Origin: Oikopleura dioica
Taxonomy: Eukaryota > Animalia > Chordata
Reading direction: 5' to 3'
Length of the DNA: 64,000 bases
Assembly (NCBI GenBank): GCA_907165135.1
Contig: OU015567.1
Span: 5,208,001 to 5,272,000, forward strand
In this document: piece by piece, positions 1 to 64,000 of the stretch
Position numbering within the stretch: the stretch's first letter is position 1
Layout of the letters: every line of letters starts with the position of its first letter
Notes under the pieces: generated by a model
What the model was told of the DNA's origin: nothing
Databases searched by the model: none
Seen by the model: only the letters and a program-made list of their open reading frames with translations
Made by a program: the position numbers and the translations under genes

Positions 1-112
1 TCCTCTAAGCTATCGATAGAGCCCATAAAAATGCCAAAAACCCCTTGAGGATCGAAAGATAATTTTTGTCCGGAGACCCGAATTATATTATATATTTGGA
101 AATTTGAAAGCC

Positions 113-2225
113 TTAACTTCCGGCATAGCGAATTTTCGACAATTGATACTCGTCGGTCCACTTGTCGGTCAATCCCACATAAAGGTCCTTGTTTAGGAAA
201 CTCGTAAGATCGTTGGTATTGTTTGCTTAATTGAAAAAAAAAATTTCAAAAAAAATTTTTTTTAAAAATTATTCGTACCTTCTTTTTCTTGTAAAGAAAT
301 AACTTCATCTTCACAAAAAGGCCTCGTTGTATATGCTTTGTTTCGCGATATAAGTCGGATGGTCGGCTTTGATTGTACTTCATTTCGATTATAATTCATC
401 ATGAGAGTATCTTCGCGGTGAAAGATGCTTTCTTTTTCTGTTGAGGTGAATTCATACGGCTAAGAAATTATTTTAGATCTGAGAAATTGCAGTTTTTATT
501 ACATTTATATCGATAAATTCGCCGTTGAAATCCACTAGTCGTTGAAATTTCAGATGATATGGAAGGTATATCGGAAGATGATACTTTTTTCGCTCTCACT
601 TCTTGGCTCCGCAACCTGTGTAGAAAACCTGAGTCGGGGTCTGAAAAGCCGCAAAAAGATTTTAAAGACCCTGACTCAGGTTTTCTTCACAGGATACTGA
701 GCTGAAAACTTGAGTCAGGGTCTGAAAACTCGCAAATAGATTTTGAGACCCTGAGTCAGGTTTTCTTCAATGGATACCGAGCTGAGAACCTGAGTCAGGG
801 TCTGAAATTCCGCAAAAAGATTTTGAGACCCTGACTCAGGTTTTCTGAACAGGAGGCCTAGCTCAGCTCGTTGTTGAGAGCGTTTTCCTGATCATAATAA
901 ATCGCTATTTCTTGAAAAAATTGAAGATCACTTCTATTTCTCGGAACAAAAATCTCCCCGAAAGAGCAATTGAAGCCCTGTTGAAGCCGAATATACGTTT
1001 CCATCTTTGCATCCAAAAATCTCCAGTTTTCATCGACCTCTCCAAACAACGGTCGAGGTTTGGTTTCATAAAAGTCGAGCGGCAAAGTTTTCGAAATGCA
1101 CAATGAAAAATACGGAGATTTGCTAGTGTTGATCGAATTATTTGTCCAGGAAGTATTTTACTTTTATCTGAAGCAAATTTTTAATCAAAAATCGATTGAC
1201 CGAAACAGCGTACCTTTTGAAGTCTCGAAGCAAAAAACTGGCTCGTTTTTCGTTTTGACAATTTTTCCGGTAAAAATCGTGCCCTCAAAATACTCCCTCG
1301 ACGCGTCCGGGAAAGAAAGAAACGGTTCTCCAGCGTTGTCAGGCATTCTTTGGTCGTACTGTCGGATGAGATATTCATTGTCGCCGATTTTGTCTACTGG
1401 ATTGTGGACAAAAACCACTGAAAACATTTCTAAGCGATTTTTCAAGCGAGTGTCTTACTTTCACCATTGAGAAGGTTGTCATTTGTTTCGTGAATCGAGG
1501 ATTCGATTGAATCATTTTTGATGAAAAACACATTTCCCTTGCACATTTCATCTTCAAGGTCGTATGTTAGCTCACCCTAGGAAAAGTTCGTTTTATTGCG
1601 AATAGAATCCATTTCTAGTAGTAGGGAGCTATCTTACCCCACCCTAGTGTTAGGGTGGTTCCTAGGGTTCTTTTACCCCCTAGGTTAGGCGTTAGGGTTA
1701 GGAACTAAGTTTTTAACTTTAGGGGGTCCCGGGGGGAGGGAGGGGGAGAGCGAAGCCCCAGGTAAGGGTTAGGTTAAAGGGAGAAGCTAAAAGTCTCTTT
1801 CTACTGTACCGAAATCTTACGAGTGCCCTAGGGGCCCTTACCTGATGGTCACCCCCATAGACCCCCTCTCCCTTAAAACGTCGCCGAGATATTGGATTGC
1901 ATGAATATTAGGCTCAAAATATAATTAATTAATATATTTAACCCTCGTTCTACATTCAGCTCATTTTTTACCAAAAGAAGGATGTTTCTCAAGTTTTCAA
2001 GTTCCGAATGCTTTTTCTTGCTCCAAAGTGAGTCTTTTGTCGCGGCGACGGCGTCCAGACCATTTGGCTGAGTTCCTCATCAGTCAACTTGTTTGGACTG
2101 GAGTCGGATAGAAGGTCGATGATATTATGCTCTTCCGCGTAGTAAAGCGTAAACAAAAGTACACAAAACAGGAGGACATTGACGACAGCTAATCTGATCC
2201 CCGTCTCTTTCGAAAAAAGATTCAT
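113..2225 (-). CDS. Multi-exon type II membrane protein, galactose-3-O-sulfotransferase (Gal3ST)-like with degenerate PAPS motifs
   Basis: N-terminal TM (LAVVNVLLFCVLLFTLYY). CKGNVFFIKNDSIESS resembles CxPxxxIxFLKTHKTASST and FSVVFVHNPVDK resembles YITILRDP. Further coding exons at about 1445-1185, 1103-860, 450-290 and 228-113. Family assignment is by motif resemblance only. Confidence 0.5.
605..853. repeat. Intronic cluster of three inverted pairs of the CCTGA(C/G)TCAGG repeat family
   Basis: Six copies of AAAACCTGA(G/C)TCAGGGTC in alternating orientation. Confidence 0.85.
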
Positions 2226-3390
2226 TATGTGAGGAGTCGGAAGAACGGAAACTACGCGAAAAATGAAGGAAGAAATCGAGCGGAAAAAAGATTATTATGA
2301 TTGCCAGGGCAGGAGCCAGAGAACTGCTCTTTTGAAGAAATATGAAAGAAGATGGAATTGTTTGAAGTGGAAGAAAACGAAGGAAGAAGTATCTGGTTCA
2401 TTTCCAAGTGCGCTAGAAGGGAAGAAATCCCGGGAGATATGGAAACTGGTCGGGCTCAATTAAAAACTTGTCAATAAGTTCCAGTAGAACGGATTTGCTC
2501 GAGACTATTTTTCATTAATCAAAAGCTGCCTGTCCTTGAGCAACCCTCCCCCTGACGACTTACACGCTCACTTACTAGTAGCGCTTGCAAAGAGATTTTT
2601 ATCAGTGACAGTATGCTTTCGCTGCTTTGAAGATGAGCTGCTACTTGCTAAAGATCAGAAAAGGCATTTTGAATAATTGAGAGAATTGATGATGAGTCGA
2701 GAAAGATGTTTGCTTTGAATTAATTAACTAATTTCATTTTCATTTCATTTTAATCTCAAAAATCGTTTTTATCAGATTTTATTTTATTTTAACGACTTTT
2801 TTTCTATTTAAATTAAGGAGGTAGACATCTTAAATCGTGATTTTCTCGCTGATTTTTCTCCGAGAATTAATATATTGACACCCTTATTTTATTTTTTCTA
2901 TGGAAACTTTCAACCCTTATTTAGAAACTGTGGAAAGCAAATTGTGATTAGAGATGTCTACACCCTTAAAATAATTGCTTTGCTTAATCCCCAAAGGGTC
3001 GTTGTCTCCCTGAAAAAAAAATTGCCCACAAAGTTATAAATTCTCCTTCCCCCTCCCTCTTTCTTCATTCCCCCTTCTTTAAGCGCTGAATTGTACTGTC
3101 ATGAAATGTACAAGCTCTGACAGTTTCTCCCAGCGTTTCAATTCCCCCTCTTTTTTGTTGCACTGTGTGTCAGTTATTTATTTTTCATTTGCAGCGGCAG
3201 TCTGAGAAGAGTTGAAAAAGAAACAAGTTTAATCTTTAGATCACAAATTATAAAAAGAACGAGAGACACGAGAAAAAAAAACAGACGACTCTTGAGATCC
3301 AGAAATGAAAATATGAGATGATGGGTGGATGCTTTAGCAGAAAACAAAGGTAAGAAAAAAAGAGACGAATGAATACAGTAGTTATGCAAG

Positions 3391-3924
3391 GAATCGGAAA
3401 CCTGTGTGGCAAACCTGACTCAGGGACCCTGGAATCGAAATCCTGTGATAAAAACCTGACTCAGAAACCCTTAGTCAAATCCTACGTGGAAAACCTGACT
3501 CAGGAACTCTCAAATCGAAAACCTGCGTAGAAAACCTGACTCACGGACCCTGAGTCAAATCCCGTGTGGAAAACCTGACTCAGGGACTCTGGAATCGAAA
3601 TCCTGCGTGGCAAACCTGATTCAGGGACCCTGAGTCAAATTCTTCGTGAAAAATCTGACTCAGGGACTCTGAAATCGAAATTCTGTGTGGAAAACCTGAC
3701 TCACGGACCCTGAGTCAAATCCTGCGTGGAAAATTCCTGACTCAGGGACCCTGGAATCGAAATCCTGTGTGGAAAGCCTGACTCAGGGACTCTGAAATCG
3801 AAATCCTGTGTGGAAAACCTGACTCAGGGACCCTGGAATCGAAATCTTGCGTGGAAAACCTGAGTCAGGGTCCTGAAAGCGCTTGAAAGCTCGTTCAGCA
3901 TCCTGACTCAGGTTTTTTACACAG
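3391..3924. repeat. Tandem array (~39/41-bp units, ~13 copies) of the CCTGACTCAGG element arm
   Basis: Units like GAAAACCTGACTCAGGGACCCTGGAATCGAAATCCTGTGTG, ending in an inverted pair. Confidence 0.9.
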
Positions 3925-5375
3925 TAAGACATGCATTCCACTATGAAATTTCAAAGCCCCTTATTCTCCTTATTATGATATTGGACTACCAACTGTAGTC
4001 TAAAATGAGAAGAAGAAACAAAAGTTGTCAGATTTAAACCTTATTTAGGCAGAATTACTCGTTTGCGCAGGCGATAAGCGTGCCAATAGCTGCTGTTCAA
4101 CAGGTAATTACTTTCAAATACAGTTGCATCCCATGACTGTATTTAGATGAATTTGACGCTGGTCGATACAAGCAGGCACTCATACGCGGATTACGAGGAC
4201 TACGACAGCGACTACAGCGATCAGATGAATCATGATGATATCATGCAAGTGGTCCTTAATTTCCTTCTTTCAAAATATCAAGTTACTTTTGGCATAATAA
4301 GGATCATCGCTAAGAATGATGGAGGAGATGGATGCTTGTATGGATATGTACGGCTAAAATTGATGTTCTTCTTCTTGATTCTGAATAAAAATTGTAAGAA
4401 ATAGGCTTTTTATTTATTATTTCATCAGAAAGAAGTTTCAGTATTTTAAAAACAGCAGATAACGATTTTTCATTTTATAAAAATAAGGTATAAATGAAAC
4501 GGATAATATGTTGATTCAAATCATAAAAAAAACAGATTTTTATCAAATCTGAAAAATTACATAATAATATTTTTGATGATGTTTGTTCATTTTACGAAAA
4601 AAATAATCCAAAGCTTTTACCCATAACCTGCCTTGTAGACGTATTTCTGATTTTTCATTTTATATTTTCACAAGTAGCCGTTCCCGGCCTATATACAGTC
4701 TCCTGCAGCTGGAATTGTTCTGCTTGAGGGCGATAAGAAAGCCAGATTAATTAAGAACATCTTGCCAAAGAAAAAAGCTGAATTCCGACCTCTCAGCCAT
4801 TTATGAAGTTCGCCGCAGGGACAAATACTAAAATAGCAATTTCACAGAGAAAGAAGACTGTAAAATCAAGCAGAAAAGCCGAAATCAAGAAAATTTTCGT
4901 CAATTTCTAAGACCATAAAACAATCATTTTTCGGATTTTTATGAATTATTATAATTTTCACGAGTCAGCTACGATAATGATCGCATTCGTTACTGTACTT
5001 GAATTACTGTAATTTAAGTGAGGAACATGACGAAGTTCAGTCATTTCACTGATGTGTGCGAATTGTATTTTTTGGAGCCCAGAATTGGGCCGTATTCTCG
5101 AACTTTTATCAAAAAAGAAGGTTGAGCCCTCCATCTTCTTACAAATTTCAACCCTAATTGAAATCAAGAAAATTTCCGAAATCTCAGAGACCATAAGACT
5201 ATCATTTATTCGAACATTTTAGTTTATTTAATATTTTCATCAAGTAGCACGGTGGTGATCGCTGTTGAGTAATTTGACTAAGTTGAATTTTAGTAAAGTC
5301 AATTTTTGGAGCCCAAAACTGGGCCGTATTCTTGAAACCAAAACTTGAATGAAAACTTTGACGCGTTTTTTTTAA

Positions 5376-5945
5376 GGTTGGGCAAGTTATTTCACCCACT
5401 TCCTCCTTTTGAAACCCAGAACACCATACATATTTTGAATAAGTGGAGAAAATCTAGAAACTTGACGGTTTTAGTTTTTCGAAATTCACTTCCGGTTACG
5501 ATTCTAGAGCCGGAAATGCATGAAATTTATAAGAAAAGCATGCATATGACCTATCAAATTGAAGCTTACAACAGGTCAAGTCATTGAGGATCGAAACCGA
5601 ATCCAACCGTCGTCAAAAACCGCCGGTAAACAACCGGTAAAAATTGAAAAAATTCTCGCTAAATCATGCTTTTTCATAGTTTTACCGGTCAGTTTAACCG
5701 CGGTTGGTACTGTTTTTCTAATTAATTGATGATGAGATGACTGAGAATCTTCTGCGCATCAATATGATAGGTCACACTTTACCCTTACTCCAAAATTTCG
5801 CCTACTTCCGGCTCTAGAATCGCAACCGGAGGTGATTTTCGAAAAACTAAAACCGTCAAGTTTCTAGATTTTCTCCACTGATTCCAAATATGTATGGTGT
5901 TCTGGGTTTCAAAAGGAGGAAGTGGGTGAAATAACTTGCCCAACC
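5376..5945. mobile_element. MITE with ~140-bp TIRs flanked by TTAA (Kolobok-like ends)
   Basis: TTAA|GGTTGGGCAAGTTATTTCACCCAC ... GTGGGTGAAATAACTTGCCCAACC|TTAA. The inverted similarity may extend to 5360/5961. Confidence 0.8.
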
Positions 5946-6056
5946 TTAAAAATAGCGCGTCTTTCTGTCCGAAAAAATTTCTACAGAAAAATGAAACTAG
6001 AAATGATTTTATTGAAGCATGCAAAAGAAAATAAAGAAGAAATGGAAAGGGTTGAT

Positions 6057-7181
6057 TTACGCGATGATAAGGGGCTGCTTCTCAGTCTTATCAGCAACTT
6101 CAGCAGAAATAAGAAGAGCTCTTCGTCGGCGGCGGGCTCGGAAGAGTCGGACGAGCACGAAAAAGATTCCAAATCCGAATCCGATCGACATAGCCGCCAT
6201 GATCATGCATCGAACGATTTTCTTAAAAGTGATGTCATTTTCAAAAATTTCGCTGAAAACTCACGTGATGTCGTCGGCGCTGGTACTTGAATTTTTGAAT
6301 CGCTTCTTCTTGCTCCATTTTTGCTTGAATTTCGATTTCCTCTTCCTCCGGCTTTATGTCCTTCTCCTTCTCGCAGTCCTCTTTCGCATGGGGAGCATAA
6401 ACCGGCTTCCATTCAGGCTTAGCCCCTTGAACGGGAAATTGAGGGCTGAAGCCGGGGAAAAACCCTCCCTTCGGTGGGCGATTCCAATCTCCATGATGCT
6501 CGTAGTTCTTCCAAGGGAAAGCGTTCCCGTCGACTTTTTTGCGCATCCAATCGTGTGGGATGCCCATGTTTCCATTGAAAACAGGCGGGGTTTCGTCAAC
6601 AGCGGAATTGACGGTGATGATGAGTGCAGCATCGTCGCTGTCGTCGAAGATGTTGGACATTGTTTTCTTAAAAATGATAGAATAGGTAACTGGAAAGAGC
6701 GAAATACTTTGATCATGTCTTTTACTGCTCCAGGAAGACCAAATCCGTCTAGAATTGATGACTCCGAGGACTCATCGAGGAGCCAGGCGTCATCGACAAT
6801 TTCAGGACCTGTTGTGGTCGTTGTTGTTGTCGTTGTTGACTCCTCAGTTGTTGTTGGAAACTCGGTCGTATCGTAGACAATATCATATTCGGACTGATCA
6901 TTTTGCTCGTTCCAGATTCTCTCGTCCATAGGATCAATAGCAGCGCCTACAATTGGGCTCGCCAAGCTGCGTTCAAACCTGAGTCAGGGTTATACACAGG
7001 TTAACGAGCCCAGTCCTGCAGGAACATAATTCCATGGCTCCTCATCCCTTTTCTCGACCGAGAAATCACTTCGATAGTCACGGAAAAAAGGCTCTTTTTC
7101 TTTGATAAAAGCAGGTTCTATCGGTCTAGCATTCTGAGCAAAAGCAGAAGGGAGAAGAAGAATCGAAGCGAGATCTCTCAT
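6057..7181 (-). CDS. Hypothetical type I membrane protein (signal peptide, Thr-rich stalk, C-terminal TM)
   Basis: MRDLASILLLPSAFA signal and poly-Thr. Last exon KIVRCMIMAAMSIGFGFGIFFVLVRLFRARRRRR lies after a GTGAGT...AG intron. Confidence 0.7.
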
Positions 7182-7756
7182 TTTTGAAAATGATGGAAAA
7201 GAAAGAGAGATTCTGGAGGAAAAGAGCACTTGATGAGTTGGGGGATTAAAAATGACATTTTACGAAAGAGAACGGGGCATGTACGGACCGGTTCGAAAAA
7301 GACGTAAATAACGTTTTTTCGCTTAGAAGGACTTTTCGCTTAGAAAGATTTTCGGGGATTTTCCAAACATGAGATTTAACGATAATGAGTCGCCAATGAT
7401 GAATCATCATTTTAAAATTTCGAGAATTTCTAGAAAAAAATCTAGAAATAAAACTCGGAATGATGACTCATCAATAATGAGTCATTATCGTGAAAACTCA
7501 TGTTTGAAAGAGCCCCGAAAACCCTTTACGGCTCGAAAAGTACAGCGGAGCAGAATTGAGTGGCTTCAGTTCAAACCGAGCGCCCAATTAGCTTTTTTGA
7601 TGAGTCACCCGCGAGAATCGCGCTCGGCATTTTCACTCTCCGCGCGACTACTAGCGAAACTTTTATCGTTTTCCGACTCGAAACAGCTCCCGGGAAGTGA
7701 AATCTGCAAGAGATCGTAGCGAAAAAGTAGCAAAGCGAAGCGAAGAAAGAGAAAAC

Positions 7757-9553
7757 ATGACAAGCGGCGCTGGGGACGGCTCAGAGGATGGCTCCGAAAA
7801 AAATGTGAAAAAAGAAAACGTCGATTCGGCGAAATTAGCCGCGGAGGTGAGAGATGACTATTTTAGCCGAAAAGGCTTTAGTCAACTTGTCAGTTTATCG
7901 AGCGTCGCTTTCGGAAATCTTCGAATTCAAAGGAATTTTATTAGAAATTCCTGAAATTCCTTAGAAAATTTCAACTAAAAATCGAATTTACAGTCAACTT
8001 TGTCGATAAAGGTTCAATGAAAGAGCACAAGATAGTCGATTCATGAATTTGACAACATAATGCATCGGCATGGCCCAGAAACCTGCGTAAAAACCTGAGT
8101 CAGGGTCCTGAAACTCGATTTTTTACACTCAGGTTCCTAAGCGTAGGTCAAAAATGCGTCAAGAATATCAAATTTATGATTTGACTATCTTGGGCTGTAT
8201 TTCTGCAGCTTTATCAACAATATAGGACCCAGAAAGAAAAACCCCTCTACTATTCTCCATTTCAGGATGCGATGGGCCAAGATGACGAGGGCGTGTGGTC
8301 TCCAGACATCGAAACAGCTTTCAAAGAAGCGATGGAAATCTACCCCCCTTGTGGTCGCCGAAAAATCATTCTTCCGGACGAAGGAAAAATGTACGGACGA
8401 AACGAAATGATCGCCCGCTACATTTTGATCAAAACCGGAAAGAAGCGGACGCGAAAGCAGGTTTCTTCGCACATCCAAGTTCTCGCCCGAAGAATGGACC
8501 GGGAAAAAGGACCGCCAAGTGGCCCGAATCAAAGTACCGCAACGAACGGAAATTCGACCCGGCCGTCGTTGGCGAATTCAGCTCAAAAATTGGACGTTTT
8601 GAGACTCGTTCCAGCTTCGACTTACAGAGTCAAAGGAGATGATTCGAAAGAACTGAGGATGTGCGATTTTGAAATTTCAGCGACGCAATCGAGTTTTGGT
8701 TCGGTTTCAGATGATGGTAGCGAAACTCAGGTACTTTTTTCTGTTTGAAAATGATCGAAAACCTTAAATTTGGTGAAGAACCTTAAATTGAAGGTGAGAG
8801 CCTTATTCTGATATCTTATTAGGTGCAGAAGCATGTCTTTCTATCCGTTCCCGAATCAGCAATGCGGCCGAGTTCTGTAGAAGACCTGTCGATTGGAACC
8901 ATTCTCCCAGATTTTCACAACTCCAAGGTATCACTATCTCACTTCTCCCTTTCTCCTAATATCAACCAAAAGGATGGGGAAACGAGCCTAGCCCATCTGT
9001 ACGAAAAGTCGAACCACAAGGAAAACTTCTATCTTTTGAAACTCTGGGCCGATGCCGACTTCGTGCTGGACCCGACGATGGATCAAAAGTACGAGCTCAA
9101 CGCCAAATTTCAAATCGACCAAAAACGACCGCTCGAAGTTACGACCCAAGTTTACAGCTTTTCGAAGGAAGCTATGAGGAAAGAACAGGTAAAAAAACTT
9201 AAGGGAGACACCCCCTTAATTTCGTTATTTTTCAGAGTCCGACTTGTTTCGAAGAAAACGGCAGGACGTTCTTTGAACTGAATTGGGAATTCTGCGAGTA
9301 TGGAAAAGGCTTCATCGAGCGGCTCCTCCAACTTTCGCCGAATAAAGATAAGATGAATGTGGTGCTCCAGCACTTCGCCATGCTAACTGTGAGTTGACTG
9401 AAGATTGAAAAGGGTTGATAGTGTTTTTAGTACGTGAATGATTCGACGACGGGTGAAATCTTGATCGTTCTAGCGCAGATGTTCGAAGTTTCAAGGGACG
9501 AAGGACATGGCCAAAACGTCTATCACCTTATTCCAACGGTAATTACTAAATAA
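7757..9553 (+). CDS. TEAD: TEA-domain transcription factor (TEAD/scalloped)
   Basis: TEA domain [47 protein letters not shown]...[16 protein letters not shown]. The YAP-binding domain keeps the CEY palmitoylation Cys. GT-AG introns. Confidence 0.97.
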
Positions 9554-10658
9554 CAGAGGTGATCACCTTAATTTCTGAAAAAAGGCTCTAAATTGTCGAT
9601 GAAATGTCCAAAATGCACCTGAATTGATTATTATCTCGAAAATCGAACAATTTAGGAACTCTTCCCCTAATTTTACCGACAATTAAGGGTATCCCTGTTT
9701 ATATTTTTCAATCAATCAAAATTTCAGCCCGTCTGAGGAGCCCAAAAAAAAAAAGAAATTCCAGCGTCGCAAACACCGCCAAAATCCAACAACAAAAAAG
9801 ACACCACCGAAAGCATTTTCTCCAACTTTTTATCTGACAGTTTATTCAATTCGAAATTTCAAATTTTGAAAAACTCATCTTCTATCTTCCTTTTTTTCTT
9901 TGCAAATGTAAATTTATTTCAACTTTTTTTATTATTTCTCTTTTCTTATTTATCTATTCTTGTGCCTTTCTATCCGTAATGCCTTTATTTAATAATAATA
10001 ATAATAATATTAATTTTGCTAAAAAGGGGCTTCCCTTATTTGAATTTTAAATTCTAGTTCCAAGAAAATCCGTAGTTCAAGGATTAAAATTTTTATTACA
10101 CTCGCTTCCAGAATGAAATATATTCAAGGTGAATATATTTAAAAATCTTCCTGTACCAATTTATATTCTGAAATGAATCAATTCAATAAAAATAATAACT
10201 CTTATTCAAAATTTATGATTTTGCATATTCAAAAAGGCAAGAGAATAAAGTTGCAGGGCAAATAAATATAAGAGTGACTCCCTTATTATGAGTAAAATAA
10301 GAGTGCCCCTTTTTGACTCAAATTTACGATGATAAAATAACTTTAAATTAAGGGGGTACCCACGATAAGTGCAAACCCTAGAAATAAGTATTCTGACACC
10401 CTTATTTCTCGCTCGATAAAAGAAGAAATAAGGATGTCACTATGATAATTTCAAGAATTTACAATTAGCACGTCCACCCCCTTAATAAAGCTGTTACGTA
10501 ACTTTGTAAGTTTGAGTCGAAAAAAAGATGATAATGATGACTCATCGGCGATGAGTCATCGCCTTTCCGAGGCGAGAAAGGGAAAATGAAGCAGTCTTTC
10601 ATATTGACTCAAAATAAATATTTCGCGTCGAAGAAAATAGAATTGCGGCGTCAGTATC

Positions 10659-10848
10659 GGCCAATCACCGGCGCCGGCCAATCAGAAGAGCGCGTCAAAA
10701 AGTGACGAATTCGGTTTTCGACTTTTTCCCAGAGACTCGGAAAACTTCACGCTCAAGGTAAAAATGCTTTTCGCGTAAAATTGGGTAAAACTGAGTTTTC
10801 GGGAGTGAAAAAATGCGCCCTTCTCATTGGCCGGGGCATTTATTGGCT
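10659..10848. promoter_or_regulatory. CCAAT-box cluster upstream of CNOT4
   Basis: GGCCAATCA twice (10659-10686) and ATTGG twice (10825-10847). Confidence 0.4.
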
Positions 10849-11498
10849 GTAGATAAACTTTTCCAACTTGGCGAGAAATTTTCTATTGAAAGAAAAAAAG
10901 GGATGACGGAGTCGCAAATGAAAAAAAAAACGCTGAAGAGAAAATTTCCAGTCAAAAAATTTATCTTTTTTTCGATCAACTCAAATTTGGCTTTACGCCA
11001 AGAAAGTGGAGAAAAAGTTCTTGATAAACTTTTTTCGACCTTTAAAATTTGATCATCAAATTTCGCGAGAAACAGGGTTTTCAAATCGATTCGGATCCCT
11101 TTTTTTTCTTTTCTTGTTTTCAGACTTTTATTTATTATTAACGCAAAACAAACCGCTTTTATCGCGACTCGTGATGCAGGATTTATTATTTTGGAGTTGA
11201 TTCTTGATCGCTTTATGATAAAAAAGCTTCGATACCTGTAACTCTAGAATAAGGGCCTTCTTCGTATTGACACTTTTTCATTTTCTTTTAATTCAGATAA
11301 AATTGTATCATTTTTTCCGTTTTTTTGTGAAAAAAATAAAAATTTAATTTAAAAAATTGTCCTTTTTAGATTACAGAAAAGCTGCGTGAGCTCAAAAATT
11401 AACTGAAATAAACAGCGCAGAATTCTCAATTGAATTCGAATCGTCGAGAAAAAAACCTTTTCTTGAAAAAGCAAAAAGAAGCGAAAAACGAAAAAAAC

Positions 11499-14400
11499 AT
11501 GGCGATTGAATACAACTTAGATGTGGAGGAAGATTGCCCACTTTGCTGTGAGCCGCTCAATCATGATCTCAACTTTTATCCCTGTCAATGTGCTTTCCAG
11601 GTACTTTCAGATAGATTACAGTAAGTTGCAGTTTGGGGAGTTTCTTGGTTTTGTCGTTTTATTAGTCATTTTCTTGCGAAAACCATTGATAATACATTTT
11701 TACCGACGAAAACCAGTTAAAACCCTTCGAACCCAACTAAAAACCCATTGAATTCTCTATAAATCTTGTGAACCCTCATCGAACCAACTTACTATCCACA
11801 TAAACGGCCCGAAAACCATATAAAATCTTCGGAAACCACTAAAAACCCTGAAAACCGGGCTTTTGCCTTTAGAAATTGAGTAAAACACAATAAAATCGGA
11901 TCAATTTCCGGGGTTTTTTGAACTAGTTTTCACATTAAAACTGGTTTCAGATCGTTTTATCTGGTTTTTCGGGGGCTTTTTTGAGTTAAAAGTTGGTTTT
12001 TCTAGGAAAATTTAGTCGATTTACCCGTTTTTGATTCTCTTTCATAGATCTGTTCGATATGCTGGAATCGCATAAAGGAGCTGGAGGGAAATCTGTGTCC
12101 GAACTGTCGCGTTCCTTATCCGGACGAGCCGTATAGCTTCAAACCGCTTACCGAGAAGCAAGAAGCATTAATTGTTCAACGCGATCAACGATCCAATAAT
12201 AATACCGGTAAGTTACTCTCATTCTCGACCCGTGTGTAAGGAACACCCTTATTTTTAGTTCCAGCGGCGGCGAAGCCAAAAGTAGCGCCGATCCAGGACA
12301 AAGAAAAGCTGCGCGACGTGCGAGTGATGCAAAAGAATCTGGTGTTCGTGGTGGGCCTCCAGCCGAAACTGGCCGACGAATCGATGCTCCGGAAACAAGA
12401 GTACTTCGGTGAGACTAAAAAATGAACCCAGTCCGAGATTGCTCGACTAAGCTTCCTTTTTAGGGCGCTTTGGAAAGATCATGAAGGTCGCCGTCAATCA
12501 ATGTACTACTTATGCCGGCGTACAGGTTAGTTACTGACTGTAAAATGGTTTTTTATTACAGTATAGTCGCACAAACTCAATTTGAAAGCATGATTTTCCG
12601 GTTTCTATTCGTGAATTGACACTTTTCTCCCTTTATTTTCTCTATAGGGGCTTTCAGCCAATCAGAAGCGAGTAATATCTGGTTCTGCCAATCAAAATCA
12701 AGAAACAAGCTTTCTTTCGGACTTTTTCTCTTTATAACTAGATATCTAACCGGATTCTGGTGCTTTTGAATTGAATGAATATCAAAAGTATATACAGTAT
12801 ATGGATCAATATACAGTTAACCATCAATCAACCAATCCAGCATCGAAATTGTTGTTCTGCACTGATTTAACACCTATTTGTAGCATCGGTATTTGTATGA
12901 TTTTGCAAGAGAGGTAGGCTTTTACAAGCACTTATCCAAATTTATCATCATTTTTTGTCTTCTTCGGCGCTTTTCAACCCTTTACCTTTTCGAAAGAGCC
13001 GCGATGCGGCCTTTTGTCATAGCTCTTTGAAAACTCAGGTTTCTACACAGGAAAGAAAAAGCGCTGAGGAAGAAGTACCTCCCTCTTCATTTATCTTGCC
13101 CCTCATTGCATGCTAGTAGCATTGCTACTGTACCCCATTTTTCTATTTTCCCTGTCTGTAAAACCAACGGTAACCTCGTTTATCAGGGCCCCTCAGCATC
13201 AGCTTACGTAACCTTTTCGACGACGGATGCGGCGTTGAGATGTATTCAAACGGTTCACGGGTTGACGCAAGACGGGCGCACCCTCAAAGCGACCCTGGGC
13301 ACGACCAAGTACTGCTCCAGATTCCTCAACGGGCAGCAGTGTAAATTACAAGACTGTATGTATCTCCATGAAATCGCAGATCCAGATGCTAGCTTTACTA
13401 AAGAAGATATGCAAAAACAAAAGCACACAGGTAAAAAACGAATTATAACATCGCATTTCGAGGTCATTCTTGGTCACGTGACCTCAGTAAGGTCACCAAA
13501 CTTACTGCATCGGCCGGACAAGGGTCTTGGCTAACTCTGAGAATACAGTTGTTCGGGGACTAATCATTGAATTTATCCGCTAGAAGGCGGTAAAGTAAGG
13601 AAGTTACCTGAAATTTCAAATGAAGCAATGGATTCCTCACTTTGACGCTCTCTAGCACAGAAACCGAATGAGTTATCCCTGAACAACTTTATCCTCAGAG
13701 GTAGCTCAGGCCTTAATCGTCTTATTCAGTAGGATAAGTGACCTTAATGAGGCCACGTGAGCCCAAATGACCTGGAAAATGCGACATAAAATGATTTTCT
13801 TCGAGCAAAAGTTGTTTTCACCAATTTTTTGGTAGAAACTCGGCCCTTTTTAACCCATTCTTTGAAGAGTACGAGAGGAGGTTGATGGACAACTTCCGCC
13901 GGGCCTGCCAAGCCGAACAAGCTCGCAAAGAAGCTGCCGAGCGCGAGCGCCGTCTCCGCGAACAACTAAAGAAGAAAGAAGAAGAAGCGTCGCGGAAAAA
14001 AGCGGCGGCAGCTAAAGTGACGACGCCACACGCGCCAGAAGCAAAACGGCCGCGAAAACCGCCAGTCCCGACGGCGGCTACTGTTACTGCGAATACTGTT
14101 ACGTTACCGAAGCAAAATCAAAATCCGAGGAGCAGGCCGGCGCCGCCAAAGCCGAAATCGCCGAAAGTGCAAAAGCAGAAAAAGAATATTTATGTCGACT
14201 CGGATGATGAATCAGGTACGATAATGATTGGTAATTTGTTGCTAACTTCTTTCTTCCTAGAACTCGAACGCATCACATCAAAACAAATCAAAGACGCTGT
14301 GGACGAAGACGTCAAAGACTCGTGGGACACAAGCGACGAGGAAGACTGCCACAAAAGCAACAGCAACTCGGGCAAATCGTCAAAATCAAACTCGAAGCCG

Positions 14401-17263
14401 AGCTCCCGCGCTCCCTCTCGCAACGGCACTCCGCTGGAAACACACACACTCAGCAATCATTCAAATCATCACTCACACAGTAACTCCCAGTCGGAAACAG
14501 TAACAACCAGCCGTCCAAACAGCCAAAACAGCCGCAGCAGCAAGTCTGGATCGCATCGGGATTCGCCACACAGTAGTAACAGTAACACAAATTCAATTCA
14601 AAAAGAAACAAAAGCGAAACAAAACGAGCTCAATCTTCCTACAGTGGATCATCAGCTCTCGCAAGCGCAGATAAAAGCCGCCAGCAGAGCCGCCGCGAAG
14701 CAAAACGCAGAAAACGAGGCTAGAAATAACAGCACGATTAGCAAGAACCTCTTCGCAAACGGTGACAACCCGCCGCGGACGCTTCCATCTCCAGTCGAAG
14801 ATCAGAATCATCTGCCAGTATCGATCAGTAGTCAGTCTCGTCTTCCAGCCAGATCGCCAGTGAACCAGCCGCCGGCCGGGCTCATGTTTGACCCCTTCGC
14901 GCTCAATCCCCTTGCCTCGACCTCGACGACATCGTCTAGCAGACTTGGTGCGCCGCCAGGAGTCACAACACAGCCAAAGGCGAGCAGGAGCCCTCCTGGT
15001 TTCTCTTCAAGCTTCCAGCCGGTTCCCAAATCATCCTCATCTTCCTCGCAACTGCCGTTCAATCCCTTCGACAGCTTCTTTTCTGAGTCTGATCCAGCGC
15101 AAAAGTTACAAAGTTCTTCCCACGTAAGTAAAAGAATTAATCGAGTAGCTCAGATGAGAAAAAATAATGTGGAAACTTAAGACCCTTGTTCAGAATCAGA
15201 CGAAAACGAGCCAAGGAGCGAGTGTCAGTCAGGGAGGAAGCTTGTTCAACAGACTACCAACTGTGGATCAACTAAAGGACCCTTTTGCGAGGAAACCACC
15301 CAGCCAGACGAATGGAGTCAGCAGATCTTCTTTTGCCACCCCTCCGGTCCGGTTCAAAATCTTTTCTCCAAAAGTAGTAGCTCTAAGTCTGTAGTACAAG
15401 CATCAGAATGCAAAGTGAACCATCAAGTGCCCTCTCAAAAGCTCTTATCGACTGTTTACTAGGTTTCTATCGAACAAGAAGTCTTGTAAAAGACCAATCA
15501 GAGCTTTGAGGGTGTTTTTCTTGAAGTTTATATTAAAAAGTACAATTTTGAACCACGAAAAAGCCCGGCTTAGGCCAAGCAGCGAAGGACTGGGACTCAA
15601 ATTCGTCAGCTCGTTCTGGGATGCCGCCTCCTGCGCTCTCTCGGCGTGTTCCCCCTGCAGGCCTTTTCGATACAGGTTCATCTCATTCTAGTTCAAAGCT
15701 AGTTCCCGGTTTGGATGGTGTCGATCCCTTGTTGTTTGGGGGTGGTAGTGGACGGATGGGTACGTTCCTGTCACTAGCACTTATCAATTCATTTATCCAC
15801 TTATCACAATTCACCAATTCTTTTATTCTAGTGCATGCACAAAATGACTCATTCACCCAATCAACTCACACTTTACTTTCATCCAAATTCCTCCAAATCG
15901 GAATCCCATTTTGGGCCTCCAATTTGGCATCTGTCGATTTAGTAAGAGTTAGAAATCATCATCACCCCTTCTTGATTGAACTTGATTTGTAACTCTGCAT
16001 TAGACTCTTCTTTCCGCTTTCTAGGCTTTATTTCGCGAGTTGAGGTCGACCTCATTATAGCAGTAGAGAAATCACAAGTTGAAGATAATAAAGTAGAGGA
16101 TCCAGGAAATCGGCCACCCCGTTTTATCATTCTTGATCGCGAGTTCGATTTCCACTGCTGGGCTTTGGCGAAACCACTTTTGGTATCGCCAGATTTTCCG
16201 TAGCATCAACTGCATGATATTTTTTAAATTATTAAATGTAATGGCCCTCGTTCATTCATTTTATTTGCTTGAGGATACCTTTGTTCTTCCATATAAGCCC
16301 AAATGATGATGAACAAGGGTGTCTTCAGACAAAAAATTGGACGAACAAGGGCCGCATTTATTCCTTCATCATTGACTGTAACCGCCTTTTGTTACAGTAT
16401 GCCAGTTACAGTCAATGATATTTTTAGTAGGAATAAACGACTGTTTATTTCTTAGTTTTTTAACAATCCAATTAACATTCATTTATCATCATTTTTGCCA
16501 AAAATACTTCATCAGAAAAACGCAACTTTGTATTTGTTGCTTATACTCGCTTAGACCCTCCAGCGTCCTCCCTGATGCCGCGCCCGATTCCCGACTTGTT
16601 GCGAAACGGTGGGATTGGGCGAAGCCGACAAGACAGTGCCGATTTCGAAAACCTAGACTTTGACCCGATTGATTACTCGATGAAGGGACTCTCCAAGCTT
16701 CAGTTGAACGAACCGAGATCTGCCCAAACGCATCGTCCGCTCGCTGCATCACCTCAATTGCCGAGCAGGTTAGACAGGGAAAATTTTAGGCTCTCCCTCC
16801 ACTAACTGTTCTTTAGATCGATCTTTGGGGATCTCCAATCGCCGTCTGGAATGATGGGCCTCTTCGGCGAACGACCAGCGCCGCGGCCACAGTCGGGGAA
16901 GGACGAAGGACTTTGGTGAGCTTTCAAGGAATAGAATAAGGGGGTAACCACCGTTTCTTTTTCAGGCAGGAGAATCTGAGAAGGCTGCTACCGAATGTAA
17001 ACGTCCACTTTACATACAACGAACAAATGTCAAGACAAAATTCGTCCTTTTCCGAGCATAAACCACCGATGCAGCGAGGTAGCGCCCCCCCCCCTTATTC
17101 CTCTCCCTCACCCTCGATTTCAGGACCTCCTGGCCTGGGCGGACCGCCGGGCTTCAGCCAGTCGCCTCTGCTGGGCTTTCCCGACGCAGGAAACGCCTTC
17201 GCTCGTCAAAACAGCCGCCAACCTGTCGAGTCCGAATTCATTCCAAAAGGCTTACTAGACTAA
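11499..17263 (+). CDS. CNOT4: CCR4-NOT subunit 4, RING E3 ligase
   Basis: C4C4 RING (CPLCCEPL...CQC..ICSICW...CPNCR), RRM (VRVMQKNLVFVVGL; SAYVTF) and C3H1 (TTKYCSRFL...C...CMYLHE). Also a CAF40-binding-like motif (LDFDPIDYSMKGLSKL) and C-terminal WQENLRRLLPNVNVHF. Confidence 0.96.
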
Positions 17264-17861
17264 TTTAATAATTATTTCCCAAAAACCTAAAATATCAAAA
17301 AAAAAATTAAAAAAAGATAAATAGCTATTTATATTAAAATTATATTAATTCTGGTGTATTGTGCACGCGTTTGACTAAACAAAAAACGAAAACGCAAAAA
17401 TTAAACATCATCAAAACAAAAACAAAACAAAAAATAATGATGCCAAAAAAGTAATCATCAACTTTCACCTGTCCTGCACCTGAATCTTTTGCTGTAGATT
17501 CTCACATGTGCTCTATTTTTCATCAAAAAAAAAGAAAAAAATTCCACCAGCAACGAAAATCCTCAGAAAAAATCTCGTTTTCTACTTTTTCTTCTTTTTC
17601 TGGTTGAAACTCAAACAAAACAAGTTCAAATGAAAATTTTTCAATTTTATGAAAACATTATTAAAAACGAATTATACTTCAAAGTACACTTTTTACCGTG
17701 ATAAACAAAAACAGTTTCAAATTTGCTCTTTTTGAAGCGAAATTCTGCTAACAAAAACGTTTAAATATATATTTCGGTAATCGTATACGAAAACAAAAAA
17801 AAAGAGTGTGTTGTTTATTTGTACGCAGGTCCTGTCATACAGAAACTAAATGCTTTTTCCG

Positions 17862-18193
17862 TGATTTGGGTCCAAGAATATCGATAGAACTTTCGAACTA
17901 AGGGCCTGTTATTGTTGATTTCTTATTCAATTGCGCGAAATCAAAAATATAAGCCGATGTTTTGAAGTTCTATCGACACTCTTAGACTCTTACCGTCAAT
18001 TTACAGTCACTGATTCTATCTTGGTCTTACAGTATATAATCAGTGACTGTAGATTGTCGGTAAGAGTCGAAGAATGTCGATAGAACTTCAAACCCTAGGC
18101 TTCCATTTTTTGATTTCGCGAAATTTAATGTGGAAATCGACAATAATGGGCCTATAGCCCGAAAGTTGTATCAATAATAATGGACCCGAATCG
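17862..18193. mobile_element. Diverged foldback/MITE (~150-bp inverted arms)
   Basis: GGGTCC...GAAGTTCTATCGAC...CAGTCACTGATT is mirrored by AATCAGTGACTG...GTCGATAGAACTTC...GGACCC. Confidence 0.7.
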
Positions 18194-18206
18194 TTAAAAC
18201 GAGATC

Positions 18207-18949
18207 TTAAAGAAATTCGTCGTAGAAAGGATCTTCTGTTGGGTCAGCTTCAGATTCCAAGTCGCAATCTTCCAGCATTATTCGCAGTAAATCATCTTCT
18301 TGATTAAGATTTTCTTGGAATCTTACATTTGAATCAAAAACATCTTCGTCCCCCTCTTCGACCCGTTTCAAATCTGGCCTTATTGCTTGGATAACTAATC
18401 AGGATTTTCAATTGAAAACTACAGTTGCTTGTCATTTTCTGGAGGAAAGTAAAACAACAAATCCTTTGTTAGCAGTAATCACTTTAGCCCCAGCATTTTT
18501 CCACAGCGCTTTTGGTCTCTCCCTCGCGCCAAGTTCTTCCTTTTCTTTGTCCTTTCTCACCAAGCTGAACTTCCACGCTCCCAGGGAAAAGGATCTTCGC
18601 TTTGGTTTTCTCGGATCAGGCGGGAAATGGACTTCTGCAGGGGTAGACGCATTTCGTCTTTTAGCAACTTTCTGAAGGGTTCAAAAATAAGGTCGAGGTC
18701 GATGAACCAATCGAGAAGCCGTTTGCAGCTTCGAGTAAAATAAGTCGGAAAATCCGCGCTTCGCGCGGCTTAATTTCCTTTTACTCGAAGCCGCAAGCGG
18801 CTTCTCGATTTTAAGCTAGCATTTTACAGAAGTTACTGTCAGAATCACGGTAGCGTCTCTTGAACCCTCTATCCTACTGGATTGTCATGCAAAATGAAGC
18901 CATAGTTGATTCTCTTTTTAATCTTCTTCCACTCTTTGGCCGACGCCAT
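18207..18949 (-). CDS. Hypothetical multi-exon protein
   Basis: ATG MASAKEWKKIKKRINYG, internal coding-like segments and an acidic last exon (...DPTEDPFYDEFL*). Splicing not fully resolved. Confidence 0.45.
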
Positions 18950-19422
18950 GAAGCTCCGATCGAATAATAATTCAATTCCCATTCCAAAGTTATTTTGACT
19001 TTTGTGAACAATTGACAGTTGCGCTTTGTTTCTGATGGGAACATGGGAACTTTCTTTCTCGTTTTGTCTAATAAAAATTTATTGGGGCGATTTTATACGT
19101 AGGTACTGCAATTAAGTTTATAGGCAAGTCGAGTTTAGCGGCAACCGTGTGACTTTTTTTAAACAAACAAAATTAAATATTAAAAAAACAGGGCACTTTG
19201 GTATTTTTCCGAAAATTCTAGCGATTCATTTTTGCGGAAATTCCTTCAAGTTACAGTCATTTATTGTAATACTCATAATACTGTGAGCAAGATTTTACAA
19301 CTCACAGTTCAAATTTCTCCTGCTGAATGCAAATTTGCATAGTGCTTCCAAATTTTCAATAAATAGGGCAAAAGTCCAACTCACAGCATTTTAAAAGAGT
19401 CGCGTAAAAGAGACAAGACGAA

Positions 19423-20016
19423 ATGGGGCTTGTTGGGTACCTCTTTTCCTTTATGGGAATGATGAAGATGATAACGGGTTGTATGGCTTTACTTGGAGCA
19501 ATTTTGGTGCAAACAGCGATAAATGTGAAAATCAACTGGGACCTGCAATATTTTCATCTTTATCAACCCCTACAGTTTACAGCGGCTTCTGGTTATATTA
19601 TGTAAAATTTATTTTCCAATATTTTTTATCTTATTTTTCAACATAGATTCTCATATCACGCTATTACCTTTTTCATTTATGGAGCGGAGTTGGATCGAAA
19701 ATTCAGCTGGATGCAAAGTTTTAACTGGGAAAAAATCGAACTGCTCTGCTGCTGTGGATGCTGTGCTTTTGCTCTGATTGGGGGAGTTACTGGCATTGCT
19801 GTGGCTGTAAAAGATAAGAATCAAGAAGTAGGTCGAGTCAGCTTCTTGTAATTTCTTATTATTTTCTAGTATTTGCAAGCAAGAAATCTGTATGTTCAAA
19901 TAATGGTTGGAATATGCCTCGTTATGCTTTGCGTAATACCTACTTGTATATTCTATTTGATGCAATTTTTTACCTCTTGTCGGAGAAATCGAACGACTGA
20001 GTATGTCCACACATGA
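19423..20016 (+). CDS. Hypothetical four-TM membrane protein with CCCGCC cluster (3 exons)
   Basis: Two canonical GT-AG introns (one is 19828-19869) join three exons in frame. Four hydrophobic segments. Not captured whole by the ORF track. Confidence 0.7.
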
Positions 20017-20069
20017 AAAAATAAAGAAATGATCCTGTACTTCAGTCAATTTATTTGGCGAAAATGACA

Positions 20070-23000
20070 TCAGGTGCATTTTGTGATACAGCCAGATTTG
20101 AGATAGGCGCCCGTGCTTGGGTCTTTCAAGCAGAGATTCAGGCTGCATTCTAAGTAGAGCGTTGTGTCTTTTTGATCGAAAGTAAAACTTGTGAAGCCGA
20201 ATTTGGGAGGATCGGAGATGTTTCCGACGAGCTTGGAGTTGTCGAATTTGACCGCGACTGATGGTTTGCAAGGATTTTGAAGGATCGCGTATTTCTTGCC
20301 GGTTTTGGCGCTAGAATCGTACACAGTGCAGCTGTTGATCTGGAAAAGATGGGTAGAAGGAGGATTCAAAGGGTGATTTTTTACCTGATAGTCGTAGGGG
20401 ATGCCGAATTTGAAGTCAGTGGTGACCGCGCTTTTCATTTCCCCACCTAAAATGAAAGATAAGAAATTTACAAAACCAAATTTTTCTTACCGATTTGAAC
20501 CTGGGCATTTGAAATACCGGTCATTTTTACATTGAAAACGCCGGACAAACTGACTGGCTTTCCAGCTCCGCCAGTTTGAGGATCTGTCACGACAATTGGT
20601 CCGTTCTGGTTGACCTTGTAGGCATCGGACATCAAGTTCAGTGCGCTGAGATATTCGCATGTTGCGTCGATATGGGCAATTTTATCCAATAGGATTCCAC
20701 CGGACTGCGCTGGTTTCGTTCCGACGACTTTCCAGGTTGTCTTGATGACTTTTGCATCTTGAGAATAGCTTGCCGCGCATTTTGAAATTTCAATCGTCTG
20801 CTTGAATTCTCCATTGACAGGCGCGGTTGAAAATGAACAGCTTCCAATTTTCAACCTGACACTTGGCCATTGAGCTTTTGGGAGTTTTGGGAAGAGGGAG
20901 AGAACATGAGCCTTTTTCAGGATCGAAGCAGGTTTAAAATTGAGAAAAGAGATCTTGCTTTGATCCTGGCCTTGATGGTCATTGTTTTATCGGTGCAGAT
21001 GACTTCAGTTTTGGTGCCAGTTATGACTGGATTTGGAGGAGGCGTTGGCTTGCTTGAGACCTAAAAATCGCTAGAAAAGTCACCAAAAATTTTGCTCGAA
21101 GGTGAAATTGCTTATTGTTCTCTTCTCTTCACCTTTATGTCTCCATCATAGTCCCCCACAACGCAAAACTCATGATACATTCTGCTCAGAGTAACTTTCG
21201 CACTGCTCCCTGTTTCTGAGATCTCCCATCTTCCATCATCCCTCATCGCGAGCACATGATTGCTTTTCAGCGCTTTCCAGCCATCCGATCCAACTTGAGT
21301 TTGCACATTTTTGTAGTCGTGAAACCACTTCTTTTGCCATGTATCGTATCTGCTCATGACTGGATTTGGGAGATCCCAAATGTTCTTTTTTCCGCCATTT
21401 TTCGCCGGATCGAACATGTAGTAAACGCCCGAGCTCATCTGACAAGGGATCGTCGAATGGTACCAGCGGGAAGTCCCGTCGCTGAATTGCCGGAAATAGA
21501 TGTATCGGTTGCTGTCAATCAACTTGTACATCGGCACTTTCGGCGAAAAGAGGCAAGAGTCTTTCAGTGGCAAAGCGAGGTGAACACCAGAGAAGCCGTA
21601 AAGAGGGGCGATTTCGCCACCTTTGTGGGTGATTTTAATTGATTTTGGGTAGCCAGAAGATTTGATCTTTTGATACGTCCCGGTCCATTTCTGAAAATTT
21701 GATAAAGAAGAGCATACAAAGTATATGTTTTTATAACAATAAACCTTGAATATATCAAAATAGAATGAACCTCGCTAGTCGCACTACCGCCCTTGGAAAT
21801 CTCGATCGTATCAGCCTCACAGTACGCCTGACAAGTCTTTGCATCTTCATCAGATCCATCGATACAGTCATTGACTCCATCACAGTACCTATTCGCCAAG
21901 AAGTCCTGTCCGTTCTTGCATTTCTTCGTTTTGATAAATTGCCCTCCTGGCTTTCCACAATAGCTTTCGTACTTTTTCCCGAGCTGGATCAAATCCATCG
22001 AGGAAAGTCTTCTTGTTCTTGGCCATTGGACAGGATTGCCCTTCAGATCCGTGATTGTTGGAAGCCTTTTTGTCGCAGCATCGCTGGTCTGAAAAGCAAA
22101 GGCGGAGTAGTGCATGACGGATTGGATGTCGTAGGGAATGCCCATGTCGAACCAGTCCGCGGCCTTGATGATTTCGAAGTTGTGCTTTTTCGAAGAAGCG
22201 ATTCGATCGAAATGGACTTTTACAAATTTGTTTCTGTCGGGCCGTTCTTGTTCGTGGTTGAATGCCAGAGCGTGGAGCATCTCGTGGTTGATGATGTAGT
22301 TTACCAAGCATCCACTGGGACTCAAGTTCAGAATTTGCCCCTTTCCCTTGTAGTTGCTGTAGCTTCCCAAGTAGCCGACATTCGCAGAGCAGCCGTAGCT
22401 AGCTTTGTTCCAGATATTGATCCAGTAGGAAAATTTTTTCTGGGAAGAATCGTCTTGAAACTTGATGCAGCCATTGAGCTCTTTGGTAATTTCATCGAAC
22501 GATTCCTGGATGGTTTTCTTCGCGGTGGCAGTATGCTCGGCGGTCGGATCGTGGCGAAAAGGAATGACGAGATGTTTTCGGGTTTTGACCCCGTCGAGGT
22601 CGCCAGGCCAACTCTTGCTATTCAAGGCGCCGCGGGATTGAAGACCATCCGTGAGGTTTTGCGCGAGGAGCGTTTCGAACTGCTGTTGTTTGTACTCATC
22701 GGATTCGAAGTAATCGCAGATTTGTGGAGAAGCGAGCGAGCTACCTGATCGGCGGAAGCGAAAGACATCATCGGAGTAATCAACTGGTTGTTCTTCCAAG
22801 CTAGAGAACTGGTCGTCGAACGAGTTACCTGAGCTTGTTGTGGTTCCCACTGTTGAATACCAAGCGGCGTAGTTCAAAGTTGTAGAAGGGAGGGAGGTCG
22901 TTGATGTTGTTTGAAACTCGGTCGTTGTTGTTTCTTCTTCGGGGGTTGAGTAGGCATATGCATCGTTTGGATCAATCAGCACCTGTTTGAAGTTTTTCGA

Positions 23001-23202
23001 GATTTCGGCGAAAAGAAATTCTCTTGACGGAGCGCTAGAATCATGAAAAACAGTCCTTATCGAAGTCCAAGTTAAGGGTACACGCCTGCTCCACAGTCCA
23101 CAGTCTATCATCCTCTCTTCCTCCTTGCGGATTCCAGCCATGAAATGTCTCTAGCTCGAACGGCCCTGGAACTGGCTCTTGATACGCAGCCAGCCCCATC
23201 AT
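20070..23202 (-). CDS. Astacin-family metalloprotease with LDLa module and C-terminal ZP domain
   Basis: HEMLHALAFNHEQERPDR zinc motif, SVMHY Met-turn and LDLa (YCDGVNDCIDGSDE). ZP-N and ZP-C cysteine patterns lie in 20850-20070. The 5' end is uncertain. Confidence 0.88.
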
Positions 23203-23696
23203 CTTTTCTCAAAGCCGCAGAAAAAGTATTGATGAAAAAAGCGTCTGCAAAGGAAAAAAGGCAGTACCTGCTCTTTTAAACTTTAGCAAGCGCCGCGGGG
23301 GAGGGATTATTCTCAGCATAACCAGATAAGGTTTCGGGTGGGGTACTTATACGTTGATACCTTGTAATTACGTACTGACCCTGACAGTAAAACGACGGAC
23401 GAGGTTGCGGTGAAATTGATGGATAAATTATCAAGGATAATCCGAAAAATAAGACTTCTCAAATTAATAACTTCTTTTTTCTACCATTTTATAAACAAAT
23501 GAGTGCTTTTATCGGCATAAAGAAAGATACTATCAATTTTTTTATTCACAGTAAATTACTGTCTAGAGTTCTTCCATCACTTGCCTTCTTCTTCAAATCG
23601 CGCGCTTCCTCCTTTTGAGCGACGCGATTGGCCACCGTCGGAGGAGACTTCCCACGGTAAGGAATTTTTCAGAGAAAAAAGAGCGGAACGAGAAAA

Positions 23697-25127
23697 ATGC
23701 TGCTCTGGAGAAGAAATGTCGTTGTTTCACACTATTCTTTCGCGTCAGGTTAATTTTGAATCTTTATTTGACAATATTATATAAAAAATTATTGATACCG
23801 TGAAAATTATTAAAAAATATTTTGCAGAGAAAGTCTTTCCGCTTGTGTACCTGCTCTTTGGGGTCGTTTTCATCATCACAGTTCCGATTCTGATGGTTTT
23901 CAACGAGTCCAATGCCGATGGAAATCTGTATTCGTCGAATTCCGAAACGAAAATTCTTATCCCTGAAGTTAGACATTCGAAAGAAGCCGTTCTTATTCTC
24001 AAAACTGCAACAGGAACGTGGATTTAAATTAAAATTATTTTCCATCTTGTATGTATAAAAATAAAGCCATTTTCAAGAGACGAAGATCTACTCTCCAGGA
24101 AACCCAAATCTCGCCGACTCCACCGAAACGGCCCTCTGCTCCACCTCCATCCTCCCCCGCTTCGAGGATCGCTCCCAACTTTCCATCAAATTCTCCTGCT
24201 CGGTCTCGGACGTCATCGGCTTCGAACTCTACTCCTACTTGGCCGTCAAGATGAACGGTTTTTCCACCCACGATTCTCATTTTCTCGATCAGCTGATTTT
24301 CACCAGCGCCAATTCCCCGCAAATTTCTGCCGAAGCAACTGTTTCTTCAGAAATTGGGTTGAAGCGAATTTCGTCGATTTATGATGAATCAAGGTAAAAA
24401 CAGCCAAAGCGCGTAATTCGCAATTACGGTAGTTTCGCGGGTTCAAATCGTAATTTTCTAGCGCGCTGCTGCCCGCAGATGGGGAGAATGTATCGCCCGC
24501 CCTGATGCCCTCCTTACAGACGGATTTGTGGTCGCCAGACTTGGCCTTGCGCAATCATACAAGCAGGACCATCAGATTTGACGAGATTCATTCTAATACC
24601 AGGTAGGAAGAAGGGGAGGGAGCAAATTTGTGATGAATCCTGAAGTCGACGACCTGTGCATATAGCCTGACTCAGGGCCCTGAAAGATTTGGTCCTTCGC
24701 GGCTTTTTCTAAGATCTTTCACGACCCTGACTCAGGCTATCTTCACCGGTTGTCGAGCCCATCTTTCTTTGCTCCAAGCCGCAAGCGGCTTCTGACTTTT
24801 CAGCTTCGTCCCTTCACCTTTGACCAATAATCATCCCCTTTCTAGGTGGAGTACAGGTGATACACAGTCTTTCACTCTGACAGTCAACTACGAAATCCCG
24901 ATGGTCGTTGCTGAACGAAACGCGAAAGCCCTGACTTGGGTCAAATACGGCTTCATTCAATTTTTCGCCTTCTTCCTTGGTAAATTTAATTCAATTGGAC
25001 GGCGTAATTGACTGGTGTTTTTGTAGCCTTGGCGTTCCTTTTCTCCGGACTGACCGATCTGCTCTTTGAATCTGGTGTTTTTGCGAATTATTCGAAGATC
25101 GAAACGATTAAACCGAAGAAAAATTGA
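23697..25127 (+). CDS. TMEM231: Ciliary transition-zone protein TMEM231-like
   Basis: N-terminal TM followed by PEVRHSKEAVLIL (cf. PTVRFQHQVLL). C-terminal WVKYGFIQFFAFFLALAFLFSGLTDLLFE (cf. [20 protein letters not shown]). Confidence 0.75.
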
Positions 25128-25270
25128 AAAACGAAATCTTTTTTTATACACTGCCAGTTATTTTCTTTTTTAGTCTTTATCTTTTATTTTTAATAAAAAA
25201 ATGGTAAATGCAAAAACTATCTCTTTCTTTTGATGACAGCTTTCAAAATTCAGATGAGGTGATCTGAAAA

Positions 25271-26853
25271 ATGAAAATCGAGGAGTACGGAATCGGAAAC
25301 GTCCGCAGCCATGTGCGCTACTTCAGAAACATCCTCAACGTCTTGCCCTCTCGTTACTCTTATCTCGACTCGCAGCGTCTGGTCATCGCTCAATTCGCAC
25401 TCGGCGGTCTCTCCTTTCTCGGCGCCATCGACCAGCTTCAAAACAAGGAAGAATTCATCGAGTGGATCTATTCTCTTCAGTCTCCTCATGGCGGCTTCTT
25501 TGGCTCAAAGATCATGAAAGAACTTCCTTCCCATCTTGCCAAGCCGCATATTGCTTCGACATTCGCAGCTGTTCAGTGCCTCATTTTACTTGGCGACGAA
25601 CTCGACAGAATTCACATTCCAGAGCTGCTTTCTTGGATCAAATCCTTGATGAACCCGGATGGCTCGTTTCAAGGTGCAGCGGATGCTTCTGAGCCGACGG
25701 ATTTAAGGGAGTAAGCGTTATGAATCTTGATTTCCACTCCTTCTTTCGTAGCCCAAATAGATTAAGGGGGTCACTCAATTATAGAAGAAAGAAAAATCAA
25801 AATTCTCAATGCCTACCCCCTTGAAAGATTCACATATTGTGCCGCCTTCCTCATTCACATCTTCGGAACATCAAATTTCTCCGATGAAGATCGAAAAAGA
25901 GCAGTTCAATACATCATCTCCTGCCAAAGCCCCGATACAGCTTTCGGCCAAGTTCCGGGTGCAGAAGGCCACGGAGCCTTGACTTTTTGCGCTCTCGCTT
26001 CGCTCAAGTTCTTTGGCTGCCTACACAGCGATGAAGGAGTGCTTTCTGCCGCAGAGTTAAAACGGATCGTTCGTTTTTGCGTCAATCGTCAATCGGAAGG
26101 AATTCACGGCCGGCCACACAAGCCTGACGACACTTGCTACACCTTCTGGACCTGTGCGGCGCTGAAACTGGCGCAACCGTCGATTGACATTTCTGAAAAA
26201 CTAGACAAGGAACGAGTCTTGAGCTTTGTCCGAAGCTGCGTTGATGAAAATATTGGCGGAATCAAAAAGCTGAATGCGAAGAATCAATATGCAGATGCGA
26301 CGCATTCGTATTTTGCGCTTGCTGGATTGGGCGTGATTTTCGACGATGTAATGCCCGAATACATGCTCAAGAAGGACCTGACTAAAAGAGTTTTGAGAAT
26401 AAGGTAGGTCCTTTCAACAAGAGGTAAGAGTTGATCAGTTTTTTATTAACATGATACCAAATGGATACCAATTGAAATTTCAATATTACCATAATCATAC
26501 GAACTTGGATGTAACAAATTTATTTTTGCTTCGTCATTTTATGAAAATATTTAAAATCGTTAATTTATGTCTCTATCTAGAGAAAATAGATTCATTAGTA
26601 ATGAATCATTACTTCGGCGAGAATTTAGTGTTTTGCTCATTTTAGATTGGGTGACTTTTTCAACCCAAAGTTCATTATATACTGGAAGCATAAGATAATG
26701 ATCAGTCTATACTATCTTATCGACCTTAGATATTTATCATTTTTGGCCATTCTCTGATATTTGGCTCGTTCCTCGGCTTTGAAATTTAGCATTTTAACCA
26801 TTTTCAGGAATCGAGTAAAAGAGTCAAAACTGGACAGCTCAAACAGCCTGTAA
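25271..26853 (+). CDS. PGGT1B: Geranylgeranyltransferase type I beta subunit
   Basis: HVRYFRNILNVLPSRYSYLDSQRL, DLRFTYCA, EGHGALTFCALASL, GRPHKPDDTCYTFW and DATHSY prenyltransferase motifs. Confidence 0.93.
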
Positions 26854-27117
26854 GTCCTGTTTCTTGGATCTTCGATTCTAAGCTTTCTGAAAAGGTTAAG
26901 CCGAGCTGGTAATTTGGCATTGAGCGTTTCCTTTGCTATTCTTTCTGTCTACGCGACCTATCTTCTGCGAGAGCCTCTAACTTCAGCCTAACTTGCTAAT
27001 CCTCTCAACAGATATCCGGATTGAAAGGTCATCTGTACACAAAATTAAAATTGTACACTTTTCTGTATTTTTGAACAATTTACACTCTGCAATAAAAATA
27101 TTCTTTTCCAACTAATA

Positions 27118-28401
27118 ATGCGTCTCATCCCCTTTTTTCTTCTTTTGAAAAGTGCATTGAACTGCAGAGAACGAATTTGCAGAAGAACTGTTTTGTCTTT
27201 ATCTGACTGTAGCCCCTGGTGGCGGGGAATCACTGCTTGTTTGGGGATAAAGGATAGTGTTCTTCTGGACACGATTCTAGCGTCCGAGTGGTACGAAAAA
27301 ACGACCGAGCTTTGTAGCGAAAAATGCGTGAAAAGAGAGAGGTCGAGGTTTTGCGCCATTTGTTGGCTAGAATCAATGAAAGAAACGGAAGAAATCGATT
27401 TGCTCCTCGAAGAAGTCGAGAAAACGCCAGAAGAAGTGGCGGACTGCTTCTTTTCCGTTTTCCCGAGAGTTGAGAAACAGGCAAGGAAATATAGCCCAAC
27501 AGACAGGAGATGTCTTATTGGCTTAACCATCGAATAAAGGTTTCTTATTGGCCTATCCTTTCTAGTGATTCATATTTGATCAAATATCCGATATATTTGA
27601 TCAAGTTAAGTTTCCTATCAAAGAAAACGATCCAAGTTCAAGAGAAATTCCTCCTCCAAACTTATGAATTTCGTCTTCCATCATCAATGGACCGATTCGC
27701 CGTTGAATTTCCCTGTCTTCCGGCAGCGTTTTCTTTCCGCAACGCCCTCTGCATTCCGAAACAGAATTTTGATCAAGCTGCTTCTGGAGTGAGTCTCGAG
27801 CGAACAAATGCCACGGATAACGTAGAACTGGATCTTGTTCTATCAAAGGAATGCTCGTTCGATCCGAAGGATGTGAATTTGGTCAGCCTTGACCAGGGAA
27901 CCTTTTGAACGGAGCTAGGTTGGAGTCGCTTCCGAACCTATTTGGAACGGTAAATATAGCAGCATCGATTGAACTTATCCTAAATTGAAGGACCTGGTCG
28001 ATTTTGTCGAGAACAGACCAAAAGTAATCAAAGTCCGAGTTTTCGTTACTTCCGATCAAAGAAGAAGAAGAAGCAGGGATAATGGCGATTACGATTACGA
28101 CTACTACGATTTCAATGAGGATGAAAACGATGCATTTTCTCCTTCTTTTGTCTTCGGAATCGGTAGTTTTTATCAAAATTACTTGATTATAAAATTTCTT
28201 TCTTCAGAAAGTAAGTGCGACATCATGATATCTTCTGCTCGAAGAATCGGGCAGCAAGAAACGAACTGGAGAGGATTGTTTCAAGAGGACCCAGTAGCAA
28301 TCAAATCTCGTCGAAGAAGACATCTTATCGGTCTTTCTGGAAGCTACAATCAGTTTTATGAACGGAATCAAAGCTTTTCCAGAAGAAACTTTTCCAATTA
28401 G
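27118..28401 (+). CDS. Hypothetical secreted Cys-rich protein with polybasic sites and DY-rich tract
   Basis: Signal peptide MRLIPFFLLLKSALNC. In-frame GT-AG introns at about 27951-27990 and 28163-28207. RRRRSR and RRRRH sites. Confidence 0.6.
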
Positions 28402-28698
28402 AGACTGATGGATTCCGAAACAGAAAAGCCTTGATTCTTCAAATTTCGAGCTTGAGCTTTCCGTAGAACTTTTGGACCGAGCTTGTCGGATCTCTTCCTC
28501 TGCTTTCTTCGTTGATCTGGACCCACCATAACAGGGCAATATCTTGTGGAAGTGGGCAACTATTCCTTCATCGGCGAACCTGGTGTAACCTGACTTTCGG
28601 GATGCGCATTGACTTTTTCGAGTGCGTGTCGTAGCGACGTCAGGAAAATCGACGAGGACATTCACTGATGATCCGCGGCTTTTTCGCGACTCGTCCAT
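28204..28698 (-). CDS. Possible small gene head-to-head with FRG1
   Basis: 164-aa ORF with AAAAATGG context and an upstream TTTTCAG acceptor. It overlaps the 3' end of the plus-strand gene. Confidence 0.35.
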   Translation of the reverse strand: MDESRKSRGSSVNVLVDFPDVATTRTRKSQCASRKSGYTRFADEGIVAHFHKILPCYGGSRSTKKAEEEIRQARSKSSTESSSSKFEESRLFCFGIHQSLIGKVSSGKALIPFIKLIVASRKTDKMSSSTRFDCYWVLLKQSSPVRFLLPDSSSRRYHDVALTF

Positions 28699-28772
28699 TT
28701 TTTGTTCTAACAGATACTCAATTTATAAGCTGAAAATCATGAAAGGAAGACTTACGGTCTGTCTTTAGAAAA

Positions 28773-31700
28773 ATGTCGGAAGTATACAATAGGGTTGGCC
28801 ATCCAAAAGTCGATGGCTGACGTGGTCGAACACTATATATTTTCTGAAAGCTCAGGAGCTGAGGATTCTAGTGGTAGCAATATTATGGGGATTGGGGATG
28901 GGAATCGGGGTTAAAATTGGGGAAAAGGATCAAAATTTTTTTGTTTATGAAAATTTGACTTCGACCCCTTATTCGAACGCTTTTGGGCCAGAGAATTCGA
29001 AAATAAATAAATTTTTGATTTTTTGAGTCGAAAAATAACGATTTCAGCCAAAAATCAAATCACTTGGCAGTTGGATTGGCCAAAAAAATCGGCCGTGGTG
29101 CGCCTGACACAAGTCACCCCTGGTCTGATACGCCTTCTTGAGAGGATTATAATAATCCGATTATTAGCCATTTATGGAAATTTTCAAAATTTTTATTAAA
29201 AACCATAATTTAAGTAAAAATCTGGACAAATTATATTTTAACAGTGAATGGGGGTGGGCGGGGTTTGGGACGCAACTGAGATTGATCAACTCGAAGCTCC
29301 CAGCCATTGTCAAGCCCCTTAATGTTAAAAATCAAGGAACGGGGCTGAGACGGCCCGAAGGGCCGTCAAGCCCCTTAATGTTAAAAATCAAGGAACGGGG
29401 CTGAGACGGCCCGAAGGGCCGTCAAGCCCCTTAATGTTAAAAATCAAGGAACGGGGCTGAGACGGCCCGAAGGGCCGTCAAGCCCCTTAATGTTAAAAAT
29501 CAAGGAACGGGGCTGAGACGGCCCGAAGGGCCGTCAAGCCCTTAATGTTAAAAATCAAGGAACGGGGCTGAGACGGCCCGAAGGGCCGTCAAGCCCCTTA
29601 ATGTTAAAAATCAAGGAACGGGGCTGAGACGGCCCGAAGGGCCGTCAAGCCCCTTAATGTTAAAAATCAAGGAACGGGGCTGAGACGGCCCGAAGGGCCG
29701 TCAAGCCCCTTAATGTTAAAAATCAAGGAACGGGGCTGAGACGGCCCGAAGGGCCGTCAAGCCCCTTAATGTTAAAATCAAGGAACGGGGCTGAGACGGC
29801 CCGAAGGGCCGTCAAGCCCTTAATGTTAAAAATCAAGGAACGGGGCTGAGACGGCCCGAAGGGCCGTCAAGCCCCTTAATGTTAAAAATCAAGGAACGGG
29901 GCTGAGACGGCCCGAAGGGCCGTCAAGCCCTTAATGTTAAAAATCAAGGAACGGGGCTGAGACGGCCCGAAGGGCCGTCAAGCCCCTTAATGTTAAAAAT
30001 CAAGGAACGGGGCTGAGACGGCCCGAAGGGCCGTCAAGCCCCTTAATGTTAAAAATCAAGGAACGGGGCTGAGACGGCCCGAAGGGCCGTCAAGCCCCTT
30101 AATGTTAAAAATCAAGGAACGGGGCTGAGACGGCCCGAAGGGCCGTCAAGCCCTTAATGTTAAAAATCAAGGAACGGGGCTGAGACGGCCCGAAGGGCCG
30201 TCAAGCCCCTTAATGTTAAAAATCAAGGAACGGGGCTGAGACGGCCCGAAGGGCCGTCAAGCCCCTTAATGTTAAAAATCAAGGAACGGGGCTGAGACGG
30301 CCCGAAGGGCCGTCAAGCCCTTAATGTTAAAAATCAAGGAACGGGGCTGAGACGGCCCGAAGGGCCGTCAAGCCCTTAATGTTAAAAATCAAGGAACGGG
30401 GCTGAGACGGCCCGAAGGGCCGTCAAGCCCCTTAATGTTAAAAATCAAGGAACGGGGCTGAGACGGCCCGAAGGGCCGTCAAGCCCCTTAATGTTAAAAA
30501 TCAAGGAACGGGGCTGAGACGGCCCGAAGGGCCGTCAAGCCCCTTAATGTTAAAAATCAAGGAACGGGGCTGAGACGGCCCGAAGGGCCGTCAAGCCCCT
30601 TAATGTTAAAAATCAAGGAACGGGGCTGAGACGGCCCGAAGGGCCGTCAAGCCCCTTAATGTTAAAAATCAAGGAACGGGGCTGAGACGGCCCGAAGGGC
30701 CGTCAAGCCCTTAATGTTAAAAATCAAGGAACGGGGCTGAGACGGCCCGAAGGGCCGTCAAGCCCTTAATGTTAAAAATCAAGGAACGGGGCTGAGACGG
30801 CCCGAAGGGCCGTCAAGCCCTTAATGTTAAAAATCAAGGAACGGGGCTGAGACGGCCCGAAGGGCCGTCAAGCCCCTTAATGTTAAAAATCAAGGAACGG
30901 GGCTGAGACGGCCCGAAGGGCCGTCAAGCCCCTTAATGTTAAAAATCAAGGAACGGGGCTGAGACGGCCCGAAGGGCCGTCAAGCCCCTTAATGTTAAAA
31001 ATCAAGGAACGGGGCTGAGACGGCCCGAAGGGCCGTCAAGCCCTTAATGTTAAAAATCAAGGAACGGGGCTGAGACGGCCCGAAGGGCCGTCAAGCCCCT
31101 TAATGTTAAAAATCAAGGAACGGGGCTGAGACGGCCCGAAGGGCCGTCAAGCCCTTAATGTTAAAAATCAAGGAACGGGGCTGAGACGGCCCGAAGGGCC
31201 GTCAAGCCCTTAATGTTAAAAATCAAGGAACGGGGCTGAGACGGCCCGAAGGGCCGTCAAGCCCCTTAATGTAAAAAATCAAGGAACGGGGCTGAGACGG
31301 CCCGAAGGGCCGTCAAGCCCCTTAATGTTAAAAATCAAGGAACGGGGCTGAGACGGCCCGAAGGGCCGTCAAGCCCCTTAATGTTAAAAATCAAGGAACG
31401 GGGCTGAGACGGCCCGAAGGGCCGTCAAGCCCCTTAATGTTAAAAATCAAGGAACGGGGCTGAGACGGCCCGAAGGAAAAAAATTGGTGAAATTCGTCTT
31501 TTTAGTGTTCTTTGAAGGGGCGGCGGGGTTAAACGAATTATTCGTTTACTATTTTGCCAAAGTCATGCTAAATAATAAGGTTTAATCTAAAAGTTTTAGA
31601 CTAAAACTTGTCGAAAACTCAGATCCTAATTATGAGCGGAAGGTGCCTTAACTGACGCAGAAAAATACGGAAATCGATGTTGACACCCTTAATATATATT

Positions 31701-34700
31701 TTTTCGATCTTGTGACTCTTTTTTACGTCATTATTAATCACTATCTTGAAAAAAAAAAATAAAGTGTTAGACGATTTCTTAATAAGTGCCATCCATTATT
31801 CGCAATTTTTCAATTTTTCGATTTTTTAACCTATCTTTGTCGGGCTGCCAAATTTTTTTCCCACCTGCTATTCAAAAGTTCAGGTACTTAAAATAAAGCT
31901 CAGACACTAGGCTATTAAATCCACATATCAAATCGACCGCGTCAGGGATCTTACTGTATAAAATTTTTCAAAATGTGAAGCTAGTGAGGTGAAATTCCAT
32001 GGGTCCAGTGAAGGTTTCCGCCCACCAATCCGAAATATGATTAATTTTTTATGTTGTATTTTTATGTTTATATTGCTTAGACGCTAAGCAACAAAAACTT
32101 ATTTAAAATGATCATCAACTATTGTCCAATCAGATTTCAGGAACGATTTTCTTCAACAAGTCAAGAATATTTCAAAAAAATTAGGTTTTCCAATAGCCAC
32201 GAGCTACCTGATTGGTCAATCCGGCTAATTCTTTCGGAGGATATGTTTTTTGACCCGAGGAATCTAAATATGACCAAATTTTTCACCCCACGTGACCTCG
32301 ACCCAAAGATGGCCAACCCTAGTATACAAAAAAGTGAAATCGGGCAAACTGAAGCTAAAAGGCGACGATACAGACGAAAAACGCCGGGCGAAGAAGAAGG
32401 CGAAAAAGGAGAAAAAAGCGCGAAAAAGAAAGCTGAACGAGGGCATCGATGAAGACGAAGAGCTCCACGCTGGATGGTACAAGGTGAGGCTTCAAATGAA
32501 GGGTTGTTTTTCAACAGCGCGGGTTTCGCTGTTTTGAGAATTATTGTTTTTGCGAGCGATCTCGGCAGTCGCGCCGAGCGAGTCTTGTCACAATTCACTG
32601 CCAATATAAAAGATTGAACGTGAAGAAATGCTTCTCATACTTGGAGATAATCTGAGATGAAGTATTTCCCTGTTTTTTGCTTGGCTGCAAAGGAAGCTTG
32701 ATAAAAAGAGAAAAAATTAGTTCTTTGACTGAAAAAGTGTGACAGGCTTTTGGCCTTTGTTAAAACCTGAGTCAGCTTCTCTTAAGCCTTTTGAAGACCC
32801 TGACTCATCTCTGTATATAGGAAATAAAGCAAAGAATGACACACTGCGACAGGTAGCTGAGTCTAGGGTCCTCTATTATTAAATTTTTATCACTCCAAAA
32901 AGGCCGCGGCAAGTTGCGCCGACGGAAATAATGGTGGCTGTTCCCACTACTGTAATGGACACACCAACGTCTGCGAATGCCCTTCCTGTTGGATTTTGAA
33001 GGATGACGGGGTCACTTGCACTCCCGATCCGGCGAAGATGGCGATCACTTGCGATCAGACTGGGATGGCGCTGGAACTCGACTTGTGCATCTACACTGGC
33101 GACCCAAGCGATTCGATCACCCTTGCTTTCGACCAGCAAAACTGCACTTCTCAACGAGACTTCGACAACGATAAGTTCTTGATTGAAACTCCACTTGATG
33201 GCTGCGCGACGACGACTTCTACTGAAGGTGACGATATTGTCTTCAAGAATACCATCAGCGTTCTTTCTCGACACAACAACTATGGAATCGACCTCAATTC
33301 CGATGTCAACATCGAAGCTCAGGAAATTTGTAAAGCATTGTAGGATTTTTCTCTCTTTTAGCCCATAAGAAGCCATTTTACTTGTTGCCAACCAAAAAGT
33401 CTGCCCCATAAAAACCGTTTTATAAATATAAAAAGTGCCGATTCTCTGCTTTCGTCTCTGAAGTCACCTCTGGAAACTACACCAATTCTCCAGCGGTGCA
33501 AGAAGTTGGCTCATCTGGAATGGGAACATTCGAATTCAACGCCGACTTTTTCACCGACGACGATTTTAGCCAGGAAGTCGACTCTACAGACGTCCAAGTC
33601 GTCGGAGAAGAAGTTTTCTTTGGAATGTCGCTGGCTACTCCCATTGACGGAATTTCCTTCACCGTTGATAGCTGCCAAGTCCAAGGGCCAAGCTACGACA
33701 CCACCGCTTCTTTCGACGTGTTCAAAGATGGCTGCGCCAATTCTGTGGTCAACAACGACGCGGTCGCCCAAGAATTCGAAGTGACCGACCAATTCAAGCT
33801 CTCTTACCACGCTTTCCAATTCTCTGGAAACGAAAATCGCGAAACAACGGAGATGAAGATGGTCTGCCACGTCCACATCTGTCGCAACGGCATCTGTCCC
33901 ATCAGCGAGCCTAACTGCTGATTTCTTTAACCCTTTCTGTGAACTTGTCATTTTCTGCTTTTTCAAATAAATCAACGCCAGACTAAAATTTTCTATTCAA
34001 GCTTTTTCTTCAAAAGTTATTTTGACGAGGCTTATTTGCGATTTATTCCAAAATACACCTTTCTTCTATTTTTTCGTATTACGGGGTTTTATTTGGTATC
34101 TTGGTTTAACCTGCAAGAACAGGTTAAAATGATGACGAAATAGTTTTTTCTTGTCCCTTCGGTCTATTTGATGCTTTTTCTAAAATATTTTGCGTTCAAA
34201 TAACAAGCTGTTTCAGTACAGCGATGTGGAAATGATGAAACCAGGGCTGACGGCGCTTGAATTCGGCGATCGAACATATGTTTTCTCGTTGGACACGGGC
34301 TTGTTTACGCTTGGCGCGCCCAGAAAGGACGAGGGAGGCGCCCCAGCACCCGAAGGAAATGGTTTTACACACTGTTTTACATTGTTTCATTCATTTTAGA
34401 CGGCTCCCTGGAAGTGTGAGTCAAAATAAAGTGCTTATTTCGATTACAGTAGTCAAAAACGGGGCTTATTTTCTACTCTAGTCAAGAAAAAGAAAGGCTC
34501 AGATACTTGCGCAGAAACCTGAGTCAGGGTCCTGTTAAAGCTTGACTGTTTTAACACAGGTTTTTACGCAGGTTTTCGAGTTGCGGAGCCTATCCTAGAA
34601 AACCATTTGGAAAGAACAGTACTTTCTATCGAAAATATCAAACACGAAGATCGCCTTGAAATCTGGCTACGGAAAGTATCTCGGCGTGGACAAGCAAGGC

Positions 34701-36158
34701 CTCGTCATCGGCAGATCGGATGCAATTACCCCGCTGGAGCAATTTGAACCAGGTACGACCGAAATTGAACTGAGAGAAAACTGGATTACTGGTCACTCTT
34801 CGATCGGATTAATTAAAATGTGGCGTCATCGACTCATCGCTGAATTCTAGTTTGGCAAAAAGTCGATGGAAAAGAAAAATGCGCCCTGATCGCCTCGAAT
34901 GGCTGCTTTATTGAGTTCAACGAAGAGGGCGATCTAGTTGCGACGAAGCGAAATGCAGAAGAGGTAATTAAGGCGCGCTCCCTGGATTCTTTCTCATATA
35001 AACAAGGCCACAGATTGGAGATGGAGGAATTTGTGAAATTTTTGTTTGCCCATTATCTCCAAGTTTCTCATTTAGAAGAGAGGCGTTATTCTCTTGAAAA
35101 CAAAGAATTTGAGCGTATCTTTGGTAGTATCTGGGGTCGGCAACCCATCTTTTAAACAAAAGATGGGAAAGGGAAAGATGGGTTTTCCGAAAGATGGGAA
35201 AGATGGGTTTCAAAGATGGGAAAGTTGGGTTTCCTTAAAGATGGGAAAGGTGGGTTCCAAAGATGGGTTAGCAGCAAAAAGCAGCCAAAGAAAGCTTCCC
35301 GAGCTGATACTTCAAGTTCCAGTATTTCGAAAACATAAAATCAGGAAATTAAGCTGGGAGTACATTTTTCTTTCATAGGCGAAAGCCATCTTTCCCATCT
35401 TTCGAACCCATCTTTCCCATCTTTGACACCCATCTTTTGAAAACCCATCTTTCCCATCATTCAGACCAAAAGATGGGTGAGGGAAAAAAGACAAAAACCC
35501 ATCTTTCCCACCTTTCCCCTAACCAATCTTTCCCATCATTCCCATCTTTGAAAGATGGGTCGCCGACCTCAGGGTAGTACCTGACTCAGGTTTTAGGCTG
35601 GTTGCCGAGTAATGGACTAGAAAATAAGGGTGTCAGCAAGCGTAGTCATTGACATAAACCCTCTTTCAACTAATAATCGGGTAACGAATGTAGAACCTCT
35701 TAGCATTGGCACTAGAATCACTATATAATTACTATATAATTCTCGTAATTCCTGATTAGCTTACAAAATTACAAAAATGACAAGAGAAAGCCATGTTCCC
35801 AAAACATGTTTCGCCACGAGCCTCCACGAAAATCCATTCTCCCCAATTCGTAATTATCAAATTTTGCAATCAAACAGCATCTATTCTAACATCCCTTTCT
35901 TTTTGCTAGGGAAACTACCTGAGCATCCGCACGAACATTCCCAAGCCCGAAGTAAACGTCGTTCCTTTCGAAGAACAAGGCGACGCGGCCGATGTCGAGC
36001 TCAAAATCGCCAAGAAGTATCAACACTGGCAAGATATGAAAATGAAGATCAACAAGAACGACATCAAAGAGGTCGAAATCGCGAAGAAAAAAGGACGGCT
36101 CCACGCTTGTCTGCTAGACAGACGCGCCGCCATGAAATCTGATAAATACTGCAAATAA
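28773..36158 (+). CDS. FRG1: FRG1 (FSHD region gene 1 homolog), first exon interrupted by a transposon
   Basis: Pre-insertion start [17 protein letters not shown]; GLFTLGAP; [12 protein letters not shown]...GRSDAI; C-terminal [15 protein letters not shown]. Confidence 0.95.
28790..32321. mobile_element. Non-autonomous hAT-type DNA transposon (3,532 bp) carrying a tandem array
   Basis: Perfect 14-bp TIR TAGGGTTGGCCATC and perfect 8-bp TSD GTATACAA (28782-28789 and 32322-32329). No transposase ORF. Confidence 0.9.
29309..31476. repeat. 56-bp tandem repeat, ~39 near-identical copies, each with a GC-rich hairpin
   Basis: Unit GTCAAGCCCCTTAATGTTAAAAATCAAGGAACGGGGCTGAGACGGCCCGAAGGGCC. Variants are almost only homopolymer length changes. 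Confidence 0.99.
32657..33921 (+). CDS. Secreted EGF + ZP-domain protein nested in FRG1 intron 1
   Basis: EGF ([13 protein letters not shown]...[16 protein letters not shown]), ZP-N (ITCDQTGM...LDGCATT) and ZP-C (FTVDSCQV...FSYHAFQF...VCHVHIC). Start codon tentative. Confidence 0.88.
35131..35572. mobile_element. MITE with 8-bp TSD and internal AAAGATGGG repeats, in an FRG1 intron
   Basis: TIR CTG(G/A)GGTCGGC(A/G)ACCCATCTTT. Flanks are GGTAGTAT and GGTAGTAC. Confidence 0.8.
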
Positions 36159-36667
36159 CTGCCAATACAAGCATAATTACTGTCGATTACTGTCAGTTCA
36201 AAAATAGCATTTAAAATGAATATTTTGCATTTCGAAATAAGGGTGTCACCTTAGTAAGGAAGGACAATTTTCCATAAAAAGCCGCCCTCATCTCTTACAA
36301 GCTCAAAGCCGCTAGCGGCTTCTCCAGTTTAATCAATTTTTTTGGAATAAGGGAGTCAACATGTTAGCTTTGAAAGAAAATTCATCATTTTAGCATAGAA
36401 AGTTCACCAAAGAAAGATTCAATAAGCTCAAAAAAGTGCTGTTAATTGCTCGGTTGAGCGCAACAAAGTGGTGAAATGGCGCGTTCTGCGAAGCCCCGTC
36501 GCCGTGAAAATGAAACAAAGAACCTGTGGGTCGGGCTAAGCTGTTGAATTTGCATTTTGAATTACGCTCAACTCAGCGTTCTCTATACTTAGACAGCCCC
36601 CGCTCTGAGTCGGTCGATTCAAGAGCGTTCAAGTTTTGTTTTTGTTTGAATTCAAAGTTGATCCTCA

Positions 36668-36780
36668 AAACCTGTGTAGAAATCCTGAGTCAGGTTCTGA
36701 ATAGCTGAGATAAAAAGCCGCGTAGCGGCTTTTATTAGACCCTAAGCCTGACTCAGGTTTTCTACACAGGTTGCTGAGCA
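36668..36780. mobile_element. CCTGACTCAGG-family short foldback with central GCCGCGTAGCGGC hairpin
   Basis: CCTGTGTAGAAATCCTGAGTCAGG ... CCTGACTCAGGTTTTCTACACAGG. Confidence 0.75.
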
Positions 36781-37062
36781 AATGAAGAAACCTGACTCAG
36801 GAAATGCTCCAAAACAGTAGCGCGGCAAAATGGCGATACGCTCTCTTCAAAGCTAAAATATTATTTTCGCGACCTTCCAAAAACGTCAAACGCGAGTGGT
36901 TATCTTTCTTCGGAAAGAAAAACACAGACGTTCACTTTCTTTTTCCTCGCTTCTAAAGCGCTAGAATGACACGATTAATTGGCGCTAAATTGAAATCAAG
37001 GGCGCTTGATTTTGTTTTTAGACAAATTAGATTTGTTTTCTGACAAGTTTCTTGTTTGTAGA

Positions 37063-37765
37063 ATGGTGGCGAATGATTATCAGTACATTTTGGAAAACAT
37101 GCAGAAGGAGCTTGAAACTCAGGCGGAAAAGGTCGGAGAATTGACGAAGGAACGAGACAACGCGGGGAAGAAAATCGGAGCGTTGGAGGCTCAGCTCAGC
37201 GAGACGAAGGTTGTTTTGGATGAACTAGGTAAGTCCTGAGCGGGAGACGCAGGCCTGTGTAAGAGACCTGAGTCAGGGTCCTGAAAGAAGCTCATAGAGC
37301 ATCTGCATTTTCATAGTCCTGACTCAGGTTATTTCGGGTTGCCGACCTCTTGACACGGATTTAGCAGACTTTCGATAATCAATTTTAAACTTGCCCGTTT
37401 TTCCCTGTGTTTAATCTTGTTTCTAGAGCTGATCGGTGATGATGCGACAATCTACAAGCTCTTGGGCCCGGTCTTGGTCAAGCAAGAGCGCGAACTCGCC
37501 CTGGCGACGATCAAGAATCGAAAATCCCACATGGAAACTGAGCTCAAACGGTACAACCTTTTCCTTCTCTTTTCAACTAAATATCCCCTTTAGTTGCTCG
37601 CAAACGGTAAACGATGTTAGCAAGAAAATCGCCAAAGAACAAGATAATCTCAGGTAAAATTCAAGAGCGCTTTCATTTCCTCCATTTCAACATGAATTTA
37701 CAAGGGACCTCCACATGAAAAGCCAACACGTCAAACAAGCGCTCATGGGTGCTCCTCAACAGTAG
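37063..37765 (+). CDS. PFDN6: Prefoldin subunit 6
   Basis: LEAQLSETKVVLDEL and IYKLLGPVLVKQE. Four exons with GT-AG introns. Confidence 0.93.
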
Positions 37766-40660
37766 GAAGAGTTGAACCACTTTTTGAACCACCAATTTGG
37801 AACCAAAAATGGAACCATCCCGATTTTGCCTAACTATTATTTACCAACACATGTTTTGACCGCCTAAATCCTTCTAGAGCTCACCAAGATGATACAACTG
37901 TAATTTACTGTAAGCTTCAATTATGATGATTACTGTAATAAACAAGCCTAAATACTTCACAAAAATGATCGAATCCCAACCCAAGATTCGTGAAGGGAAT
38001 CGAGGTTGGTCCATTTTTCTGTTGTTGTTTTCCCGTTATCACGAAAGGCCCTTTATGATTCATATTTTTCTTTCCTAAGGGTCTACCTTAGGGTATTAAG
38101 AGGTTGAATTGTCCATTAATTAGCGGTCATCAGAGTGGAGTACAGTTAGCTTTCGGGAATAGGCGATTAGGAAAGAAACTTAAGGGATTCACTCCCTTAA
38201 TCGATAATGAGCACTTCGGATGTAGTTTTTGGGCGGATACCCTTATTTCTATGTAGATATTTTTAGGCCTTATTGTATTAGTATTAATTTCGCGATATTT
38301 TTTTCACATCGATTTTCCGCGAAAAGACGCGGTTCGTCGCATTCTCGCGAGATTCTTCTTTTATTCCGCCACACGTCGGAAATATTCGACTTTGAGGGCG
38401 GTTTTGTGGGAGCCAGGAAAACGGTTTAAGATTTCGCAAAGTACCGCAGTTACGCTCTAATTGCGTTGCGCGAAAATTTCCAGTGAACGAATTTCCAACG
38501 CGCGTAATTTCGGAATCGCCAGCTCGAAAAATTGCAGGTTTCAGGGTTTTAGATGGACGGAAGCTCGTGGCTTTATCTTCACTTTTATATCGTAAGGTTC
38601 AGGAAATTATATAGAAGTGAAGAAATTAAGGATATCTACGTTTTTTCTAAATGAACACTTGCCCTGTGCTTCTAGCTCAGTTCCTGTGAACTATGATCAG
38701 TGTCAGGATTCCTGACTCAGAAAAATTTCATAAAAGCCTTAATTTTGATCAGAAACACAGGTTGTGCTCCTGCGTAGAAAACCTGAGTCAGGGTCTGAAA
38801 GTAAAAAAAGTCTCTTTCAAACCCTGACTCAGGTTTTTCACGCAGTTTGCTCCGCACCAAATTTACTCCAGACATAGTTGTCGAGAATGGTCCTTTTCTG
38901 ACTCATGCCGACCAACAGAACCCACAAATTCTAGTGCACATTTAAAGAAAAACCACGAAAAGGAAGAATGTTATTGTCAAGAACAAGACGCACGGAATGT
39001 CCAATAAAGCGAATGGCTAACCACTAGAATCCGTTGCCAGTTTAGAACATATTCTCCCAGATCACTACAATTACTCTGAGAGCTTCAAGCTGCTCTTACT
39101 TGAAGGAATTTATAAGATGGGCTTTCCATCGAAGTTCAAATTTAACTCAACTTCTGGACATCTCAGCTCAGCTTTCTGGGAGTTGGTTTTCCTTAGGGTC
39201 GATCCCTGATCTTCACAGAAACAGGTTTCAAGTCAGGTCCTGACTCAGGACCCTGAGCTGGGAATACAGGTCTTCCACCAAGAAAAAGAATAATTTTGTC
39301 GTCAAACTCAGGTTAGGAGCTCAAAAAACAGGATACAGACCCTGACTCAGGTTTTTACACAGGATTTCGAAGAGCTTATGAATCGAATTTTCAGCTTTGT
39401 AAAGAATTTATTTACAGTAATTTTCAAAATTTTCACTATTTTTCTCATTTTTTTGCATATTTTCAATGGCAGGGGGTGTGATCCTTCATCGACGAAATCT
39501 TCCTGCCAGCGATTCGAATCATCTTCGCGCTCCAGCGTTCATTTACGCACATGTACGAACTGTGCTCGTAATGCTCCTTTTTGTAGGAAAAGCCGTCGTT
39601 GCAGAGAAACTGAAAATAGATAAAAATAGATTTCGATGAATTAATTAGTCAGATTCACGTAACAACGAGCGCAAAGATCAACAGAAATGAGCGGGTTGTT
39701 TGTGTTGGAGTCGTTTTGGGTGAAAACGCGCGAATTAAAAGAAAATGAAATTGTTCTGTTGATGAATTAAATAAACTATCGAATAAGCATCTTTCTGTTT
39801 GAATCATTTAACGCTTGAACGCACGTTTGAAAAGTTTCGCTGAACGCATATTGCGCAGATTTCTGCGCAGTGCCTTTGAAGGGTTCTAGCCTCGACTTTT
39901 TAAAAGATTTAAGAATATTGAAGATACCTAATTAAAGCTGAGACGCTTGGCGACAAGAAAAATATAGTTTTGAGTCCTAACCCTAACCTGAACCTAGCTA
40001 GAACAGGTGATTTCGAGTATTGCCCAAAAATATGCCATTTTTTCAAGTTTGATCGAATCAAATGCAAAAGAAGGTATTATTTTAAGAATAAGTCGTCATT
40101 TTGATCGTTTTTAGAGGTTAGCTTTTACTGAAATTTTAATAAACCATGAAAAAATAACTGATCTCGTCAAAAAGAGTCAGTTTACTTGTAAAATTTTGAG
40201 GATTTGAACTCGACGGAAATTTTCGCTCTGAAGCCAAAATTTTAACCCGAGGTAAAAAAATTTTTTTGATGTCAGATTCAGATTCCTCATCGAAAACGAG
40301 TCTGAAAAGTGGGGGTCATTTTAAATTTTGATCATGTAAAGTTTGAGTTATCGAGCTTCGAAGGTGCTCTGCGCAGAAATCTGCGCAATATGCGTTCAAG
40401 CGTTAACAAGGTGGCAATTAAGGAGCTACCCTTGATGATGATGGTGATTAAATTAACTTTTTATAGACATGCTTAGTTCGGACTTGAGAGTCCTAACTAG
40501 ACAAAGACACGAATAGACAGGACTTGACCTATTTATTAATGTCTAGAATTGTCGATCAGACTTCAAAAGAGGGGCCCAAGATTGTCAATTTGCTTTTGAG
40601 TTGAAAGTTGACAATCATGGGCCCCTTTTTTCGAACTTCGATCGACAATTTTTTATTTAA

Positions 40661-40722
40661 GGGATTCCCCCCTCCCTTCCGAAAATTTTTACGAAAATTT
40701 ATTTGTTGGGGGGGGGGATCCC
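40661..40722. mobile_element. 62-bp TTAA-flanked mini-element (GGGAT...ATCCC)
   Basis: TTAA|GGGATTCCCCCC ... GGGGGGGATCCC|TTAA; same ends as 47371-48059. Confidence 0.55.
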
Positions 40723-42522
40723 TTAAGACAAGCCAACTCTTTTTTGTGTTTTCGAAATTAGAAATTCGAATTCGTAGCGAGATGCAGGGGCGCTAATCTA
40801 ATTTTCCGACGTAACTTTATACTCAAGTATTCCTCAAGTAAAGTTATCAGCGCGGCCCGTGTTCATTCAAAACTCGCGGAAAAGTCATTAGACCCTGGTC
40901 CACTAGCCAGCGCGCCGCTCGTTATTATTGACCAGAAAACGCTTATCCTTTTTAGAAAAATAAAGATAGTTTTGGTTTAGCTCTAAACTTGACTTCAAAC
41001 AAGCTGATTTCAACTAATTGCTTCGCATTTTTTCTATAACAGTTTTTCATTGTTTTTATTAATCAAAAGACCATGAAGAGATAATTGTTGGATTTTAATT
41101 GTTCGCTTATTTTCGCTACAATAATTTTCATAACTCACGTTTCTTTCCTTTATTAGATTCATTAGCCTCTAACAGTCTGCCTGACAAAGTGGCCATCAAC
41201 ATTGTTATCCAACGAAATTAAGGGCATCCACGTTATTTTCTGATGACAAAAAAGCAAACAATTTAAAGGTCTGTATTTCCTAAATATAATTTATTTGACG
41301 ATTTGAGTATCAAAACTTAAGGGTATCCCTAAGCTTATCAATTTTTGCCCTAGAACTCTTTCTTAGGCACATTTTGATATCAAAATCTTATGGACCCCTG
41401 AGGGTTTTTAACGAGAAAATGCTGTTTGAAATTAAGGGTGTGACAAACATATGAAAAAAAATTTTTTTTGATAATGAAATTTGTCACTTGATGATGATGA
41501 TGAAGTTTTGCTCAAAAACTCATCGGAGGTTTAATAACTATTTTAACGTTAGTAGAATCCTAAATCGATCAATGTCACGACTTCCTTGGCTGTTTTGAAC
41601 ACCAACAGACTCTGCTCCTCTATTATCGACTAGTAACCAAATGGTGTCATAGCATTAATCTCTGCAGAAACAAATTTACCTGGAGAATTAATCAAAAATA
41701 TTTAATGTTATCAACAATGTTATTAACTAAGTTACAAGTTACAAGATTGTTCCGGGGCCCCTTAAAAGTATCCACTTTTGGTACACTCAAAACACGCGCT
41801 CTAAATAGTCCTGTGTTTAAAACTTACGAGGAGTGCCACTTCAAAAATGACGTATTAACCCCTTAACTTCCAATAGCCATTACTTGTAATTGTTGATAAT
41901 TGAGTAATTAAGGAAAATCATCATTTTTGCTTTGTGTCAATTTTGGGGAAACATGAAATAATGGTCTTTTTATCCAAAACAACGAACCGAAAAACGTGGT
42001 TCCAAAAATGTGATGCGAAACCAACTGGAGCGGATAAGACAGTTTATTAAAGTCTGGCAAAGTGCTGAATATGGAAATTTGAAAATTTGTCTTTTTGAAA
42101 ATTCCGTTGTTTGATAGAAAATAAGCGATCGGGTGATTTTCGGCGCTCAGACCTCGGATTATCCCGCGTTTGTTTCAAAATCTTTTAAACAGCTCTCACT
42201 TTTGCTTTAAGAATTAAGGGTGTCGCTCTGTTATTCATTATTCAAAGAGTTACCAAAAATTGAATTAAAAAATCGAGAAATTTGCGATTTTTTTCCAGAA
42301 ATCTGATTGGCCTACCAGCAAAATTCGAACATTTGATTGATCACAATTTTGAGTCGAATTTTTGTGAAAATTGTCGCGTTTTTCGTCGATTTGTGCTCCC
42401 TAACAAGCCGAAAAACGGGATTTTTGATGGGAAAGAAATTCAATTTTTGACAGTTTTTATTCTTTACTGAATAATTACTGAATCAAAGCCAGATTAATTC
42501 ACTTCATCGTTAGTTATTCACT

Positions 42523-45300
42523 TCACAGAACAGGCTCTGGAATCATTCTTTTCCGATTTACCTTGCATTGGCAGCCAATATCGACGTGCCCCCCACTTGT
42601 GTCGCATTTCTTCCCGTCCCCATCGATGCAGTACAAGCTAAAATTTTCACCTTCTAAATGGCCTACCTCGCATTTGTCCACTCTCTTGTGGCACATTTGC
42701 GCCGCGCCGAGATGCTTGAGCCGCTCGTCGTCCAGACCAAAGGAATTTTCCAACACCCATCTTCTACTCAGCCCGCAGCAGGCTTTGTGAATAACGCCGC
42801 GACAAACGACCGAAGTGTTTTGAAGATTTTTTCGTCGCTCGAACTTTTTTAAAAGGCTCAAAAAAGGGTCTTAACTTAAGGGCGTACACATCGATATTCC
42901 GAAAATTATTTTTTAACGAATAAATAGGGATTAAAGGCTCGAAAACCTGCGTAAAAACCTGTGTCAGGGTTCTGAAAAATCTAAAAAGAAAAGCCGCGTA
43001 GCGGCTTTTTTTAAAAACGAAGCCGCAAAGCGGCTTCGCCAGAATAACCTTATCAATCTTAATCTTGAAGAAAAAAACCTGACTCAGATCTTCTACACAG
43101 GTGGTAGATATCAAGAATCAGATTTCTTGTCAGGGTTTTCCCAGATTTTCAACATAGTGACCCCCTTATTTTCTCTGCTAAAAATTAACTTCAGGCAGTT
43201 ATCTATTTCCTATGGAAGCCAAAAATTTAGATTTCTTGATATTTCGAGTTGCTAAAATGCAAATCTGGCACCTCCGATTCTTGCCAAAATGATCATTTTT
43301 GGAAAGTAAGCGATCTTTGACGAAAAATTTTGCTAAAATTTTTTTTGAAATTCGAAATTTCGGCCTCCATAGGAAATAGAGTAAGGTCTAAAGTTTTTGT
43401 TTCGAAAGTAAAATAAGGGTGTTACTATTTAAACTTTGGCAGAAAAGTCTGACAGAACATGGCGATTCTTGATATCTACCTCCTAAAAGAGCCTACTTTT
43501 TGAGCTAGGCATTAGGATAATGACCGAAGAAAGATGTGGTGAGTCAATATTGACATGAAGATAGCGATGTTTTTCAAAAAACATAAAGTGACAAAAAGTG
43601 AGCTCATTCTTTCCTGGAACAGATAAGCTAGCCCCGAATACAAGTATCCCAAAATCCTGTCACACTGTGCTACGCCCTTAGATAAGTCTTTCGGCAAGTC
43701 TAGATATTACGCTTGAGACACCCTTAATTCAAGAATCGTGGGAAAGAAGCGTCATTTCTGGTCAAAATTCAAAAAAAAGATGAAATTAATTATTGACGAT
43801 CTTCGTAAAAATAAGGATGGAGCTGTCTAAATCACGGAATTAGCATAAAATCTGATGTACTGGTGAGCCATGCCTGGTCCTCATCGAGACACGTGTATGT
43901 TAGTCGACATCTTGGACCTTCGCAATCTTGGAACTCGTAGCGGACCTGAATTTTTGATGATGATTTTTCAAATTCGAAGCAGTTTTTTAATGAAAAATTT
44001 GAAAAATATTTTTTTAATTTCAATCTTATTTTCGAGAAAAAAGATCGAAGTCTATTTAAATTTCTTGCTGGGAGTTTTCGACCAATTAGAGGCCAGTATA
44101 GTTTTTGAACTAAAAATTTTATTGGCTCTTGGAAACAATACGAGCCTCTGATTGGTCGAAAACCCCCGTAAATTCTCGATTTTAAAGCATGTTTTCTTTT
44201 TTTAAAAATAGGCTGACAGTACTTGATAAGGATCAAGAAATTTCTGTTTATGTTATTAACCATCTTGAAAAAGCATATTGTCGTAACAGTTAGAAAAATA
44301 ACTGTTTCTGTCAAAATAAACTTGTTTTGCGAACTTCAACTGAGATCCCAATTTGTAATTTCTTAATTTGGTAAACAGTTATTATCGTTATTTGCATAAT
44401 ACTGTCCGAGCAAAGACGGAAAACGGAGATCTAAGAAGTTTTCCTTTGTAACAGTATTTACGAAAAACAAGCAGCGGTCGTTTCGAAAATAAGAACCGAA
44501 ACTTGTTGAATTTGGTAACTAACCTTTCCGTCATCAGAATTGACAGGCGTTGTTCCGCAGTTTTCGAAGCCAAGGTAGCCGGCTAGATGATCGATTCCCC
44601 CGCTGCCAAGTACTGTTACTGTCAGTGTTGGAAGAGCTACAATTTTCGGTTAAAACTGATAACATCTGTTCTAGTGAAAGCTCATCAATTCATTCTTCAT
44701 GATTTTTCTTCAATTCTAACAAAGTGACACCCTTATTTTTTCCATCTCAATGGGCCGTAGTTTTATCTTGAAAAATAGGGGTGTTACTGTGTTAAATAAT
44801 CAAAAAATATCTGAAGAAACATTCAATCAATTTCAACTTATCTCAACACACTATTTTTCGATAACTTAACAGAGTAACACCCTTATTTGTTTAGTAAAAC
44901 TAAGGCGCCTTAAGGGTGTCAACATTGATTTCGACAGTTCTTTGGGAAAGATGAAACTAATTATTCATTTCATCAGGCAGACCCTTAACCTATCGATGTT
45001 GAGACCCTTATGGTAAAAGAAAATAAGGGTGTCACTTTGTTGAATTCTCATGTTTAGACAAGGTTAAAGCCGGAGATTTCTTACTTTAATCAATAGACAA
45101 TTAAGTTCACATTTAATTATGAATCATAATTTATGATTCAATTAACCCATAAAAACTAGACTTTTCATTAACGTGGTCTCTCTGAAAGACCATTTATCCC
45201 TATTATGATTGTCCACTTACCGACTAATCCGCGCATTTGGTCACCCACGTGAGTCCACTTGAAGAAAGATGATGCAGCAGATGATGATTTTCGTCGTTTC
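42523..45300 (-). CDS. Hypothetical multi-exon cysteine-rich protein (5' end not found)
   Basis: Phase-compatible exons at about 45300-45222, 44635-44522, 43950-43860, 43698-43611 and 42836-42523. Confidence 0.55.
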
Positions 45301-46369
45301 CTGAAATGAATAATTTGAAAAAAGCGATTTCCTTAGCGCCGGATTTTGTAAAATTTTATGACAAAATGTGAGACACGTGATCAACGTGATTTTTGTTGAG
45401 TAAAGACATCGCTGGAACATGATAACGTAATCGATAATTGGAGGATAATCAGAGCGGTTTCATGTATTTTATGGTCGGTTAAAAATTTAGCGGGAGATAA
45501 ATTTGCTATCGGCTATCTTAATTGAGTCATCATTTGAATAGAACTCTAGGACAAGAGCTTCATTGCAAAGTAATTATCAGATGGAACAACTGAAAGTATT
45601 TGATTTCATGCCGATTTAAAATTTCTCTTGAGTTAACATAGTGATACCCTTAGTTAATTCTATCAAAAATAAGGGTTGTCTCTTAAGGATCAATCAATTA
45701 ATGGATAATTGATAAGGTTTTACTTAACTTCCACAGAAGAAAAATCCGGTTTTCTGTCCGAAGCATTAACAAAGTGAGCCCCTTATTTGACATCACATCC
45801 AAAATTTTTACCGTAAACCTTATTTAAATATGTCCAAACGTCTAGATCTTCAGAAAAACTTGATTCTTGAAGTAGAAACTTTCATTTTTTGAATGATTGA
45901 AGAATAAGGGTGTCACGATGTTAACCCTTCAAACAAAAATCGAGGAAGGAACGTCCGGGTCCTACGGTAACGGGAAAAACGTCAGCACTGATCCTTTAAA
46001 TTGCTTGATCCGGATAACATAACCTCGATTAACTACGAACGATCCCCACTTCTCAAAACAAAACACGAATTTAAAATTTCATGAAAACTTGAAAACATGA
46101 AATTTTATGTAAACAACTCAACTCCTCATTTACGGATCTACACGTGACCCCTTCAGTTGACGAAAAAAGCAAAGATTCTGGAATTGAAATGAAAGATTAT
46201 TTTAAGTAAGGGTATCCCTCCAATCTTCGTCCTGTGATAAGGGGATGAACTATTGTCGATGGGCAAATAAAGGTACTTGGGATTGTTAATTGCGCTCTTG
46301 ATAAATCTTCCGGGATTTTTAGATGATAAAAACTCTAACTTCCAAGATTGCAGTTTGTTAATTCTATTA

Positions 46370-46761
46370 CAGTTGGTTTCCAAATTTCCGGAGTCCAAAT
46401 TTCTGGACATTTTTCAGATTTTAAGGCATCTTAGTGGGACACTACAAAATCGACCATTGTCCAAATTTCCGGACTTTTTTTCAAAATTTTATTGATTAGC
46501 GATCATTTTCTCTAGAAGAGGAATCAATTAACGGTTAAATTAACTTCTTTTTGGGCGCAAGCTGAGCTTGTTCGCGAGGTTGAAGAAGAAGAGTAATAAC
46601 TTAGGGTGGTTTTTCTTTCATAATCTCTTTGTATTGACCCTGTACCAACGCTTTTTTAAGAATACTTGGTGGGACATAAAATTTTTTCCGGTGACCCAAA
46701 TTTCCGGACATTTTTTGGAAACCAGGGGACAAAATTAGTCCGGAAATTAGGAAACCAACTG
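46370..46761. mobile_element. Tc1/mariner-type MITE
   Basis: TA|CAGTTGGTTTCC...GGAAACCAACTG|TA, with internal AAATTTCCGGA repeats. Confidence 0.8.
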
Positions 46762-47370
46762 TATTTCTGCTCAAGTTGCTAAATTAAGGCGAAAATCGTG
46801 TACCAGACATAAAATTTTGCCAGAAATTTGAGTTTTTTTTTATAATAAACTCGGAAAAATCATGCATAACTGACAAAAAATAGACTGAATTCAGGTTTTT
46901 GGAGAAAAAATTAAGGGTATCACTATGATAGTATTATTCAAAGCTGAATCTCTCTTAAAATCAAGAACTTACTGTAAATTGTTAAATCTTCCTCGTTGTT
47001 TTCTTTTAATCTCTTTTGAATCAAAACTAAAATTTCTCAAAGACAAAAAGCTTTATTCTTCCATTCAATTTTTCGTCGACAAAATTCTTTGCTAAAAAAA
47101 ATTCCAAGCGCAAAATCGCGCCGCGCCGCTGTTTCTAGCACGCCTCTCGCGCGCCCTCTGAGTCTTCTTGACTTTGCTCCGTCTACTAGAATCTGCTTGG
47201 TTGGACTCTTTGTTTGTTTTGATCAAAAAATTCTAGCTTAGTTGTTCCCCTTTCGTACCGTCAAGTTTTATAAATAACCTTTTTCAATTGATAGACAAAC
47301 TGCGGATTTCGAGTGAATCTTGGAAAATTTCGGCACAAAAAAATGGTGAAATTTATAAAAAAAATATTAA

Positions 47371-48059
47371 GGGATCCCCCCCCCGATTTCGTCAACTTTG
47401 ACTTCGAACTACTTTTTTTAGGGGTGAGCTTTTTACAAGTATAAGGGCTCATTTTGAAGCCCTTTTCTTAATGAACAAACTCTAGTACAGAAATTAATTT
47501 TCATAAGGGGAAACACCTTGAAAAGACGGGCTGAAAACATTGATACTCGCGAAAACCCCCATTTTGGGCCATTTTCAAAATCGAACTTGTTTTTTCTGCT
47601 CTTAGATAGAGCCTTAAATCAATAACAACTGTCTTCCTTGATCCCTGATCTACAATCTCTAGTACAGGCATGTGATTCCGTCAAGGATTGTAGAATTTTT
47701 CTTAACAAGATGTTTTTTAACTGATTTTTGCCATTTTTTTGACTTTCTTTGCTCTCTAGCGCCTTTTGGTGGTTAGATATTTTATTAAATCTATTTTTTT
47801 CTAGTTCAGTTTTCTCTAAGCTTTCTAATGAGCATTTATTCATCTGATTATGTCGACTTTGAAAAGTCGAAAAAATTGCGAATTTTTTCTAAGTAAAATT
47901 TTTCGTTAAAATTAGCCATTTTCAAAGCTGTGTCACGGCTTACCACGTGACGGACTCCCTTTGACATAATATATGAAAATGATCGCCAGACAACGGAGAT
48001 TCCAAAAATATATCACATAAAAGCTCTCGATGATATTTTTCAAATCGGGAGGGGATCCC
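47371..48059. mobile_element. TTAA-flanked non-autonomous element (Kolobok-like ends)
   Basis: TTAA|GGGATCCCCCCCCCGATTT ... AAATCGGGAGGGGATCCC|TTAA. Confidence 0.7.
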
Positions 48060-48765
48060 TTAAGGGTATCACTTTGTTTAATCTTTTCTAAAAGCCCTTT
48101 TAAATATTATCATTGTCCGATCTGTTTATCTAGATTTTTAAGGGTATCACTTTGTTTTTTTCAAGAAAAAATAAGTTAAAAAGCTGTCTTTATCTTCTTC
48201 TTCGATATCGTCTGCTTGACCCAGTTATTAGCGTTCAGCAAACTGAAGCGCGGGAAATAAATTACTCGCTAATCAACTTTGGCAAACGAAAAAACCGCGT
48301 GGTTGAACTCTGAGACGTCGTATCTGGAGCATCTAAGAGAACTCTGAGACTTCGAAAATGTAAAATTATGCAACTTCTGACTTAGCCGCTCGGCCGCCGA
48401 CTGTTAAATTGGCGGTTCAAGCGAGATTTTCTAAAGCCTTCGAGATTTCATTATTTTTTTCTTGTTCCCAAAGTTCACCATTTTTTCTCCAGAAAAAAAA
48501 GTACTGTAGAAGGAACACTCGGACATCAATGGAATTAAGTGACTCAGTGAGTCAGAAACACGGGGATCAAATGTGGTCAAAATGCGGTGAAAAATGTCTG
48601 ATTCGTGCTCTACACGACAATTTTACATTTTCGCGAACATGACGTTGTTTCTTGTTATCCCCAGTACCCATTTTCTCAGTAGTTCTATTTTTAACACAGA
48701 ACTCGTAATTTTCAGAGAACTTCTATTGCCTCAACTTCAAGCAGAAGAAGCGAAAATATGGAAAG

Positions 48766-48992
48766 AACCAAAAAATGCAAGTTTTTTAAGATTACCAATA
48801 AGATTGCTATATTTGGCCTACCGTCCAATCAAAATCCTGATCCATAAAATCATTTCCATTAATCGGTTTAACCCAAAAATATAGGAAGAACCAAAAATGG
48901 AACTCATTTTATGAATCAGGGTTTTGATTGGCCGGTAAACCAAATGCAGCAATCTTATTGGTAATTCAAAAGTTCACTTCCATTTTTTGGTT
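48766..48992. repeat. Diverged foldback with CCAAT-rich arms
   Basis: AACCAAAAAATG...TTACCAATAAGATTGC is mirrored by GCAATCTTATTGGTAA...CATTTTTTGGTT. Confidence 0.65.
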
Positions 48993-49320
48993 TAGCGAAA
49001 AATATATAGTTTTATTGAATTAATTCGGTACCAAAAGATAAAACAAACTTCAAGTTTTGTGTTTGATGGTAAAGTTCCAAGTTTAAACATCAAACTGTCT
49101 ATCAATTTCGTTTTCTGAAGAAATCGGTAACAATGTTAATCTGTTTTGATCAGTCAACAAAACCGAATGGTTATGTCAAACATTTAACAATGTTAAATCA
49201 GAAGCATAATAATTAGAGATTTTAATTATTGCATAACTTCAGCTAGGGCTGCCCGTATCAGAATTTTTTCGTCCAAAATTTCACAAAAAATGGAAGATAA
49301 AGATGCAAGCGCTATTGACT

Positions 49321-49488
49321 GAGCTCGACAACCTGTGTAAAAACCTGAGTCAGGGTCTGACTTTCAGACTCTCAAAAATCTTGAATAAAAAGCCGCGTAG
49401 CGGCTTCTTTTCGCGGCTTTTTATTCAAGATTTTTGAGAGTCTGAAAGTCAGACCCTGACTCAGGTTTTTACACAGGTTGCTGAGCTC
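49321..49488. mobile_element. Near-perfect 168-bp palindrome, young CCTGACTCAGG-family copy
   Basis: 77-bp arms (49321-49397 and 49412-49488), 69 bp perfectly complementary, 14-nt loop. Confidence 0.9.
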
Positions 49489-50179
49489 AACCTACAAACC
49501 TGTCGATTCCTTAGAAATTATTGTAACCTCCAAGGTGAATTCGTCAGAAAAAAAATGTGTTTCTTTTTTCCATCTTTCTTGTAAAAAAGAACTGTCCGAC
49601 ACGAAAATGTGGATAGTTATCCGACCGCGAGCCTGTCAACTGGCGCTAGAATAAAATTCGTCTCTTGAAAAATAAAACATTTTGGAACGTGACACTCGTG
49701 GCGGTTTCAACCATGTTCTGAAAAGAAAACGTGACGCAAAAAATGTTTCTCAAAATTTTTCTCCACTAATAAGCGGCTGATGCTTTTTGACGAAAATGCG
49801 AAGTACCTTCTTGACGTGTCGCCTAAAACAGGATTGACGGAGTATCATCAGTCAATCTTGGATCATCCCTTTTTTCGCTGGCGATAGGAACGACTACCGT
49901 GGAGCTGAAAATGTCAGCGGCTCCAGAAATGTGACAAATTCTTTGATGCAATTTTTCACGGTCTTCTTTTCAAAGATCTTCAAAGAATAAAATATTTTCT
50001 GACCTACTTTTTTGGAAGTTCTATGTCAGATAATTCTTATCAGTGTCTAATAATTCCCGATAAAGTTCTGGTAGTCCACTTTATTCGTTTACTTCAGCTG
50101 GCTGTCCTCGAAATCAAATAGTACGAATGCGAGGAAATAAACACACGCGAACTTGGTATCGAGAATTTTCATTCAGATA

Positions 50180-51211
50180 ATGGAGAGAAAAGTCGCAATT
50201 CCTCTTTATGTTTTTGCTTTTTTGAGTTTTCTTGGAGCTTGTATCACTGCGCCGATTTTATACGGCAAAACCCGCTGGCAGTCAAGTTCTGCTACCATTG
50301 ATGCAACAACGACAGCAGTTCATTCGACGATGTTCCCTTCAACAACAAAAGCGTCATCATCTTCATTCCAGTCAACAACTTTGAGTTTGAAAGAGTCGAC
50401 TTTGAATCCAACGTTTTCACCATCAATGGAAAGGACAACTACATCGACAACAGTTTCAACAATGACGACTACAACAACATCTATAACCACGAAAACAAGT
50501 TCTTCGACGACGACAGCAACAACAGCCCAAACAACAGCACCACCAACAACGACGACCCTGGCGACGACAACAAGCGATGAAAACATCAACCTCTGCTACG
50601 ACTACGATTGTGGTAAAGGCATTTGTTTCGAAATCGACGATGCTCCGATGCTCCGATTCTGGTACGATTGGCTTCATTACTCATGACAAAACAGTAAATT
50701 TTCGTTTTATTTCTTTATTTTTTCAAACGTCATTTTTCAGAGGACTGCAACATGTGGAAACGATTCAAAAAACCAGTGGTGGATGAAAACAATAGCCATG
50801 AACAACGGCCCCCCTCACCACTTGGATTTCGAAGCATCGCCGAGAAAAAACGAATACATGATACATACTCACACATTGGATAGTACAACACAAGCGATGT
50901 ATTACAGAGAGAATACAGACAACAATTATTATTATGTCTATCATGTTAAAACCGCTGGTGCTGATTTGTCAAAGTACGGAAACACATGGTTGATAGAACG
51001 AATCGCCTGCGATGATGCTGAATGCCCTTATACGGTGCGAGCAGCAGATGATCAGACTAGAGGCAAATAACAAAAAAATCAAGCTTTTGATTAAATTTTT
51101 TTTCAAGGTTGGAAAAAGAAGTTGGATGGTGGCTATAATTACATTCGACTTGAACCAGTTGACCTGAACAACAAGGACTTTCTTTGGTGGATCGAAATTC
51201 ACGAGCAATGA
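50180..51211 (+). pseudogene. Mucin-like paralog 1 (signal/anchor, Thr/Ser stalk, EGF-like, C-terminal beta-rich domain), frameshifted
   Basis: +1 frameshift at about 50650 relative to paralogs 2 and 3 gives TGA at 50684-50686. The downstream exons remain intact. Confidence 0.7.
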
Positions 51212-51759
51212 AACTCATCTCAATCACTCTTTGACTTCTGAACTTGATACTAAACTGCTATTCTTTTAATAAATTTTGATAGATGACACCCATGTGAATG
51301 ATTTGATGTAAAGTAAGATCCGATAAGTCCGAGATCCATCAATTTCGAAGTTTTCGATAATAAGCGGATGATAGTGTCGCCTAAAACGTGATCGAGGCAG
51401 TAAAATCAGTCAATCTTGGATCATCCTTTTTTTCGCTGGCGATAGGATCGACTACCGTAGCGATGAACAAGCGAAAATGTCAGCGGCTCCAGAAATGTGA
51501 CAAATTCTTTGATGCAATTTTTCACGGTCGTATTTTATCAAAGATCGTCAAAGATTAAACTTTTTTTTTCGACCTTGATTCTTCGAAGTTTAATTAGATA
51601 ATTTTTATCAATGTCAAATTGGTCCTGATAAAAGTCCAGAAATTCTGATAGCCCGTTTCATGCGTTCTTCTGCACTTCAGCTGGCTGTCCTCATAATCAA
51701 ACACGAAGACGATGAAATAAACACACGCAAACTTGATATCGAGAAAACTCATTCCTAAG

Positions 51760-53361
51760 ATGGAGAGAAAAGTCGTAATTCCACTTTATGTTTTTGCTCT
51801 TTTGAGTTTTCTCGGAGCTTGTATCACTGCGCCAATTTTATATGGCAAAATCTGGCAGTCTAGTTGTTCCACGATTGATGCAACAACGACAGTTTTTGAT
51901 TCGACGAGGTTTCCTTCAACAACAAAAGCGTCATCATCTTCAATGCAGTCAACTACTGCAAGCTCATCTAATGAACCCACTGTGGAAATAACCCAATCAA
52001 CAGAAAGGGAATTGACATCAGCGGCACAGACAATGGAGCCAGAAACTACGAGCAGACACAGCTTGCCCATCACGACAACAACAGCGTCGGTTTTATCAAC
52101 AAAAACATGGACAACAACAATTCCTACATCTCCAATTTTTTCAACGACAACAGTTTCGACAATGACTACGACGACTACAACAACATCTTCCACGATTAAA
52201 ACAAAAACAACAGACGATTTTCAAAAAGGATTTCTGAGTAAAATCCTTACCCCCGTATTTTATTTTCTCATTTGAAAGAGCCTAAAAAGTTATCCCAGAT
52301 TCGCCGGGAACATGATGAAGTTTTCGAAAAAATGATGTCATGGCACGTGACTGAAGTCCCAAAAAACTCAAACTTTCCCGCTCGGGCATTTTCGGCTCGT
52401 CTGAGCTAATAAGGCTTGTAATAGCTCAAAATAATCGTCTCTGTGAGTTCTTTTCATCCCTTTATCTCTTGCTTGAATAATAGAAATTTAAAAGAATTGC
52501 ATCATTTTGAGCTATACCAAGCTCTTGTATCTCAGACGAGTCGAAAATTCCCGGGCGGGAAAGTTTTGGCACTTTTGGGACTTCAGTCACGTGCTATGAC
52601 GCTATTTTCCTCTTTTCAATGAGCTAATAAAAAAGGGGGGTCAGGATTTCATTCAGAAATCCTTATTGAAAATCGTCACAACAACAGCGTCAAAAACAAC
52701 GACGACGCTTGCGACAAGAACAACCGACCCAAACGCTAACCTGTGCTACGACTTCGATTGTGACAAAGGCATTTGTTTCGAAATCGACGGTGCTCCTATG
52801 TGCATTTCCGGTACAATTGGCTTCATTACTCACGACAAGACAGTGAGTATATCGTTTTTATGTCTTAATTTTTTCAAGGCTCATTTTTAAGAGGACAGCA
52901 GCATGCGGAGACGATTCTAAAAACCAGTGGTGGGTGAAAACAAAACTTTTGAACAACGGCCTCCCTCATCACTTTGATTTCGAAGCAGCCCCGAGAAAAA
53001 ACGTATATATGATTCACACTCACACATTGGATAACACAACACAAGCGATGTATTACAGAGAAAATACAGATATTAATTATTATTATATCAATCATGTAAA
53101 AACTGCTGGTGCCGATTTGTCAAAGTATGGAAACACATGGCTGATAGAAAGAATCGCCTGTGAGGATGCTGAATGCCCTTATACAGTCAGAGCAGCAGAT
53201 GATCAGACTAGAGGTAGATAACGAAAAGATGGAGCTTTTGACTTGTTTGTTTTCAAGGATGGAAAAAGATGTTGGATGGTGGCTATAATTACATCCGACT
53301 TGAACCAGTTGACTTGAACAACAAGGACTTTCTTTGGTGGATAGAAATTCACGAGCAATAA
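51760..53361 (+). CDS. Mucin-like paralog 2, coding exon interrupted by a foldback MITE
   Basis: MERKVVIPLYVFALLSFLGACITAPILYGK; CYDFDCDKGICFEIDGAPMC; GNTWLIERIAC...CPYTVRAA. Confidence 0.8.
52213..52677. mobile_element. 465-bp foldback MITE inside the coding exon of paralog 2
   Basis: TIR GACGATTTTCAA(A/T)AAGGATTTCTGA with long internal inverted arms. The TSD lies in ACA repeats (6 bp exact, or 9 bp with one mismatch). Confidence 0.85.
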
Positions 53362-54011
53362 AATCATGCCAATCATTCTTTGATCTCTGAACTTGTTAAT
53401 AAACAACTATGCTTTTAATAAATTTTCGCAAAGGACATCGATCAAAATTACGCGATTTTGAGGGTGTTAGAGTCGAGATAGACCCCCAAAAAATGAAGCC
53501 TCAAAATCGTTTTTTGACCCGTAGAGTCCATTTCCGGGGTCAAAATTTTGAAATTCCGAAAATAGATTTTTCGAAAATTGTTGACGGGGGTCCTTAAGAA
53601 CCAAAGAAGCGACCCTAAATCAGGTACCCGAGTTACCAAATGAGTATTTCACTGGCCTTTGACAACCCTGGTTTGCTTGGTTAGAAGTCCATCAATTTTC
53701 GAATAGGATTTATTTTTATTTCCGTTGCTGTTTATCGGTGTCAACTTATTCCCGATAAATGTCCCAAATCATTTATTCGTTCGAAACACCTGGCTGCTCG
53801 TAATCACTTCCTTCAAGTATGTCAATCAATTCGAGAATATGCACCTTAGATTCCAGGTCAGAGTCAAATCGTTGACAAAAAGAGCGATAATATTCGAGGC
53901 GATTATTCGTTTACTTCAGCTGGGCGTCCTCATAACCAAATAAAATCGCGTCGATATAAACAGACGCGAACTTCGTATCAATAATACTCATCGTATTCAA
54001 GAGTTCAGAAA

Positions 54012-55371
54012 ATGGAGAGAAAATTCGCAATTCCACTTTATCTTTTTGCTTTCTGGAGTTTTCTTGGAGCTTGTATCACTGCACCTATTTTATACGGCAA
54101 AAACCGTGAGCAATCACGGTATTCTCCAAATGATGCAACAACGACAGTTTACCACTCAACGAGGTTTCCTCCAAGACCTGAGACCACATCTACATCAGCT
54201 CCAACAGCAACAGTCCCAACAACATCGAAGTCTTCGTCACTTGATTCGACGACAAAGACAGTTTCTGTAACAACAAAGACTATGTCTTCAGCAACAACAA
54301 AAACATCGAGCTCGGGTTCCACGTCAAGTTCCTTTGCATCAACGAGTCTGCCTCCATCTTCGATACAATCAACAATTATGAGTTCAAAATCACCTTCAAC
54401 AACAACTAAAACAACAAAATCAACAGCATTATTAGCAACATCTTCCGCATCAACTTCCAGAACAACGATTACAACAGCAAAGACTACAACTACGACTCCA
54501 ACAACAATTACGATAATGGATACTACTACCATGACTTCAACAACAACCGAAACAACAACAATTGCCACCACCACCACAGCGACAACGACAACGTCTACGA
54601 CCACCACCAATACCTCCACCACAATGACTACGACCACGACTACGACCACGACTACGACTACGACCACGACAACGACTACGAGCACGACAACGATTACGAC
54701 AACCACAACCACCACCACCAGCACCACGACAGTCGACCCAACCATCAATCAATGCTACGGTTACGATTGCGGTGGAGGAGTCTGTTTCGAAATCGACGAT
54801 GTTCCAACATGCATCCACGCTACAATCGGATTCCTTACTCACGATAAAAAAGTGAAACCCTTCTCAAAATTCTTCCTCAAACATTACACTTTAGATGACG
54901 GTTAAATGTGGTGACGGGCAAAAAAACCAAAAATGGATGAAAACGAAAAATTTGGATAATAAAGGAATCCATCACGTGGAATTTGAAGCGACCCCTAGAA
55001 AAAACGAATATATCATCCACACTCACACACTATACGCAGACAAGAAGCCAACAAAAGCCGTTTACTTTAAGAACAGCAAGGATGGAAATTACCAATACGT
55101 CAATCATGTAAGAATCAGTGATATTGATTCGTCACAGCATGGAAACACTTGGTTGATAGAACGAATCGCCTGTGATGATTCAGAGTGTCCTTATACAGTG
55201 AGAGCGGCAGGAGACCAGACAAGAGGTAGGCAAAAAATTCGAGCTTTTGATTAAAAATCTTTTCAAGGGTGGAAAAATAATATAGATGGCAGCTATAATT
55301 GGCTTCGAATGGACAAAATAGACTTGAAAAATAGAGACTTTCTTTGGTGGATTGAACTTCAGGAGCATTGA
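54012..55371 (+). CDS. Mucin-like paralog 3 (intact), long poly-Thr stalk
   Basis: Same leader, CYGYDCGGGVCFEIDDVPTC and C-terminal domain. Two GT-AG introns. Confidence 0.85.
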
Positions 55372-55766
55372 GACTTTTGAGGAAATATCTTTATGAACCG
55401 CTTATTATTTCTGTTTTATATAATAAACTGCTTCTTTTTATTGAATTTGGCTGAATATGCCGCATGAACTTTTATCTCTTCCTTTCGGGATACATTTTTT
55501 GGCACTTAAGGTAATCGAACTTGTCAAGGCGCCCAAAGAAAAATCTTGATCCGAGAGTGTTTGCGGATTTCTGAATTATTGACAAACTTGCTTCCGTCTC
55601 AGGCATTTTGTTACTGTAAGACCTCGTTGGTTAGTTCAAACGTTCGGAGATCAAAAGTATTCGTTTGGTTCAGGTGCATAACCAAACATCACTGTAAATA
55701 AAAGACAATATTTAAGCATCTGAAAGCTGGTGCACATCTACCTTTTACCACTTGAGAAAGATCATA

Positions 55767-56999
55767 ATGGAGAGAAAAATAGCGATTTCACTTTATCTTT
55801 TTGCATTTTTCAGCTTTCTGGGAGCTTGTATTACAGCACCGATCTTGTATAACAAATTCAACAATTCAAGCTTGAAAACTACTTCGACGACTACTACAAC
55901 AACTTCTACAACATCAGCGCTTGATCGTCAAACAACGCATGGTTCAGTTCTTCCAGCTCCTTCAACTACAGCCGCAACGACTGACAAGACAATGAAAGTT
56001 CCACTCACAACAATGTCTTCAACTTTGACAACGACTTCAAATTCATTCGCAGAAACTACTGAGGAACCGAAAATGACTACATTTTCCCCAATCACATCAT
56101 TTTCTATGGAGACAAAGAGTGTGCCTACAACTATGGCATCGACAAACCAAGAATCAACATCCGCTTCAGAGACAACAGCGACGGAGGAGAGTCCAACTTC
56201 AATCATGATCGCAACTTCAGAACTCAGCGTTGATGAGTCCGAAACATCGTCAATTACTATAACAACTCTACCTTCAACGATGACAGAGACAACGAGTTCA
56301 ATCATACCTTCACAAACAACATCAATGTCAGCATCATCTTCAATTTCAACCGCAGAAATGATAACAACGACAACTTCTCCGATTGATTCTACTACCTATT
56401 CATCAATCGAAACAACAACAATGTCAGCAGACATCGAGACAACACCAACTCAAGCTCTGGAAATCTGCGATAAAAATAAGGTCACAATAATAGATGATTT
56501 CATCGAACCACGAAGAGACAATCATGTTGGATCTGGCGAGGCAACATTGTATTTTGCTTTCAGTATTGATATCTTCTGCAACAACTCGATGCCACTTGGT
56601 GAATTCATCAACATTTTCCACGTGACCGCTGGTGATAATATTGGTCACCCTGGCGACCGAGTTTTTGGGATCTGGAGAAATATCAATGACACTGATCTTC
56701 ACATTGCTATTCATCACAAAAATCCAAGCGTCAACTATCAAAAAGTAACGATGGCGCCTTGTGATGAAGGAGAATGGAACACATACTCCCTCGAATTGAA
56801 AGCGCTCTCCGATGAGAAATCGAAGGATGAAAAGGTTGAGCATGTAATGAAACGAGATGGAGAAATTCTTACCTCTGGAAGTTACGATATTTCTGGTGCA
56901 TATTCTTCTGGTCCTTTAAATTTTTACGTCAGCGATCCATGGCACCCTGCAGCTTCTCCTTTTCTAGTCAAAAATTTCTTTTACTGCTTTGATGAATAA
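55767..56999 (+). CDS. Mucin-like paralog 4, single exon, with a different (ConA/LamG-like) C-terminal domain
   Basis: Same MERKIAISLYLFAFFSFLGACITAPILY leader and Thr/Ser stalk, then NIFHVTAGDNIGHPGDRVFGIW...LHIAI. Fold assignment is inference. Confidence 0.8.
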   Translation: MERKIAISLYLFAFFSFLGACITAPILYNKFNNSSLKTTSTTTTTTSTTSALDRQTTHGSVLPAPSTTAATTDKTMKVPLTTMSSTLTTTSNSFAETTEEPKMTTFSPITSFSMETKSVPTTMASTNQESTSASETTATEESPTSIMIATSELSVDESETSSITITTLPSTMTETTSSIIPSQTTSMSASSSISTAEMITTTTSPIDSTTYSSIETTTMSADIETTPTQALEICDKNKVTIIDDFIEPRRDNHVGSGEATLYFAFSIDIFCNNSMPLGEFINIFHVTAGDNIGHPGDRVFGIWRNINDTDLHIAIHHKNPSVNYQKVTMAPCDEGEWNTYSLELKALSDEKSKDEKVEHVMKRDGEILTSGSYDISGAYSSGPLNFYVSDPWHPAASPFLVKNFFYCFDE

Positions 57000-58780
57000 T
57001 TTGAAAATAATGTTTTCGATACTTAAACGAAAATGCTTCTATCAATAGAAATGGTCTTAGCTAAACTTGGAATAGAGGGGAAACGTGCTGGTGCACGATT
57101 ACTGTAATCAATGGAATGATTTCGATCGCAGGGATCACACTCATTCGCACGCGGTCGTAGATTGAAAAGCTGTCAATCAAACTTCACAAAACGAATTCTT
57201 TCTTTCTTCTTTTCGCATTCTTACAGTTTCTTACACCGTCTTACGAGGTTCGTTAAAATCGCTTGCGTCGAAAAAAAGAGAGAGAAAAAGTTCACTTGCT
57301 TTTAAGAAAAAAGGTAAGAGCAAGGTCAAGTTTAAACTAAGCTAAGAAAAGTAGAGTCAAAATATGAACTTGTCTTTTTTTGTTTCCATTCGAACTCGGC
57401 GATCATCCCTTAATTCGGGCCAAATGATGATGAAGATGCGCTTTTCTTTAGTATCCCTTGGGCCGGCTCGTACTCGTTAATTATTTTTTCAAAAGAGAAT
57501 CGATGGCCCTGATGATTATCCTGCTCACTTCCCCTTGTGTCCTCTAAAGCGTTTTTTTTTTCACATAACTTGACAAACTCAAAACTGAGGAAAAAAGGGC
57601 TACTCAGAGAAAAAATAATAATGCATTGGATTTAAATTGCTTTTTTTCGATCAAAAAAATAATTCAGAAGGTAATTTTTCTGCGAAAATTGTCGTTAAAA
57701 CTTGTTCAAAGCGGCCTAAGATTGTTGATTTTCGCAAAAAAAAAATCTGATTTTCCGAAAATTGGCAATTTTTGGACCTATTTTCGAGGTTTTTCCGAAA
57801 ATTAAGGATACTACCGTCGATGACCCCAATGACTGAAAATGTTGGGGAAATCGAAGGTAGAACCCTTAAGGATTGTAATTGCTCGATATTTCTAAGGAAA
57901 GAGAGGGGTCTTGAAAGTTTTTTTTTTCGGAAAAACGACGTAATGGATTGTGTTGTTGATCACCCTTAATGGTTGAGCTCCGCTCGAGCCCGCAAGCCCC
58001 AGCGAGAGGCTAGGGCTGTGCATTTTTCATGAGGCAGGAGCCACTCTGCGGCGATTAAAAATATCATCGAATAATTCATTTTCAACATATTTTGAAAAGT
58101 AAAAACTATATTCAGCTTATACTGAATTCGCATTGACGAAAAGAGAGACGCATTTGTCGAGAAAAAGGAAGCGGCGAGGAGGAGACATAGAAGAGAAAAG
58201 AAGATACGATCTTGGAAAGAAAGGAGAGAAATTATTTTCATGGGAATATGCATATTGAACAGATGAAAGGAAAAGTTCAAAATTTTAATGAGATAGAGGG
58301 TAATATATTTAATGTGTTAGGGTTGGCCCAAAAAAGAAGTTTCCTACATTATCTACTTTAGGGTCCAAATACTAAATTTTGTCTAAAAAATGGGGGAAAT
58401 TTTGTTTGTCATATGATACATCATAATGATCCTCAGAACATGAGGAATCTGAAAATATCAAAAATAGACCTTTATGAAGCACTTGAAAAAACAGGGGGGG
58501 ATCCCTTAAATGGGAGAACGTCAAAAAAATTCGACAAATTTTGCGTTGGCGGCTACTCAGCTCCTAATTGGCCGATGCGACGAATCCTGGCTTCTGATTG
58601 GTTGAAAATCTACAAGAAATTTTTCGAGATTTTTGTCGGTTTCTACCCTTCGTTTTCTATACGATAATTTATTTATATTTTCAAATAAAATCTCGATCTG
58701 ATAAATTACATATTTATCCTTATCTTATTATCATTATGGTCTTTCAATTTTGTTCCGATTTGAACTTTCTGAAGTAAAAA

Positions 58781-60014
58781 ATGATCCTCGTGGAAACCCT
58801 CTCTGTCCTGTGTAATTTGCTATCATTAGGTAAAAAGGCTCTTTGTGTCTTTCGATCTTGAACCCTTTCTTCTTCTTGGTTTATTTATTATTCCGTCTGT
58901 AGGACTGATCATCGTGGCGACGATTACGCCGTATTGGAAGATCGACAAGTCCGACGATTTGTTCAAAAACATCTTTCCGGATTACAACCAGGGCCTCTGG
59001 GTTAGGTGCAATCAAGAGATAAAGAGCGCAAAGTGGATTTGCTCGGGATTAGAAGATGTGTACAAAGAAATTCCTCTCGAGATAAAGGTACAGATTTACA
59101 TTAGCCGCAATTTTGGTCAGTAATCGCGCTTTATACCCCTGTCTTGGCTCAATACGAATTCAGACAATCGGTTCAATATTCAATTTTCATCCATTTCTTG
59201 GTTCTTTTCAAGGGTTTTTTCGACCAATAAGAAGCCAGTATTCAATATTGGCAATACTGTAGTTCGAAAAAATGATTTGATCTTAACTTTAAACTGCTTA
59301 TCATAGTTTAAGGGTGTCCACATCGAAAAATAGCGAATTCGATGTTGACACCCTTAAGCCTTGCCGATTTTTCTGCAAAAAGTCGGCTCTAGAATTTCAA
59401 ATTTGAAATTTTGTCTTTCAGATTTCACGATTATTTATCATCGTCTCCATTTTATCCCACTCTTTGGCATTTCTGAGCGGAGTTTTTGGACTGAGATGCA
59501 TCTCGATCGGTGGACATCGACCAGATTTTAAATACAGACTCGTAAGTTCTTTCTTATCAGCTTGAGAATTATGATCGTCATTAATTCATCTTTTTATCGG
59601 AGAAAGAAAGGGAAAACCGCTTTTCAGAACATTCTATCGATTCTGTTCCACATGATCGATTTGCTGTCAGTACTGGCCTGTACATTATCATTCACAATTC
59701 CGCTTCTTCGGGACTACTACAAGCCCTCTCAAAAGGTAACAAACGTCATTCATTTTCGTCTCGAAATTCTTTCAGCTTTCTCCCGTCTCAATTTTGAAGG
59801 GATCTTCTGTTTCAGTTCCCAGCTGGTGTATATATTTTCTAGTAGCATCTTTCTTCATTATATTTATAAATATCGGTGAGACCCCCTTAAACACTTTCCT
59901 CTTCATCGCTTTTTAGTCCTTACGTGCCTCATAACAGCCGAGTCCGCAAAGCCGAATTCGCGCTTTTTCCAGGAATGCGGGTACAATTTAACAATCAAGG
60001 TGCGCTCATTTTAA
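58781..60014 (+). CDS. Claudin/PMP22-family tetraspan protein
   Basis: TPYW...QGLWVRC...WIC signature and four TM segments. The 3' end is uncertain. Confidence 0.8.
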
Positions 60015-60185
60015 TGTGATATATATTTCGCTGGGAAATATGAAAAATCATCGCTTCGCTAATCCCTTAATCCATTGTCCTGAAAATAGCAAAATCAATG
60101 GAGCAATCAACTGCTGGAAAATGGTCACGAACAGCGGCATGAACGACCAGAATGCGTGAGGTAATTGCTCAAAAATTCACATATC

Positions 60186-60556
60186 GACACCCTTATTTTA
60201 TTCAAGAATCGGTTTTAATAAGGGTCTCTCTTTGATAATTTTTTTCGAAAAAAAACAATGCTCAGAAATCTTGTTTAATTTTCGTTAGAAGATAACAAAG
60301 AGACACCCTTATTTTATTCAACAATCAATCAAAATAAGGGTATTTCCTTGAAAATTCTTTTCGAGAAGGAACAATGGTCAAAATCTTATTTTTGTCCGAG
60401 GCTTACTAAGTGACACCCTTATTTTACTCAATTATCGAATAAAATAAGGGTCTCTCTAAGAAAATTCTTTTCAAAAAGAAGCAATACTCTTTTTTGTCAG
60501 AAGTTTATAGAGACACCCTGATTTTCTTCTACGATGGAAAAAATAAGGGTGTCTCT
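60186..60556. repeat. Four tandem ~110-bp units each with a GACACCCTTATTTT...AAAATAAGGGT hairpin
   Basis: Units start at about 60186, 60302, 60413 and 60512. Confidence 0.75.
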
Positions 60557-60706
60557 TTGAAAGTTCTTCTCGAAAAAAGGTATTTATATATGTTTTTAGT
60601 GGAAATCATATGTCTTACTCCTCAACTAGAATTCAAGAATACATCTGACACTGCTTTTCTCAACAAATAAAAACGTACAACTATAAATTTCCTTTTTCTT
60701 TTTTAT

Positions 60707-60931
60707 TCAAAGTTTTTGATACTTTCTGAATTTCTGTTTCTGGTTGCAGATCGCTTTTCTTGTTGTTGTATTGAATTCAATCTCGGAGTTGTCGAACTTG
60801 TTGTGCTTGATGACCTGGCCGATCGGGAGTGAAATCATGGAGGAGTCGATCTTCAGTTTTCGCAGTTCAGAGGACTCTTTGGAGCTTTTCATAGAGGCGA
60901 AGAAGTTTTTGATGGTTGTCTTGGAGATCAT
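60707..60931 (-). CDS. Small basic ORF (74 aa) with partial CRIB-like motif
   Basis: AAAATG context, coding-like codon usage, DSSMISLPIGQVIKH. Confidence 0.4.
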   Translation of the reverse strand: MISKTTIKNFFASMKSSKESSELRKLKIDSSMISLPIGQVIKHNKFDNSEIEFNTTTRKAICNQKQKFRKYQKL

Positions 60932-61606
60932 TTTCTTGCGTGTTTTTTGGATTGTTAAAAAACGGTCGAGCTTTTATGAAAGAGAAGCCCTCATGTGGTG
61001 GTCGGAAAAATTGCCCGCGCAGGTGGGCGCAATTCCGAAATTTCGAAATTTCCGCCAAGGTAGGGGACAATTGCTGATTTTTCATCTAAGCGGGATATTT
61101 GAGATTCTAGCTCAGCTGTTCTTTCTTGGCGCTATTCTTTGATGGTTATTGCTTGGTTGATGGTTGATGGTAGAGTAATTGCTTTTTAATTGCTAATTTT
61201 ATTGCTAGAATTGTAAATAAAACTTGAAATAATTGAGCCCATAAAATGGTTTTGAGAAAAAAGCTGAGAAAGAGAAACCGCATCATATATTAAGAAAATA
61301 AAAAAAATCATAGTTCATGATCTTTCCATCAAAATTATCAAAAAAGCTTCGAAAATGCTGAATTTTCTGACTTTCAAGGTCACAAAGTCGAGGAAATATT
61401 TATTACATTTATAGTTTTACCGCAAAGCTGAAAGAGTCTTAACTCGTTTCGTCAAGGCGAAATAATACCGGATGCACTAAAGTTGTACATTATGAGAATT
61501 GACGCGAAGACGGAGGCGTTATTGGAGTTCATCGTTAAAATACCACATTATTTTCGAAGGTGATCGCGAAGTGCGTCAAGCAGTCCGAAGTGAGACGGGC
61601 TCAAGA

Positions 61607-63482
61607 ATGAGGCTTTTCTTTTTTGGATTTTTGAGCCTAGGTAAGTTTTTAAGAGATATTTTGAAAGAAAAACTTTTTTAGCTCATGGCCGCTTCAACAC
61701 TGGAATCCTCTACGATCGCCTCCTAAAAGGCTGGAGCTACGTGGTCGACGTTAGTCAGCCTGGATGCACAATGAGTGAAGCCGAAGCGCTTGAAAAATTC
61801 GAAGTGCATCCTTGGGACTCGGCTCTTGTGCCCGACGAGTGCGTCAAATATATTGAAAATGAAATGGAAGAAGCGAATCCGGGAAAGATTCCGACTGCTT
61901 TTACGGACACTCCGATGCCGATGGAATTGGACATTCGATTGAGCCAGTTTCATGGAATCGACGCGAAACAGCAACGGGTCTTTTTTACGGCTACGTAAGT
62001 TAGAAAACAAAGAATGGCCATGAATTCTTCCTAGAATGGATTTCACCTGGCGAGACGATTTTCTTCACTGGAGACCGAGTTTGAACAACAATATCACGCA
62101 CGTGATCATTGCTCCTGACCGAATCTGGAAACCCGATGTTGTTCTGATGGAGAGTCTATCAGACGACTTCGACAGCAAGTATCAGGCGGGTATTACAGTC
62201 AACTACGATGGCACATGCAACTGGATCACTCCAATCAATTTCGAGGCTGGCTGCGTTTTTGACATGACCTTCTTTCCTTACGACACTCAAGCCTGTCCCT
62301 TGACTTTTGGTCCTTGGACGTATTCAAGCAGAGACATTGCTTTCCAGCTCAAAACCGCGACGAATAATATAACTGGTCCAGGCCAGACGGGGCAAATTCT
62401 CGACAGTAAGGATTCTTTTTGATTTTATCAAGTGGAGTTACAGTAATTAGATCCGATGAAACCAAACTCGACGGAATGGAATATCCTTAGTACTGATGGA
62501 ATCATGAGAGAAACAAAGTATCCCTGCTGCGTAGAAAAATATCCAGGCAAAGTTGAAAAAATTGAAGATAAATGTCCCTATGTTTAATGTTTAACTTTGT
62601 CAAAAGACATCACATACGAAATCGTCTTCAAGCGATACACCCTCTTGCCAACACTCTCCATCGTCGTCCCCTGCATTCTGACAGTAATTCTCATCATTCT
62701 CGGTTTTTTCATGCCCCCAGATGCTGGCGAAAAAGTCGGCCTAAGTAAGTAATCAAACATTCTCAGTCAATCGAACAAGCTCCAACGATATTTTTGTATT
62801 TAGACATCACGATTCTCCTCGCTCTCGTCGTTTTTATGGACCAGTTGACTCAGCAAATTCCCCCTATGCCCGCTAAAACACCACTTATCGGGCAGTTTTT
62901 CGTCGCATCTCTCGTTCTCGTTGCATGTTCTCTCATTTCGACAATCTTCTGTCTTCGACTACATCATACAACTGGAGAAGAAGCGAAGAGAATGCCAAAA
63001 TGGCCAACGGATTTTCAAATATCTTAATTTTCTTATGATAGAATTAGCTCATTGTTTGTTAAATCCGTTGAAGATTCGATGCGTTTTCATCGATTTCTTG
63101 CCCAAGATCCTCTTTACCATGGGCCCACCCCCAGATCGGCCGCAAGAAAAAACGGACGAAGAAGCAGCTGCCGAGGCGGAAGAAATCAACGATGTTCTCG
63201 ACGAAGTGAAAAGCACCACTGAACGTCTTCTGAAAGAGATTCTTGAAGGTAGAGCTGAAATTTTCGAGCGTTCGATTCACGATCATTTTAGAAATCGTTT
63301 GCATCAACAAAGCGACTCACGAGGGAGATCTTGGCGCAGCGTACGAAGAAGAGTGGAAATACGCAGCGACTGTTTTTGACCGGACAATGGCGTATTTTTA
63401 CATTTTAGCAATCATTATCTTGCTTATCAGCACTTTATTCACTCGTTTCTGGTTGGATACGAGCCCTGTCACGTCTGTATAG
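61607..63482 (+). CDS. Nicotinic acetylcholine receptor alpha-type subunit (divergent)
   Basis: Signal MRLFFFGFLSLAHG; IWKPDV; Cys-loop CVFDMTFFPYDTQAC; WTY; loop C YPCC; GEKVGL before M2; M4 EEWKYAATVFDR. Confidence 0.95.
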
Positions 63483-64000
63483 AAAACTTATTGAATAAAT
63501 GAGATGGACTAGGAAAAATGATTTCTGAAAGCAGGAGAAAAGAAGGGGTTAAGCGCTGTCATCGAAAATAAACTGCACTAGACTTGGCGCCGAAACGCAC
63601 AAAAATGCACCGCGCGTTCGGTCTAGTAACCGGAGATTACCCCTTGACTTTGAAATCAAAAGATCGTCTTCTGCTGATCCTTGCATAAAAATCGACAACA
63701 AATTCGTTTCTGTTTAGACGACATTTTTATTATCTAAGGTACTTGAGATAAGCTACTTAGCTGACAAAGTTTAATTTGTGGTGCTTGTTCGATATGTTAT
63801 GGATGGTAGCAGAGCTCAACTTTTTAGATGTATAATACGGCCTATTAATTTCGCTCTCTAAATATCTGTCTTCTTGAAATAATGCTGTCTCCGTCAAATT
63901 TCATTCCGAGAATATAATATAATATACGGTATAAAAGAATGTATAATATTATATAAATGATATTATTATATTATATGATGAATTATATATTTAATTTTTT

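Follow-up and report, generated by a model that had tools for sequence, protein, structure and literature searches.

The stretch analysed here (hereafter the window, 64,000 nucleotides of an Oikopleura dioica assembly) carries a 3,532-bp transposon, at positions 28790–32321, in codon 6 of the conserved gene FRG1, 17 bases past the ATG at 28773, and we consider it most likely, with a probability of roughly 0.55, that the resulting allele is an FRG1 null or a strong hypomorph, because every canonical GT-AG removal of the element is out of frame. A non-autonomous hAT-like element entered the gene just downstream of the AUG in one lineage of the O. dioica complex, generating an 8-bp target site duplication (TSD). 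According to this reading, the FRG1 pre-mRNA would normally be trans-spliced to the spliced leader (SL) 3–4 nt before the AUG, and the trans-spliced message of the filled allele would probably retain the element in exon 1, with translation ending after 15 codons.

The terminal inverted repeat (TIR) of the element, TAGGGTTGGCCATC, is perfect at 14/14 positions and has just two occurrences, inverted relative to one another, at 28790–28803 (left TIR, + strand) and at 32308–32321 (right TIR, - strand, reading GATGGCCAACCCTA on the + strand and containing an out-of-frame ATG at 32309); the chance expectation for a 14-bp TIR match with at most two mismatches is 0.19. Past the left TIR, an imperfect likeness to the other end reaches about 40 nt (GTCGA..ACGTGG). 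Directly flanking both ends lie the two copies of the TSD, GTATACAA, at 28782–28789 and 32322–32329 (+ strand), which are its only occurrences across the 64-kb window, and the junctions read ATGTCGGAAGTATACAA/TAGGGTTGGCCATC...GATGGCCAACCCTA/GTATACAAAAAAGTG, where slashes mark boundaries here and below. The first G of the second TSD copy completes an acceptor-like CCCTAG. Upstream of the element, the first 17 coding bases of exon 1 (28773–28789, + strand; ATG TCG GAA GTA TAC AA) end in the first TSD copy, and translation of the filled allele meets a premature TGA within the element as codon 16 (28818–28820, + strand). Excision of the element and one TSD copy, on the other hand, yields a 269-aa FRG1 protein that is colinear with orthologues reading MSEEYKKVKSG. 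The earlier note had described a 3.5-kb hAT-type element in codon 6 of FRG1, a gene start restored by removing 28790–32321 with one TSD copy, and a stop after 15 codons, all of which agree with the TIRs, the TSD, the Pfam matches given below, the translation and the restored frame.

The rest of FRG1 exon 1 (32330–32483, ending in GWYK) terminates in the donor AAG/GTGAGG, and position 32483, where the range given in the earlier note stops, is the true end of this exon. On the same + strand follow intron 1 (32484–34216; GT-AG, 1,733 nt, with EGF/ZP-C ORFs inside it on the same strand), exon 2 (34217–34355), whose joint with exon 1 is present in sister-lineage RNA, intron 2 (34356–34614), exon 3 (34615–34752), exon 4 (34851–34963, with a 3' boundary AEE/GTAATT set by the full-length proteins of relatives), and exon 5 with the stop codon (35910–36155). 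Intron 2 is a non-canonical GA-AG intron (GAAG/GAAATGG…GGAAAG/AAC): its sequence in the window is conserved relative to the Bergen GA-AG intron, which is present in a Bergen genomic contig (L006) and absent, as spliced, from two cDNA contigs of relatives (L007, L008). Its AG/GAA context fits the O. dioica GA-AG consensus (PMC7072748). The identification of the host gene as FRG1, proposed from the letters alone, is well founded, as the Pfam FRG1 domain PF06229 matches the window exons (8.6e-18 in exon 5, 7.5e-15 in exon 3, and weakly in exon 2) and the conceptual protein shares 90% identity with FRG1 of O. dioica (E4XJ22) and 49% with an amphioxus FRG1-like protein. With a dN/dS of 0.048 between lineages, and no other lesion in the restored gene, FRG1 is, judging by this ratio, under strong purifying selection between lineages.

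That the interrupted sequence is truly coding follows from the sister lineages, because their cDNAs start with the SL 3 nt before the ATG and cross the insertion site. In the Bergen-type cDNA contigs (L007/L008), 23/29 nt of the O. dioica SL (sequence taken from PMC6883708) are joined at the AG homologous to that at 28767–28768 in the window (+ strand; tctttAG/AAAA ATG, 4 nt before the ATG), and sister-lineage cDNA contigs then read uninterrupted across the site. In the window's own lineage this AG is presumably used as the SL acceptor as well. The layout of a pyrimidine tract, AG, three to four A residues and ATG is kept in four genomic contigs of relatives (L001–L004).

Comparison with related lineages shows the insertion to be derived and very young: neither the TIRs nor the TSDs differ between their two copies, FRG1 is otherwise undamaged, and the site is empty in all of the related lineages. 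Five metagenome contigs of such lineages (L001–L005) carry the empty site, in keeping with the original suggestion of a recent insertion. When the empty site of the window's own lineage was sought as an exact 32-nt pattern with the lineage-specific GTA codon, none was found in the JGI metagenome contigs, and protein-level searches returned empty sites in relatives alone, with GAA or GAG at that codon. The ORF of the filled allele is not on record in public assemblies. Among 5.8 billion proteins of a large collection, which holds many FRG1 proteins of sister lineages, there was no FRG1 protein of the insertion lineage, either full-length or truncated (45–470 aa); this absence is weak or uninformative, because the collection may lack that lineage.

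A 5' start of the form YARNG is typical of hAT ends, and the TIR TAGGGTTGGCCATC begins with TAGGG. With T as its second and A as its seventh base, the TSD GTATACAA agrees with the target preference nTnnnnAn stated for Hermes (PMC10368747), even though a single site is weak evidence in this regard. The element is a non-autonomous hAT-like cut-and-paste transposon of a TAGGG...CCCTA family, with the qualification that a transposase, either its own or one with matching ends, was found neither in the element nor in the window nor by the metagenome TIR search. ORF and Pfam scans of the element found no transposase, no ORF longer than 114 aa and no Pfam match. The element reaches 3.5 kb chiefly through a 2.2-kb internal satellite, a 56-bp minisatellite of 38.9 copies (29309–31476, no strand assigned; 99% matches, 55% GC) whose unit forms two hairpins. 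An Rfam scan of 28000–33000 gave one sub-threshold chance match, within this satellite. The right arm (31477–32321, no strand assigned) has an apparently low-copy interior, and its last ~54 bp are common to other genomic copies: for both DNA samples with short-read contigs here (X25 and X26), the contigs stop at 32267 and resume at 32292, and the summed contig depth over 32152–32319 is about 2.4 times that of the flank. Multiple copies and mobility are indicated by depth and contig breaks at the last ~54 bp and by the empty site in the five contigs of relatives. Within the window, a scan for TAGGG...CCCTA ends with a TSD found this element alone, and when its two arms were compared by BLAST with the remainder of the window and with related loci, only two matches of 23–33 nt appeared, both to a small internal repeat. 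The TIR and subterminal pattern gave five chance matches in the metagenome, with no further similarity, and no autonomous partner. Like the hAT MITEs and other non-autonomous hAT elements (Ac/Ds, hobo, Hermes superfamily), the element has an 8-bp TSD and short TIRs starting with TAGGG, is noncoding, and shows imperfect subterminal similarity past the TIR; it differs from them in its unusual cargo of a 56-bp hairpin satellite, in its size of 3.5 kb, and in an apparently low-copy interior, only the last ~50 bp being shared with other copies.

Whether the element could be removed from the FRG1 message is a matter of frame. Splicing from GT 28782 to AG 32321–32322 would remove one base too many, and by arithmetic on the sequence none of the three GT donors that precede the stop (28782, 28794 and 28809) keeps the frame when joined to the acceptors ending at 32322 or 32308; an in-exon AG at 32354, a poor site, would restore the frame for them, at the cost of the conserved motif. 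By the same arithmetic, the donors that do stay in frame are all non-canonical (GG, GC or GA). The frame arithmetic of the earlier note, in which the canonical splice is out of frame and rescue needs a non-canonical donor or an in-exon acceptor, was therefore correct. The RNA available for comparison, two oligo-dT runs under the same species label (X4 and X5) set against 31480–36500 of the window, a part chosen to avoid the satellite, came from a lineage 5–10% divergent, with no read at 99% identity or above, and aligned from 32394 onward, short of the junction. Among the RNA runs listed, none contains this stretch. An FRG1 null or strong hypomorph would resemble the classical transposon-insertion nulls, such as Ds in maize and hobo or P in Drosophila, in which a young element with intact ends truncates the 5' part of an ORF; the present host differs, however, in having SL trans-splicing and permissive 5' splice sites, which open additional routes of rescue. 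Such an allele appears to be tolerated and common in the sequenced animals, as the filled junction is the one form seen in two samples, and a null as the sole allele seen in both is somewhat unexpected, given the strong purifying selection on FRG1.

It is possible, but doubtful in our view, that the insertion is instead a nascent intron, in which a permissive U2 spliceosome would remove the element through a non-canonical G-N donor near the left TIR and the AG at the right end. In its simplest version, GG at 28792–28793 (+ strand; TACAATA/GGGTTGG), a candidate donor found by arithmetic within the left TIR, would pair with AG 32321–32322 and leave a 9-nt scar (MSEVY-NIY-KKVKSG) at the very N-terminus, a variable part of the protein, so that FRG1 would remain functional; the predicted product, MSEVYNIYKKVKSG (MSEVYNIYKK...), is in frame and retains the conserved N-terminal motif. 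In O. dioica, about 11–12% of introns have ends other than GT/AG (PMC8008620; PMC7072748), and together with the GA-AG intron that is conserved within FRG1 itself and supported by cDNA contigs, this makes non-canonical removal more credible than first supposed. Because the host widely tolerates donors other than GT (11% of introns; PMC8008620) and FRG1 has such an intron, in-frame GG-AG removal is conceivable, which counts against the null reading. That two samples seem to have no allele besides the insertion, despite the strong conservation of FRG1, would also fit a functional product, and pairing of the element ends at -53.8 kcal/mol, compared to -25.8±3.6 for shuffles, would bring the splice sites together; such a stem between the ends is nonetheless to be expected wherever an element has TIRs, and might just as well conceal the sites. 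Several features of the putative donor are unfavourable: its context, ATA/GGGTTG, agrees with the U1 consensus in just 3 of 9 positions, the AG/GAA surroundings seen at GA-AG introns of O. dioica (PMC7072748) are missing, and a stronger, out-of-frame GT at 28794 would compete with it. In addition, 3.5 kb rich in GC-rich hairpins compares poorly with a median intron of 49 bp (PMC8008620).

A broader version of this idea, more tentative still, is that the TAGGG family might be an animal example of an active introner-like system, with the FRG1 copy as a newborn 3.5-kb non-canonical intron: the TIR would supply the GG donor, and the acceptor would form where the terminal TA meets the G of the TSD, aided by end pairing and leaving the 9-nt scar. 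MITE-derived non-canonical introns have been described in the larvacean Fritillaria borealis by Henriet et al. 2019, according to passages of PMC11282704 and PMC13326754. The likeness to introners and to these introns lies in a TIR transposon sitting in a coding exon of a larvacean, where the U2 spliceosome accepts non-GT donors, and in an in-frame GG-AG removal that is possible on paper. Introners, however, carry or create sites for exact or in-frame removal that are proven by RNA, while the FRG1 element has no canonical pair of ends that would remove it exactly or in frame; its best donor is weak, and it is 70 times as long as a typical O. dioica intron.

The allele had initially been taken as probably heterozygous, and one could imagine a rare heterozygous insertion whose intact partner was lost when haplotype merging kept the longer haplotype. 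The published Okinawa assembly does derive from a single male, about 3.6% heterozygous, whose haplotypes were merged (PMC8008620), a circumstance relevant only if it is the source of the window, and in X25 the contig depth of the element interior is 0.58 times that of the flank. We regard this explanation as unlikely. Junction contigs of X25 and X26, the latter of a different genotype, begin at 32292 with the first 31-mer reaching the flank and continue past 32321 unbroken, and the 31-mer graph of either sample lacks the branch at 32321 expected from an empty allele, so that heterozygosity is unsupported. Interior depth equals flank depth in X26, and the X25 figure is unreliable, as the library may be whole-genome amplified (PMC8008620). 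For that matter, depth was rejected as a measure of zygosity altogether, contig depths being whole-contig means and the probable source library having undergone amplification (PMC8008620). Because contigs are better at revealing presence than absence, an empty allele may nevertheless persist in these samples. A heterozygous insertion would bear on zygosity alone and could hold together with the null reading.

An N-terminally truncated FRG1 seems improbable. Here the SL would be joined to CCCTAG at the right end, or transcription would start in the element, and translation would begin at M64/M65 in exon 2, giving a product devoid of the lysine-rich N-terminus. FRG1 is SL-trans-spliced, a TAG acceptor arises, with the G of the TSD, right where the element ends, and exon 2 starts with an in-frame ATG ATG; against this, two out-of-frame AUGs in the second part of exon 1 precede M64, the protein would lose its basic NLS-like region along with its conserved GWY strand, the pyrimidine tract before TAG is weak, and the expected protein of ~206 aa from the insertion lineage is not on record in the protein collection. 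Finally, misplacement of the element into FRG1 during assembly is very improbable: the comparison with read contigs covered the right junction, and three homopolymer-length indels separate the window from the short-read contigs in the right arm, but a perfect TSD and perfect TIRs mark the very point where an otherwise colinear ORF is broken, and independent short-read contigs of two samples reproduce the right junction.

Taken alone, the FRG1 insertion is ordinary, one more young gene-breaking transposon insertion, and exonic insertions of this kind affect the gene models and completeness scores of this assembly. It is among larvaceans, however, that transposon insertions are believed to have turned into non-canonical introns, and the FRG1 copy, with no canonical in-frame exit, in a strongly conserved gene, and apparently the sole allele in two samples, provides a test case in which the alternatives at stake are a tolerated FRG1 knockout and the live birth of a GG-AG intron.

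The FRG1 gene of this Oikopleura dioica assembly is interrupted in codon 6 by an element of 3,532 bp (28790-32321), and the junctions read ATG TCG GAA GTA TAC AA, then TAGGGTTGGCCATC ... GATGGCCAACCCTA for the element itself, then GTATACAA AAAA GTG AAA TCG GGC. Exactly two copies of the 14-mer TAGGGTTGGCCATC, inverted relative to each other (28790-28803 and 32308-32321), are present in the 64-kb window, where 0.19 matches with up to two mismatches would be expected by chance; the likeness between the two ends extends imperfectly to about 40 nt. The 8-mer GTATACAA also has exactly two occurrences in the window, each adjoining one end of the element, and a scan of the whole window for a second TAGGG...CCCTA pair with matching 8-bp flanks found none besides the one in FRG1. 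The TAGGG start, the 8-bp target site duplication (TSD) and the match of the latter to nTnnnnAn, the target preference of Hermes (PMC10368747), are traits that fit a hAT transposon. The proposal of an earlier note, that a hAT-type insertion lies in codon 6 of FRG1, is confirmed by the terminal inverted repeats (TIRs), the TSD, the FRG1 domain (PF06229) encoded downstream, and the proteins of related lineages.

The element consists of a left arm of 519 bp, a minisatellite with a 56-bp unit (29309-31476; 38.9 copies, 99% identity, GC 55%) and a right arm of 845 bp. Each minisatellite unit holds two hairpins (z = -2.7 to -3.9 versus shuffles); a sub-threshold Rfam match to 'sok' inside the array was rejected as chance. 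Because the element has no ORF longer than 114 aa and no Pfam match, we regard it as non-autonomous; no transposase or autonomous partner was found within the window, and searches for relatives of the element in metagenomes returned chance matches only. In the short-read data of two DNA samples (X25 and X26), contig breaks, together with a summed depth of about 2.4-fold over the last ~170 bp of the element, show that its termini are multi-copy and its interior low-copy. Short segments at 31660-31703 and 34515-34533 are common to many contigs of both samples, which then continue into unrelated sequence, and look like a small high-copy repeat present in the right arm and in FRG1 intron 2; by BLAST, 31660-31692 also matches 59325-59357 and 44910-44932. 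At the right-arm homopolymer runs at 31660, 31698 and 32092, the contigs of both samples differ from the window by +A, +TT and +A; the assembly probably retains long-read indel errors here, or alternatively the contig stems from a near-identical second copy.

With the full-length proteins of relatives as a guide, FRG1 was modeled as exon 1 (28773-28789 and 32330-32483, split by the element), intron 1 (32484-34216, GT-AG), exon 2 (34217-34355), intron 2 (34356-34614, GA-AG), exon 3 (34615-34752), intron 3 (34753-34850, GT-AG), exon 4 (34851-34963), intron 4 (34964-35909, GT-AG) and exon 5 (35910-36155, stop included), with PF06229 matching exon 5 (8.6e-18) and exon 3 (7.5e-15). A GT at 34362, 6 nt 3' of the intron 2 GA donor, is also in frame and would add Gly-Asn. 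Removal of the element and one TSD copy does restore FRG1, as had been suggested: the conceptual product has 269 aa and aligns without gaps, at 90% identity, to O. dioica FRG1 (CBY10465/E4XJ22), which places the host among the lineages of the O. dioica species complex. Against Bergen-type cDNA, dN/dS is 0.048 with dS of ~1.3, and the gene has no lesion besides the insertion. The surroundings of the gene deserve a brief description. Intron 1 carries two same-strand ORFs (32867-33918, plus strand) for a ZP-C domain (PF00100, 2.6e-12) and an EGF-like module; some of this sequence is conserved (75-86%) in Bergen intron 1 (L006 6253-7062), a region without an annotated gene. Upstream, a 164-aa ORF without Pfam matches (28204-28698, minus strand) starts 75 nt 5' of the FRG1 ATG in head-to-head arrangement, and its start region is 89% conserved in two metagenome contigs of relatives (L001 and L005); at the Bergen locus a TM231-like, same-strand gene is the upstream neighbor instead, and gene order thus differs between lineages.

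The 5' end of the message could be placed as well. Two Bergen-type metatranscriptome contigs, L007 and L008, open with 23 and 29 nt from the 3' end of the O. dioica spliced leader (SL; 40 nt; PMC6883708), joined at an AG that lies 3 nt ahead of the homologous ATG (L007 1-26; L008 1-32), and both then read MSEEYKKVKSG. The window has the equivalent pyrimidine tract, AG (28767-28768) and A-run 5' of the ATG, which puts the acceptor 4 nt before the AUG (28767-28772). By these fusions, FRG1 is an SL-trans-spliced gene with a nearly absent 5' UTR in the sister lineage, and the matching acceptor predicts the same for the window; the relatives have no other first exon.

Five marine metagenome contigs of related lineages (L001-L005) are uninterrupted at codon 6, and the insertion is therefore derived within the lineage of the window; in two of them (L001 and L005) sequences matching the flanks (89% and 92-95% identity) adjoin with one copy of the 8-mer. 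Codon 4 is GAA or GAG (Glu) in all five and in all cDNA-derived proteins, but GTA (Val) in both TSD copies of the window (28782-28784 and 32322-32324), and the substitution is therefore older than the insertion. GTA places a T at target position 2, fitting nTnnnnAn. An exact-pattern search of JGI metagenomes for empty sites that bear this lineage's own GTA gave no match.

Translation from the FRG1 ATG of the filled allele stops after 15 residues, exactly as the earlier note had it. Frame arithmetic on the window sequence likewise bears out its statement that the obvious GT-AG splice is out of frame: each of the three GT donors 5' of the stop (28782, 28794 and 28809) leaves a multiple of three coding bases, whereas the AG at 32321-32322, made of the final TA of the TIR and the G of the TSD, requires 3n+1 and that at 32307-32308 requires 3n+2, so that all canonical pairs with these acceptors fail. 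Only a poor AG within the exon (32353-32354) offers a canonical way out in frame, at the cost of a conserved motif of 10 residues. We put at roughly 55% the probability that this allele yields no functional FRG1, as a null or strong hypomorph, and is tolerated in the sequenced animals.

In-frame removal of the element by non-canonical splicing, which would rescue FRG1, is possible but rather unlikely. The GG donor at 28792 with the AG at 32322, foreseen by the earlier note, does fit, adding 9 nt in frame to give MSEVY-NIY-KKVKSG through a predicted joint of GTATACAATA with TATACAAAAAAG, and GG 28793 with AG 32308 is in frame on paper, adding 24 nt. Non-canonical donors matter in this host, as the non-GT/AG share of O. 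dioica introns is 11% (Okinawa) to 12% (Bergen) (PMC8008620) and GA-AG introns, with context AG/GAA, are unusually common (PMC7072748); FRG1 intron 2 is itself GA-AG (GAAG/GAAATGG...GGAAAG/AAC), kept between the window and Bergen L006 (7777-7928) and absent from both SL-bearing cDNA contigs. However, the GG donor has a poor context (ATA/GGGTTG), the stronger site is a GT at 28794 (AGG/GTTGGC) that is out of frame, and the intron would span 3.5 kb against a median of 49 bp. The element ends pair at -53.8 kcal/mol, versus -25.8±3.6 for shuffles, yet such a stem may either juxtapose or bury the splice sites and is expected of any TIR element. Two RNA runs under the same species label (X4 and X5) contain the exon 1 to exon 2 joint, but with no read at 99% identity or more to the window and alignment beginning only at 32394, they stem from a divergent lineage and are uninformative on the junction; among the RNA runs listed, none contained this part of the window. 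These runs differ from the window by 5-10%, exons included, and most DNA runs under this label contain almost none of its 31-mers. Cryptic lineages that are deeply divergent are thus filed under one name, and public RNA need not match this assembly.

Zygosity is a separate question, on which we compared short-read contigs over 31480-36500 (right arm, right junction and entire gene) in the two DNA samples, which come from one study and contain 95% (X25) and 83% (X26) of sampled words. Contigs of both start at 32292, the earliest 31-mer touching flank base 32322; such a start is expected if other copies have the terminal ~30 or more nt in common. From there they enter the gene mismatch-free for 2,892 nt (X25) and 281 nt (X26). 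An empty allele would give the 31-mer starting at 32321 a second predecessor and hence a contig break, and neither sample has one. Contigs are a weak guide to absence, but the suggestion that the insertion is probably heterozygous is left unsupported, and an intact second allele appears improbable. Interior depth relative to flank depth is 0.58x in X25 and 1.0x in X26, values not taken as zygosity since depth was averaged over entire contigs and amplified DNA went into the Illumina library published for Okinawa (PMC8008620). X26 differs in genotype: it has minor haplotypes in intron 1, SNPs at 35049-35102 and, in intron 4, a 485-bp segment that is replaced. The right junction is thus real, and more than one haplotype set carries it. 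The replaced segment of X26, repeat-rich 35133-35619 (tandem repeats at 35171-35549), is swapped for 35 other letters, with six SNPs clustered just 5' of it; this is an indel polymorphism, probably another mobile or satellite insertion.

Trans-splicing to the TAG at the element end could bypass the 5' part of the gene and yield a truncated protein from M64, but we hold this to be quite improbable, given that the first in-frame AUGs of such an mRNA, M64 and M65, are preceded by two out-of-frame AUGs. An assembly artefact is very hard to credit with the right junction crossed in both samples.

The FRG1 insertion is thus a young transposon insertion allele of a known class, and it offers a sharp and cheap test case for the conversion of a transposon into an intron in a larvacean.
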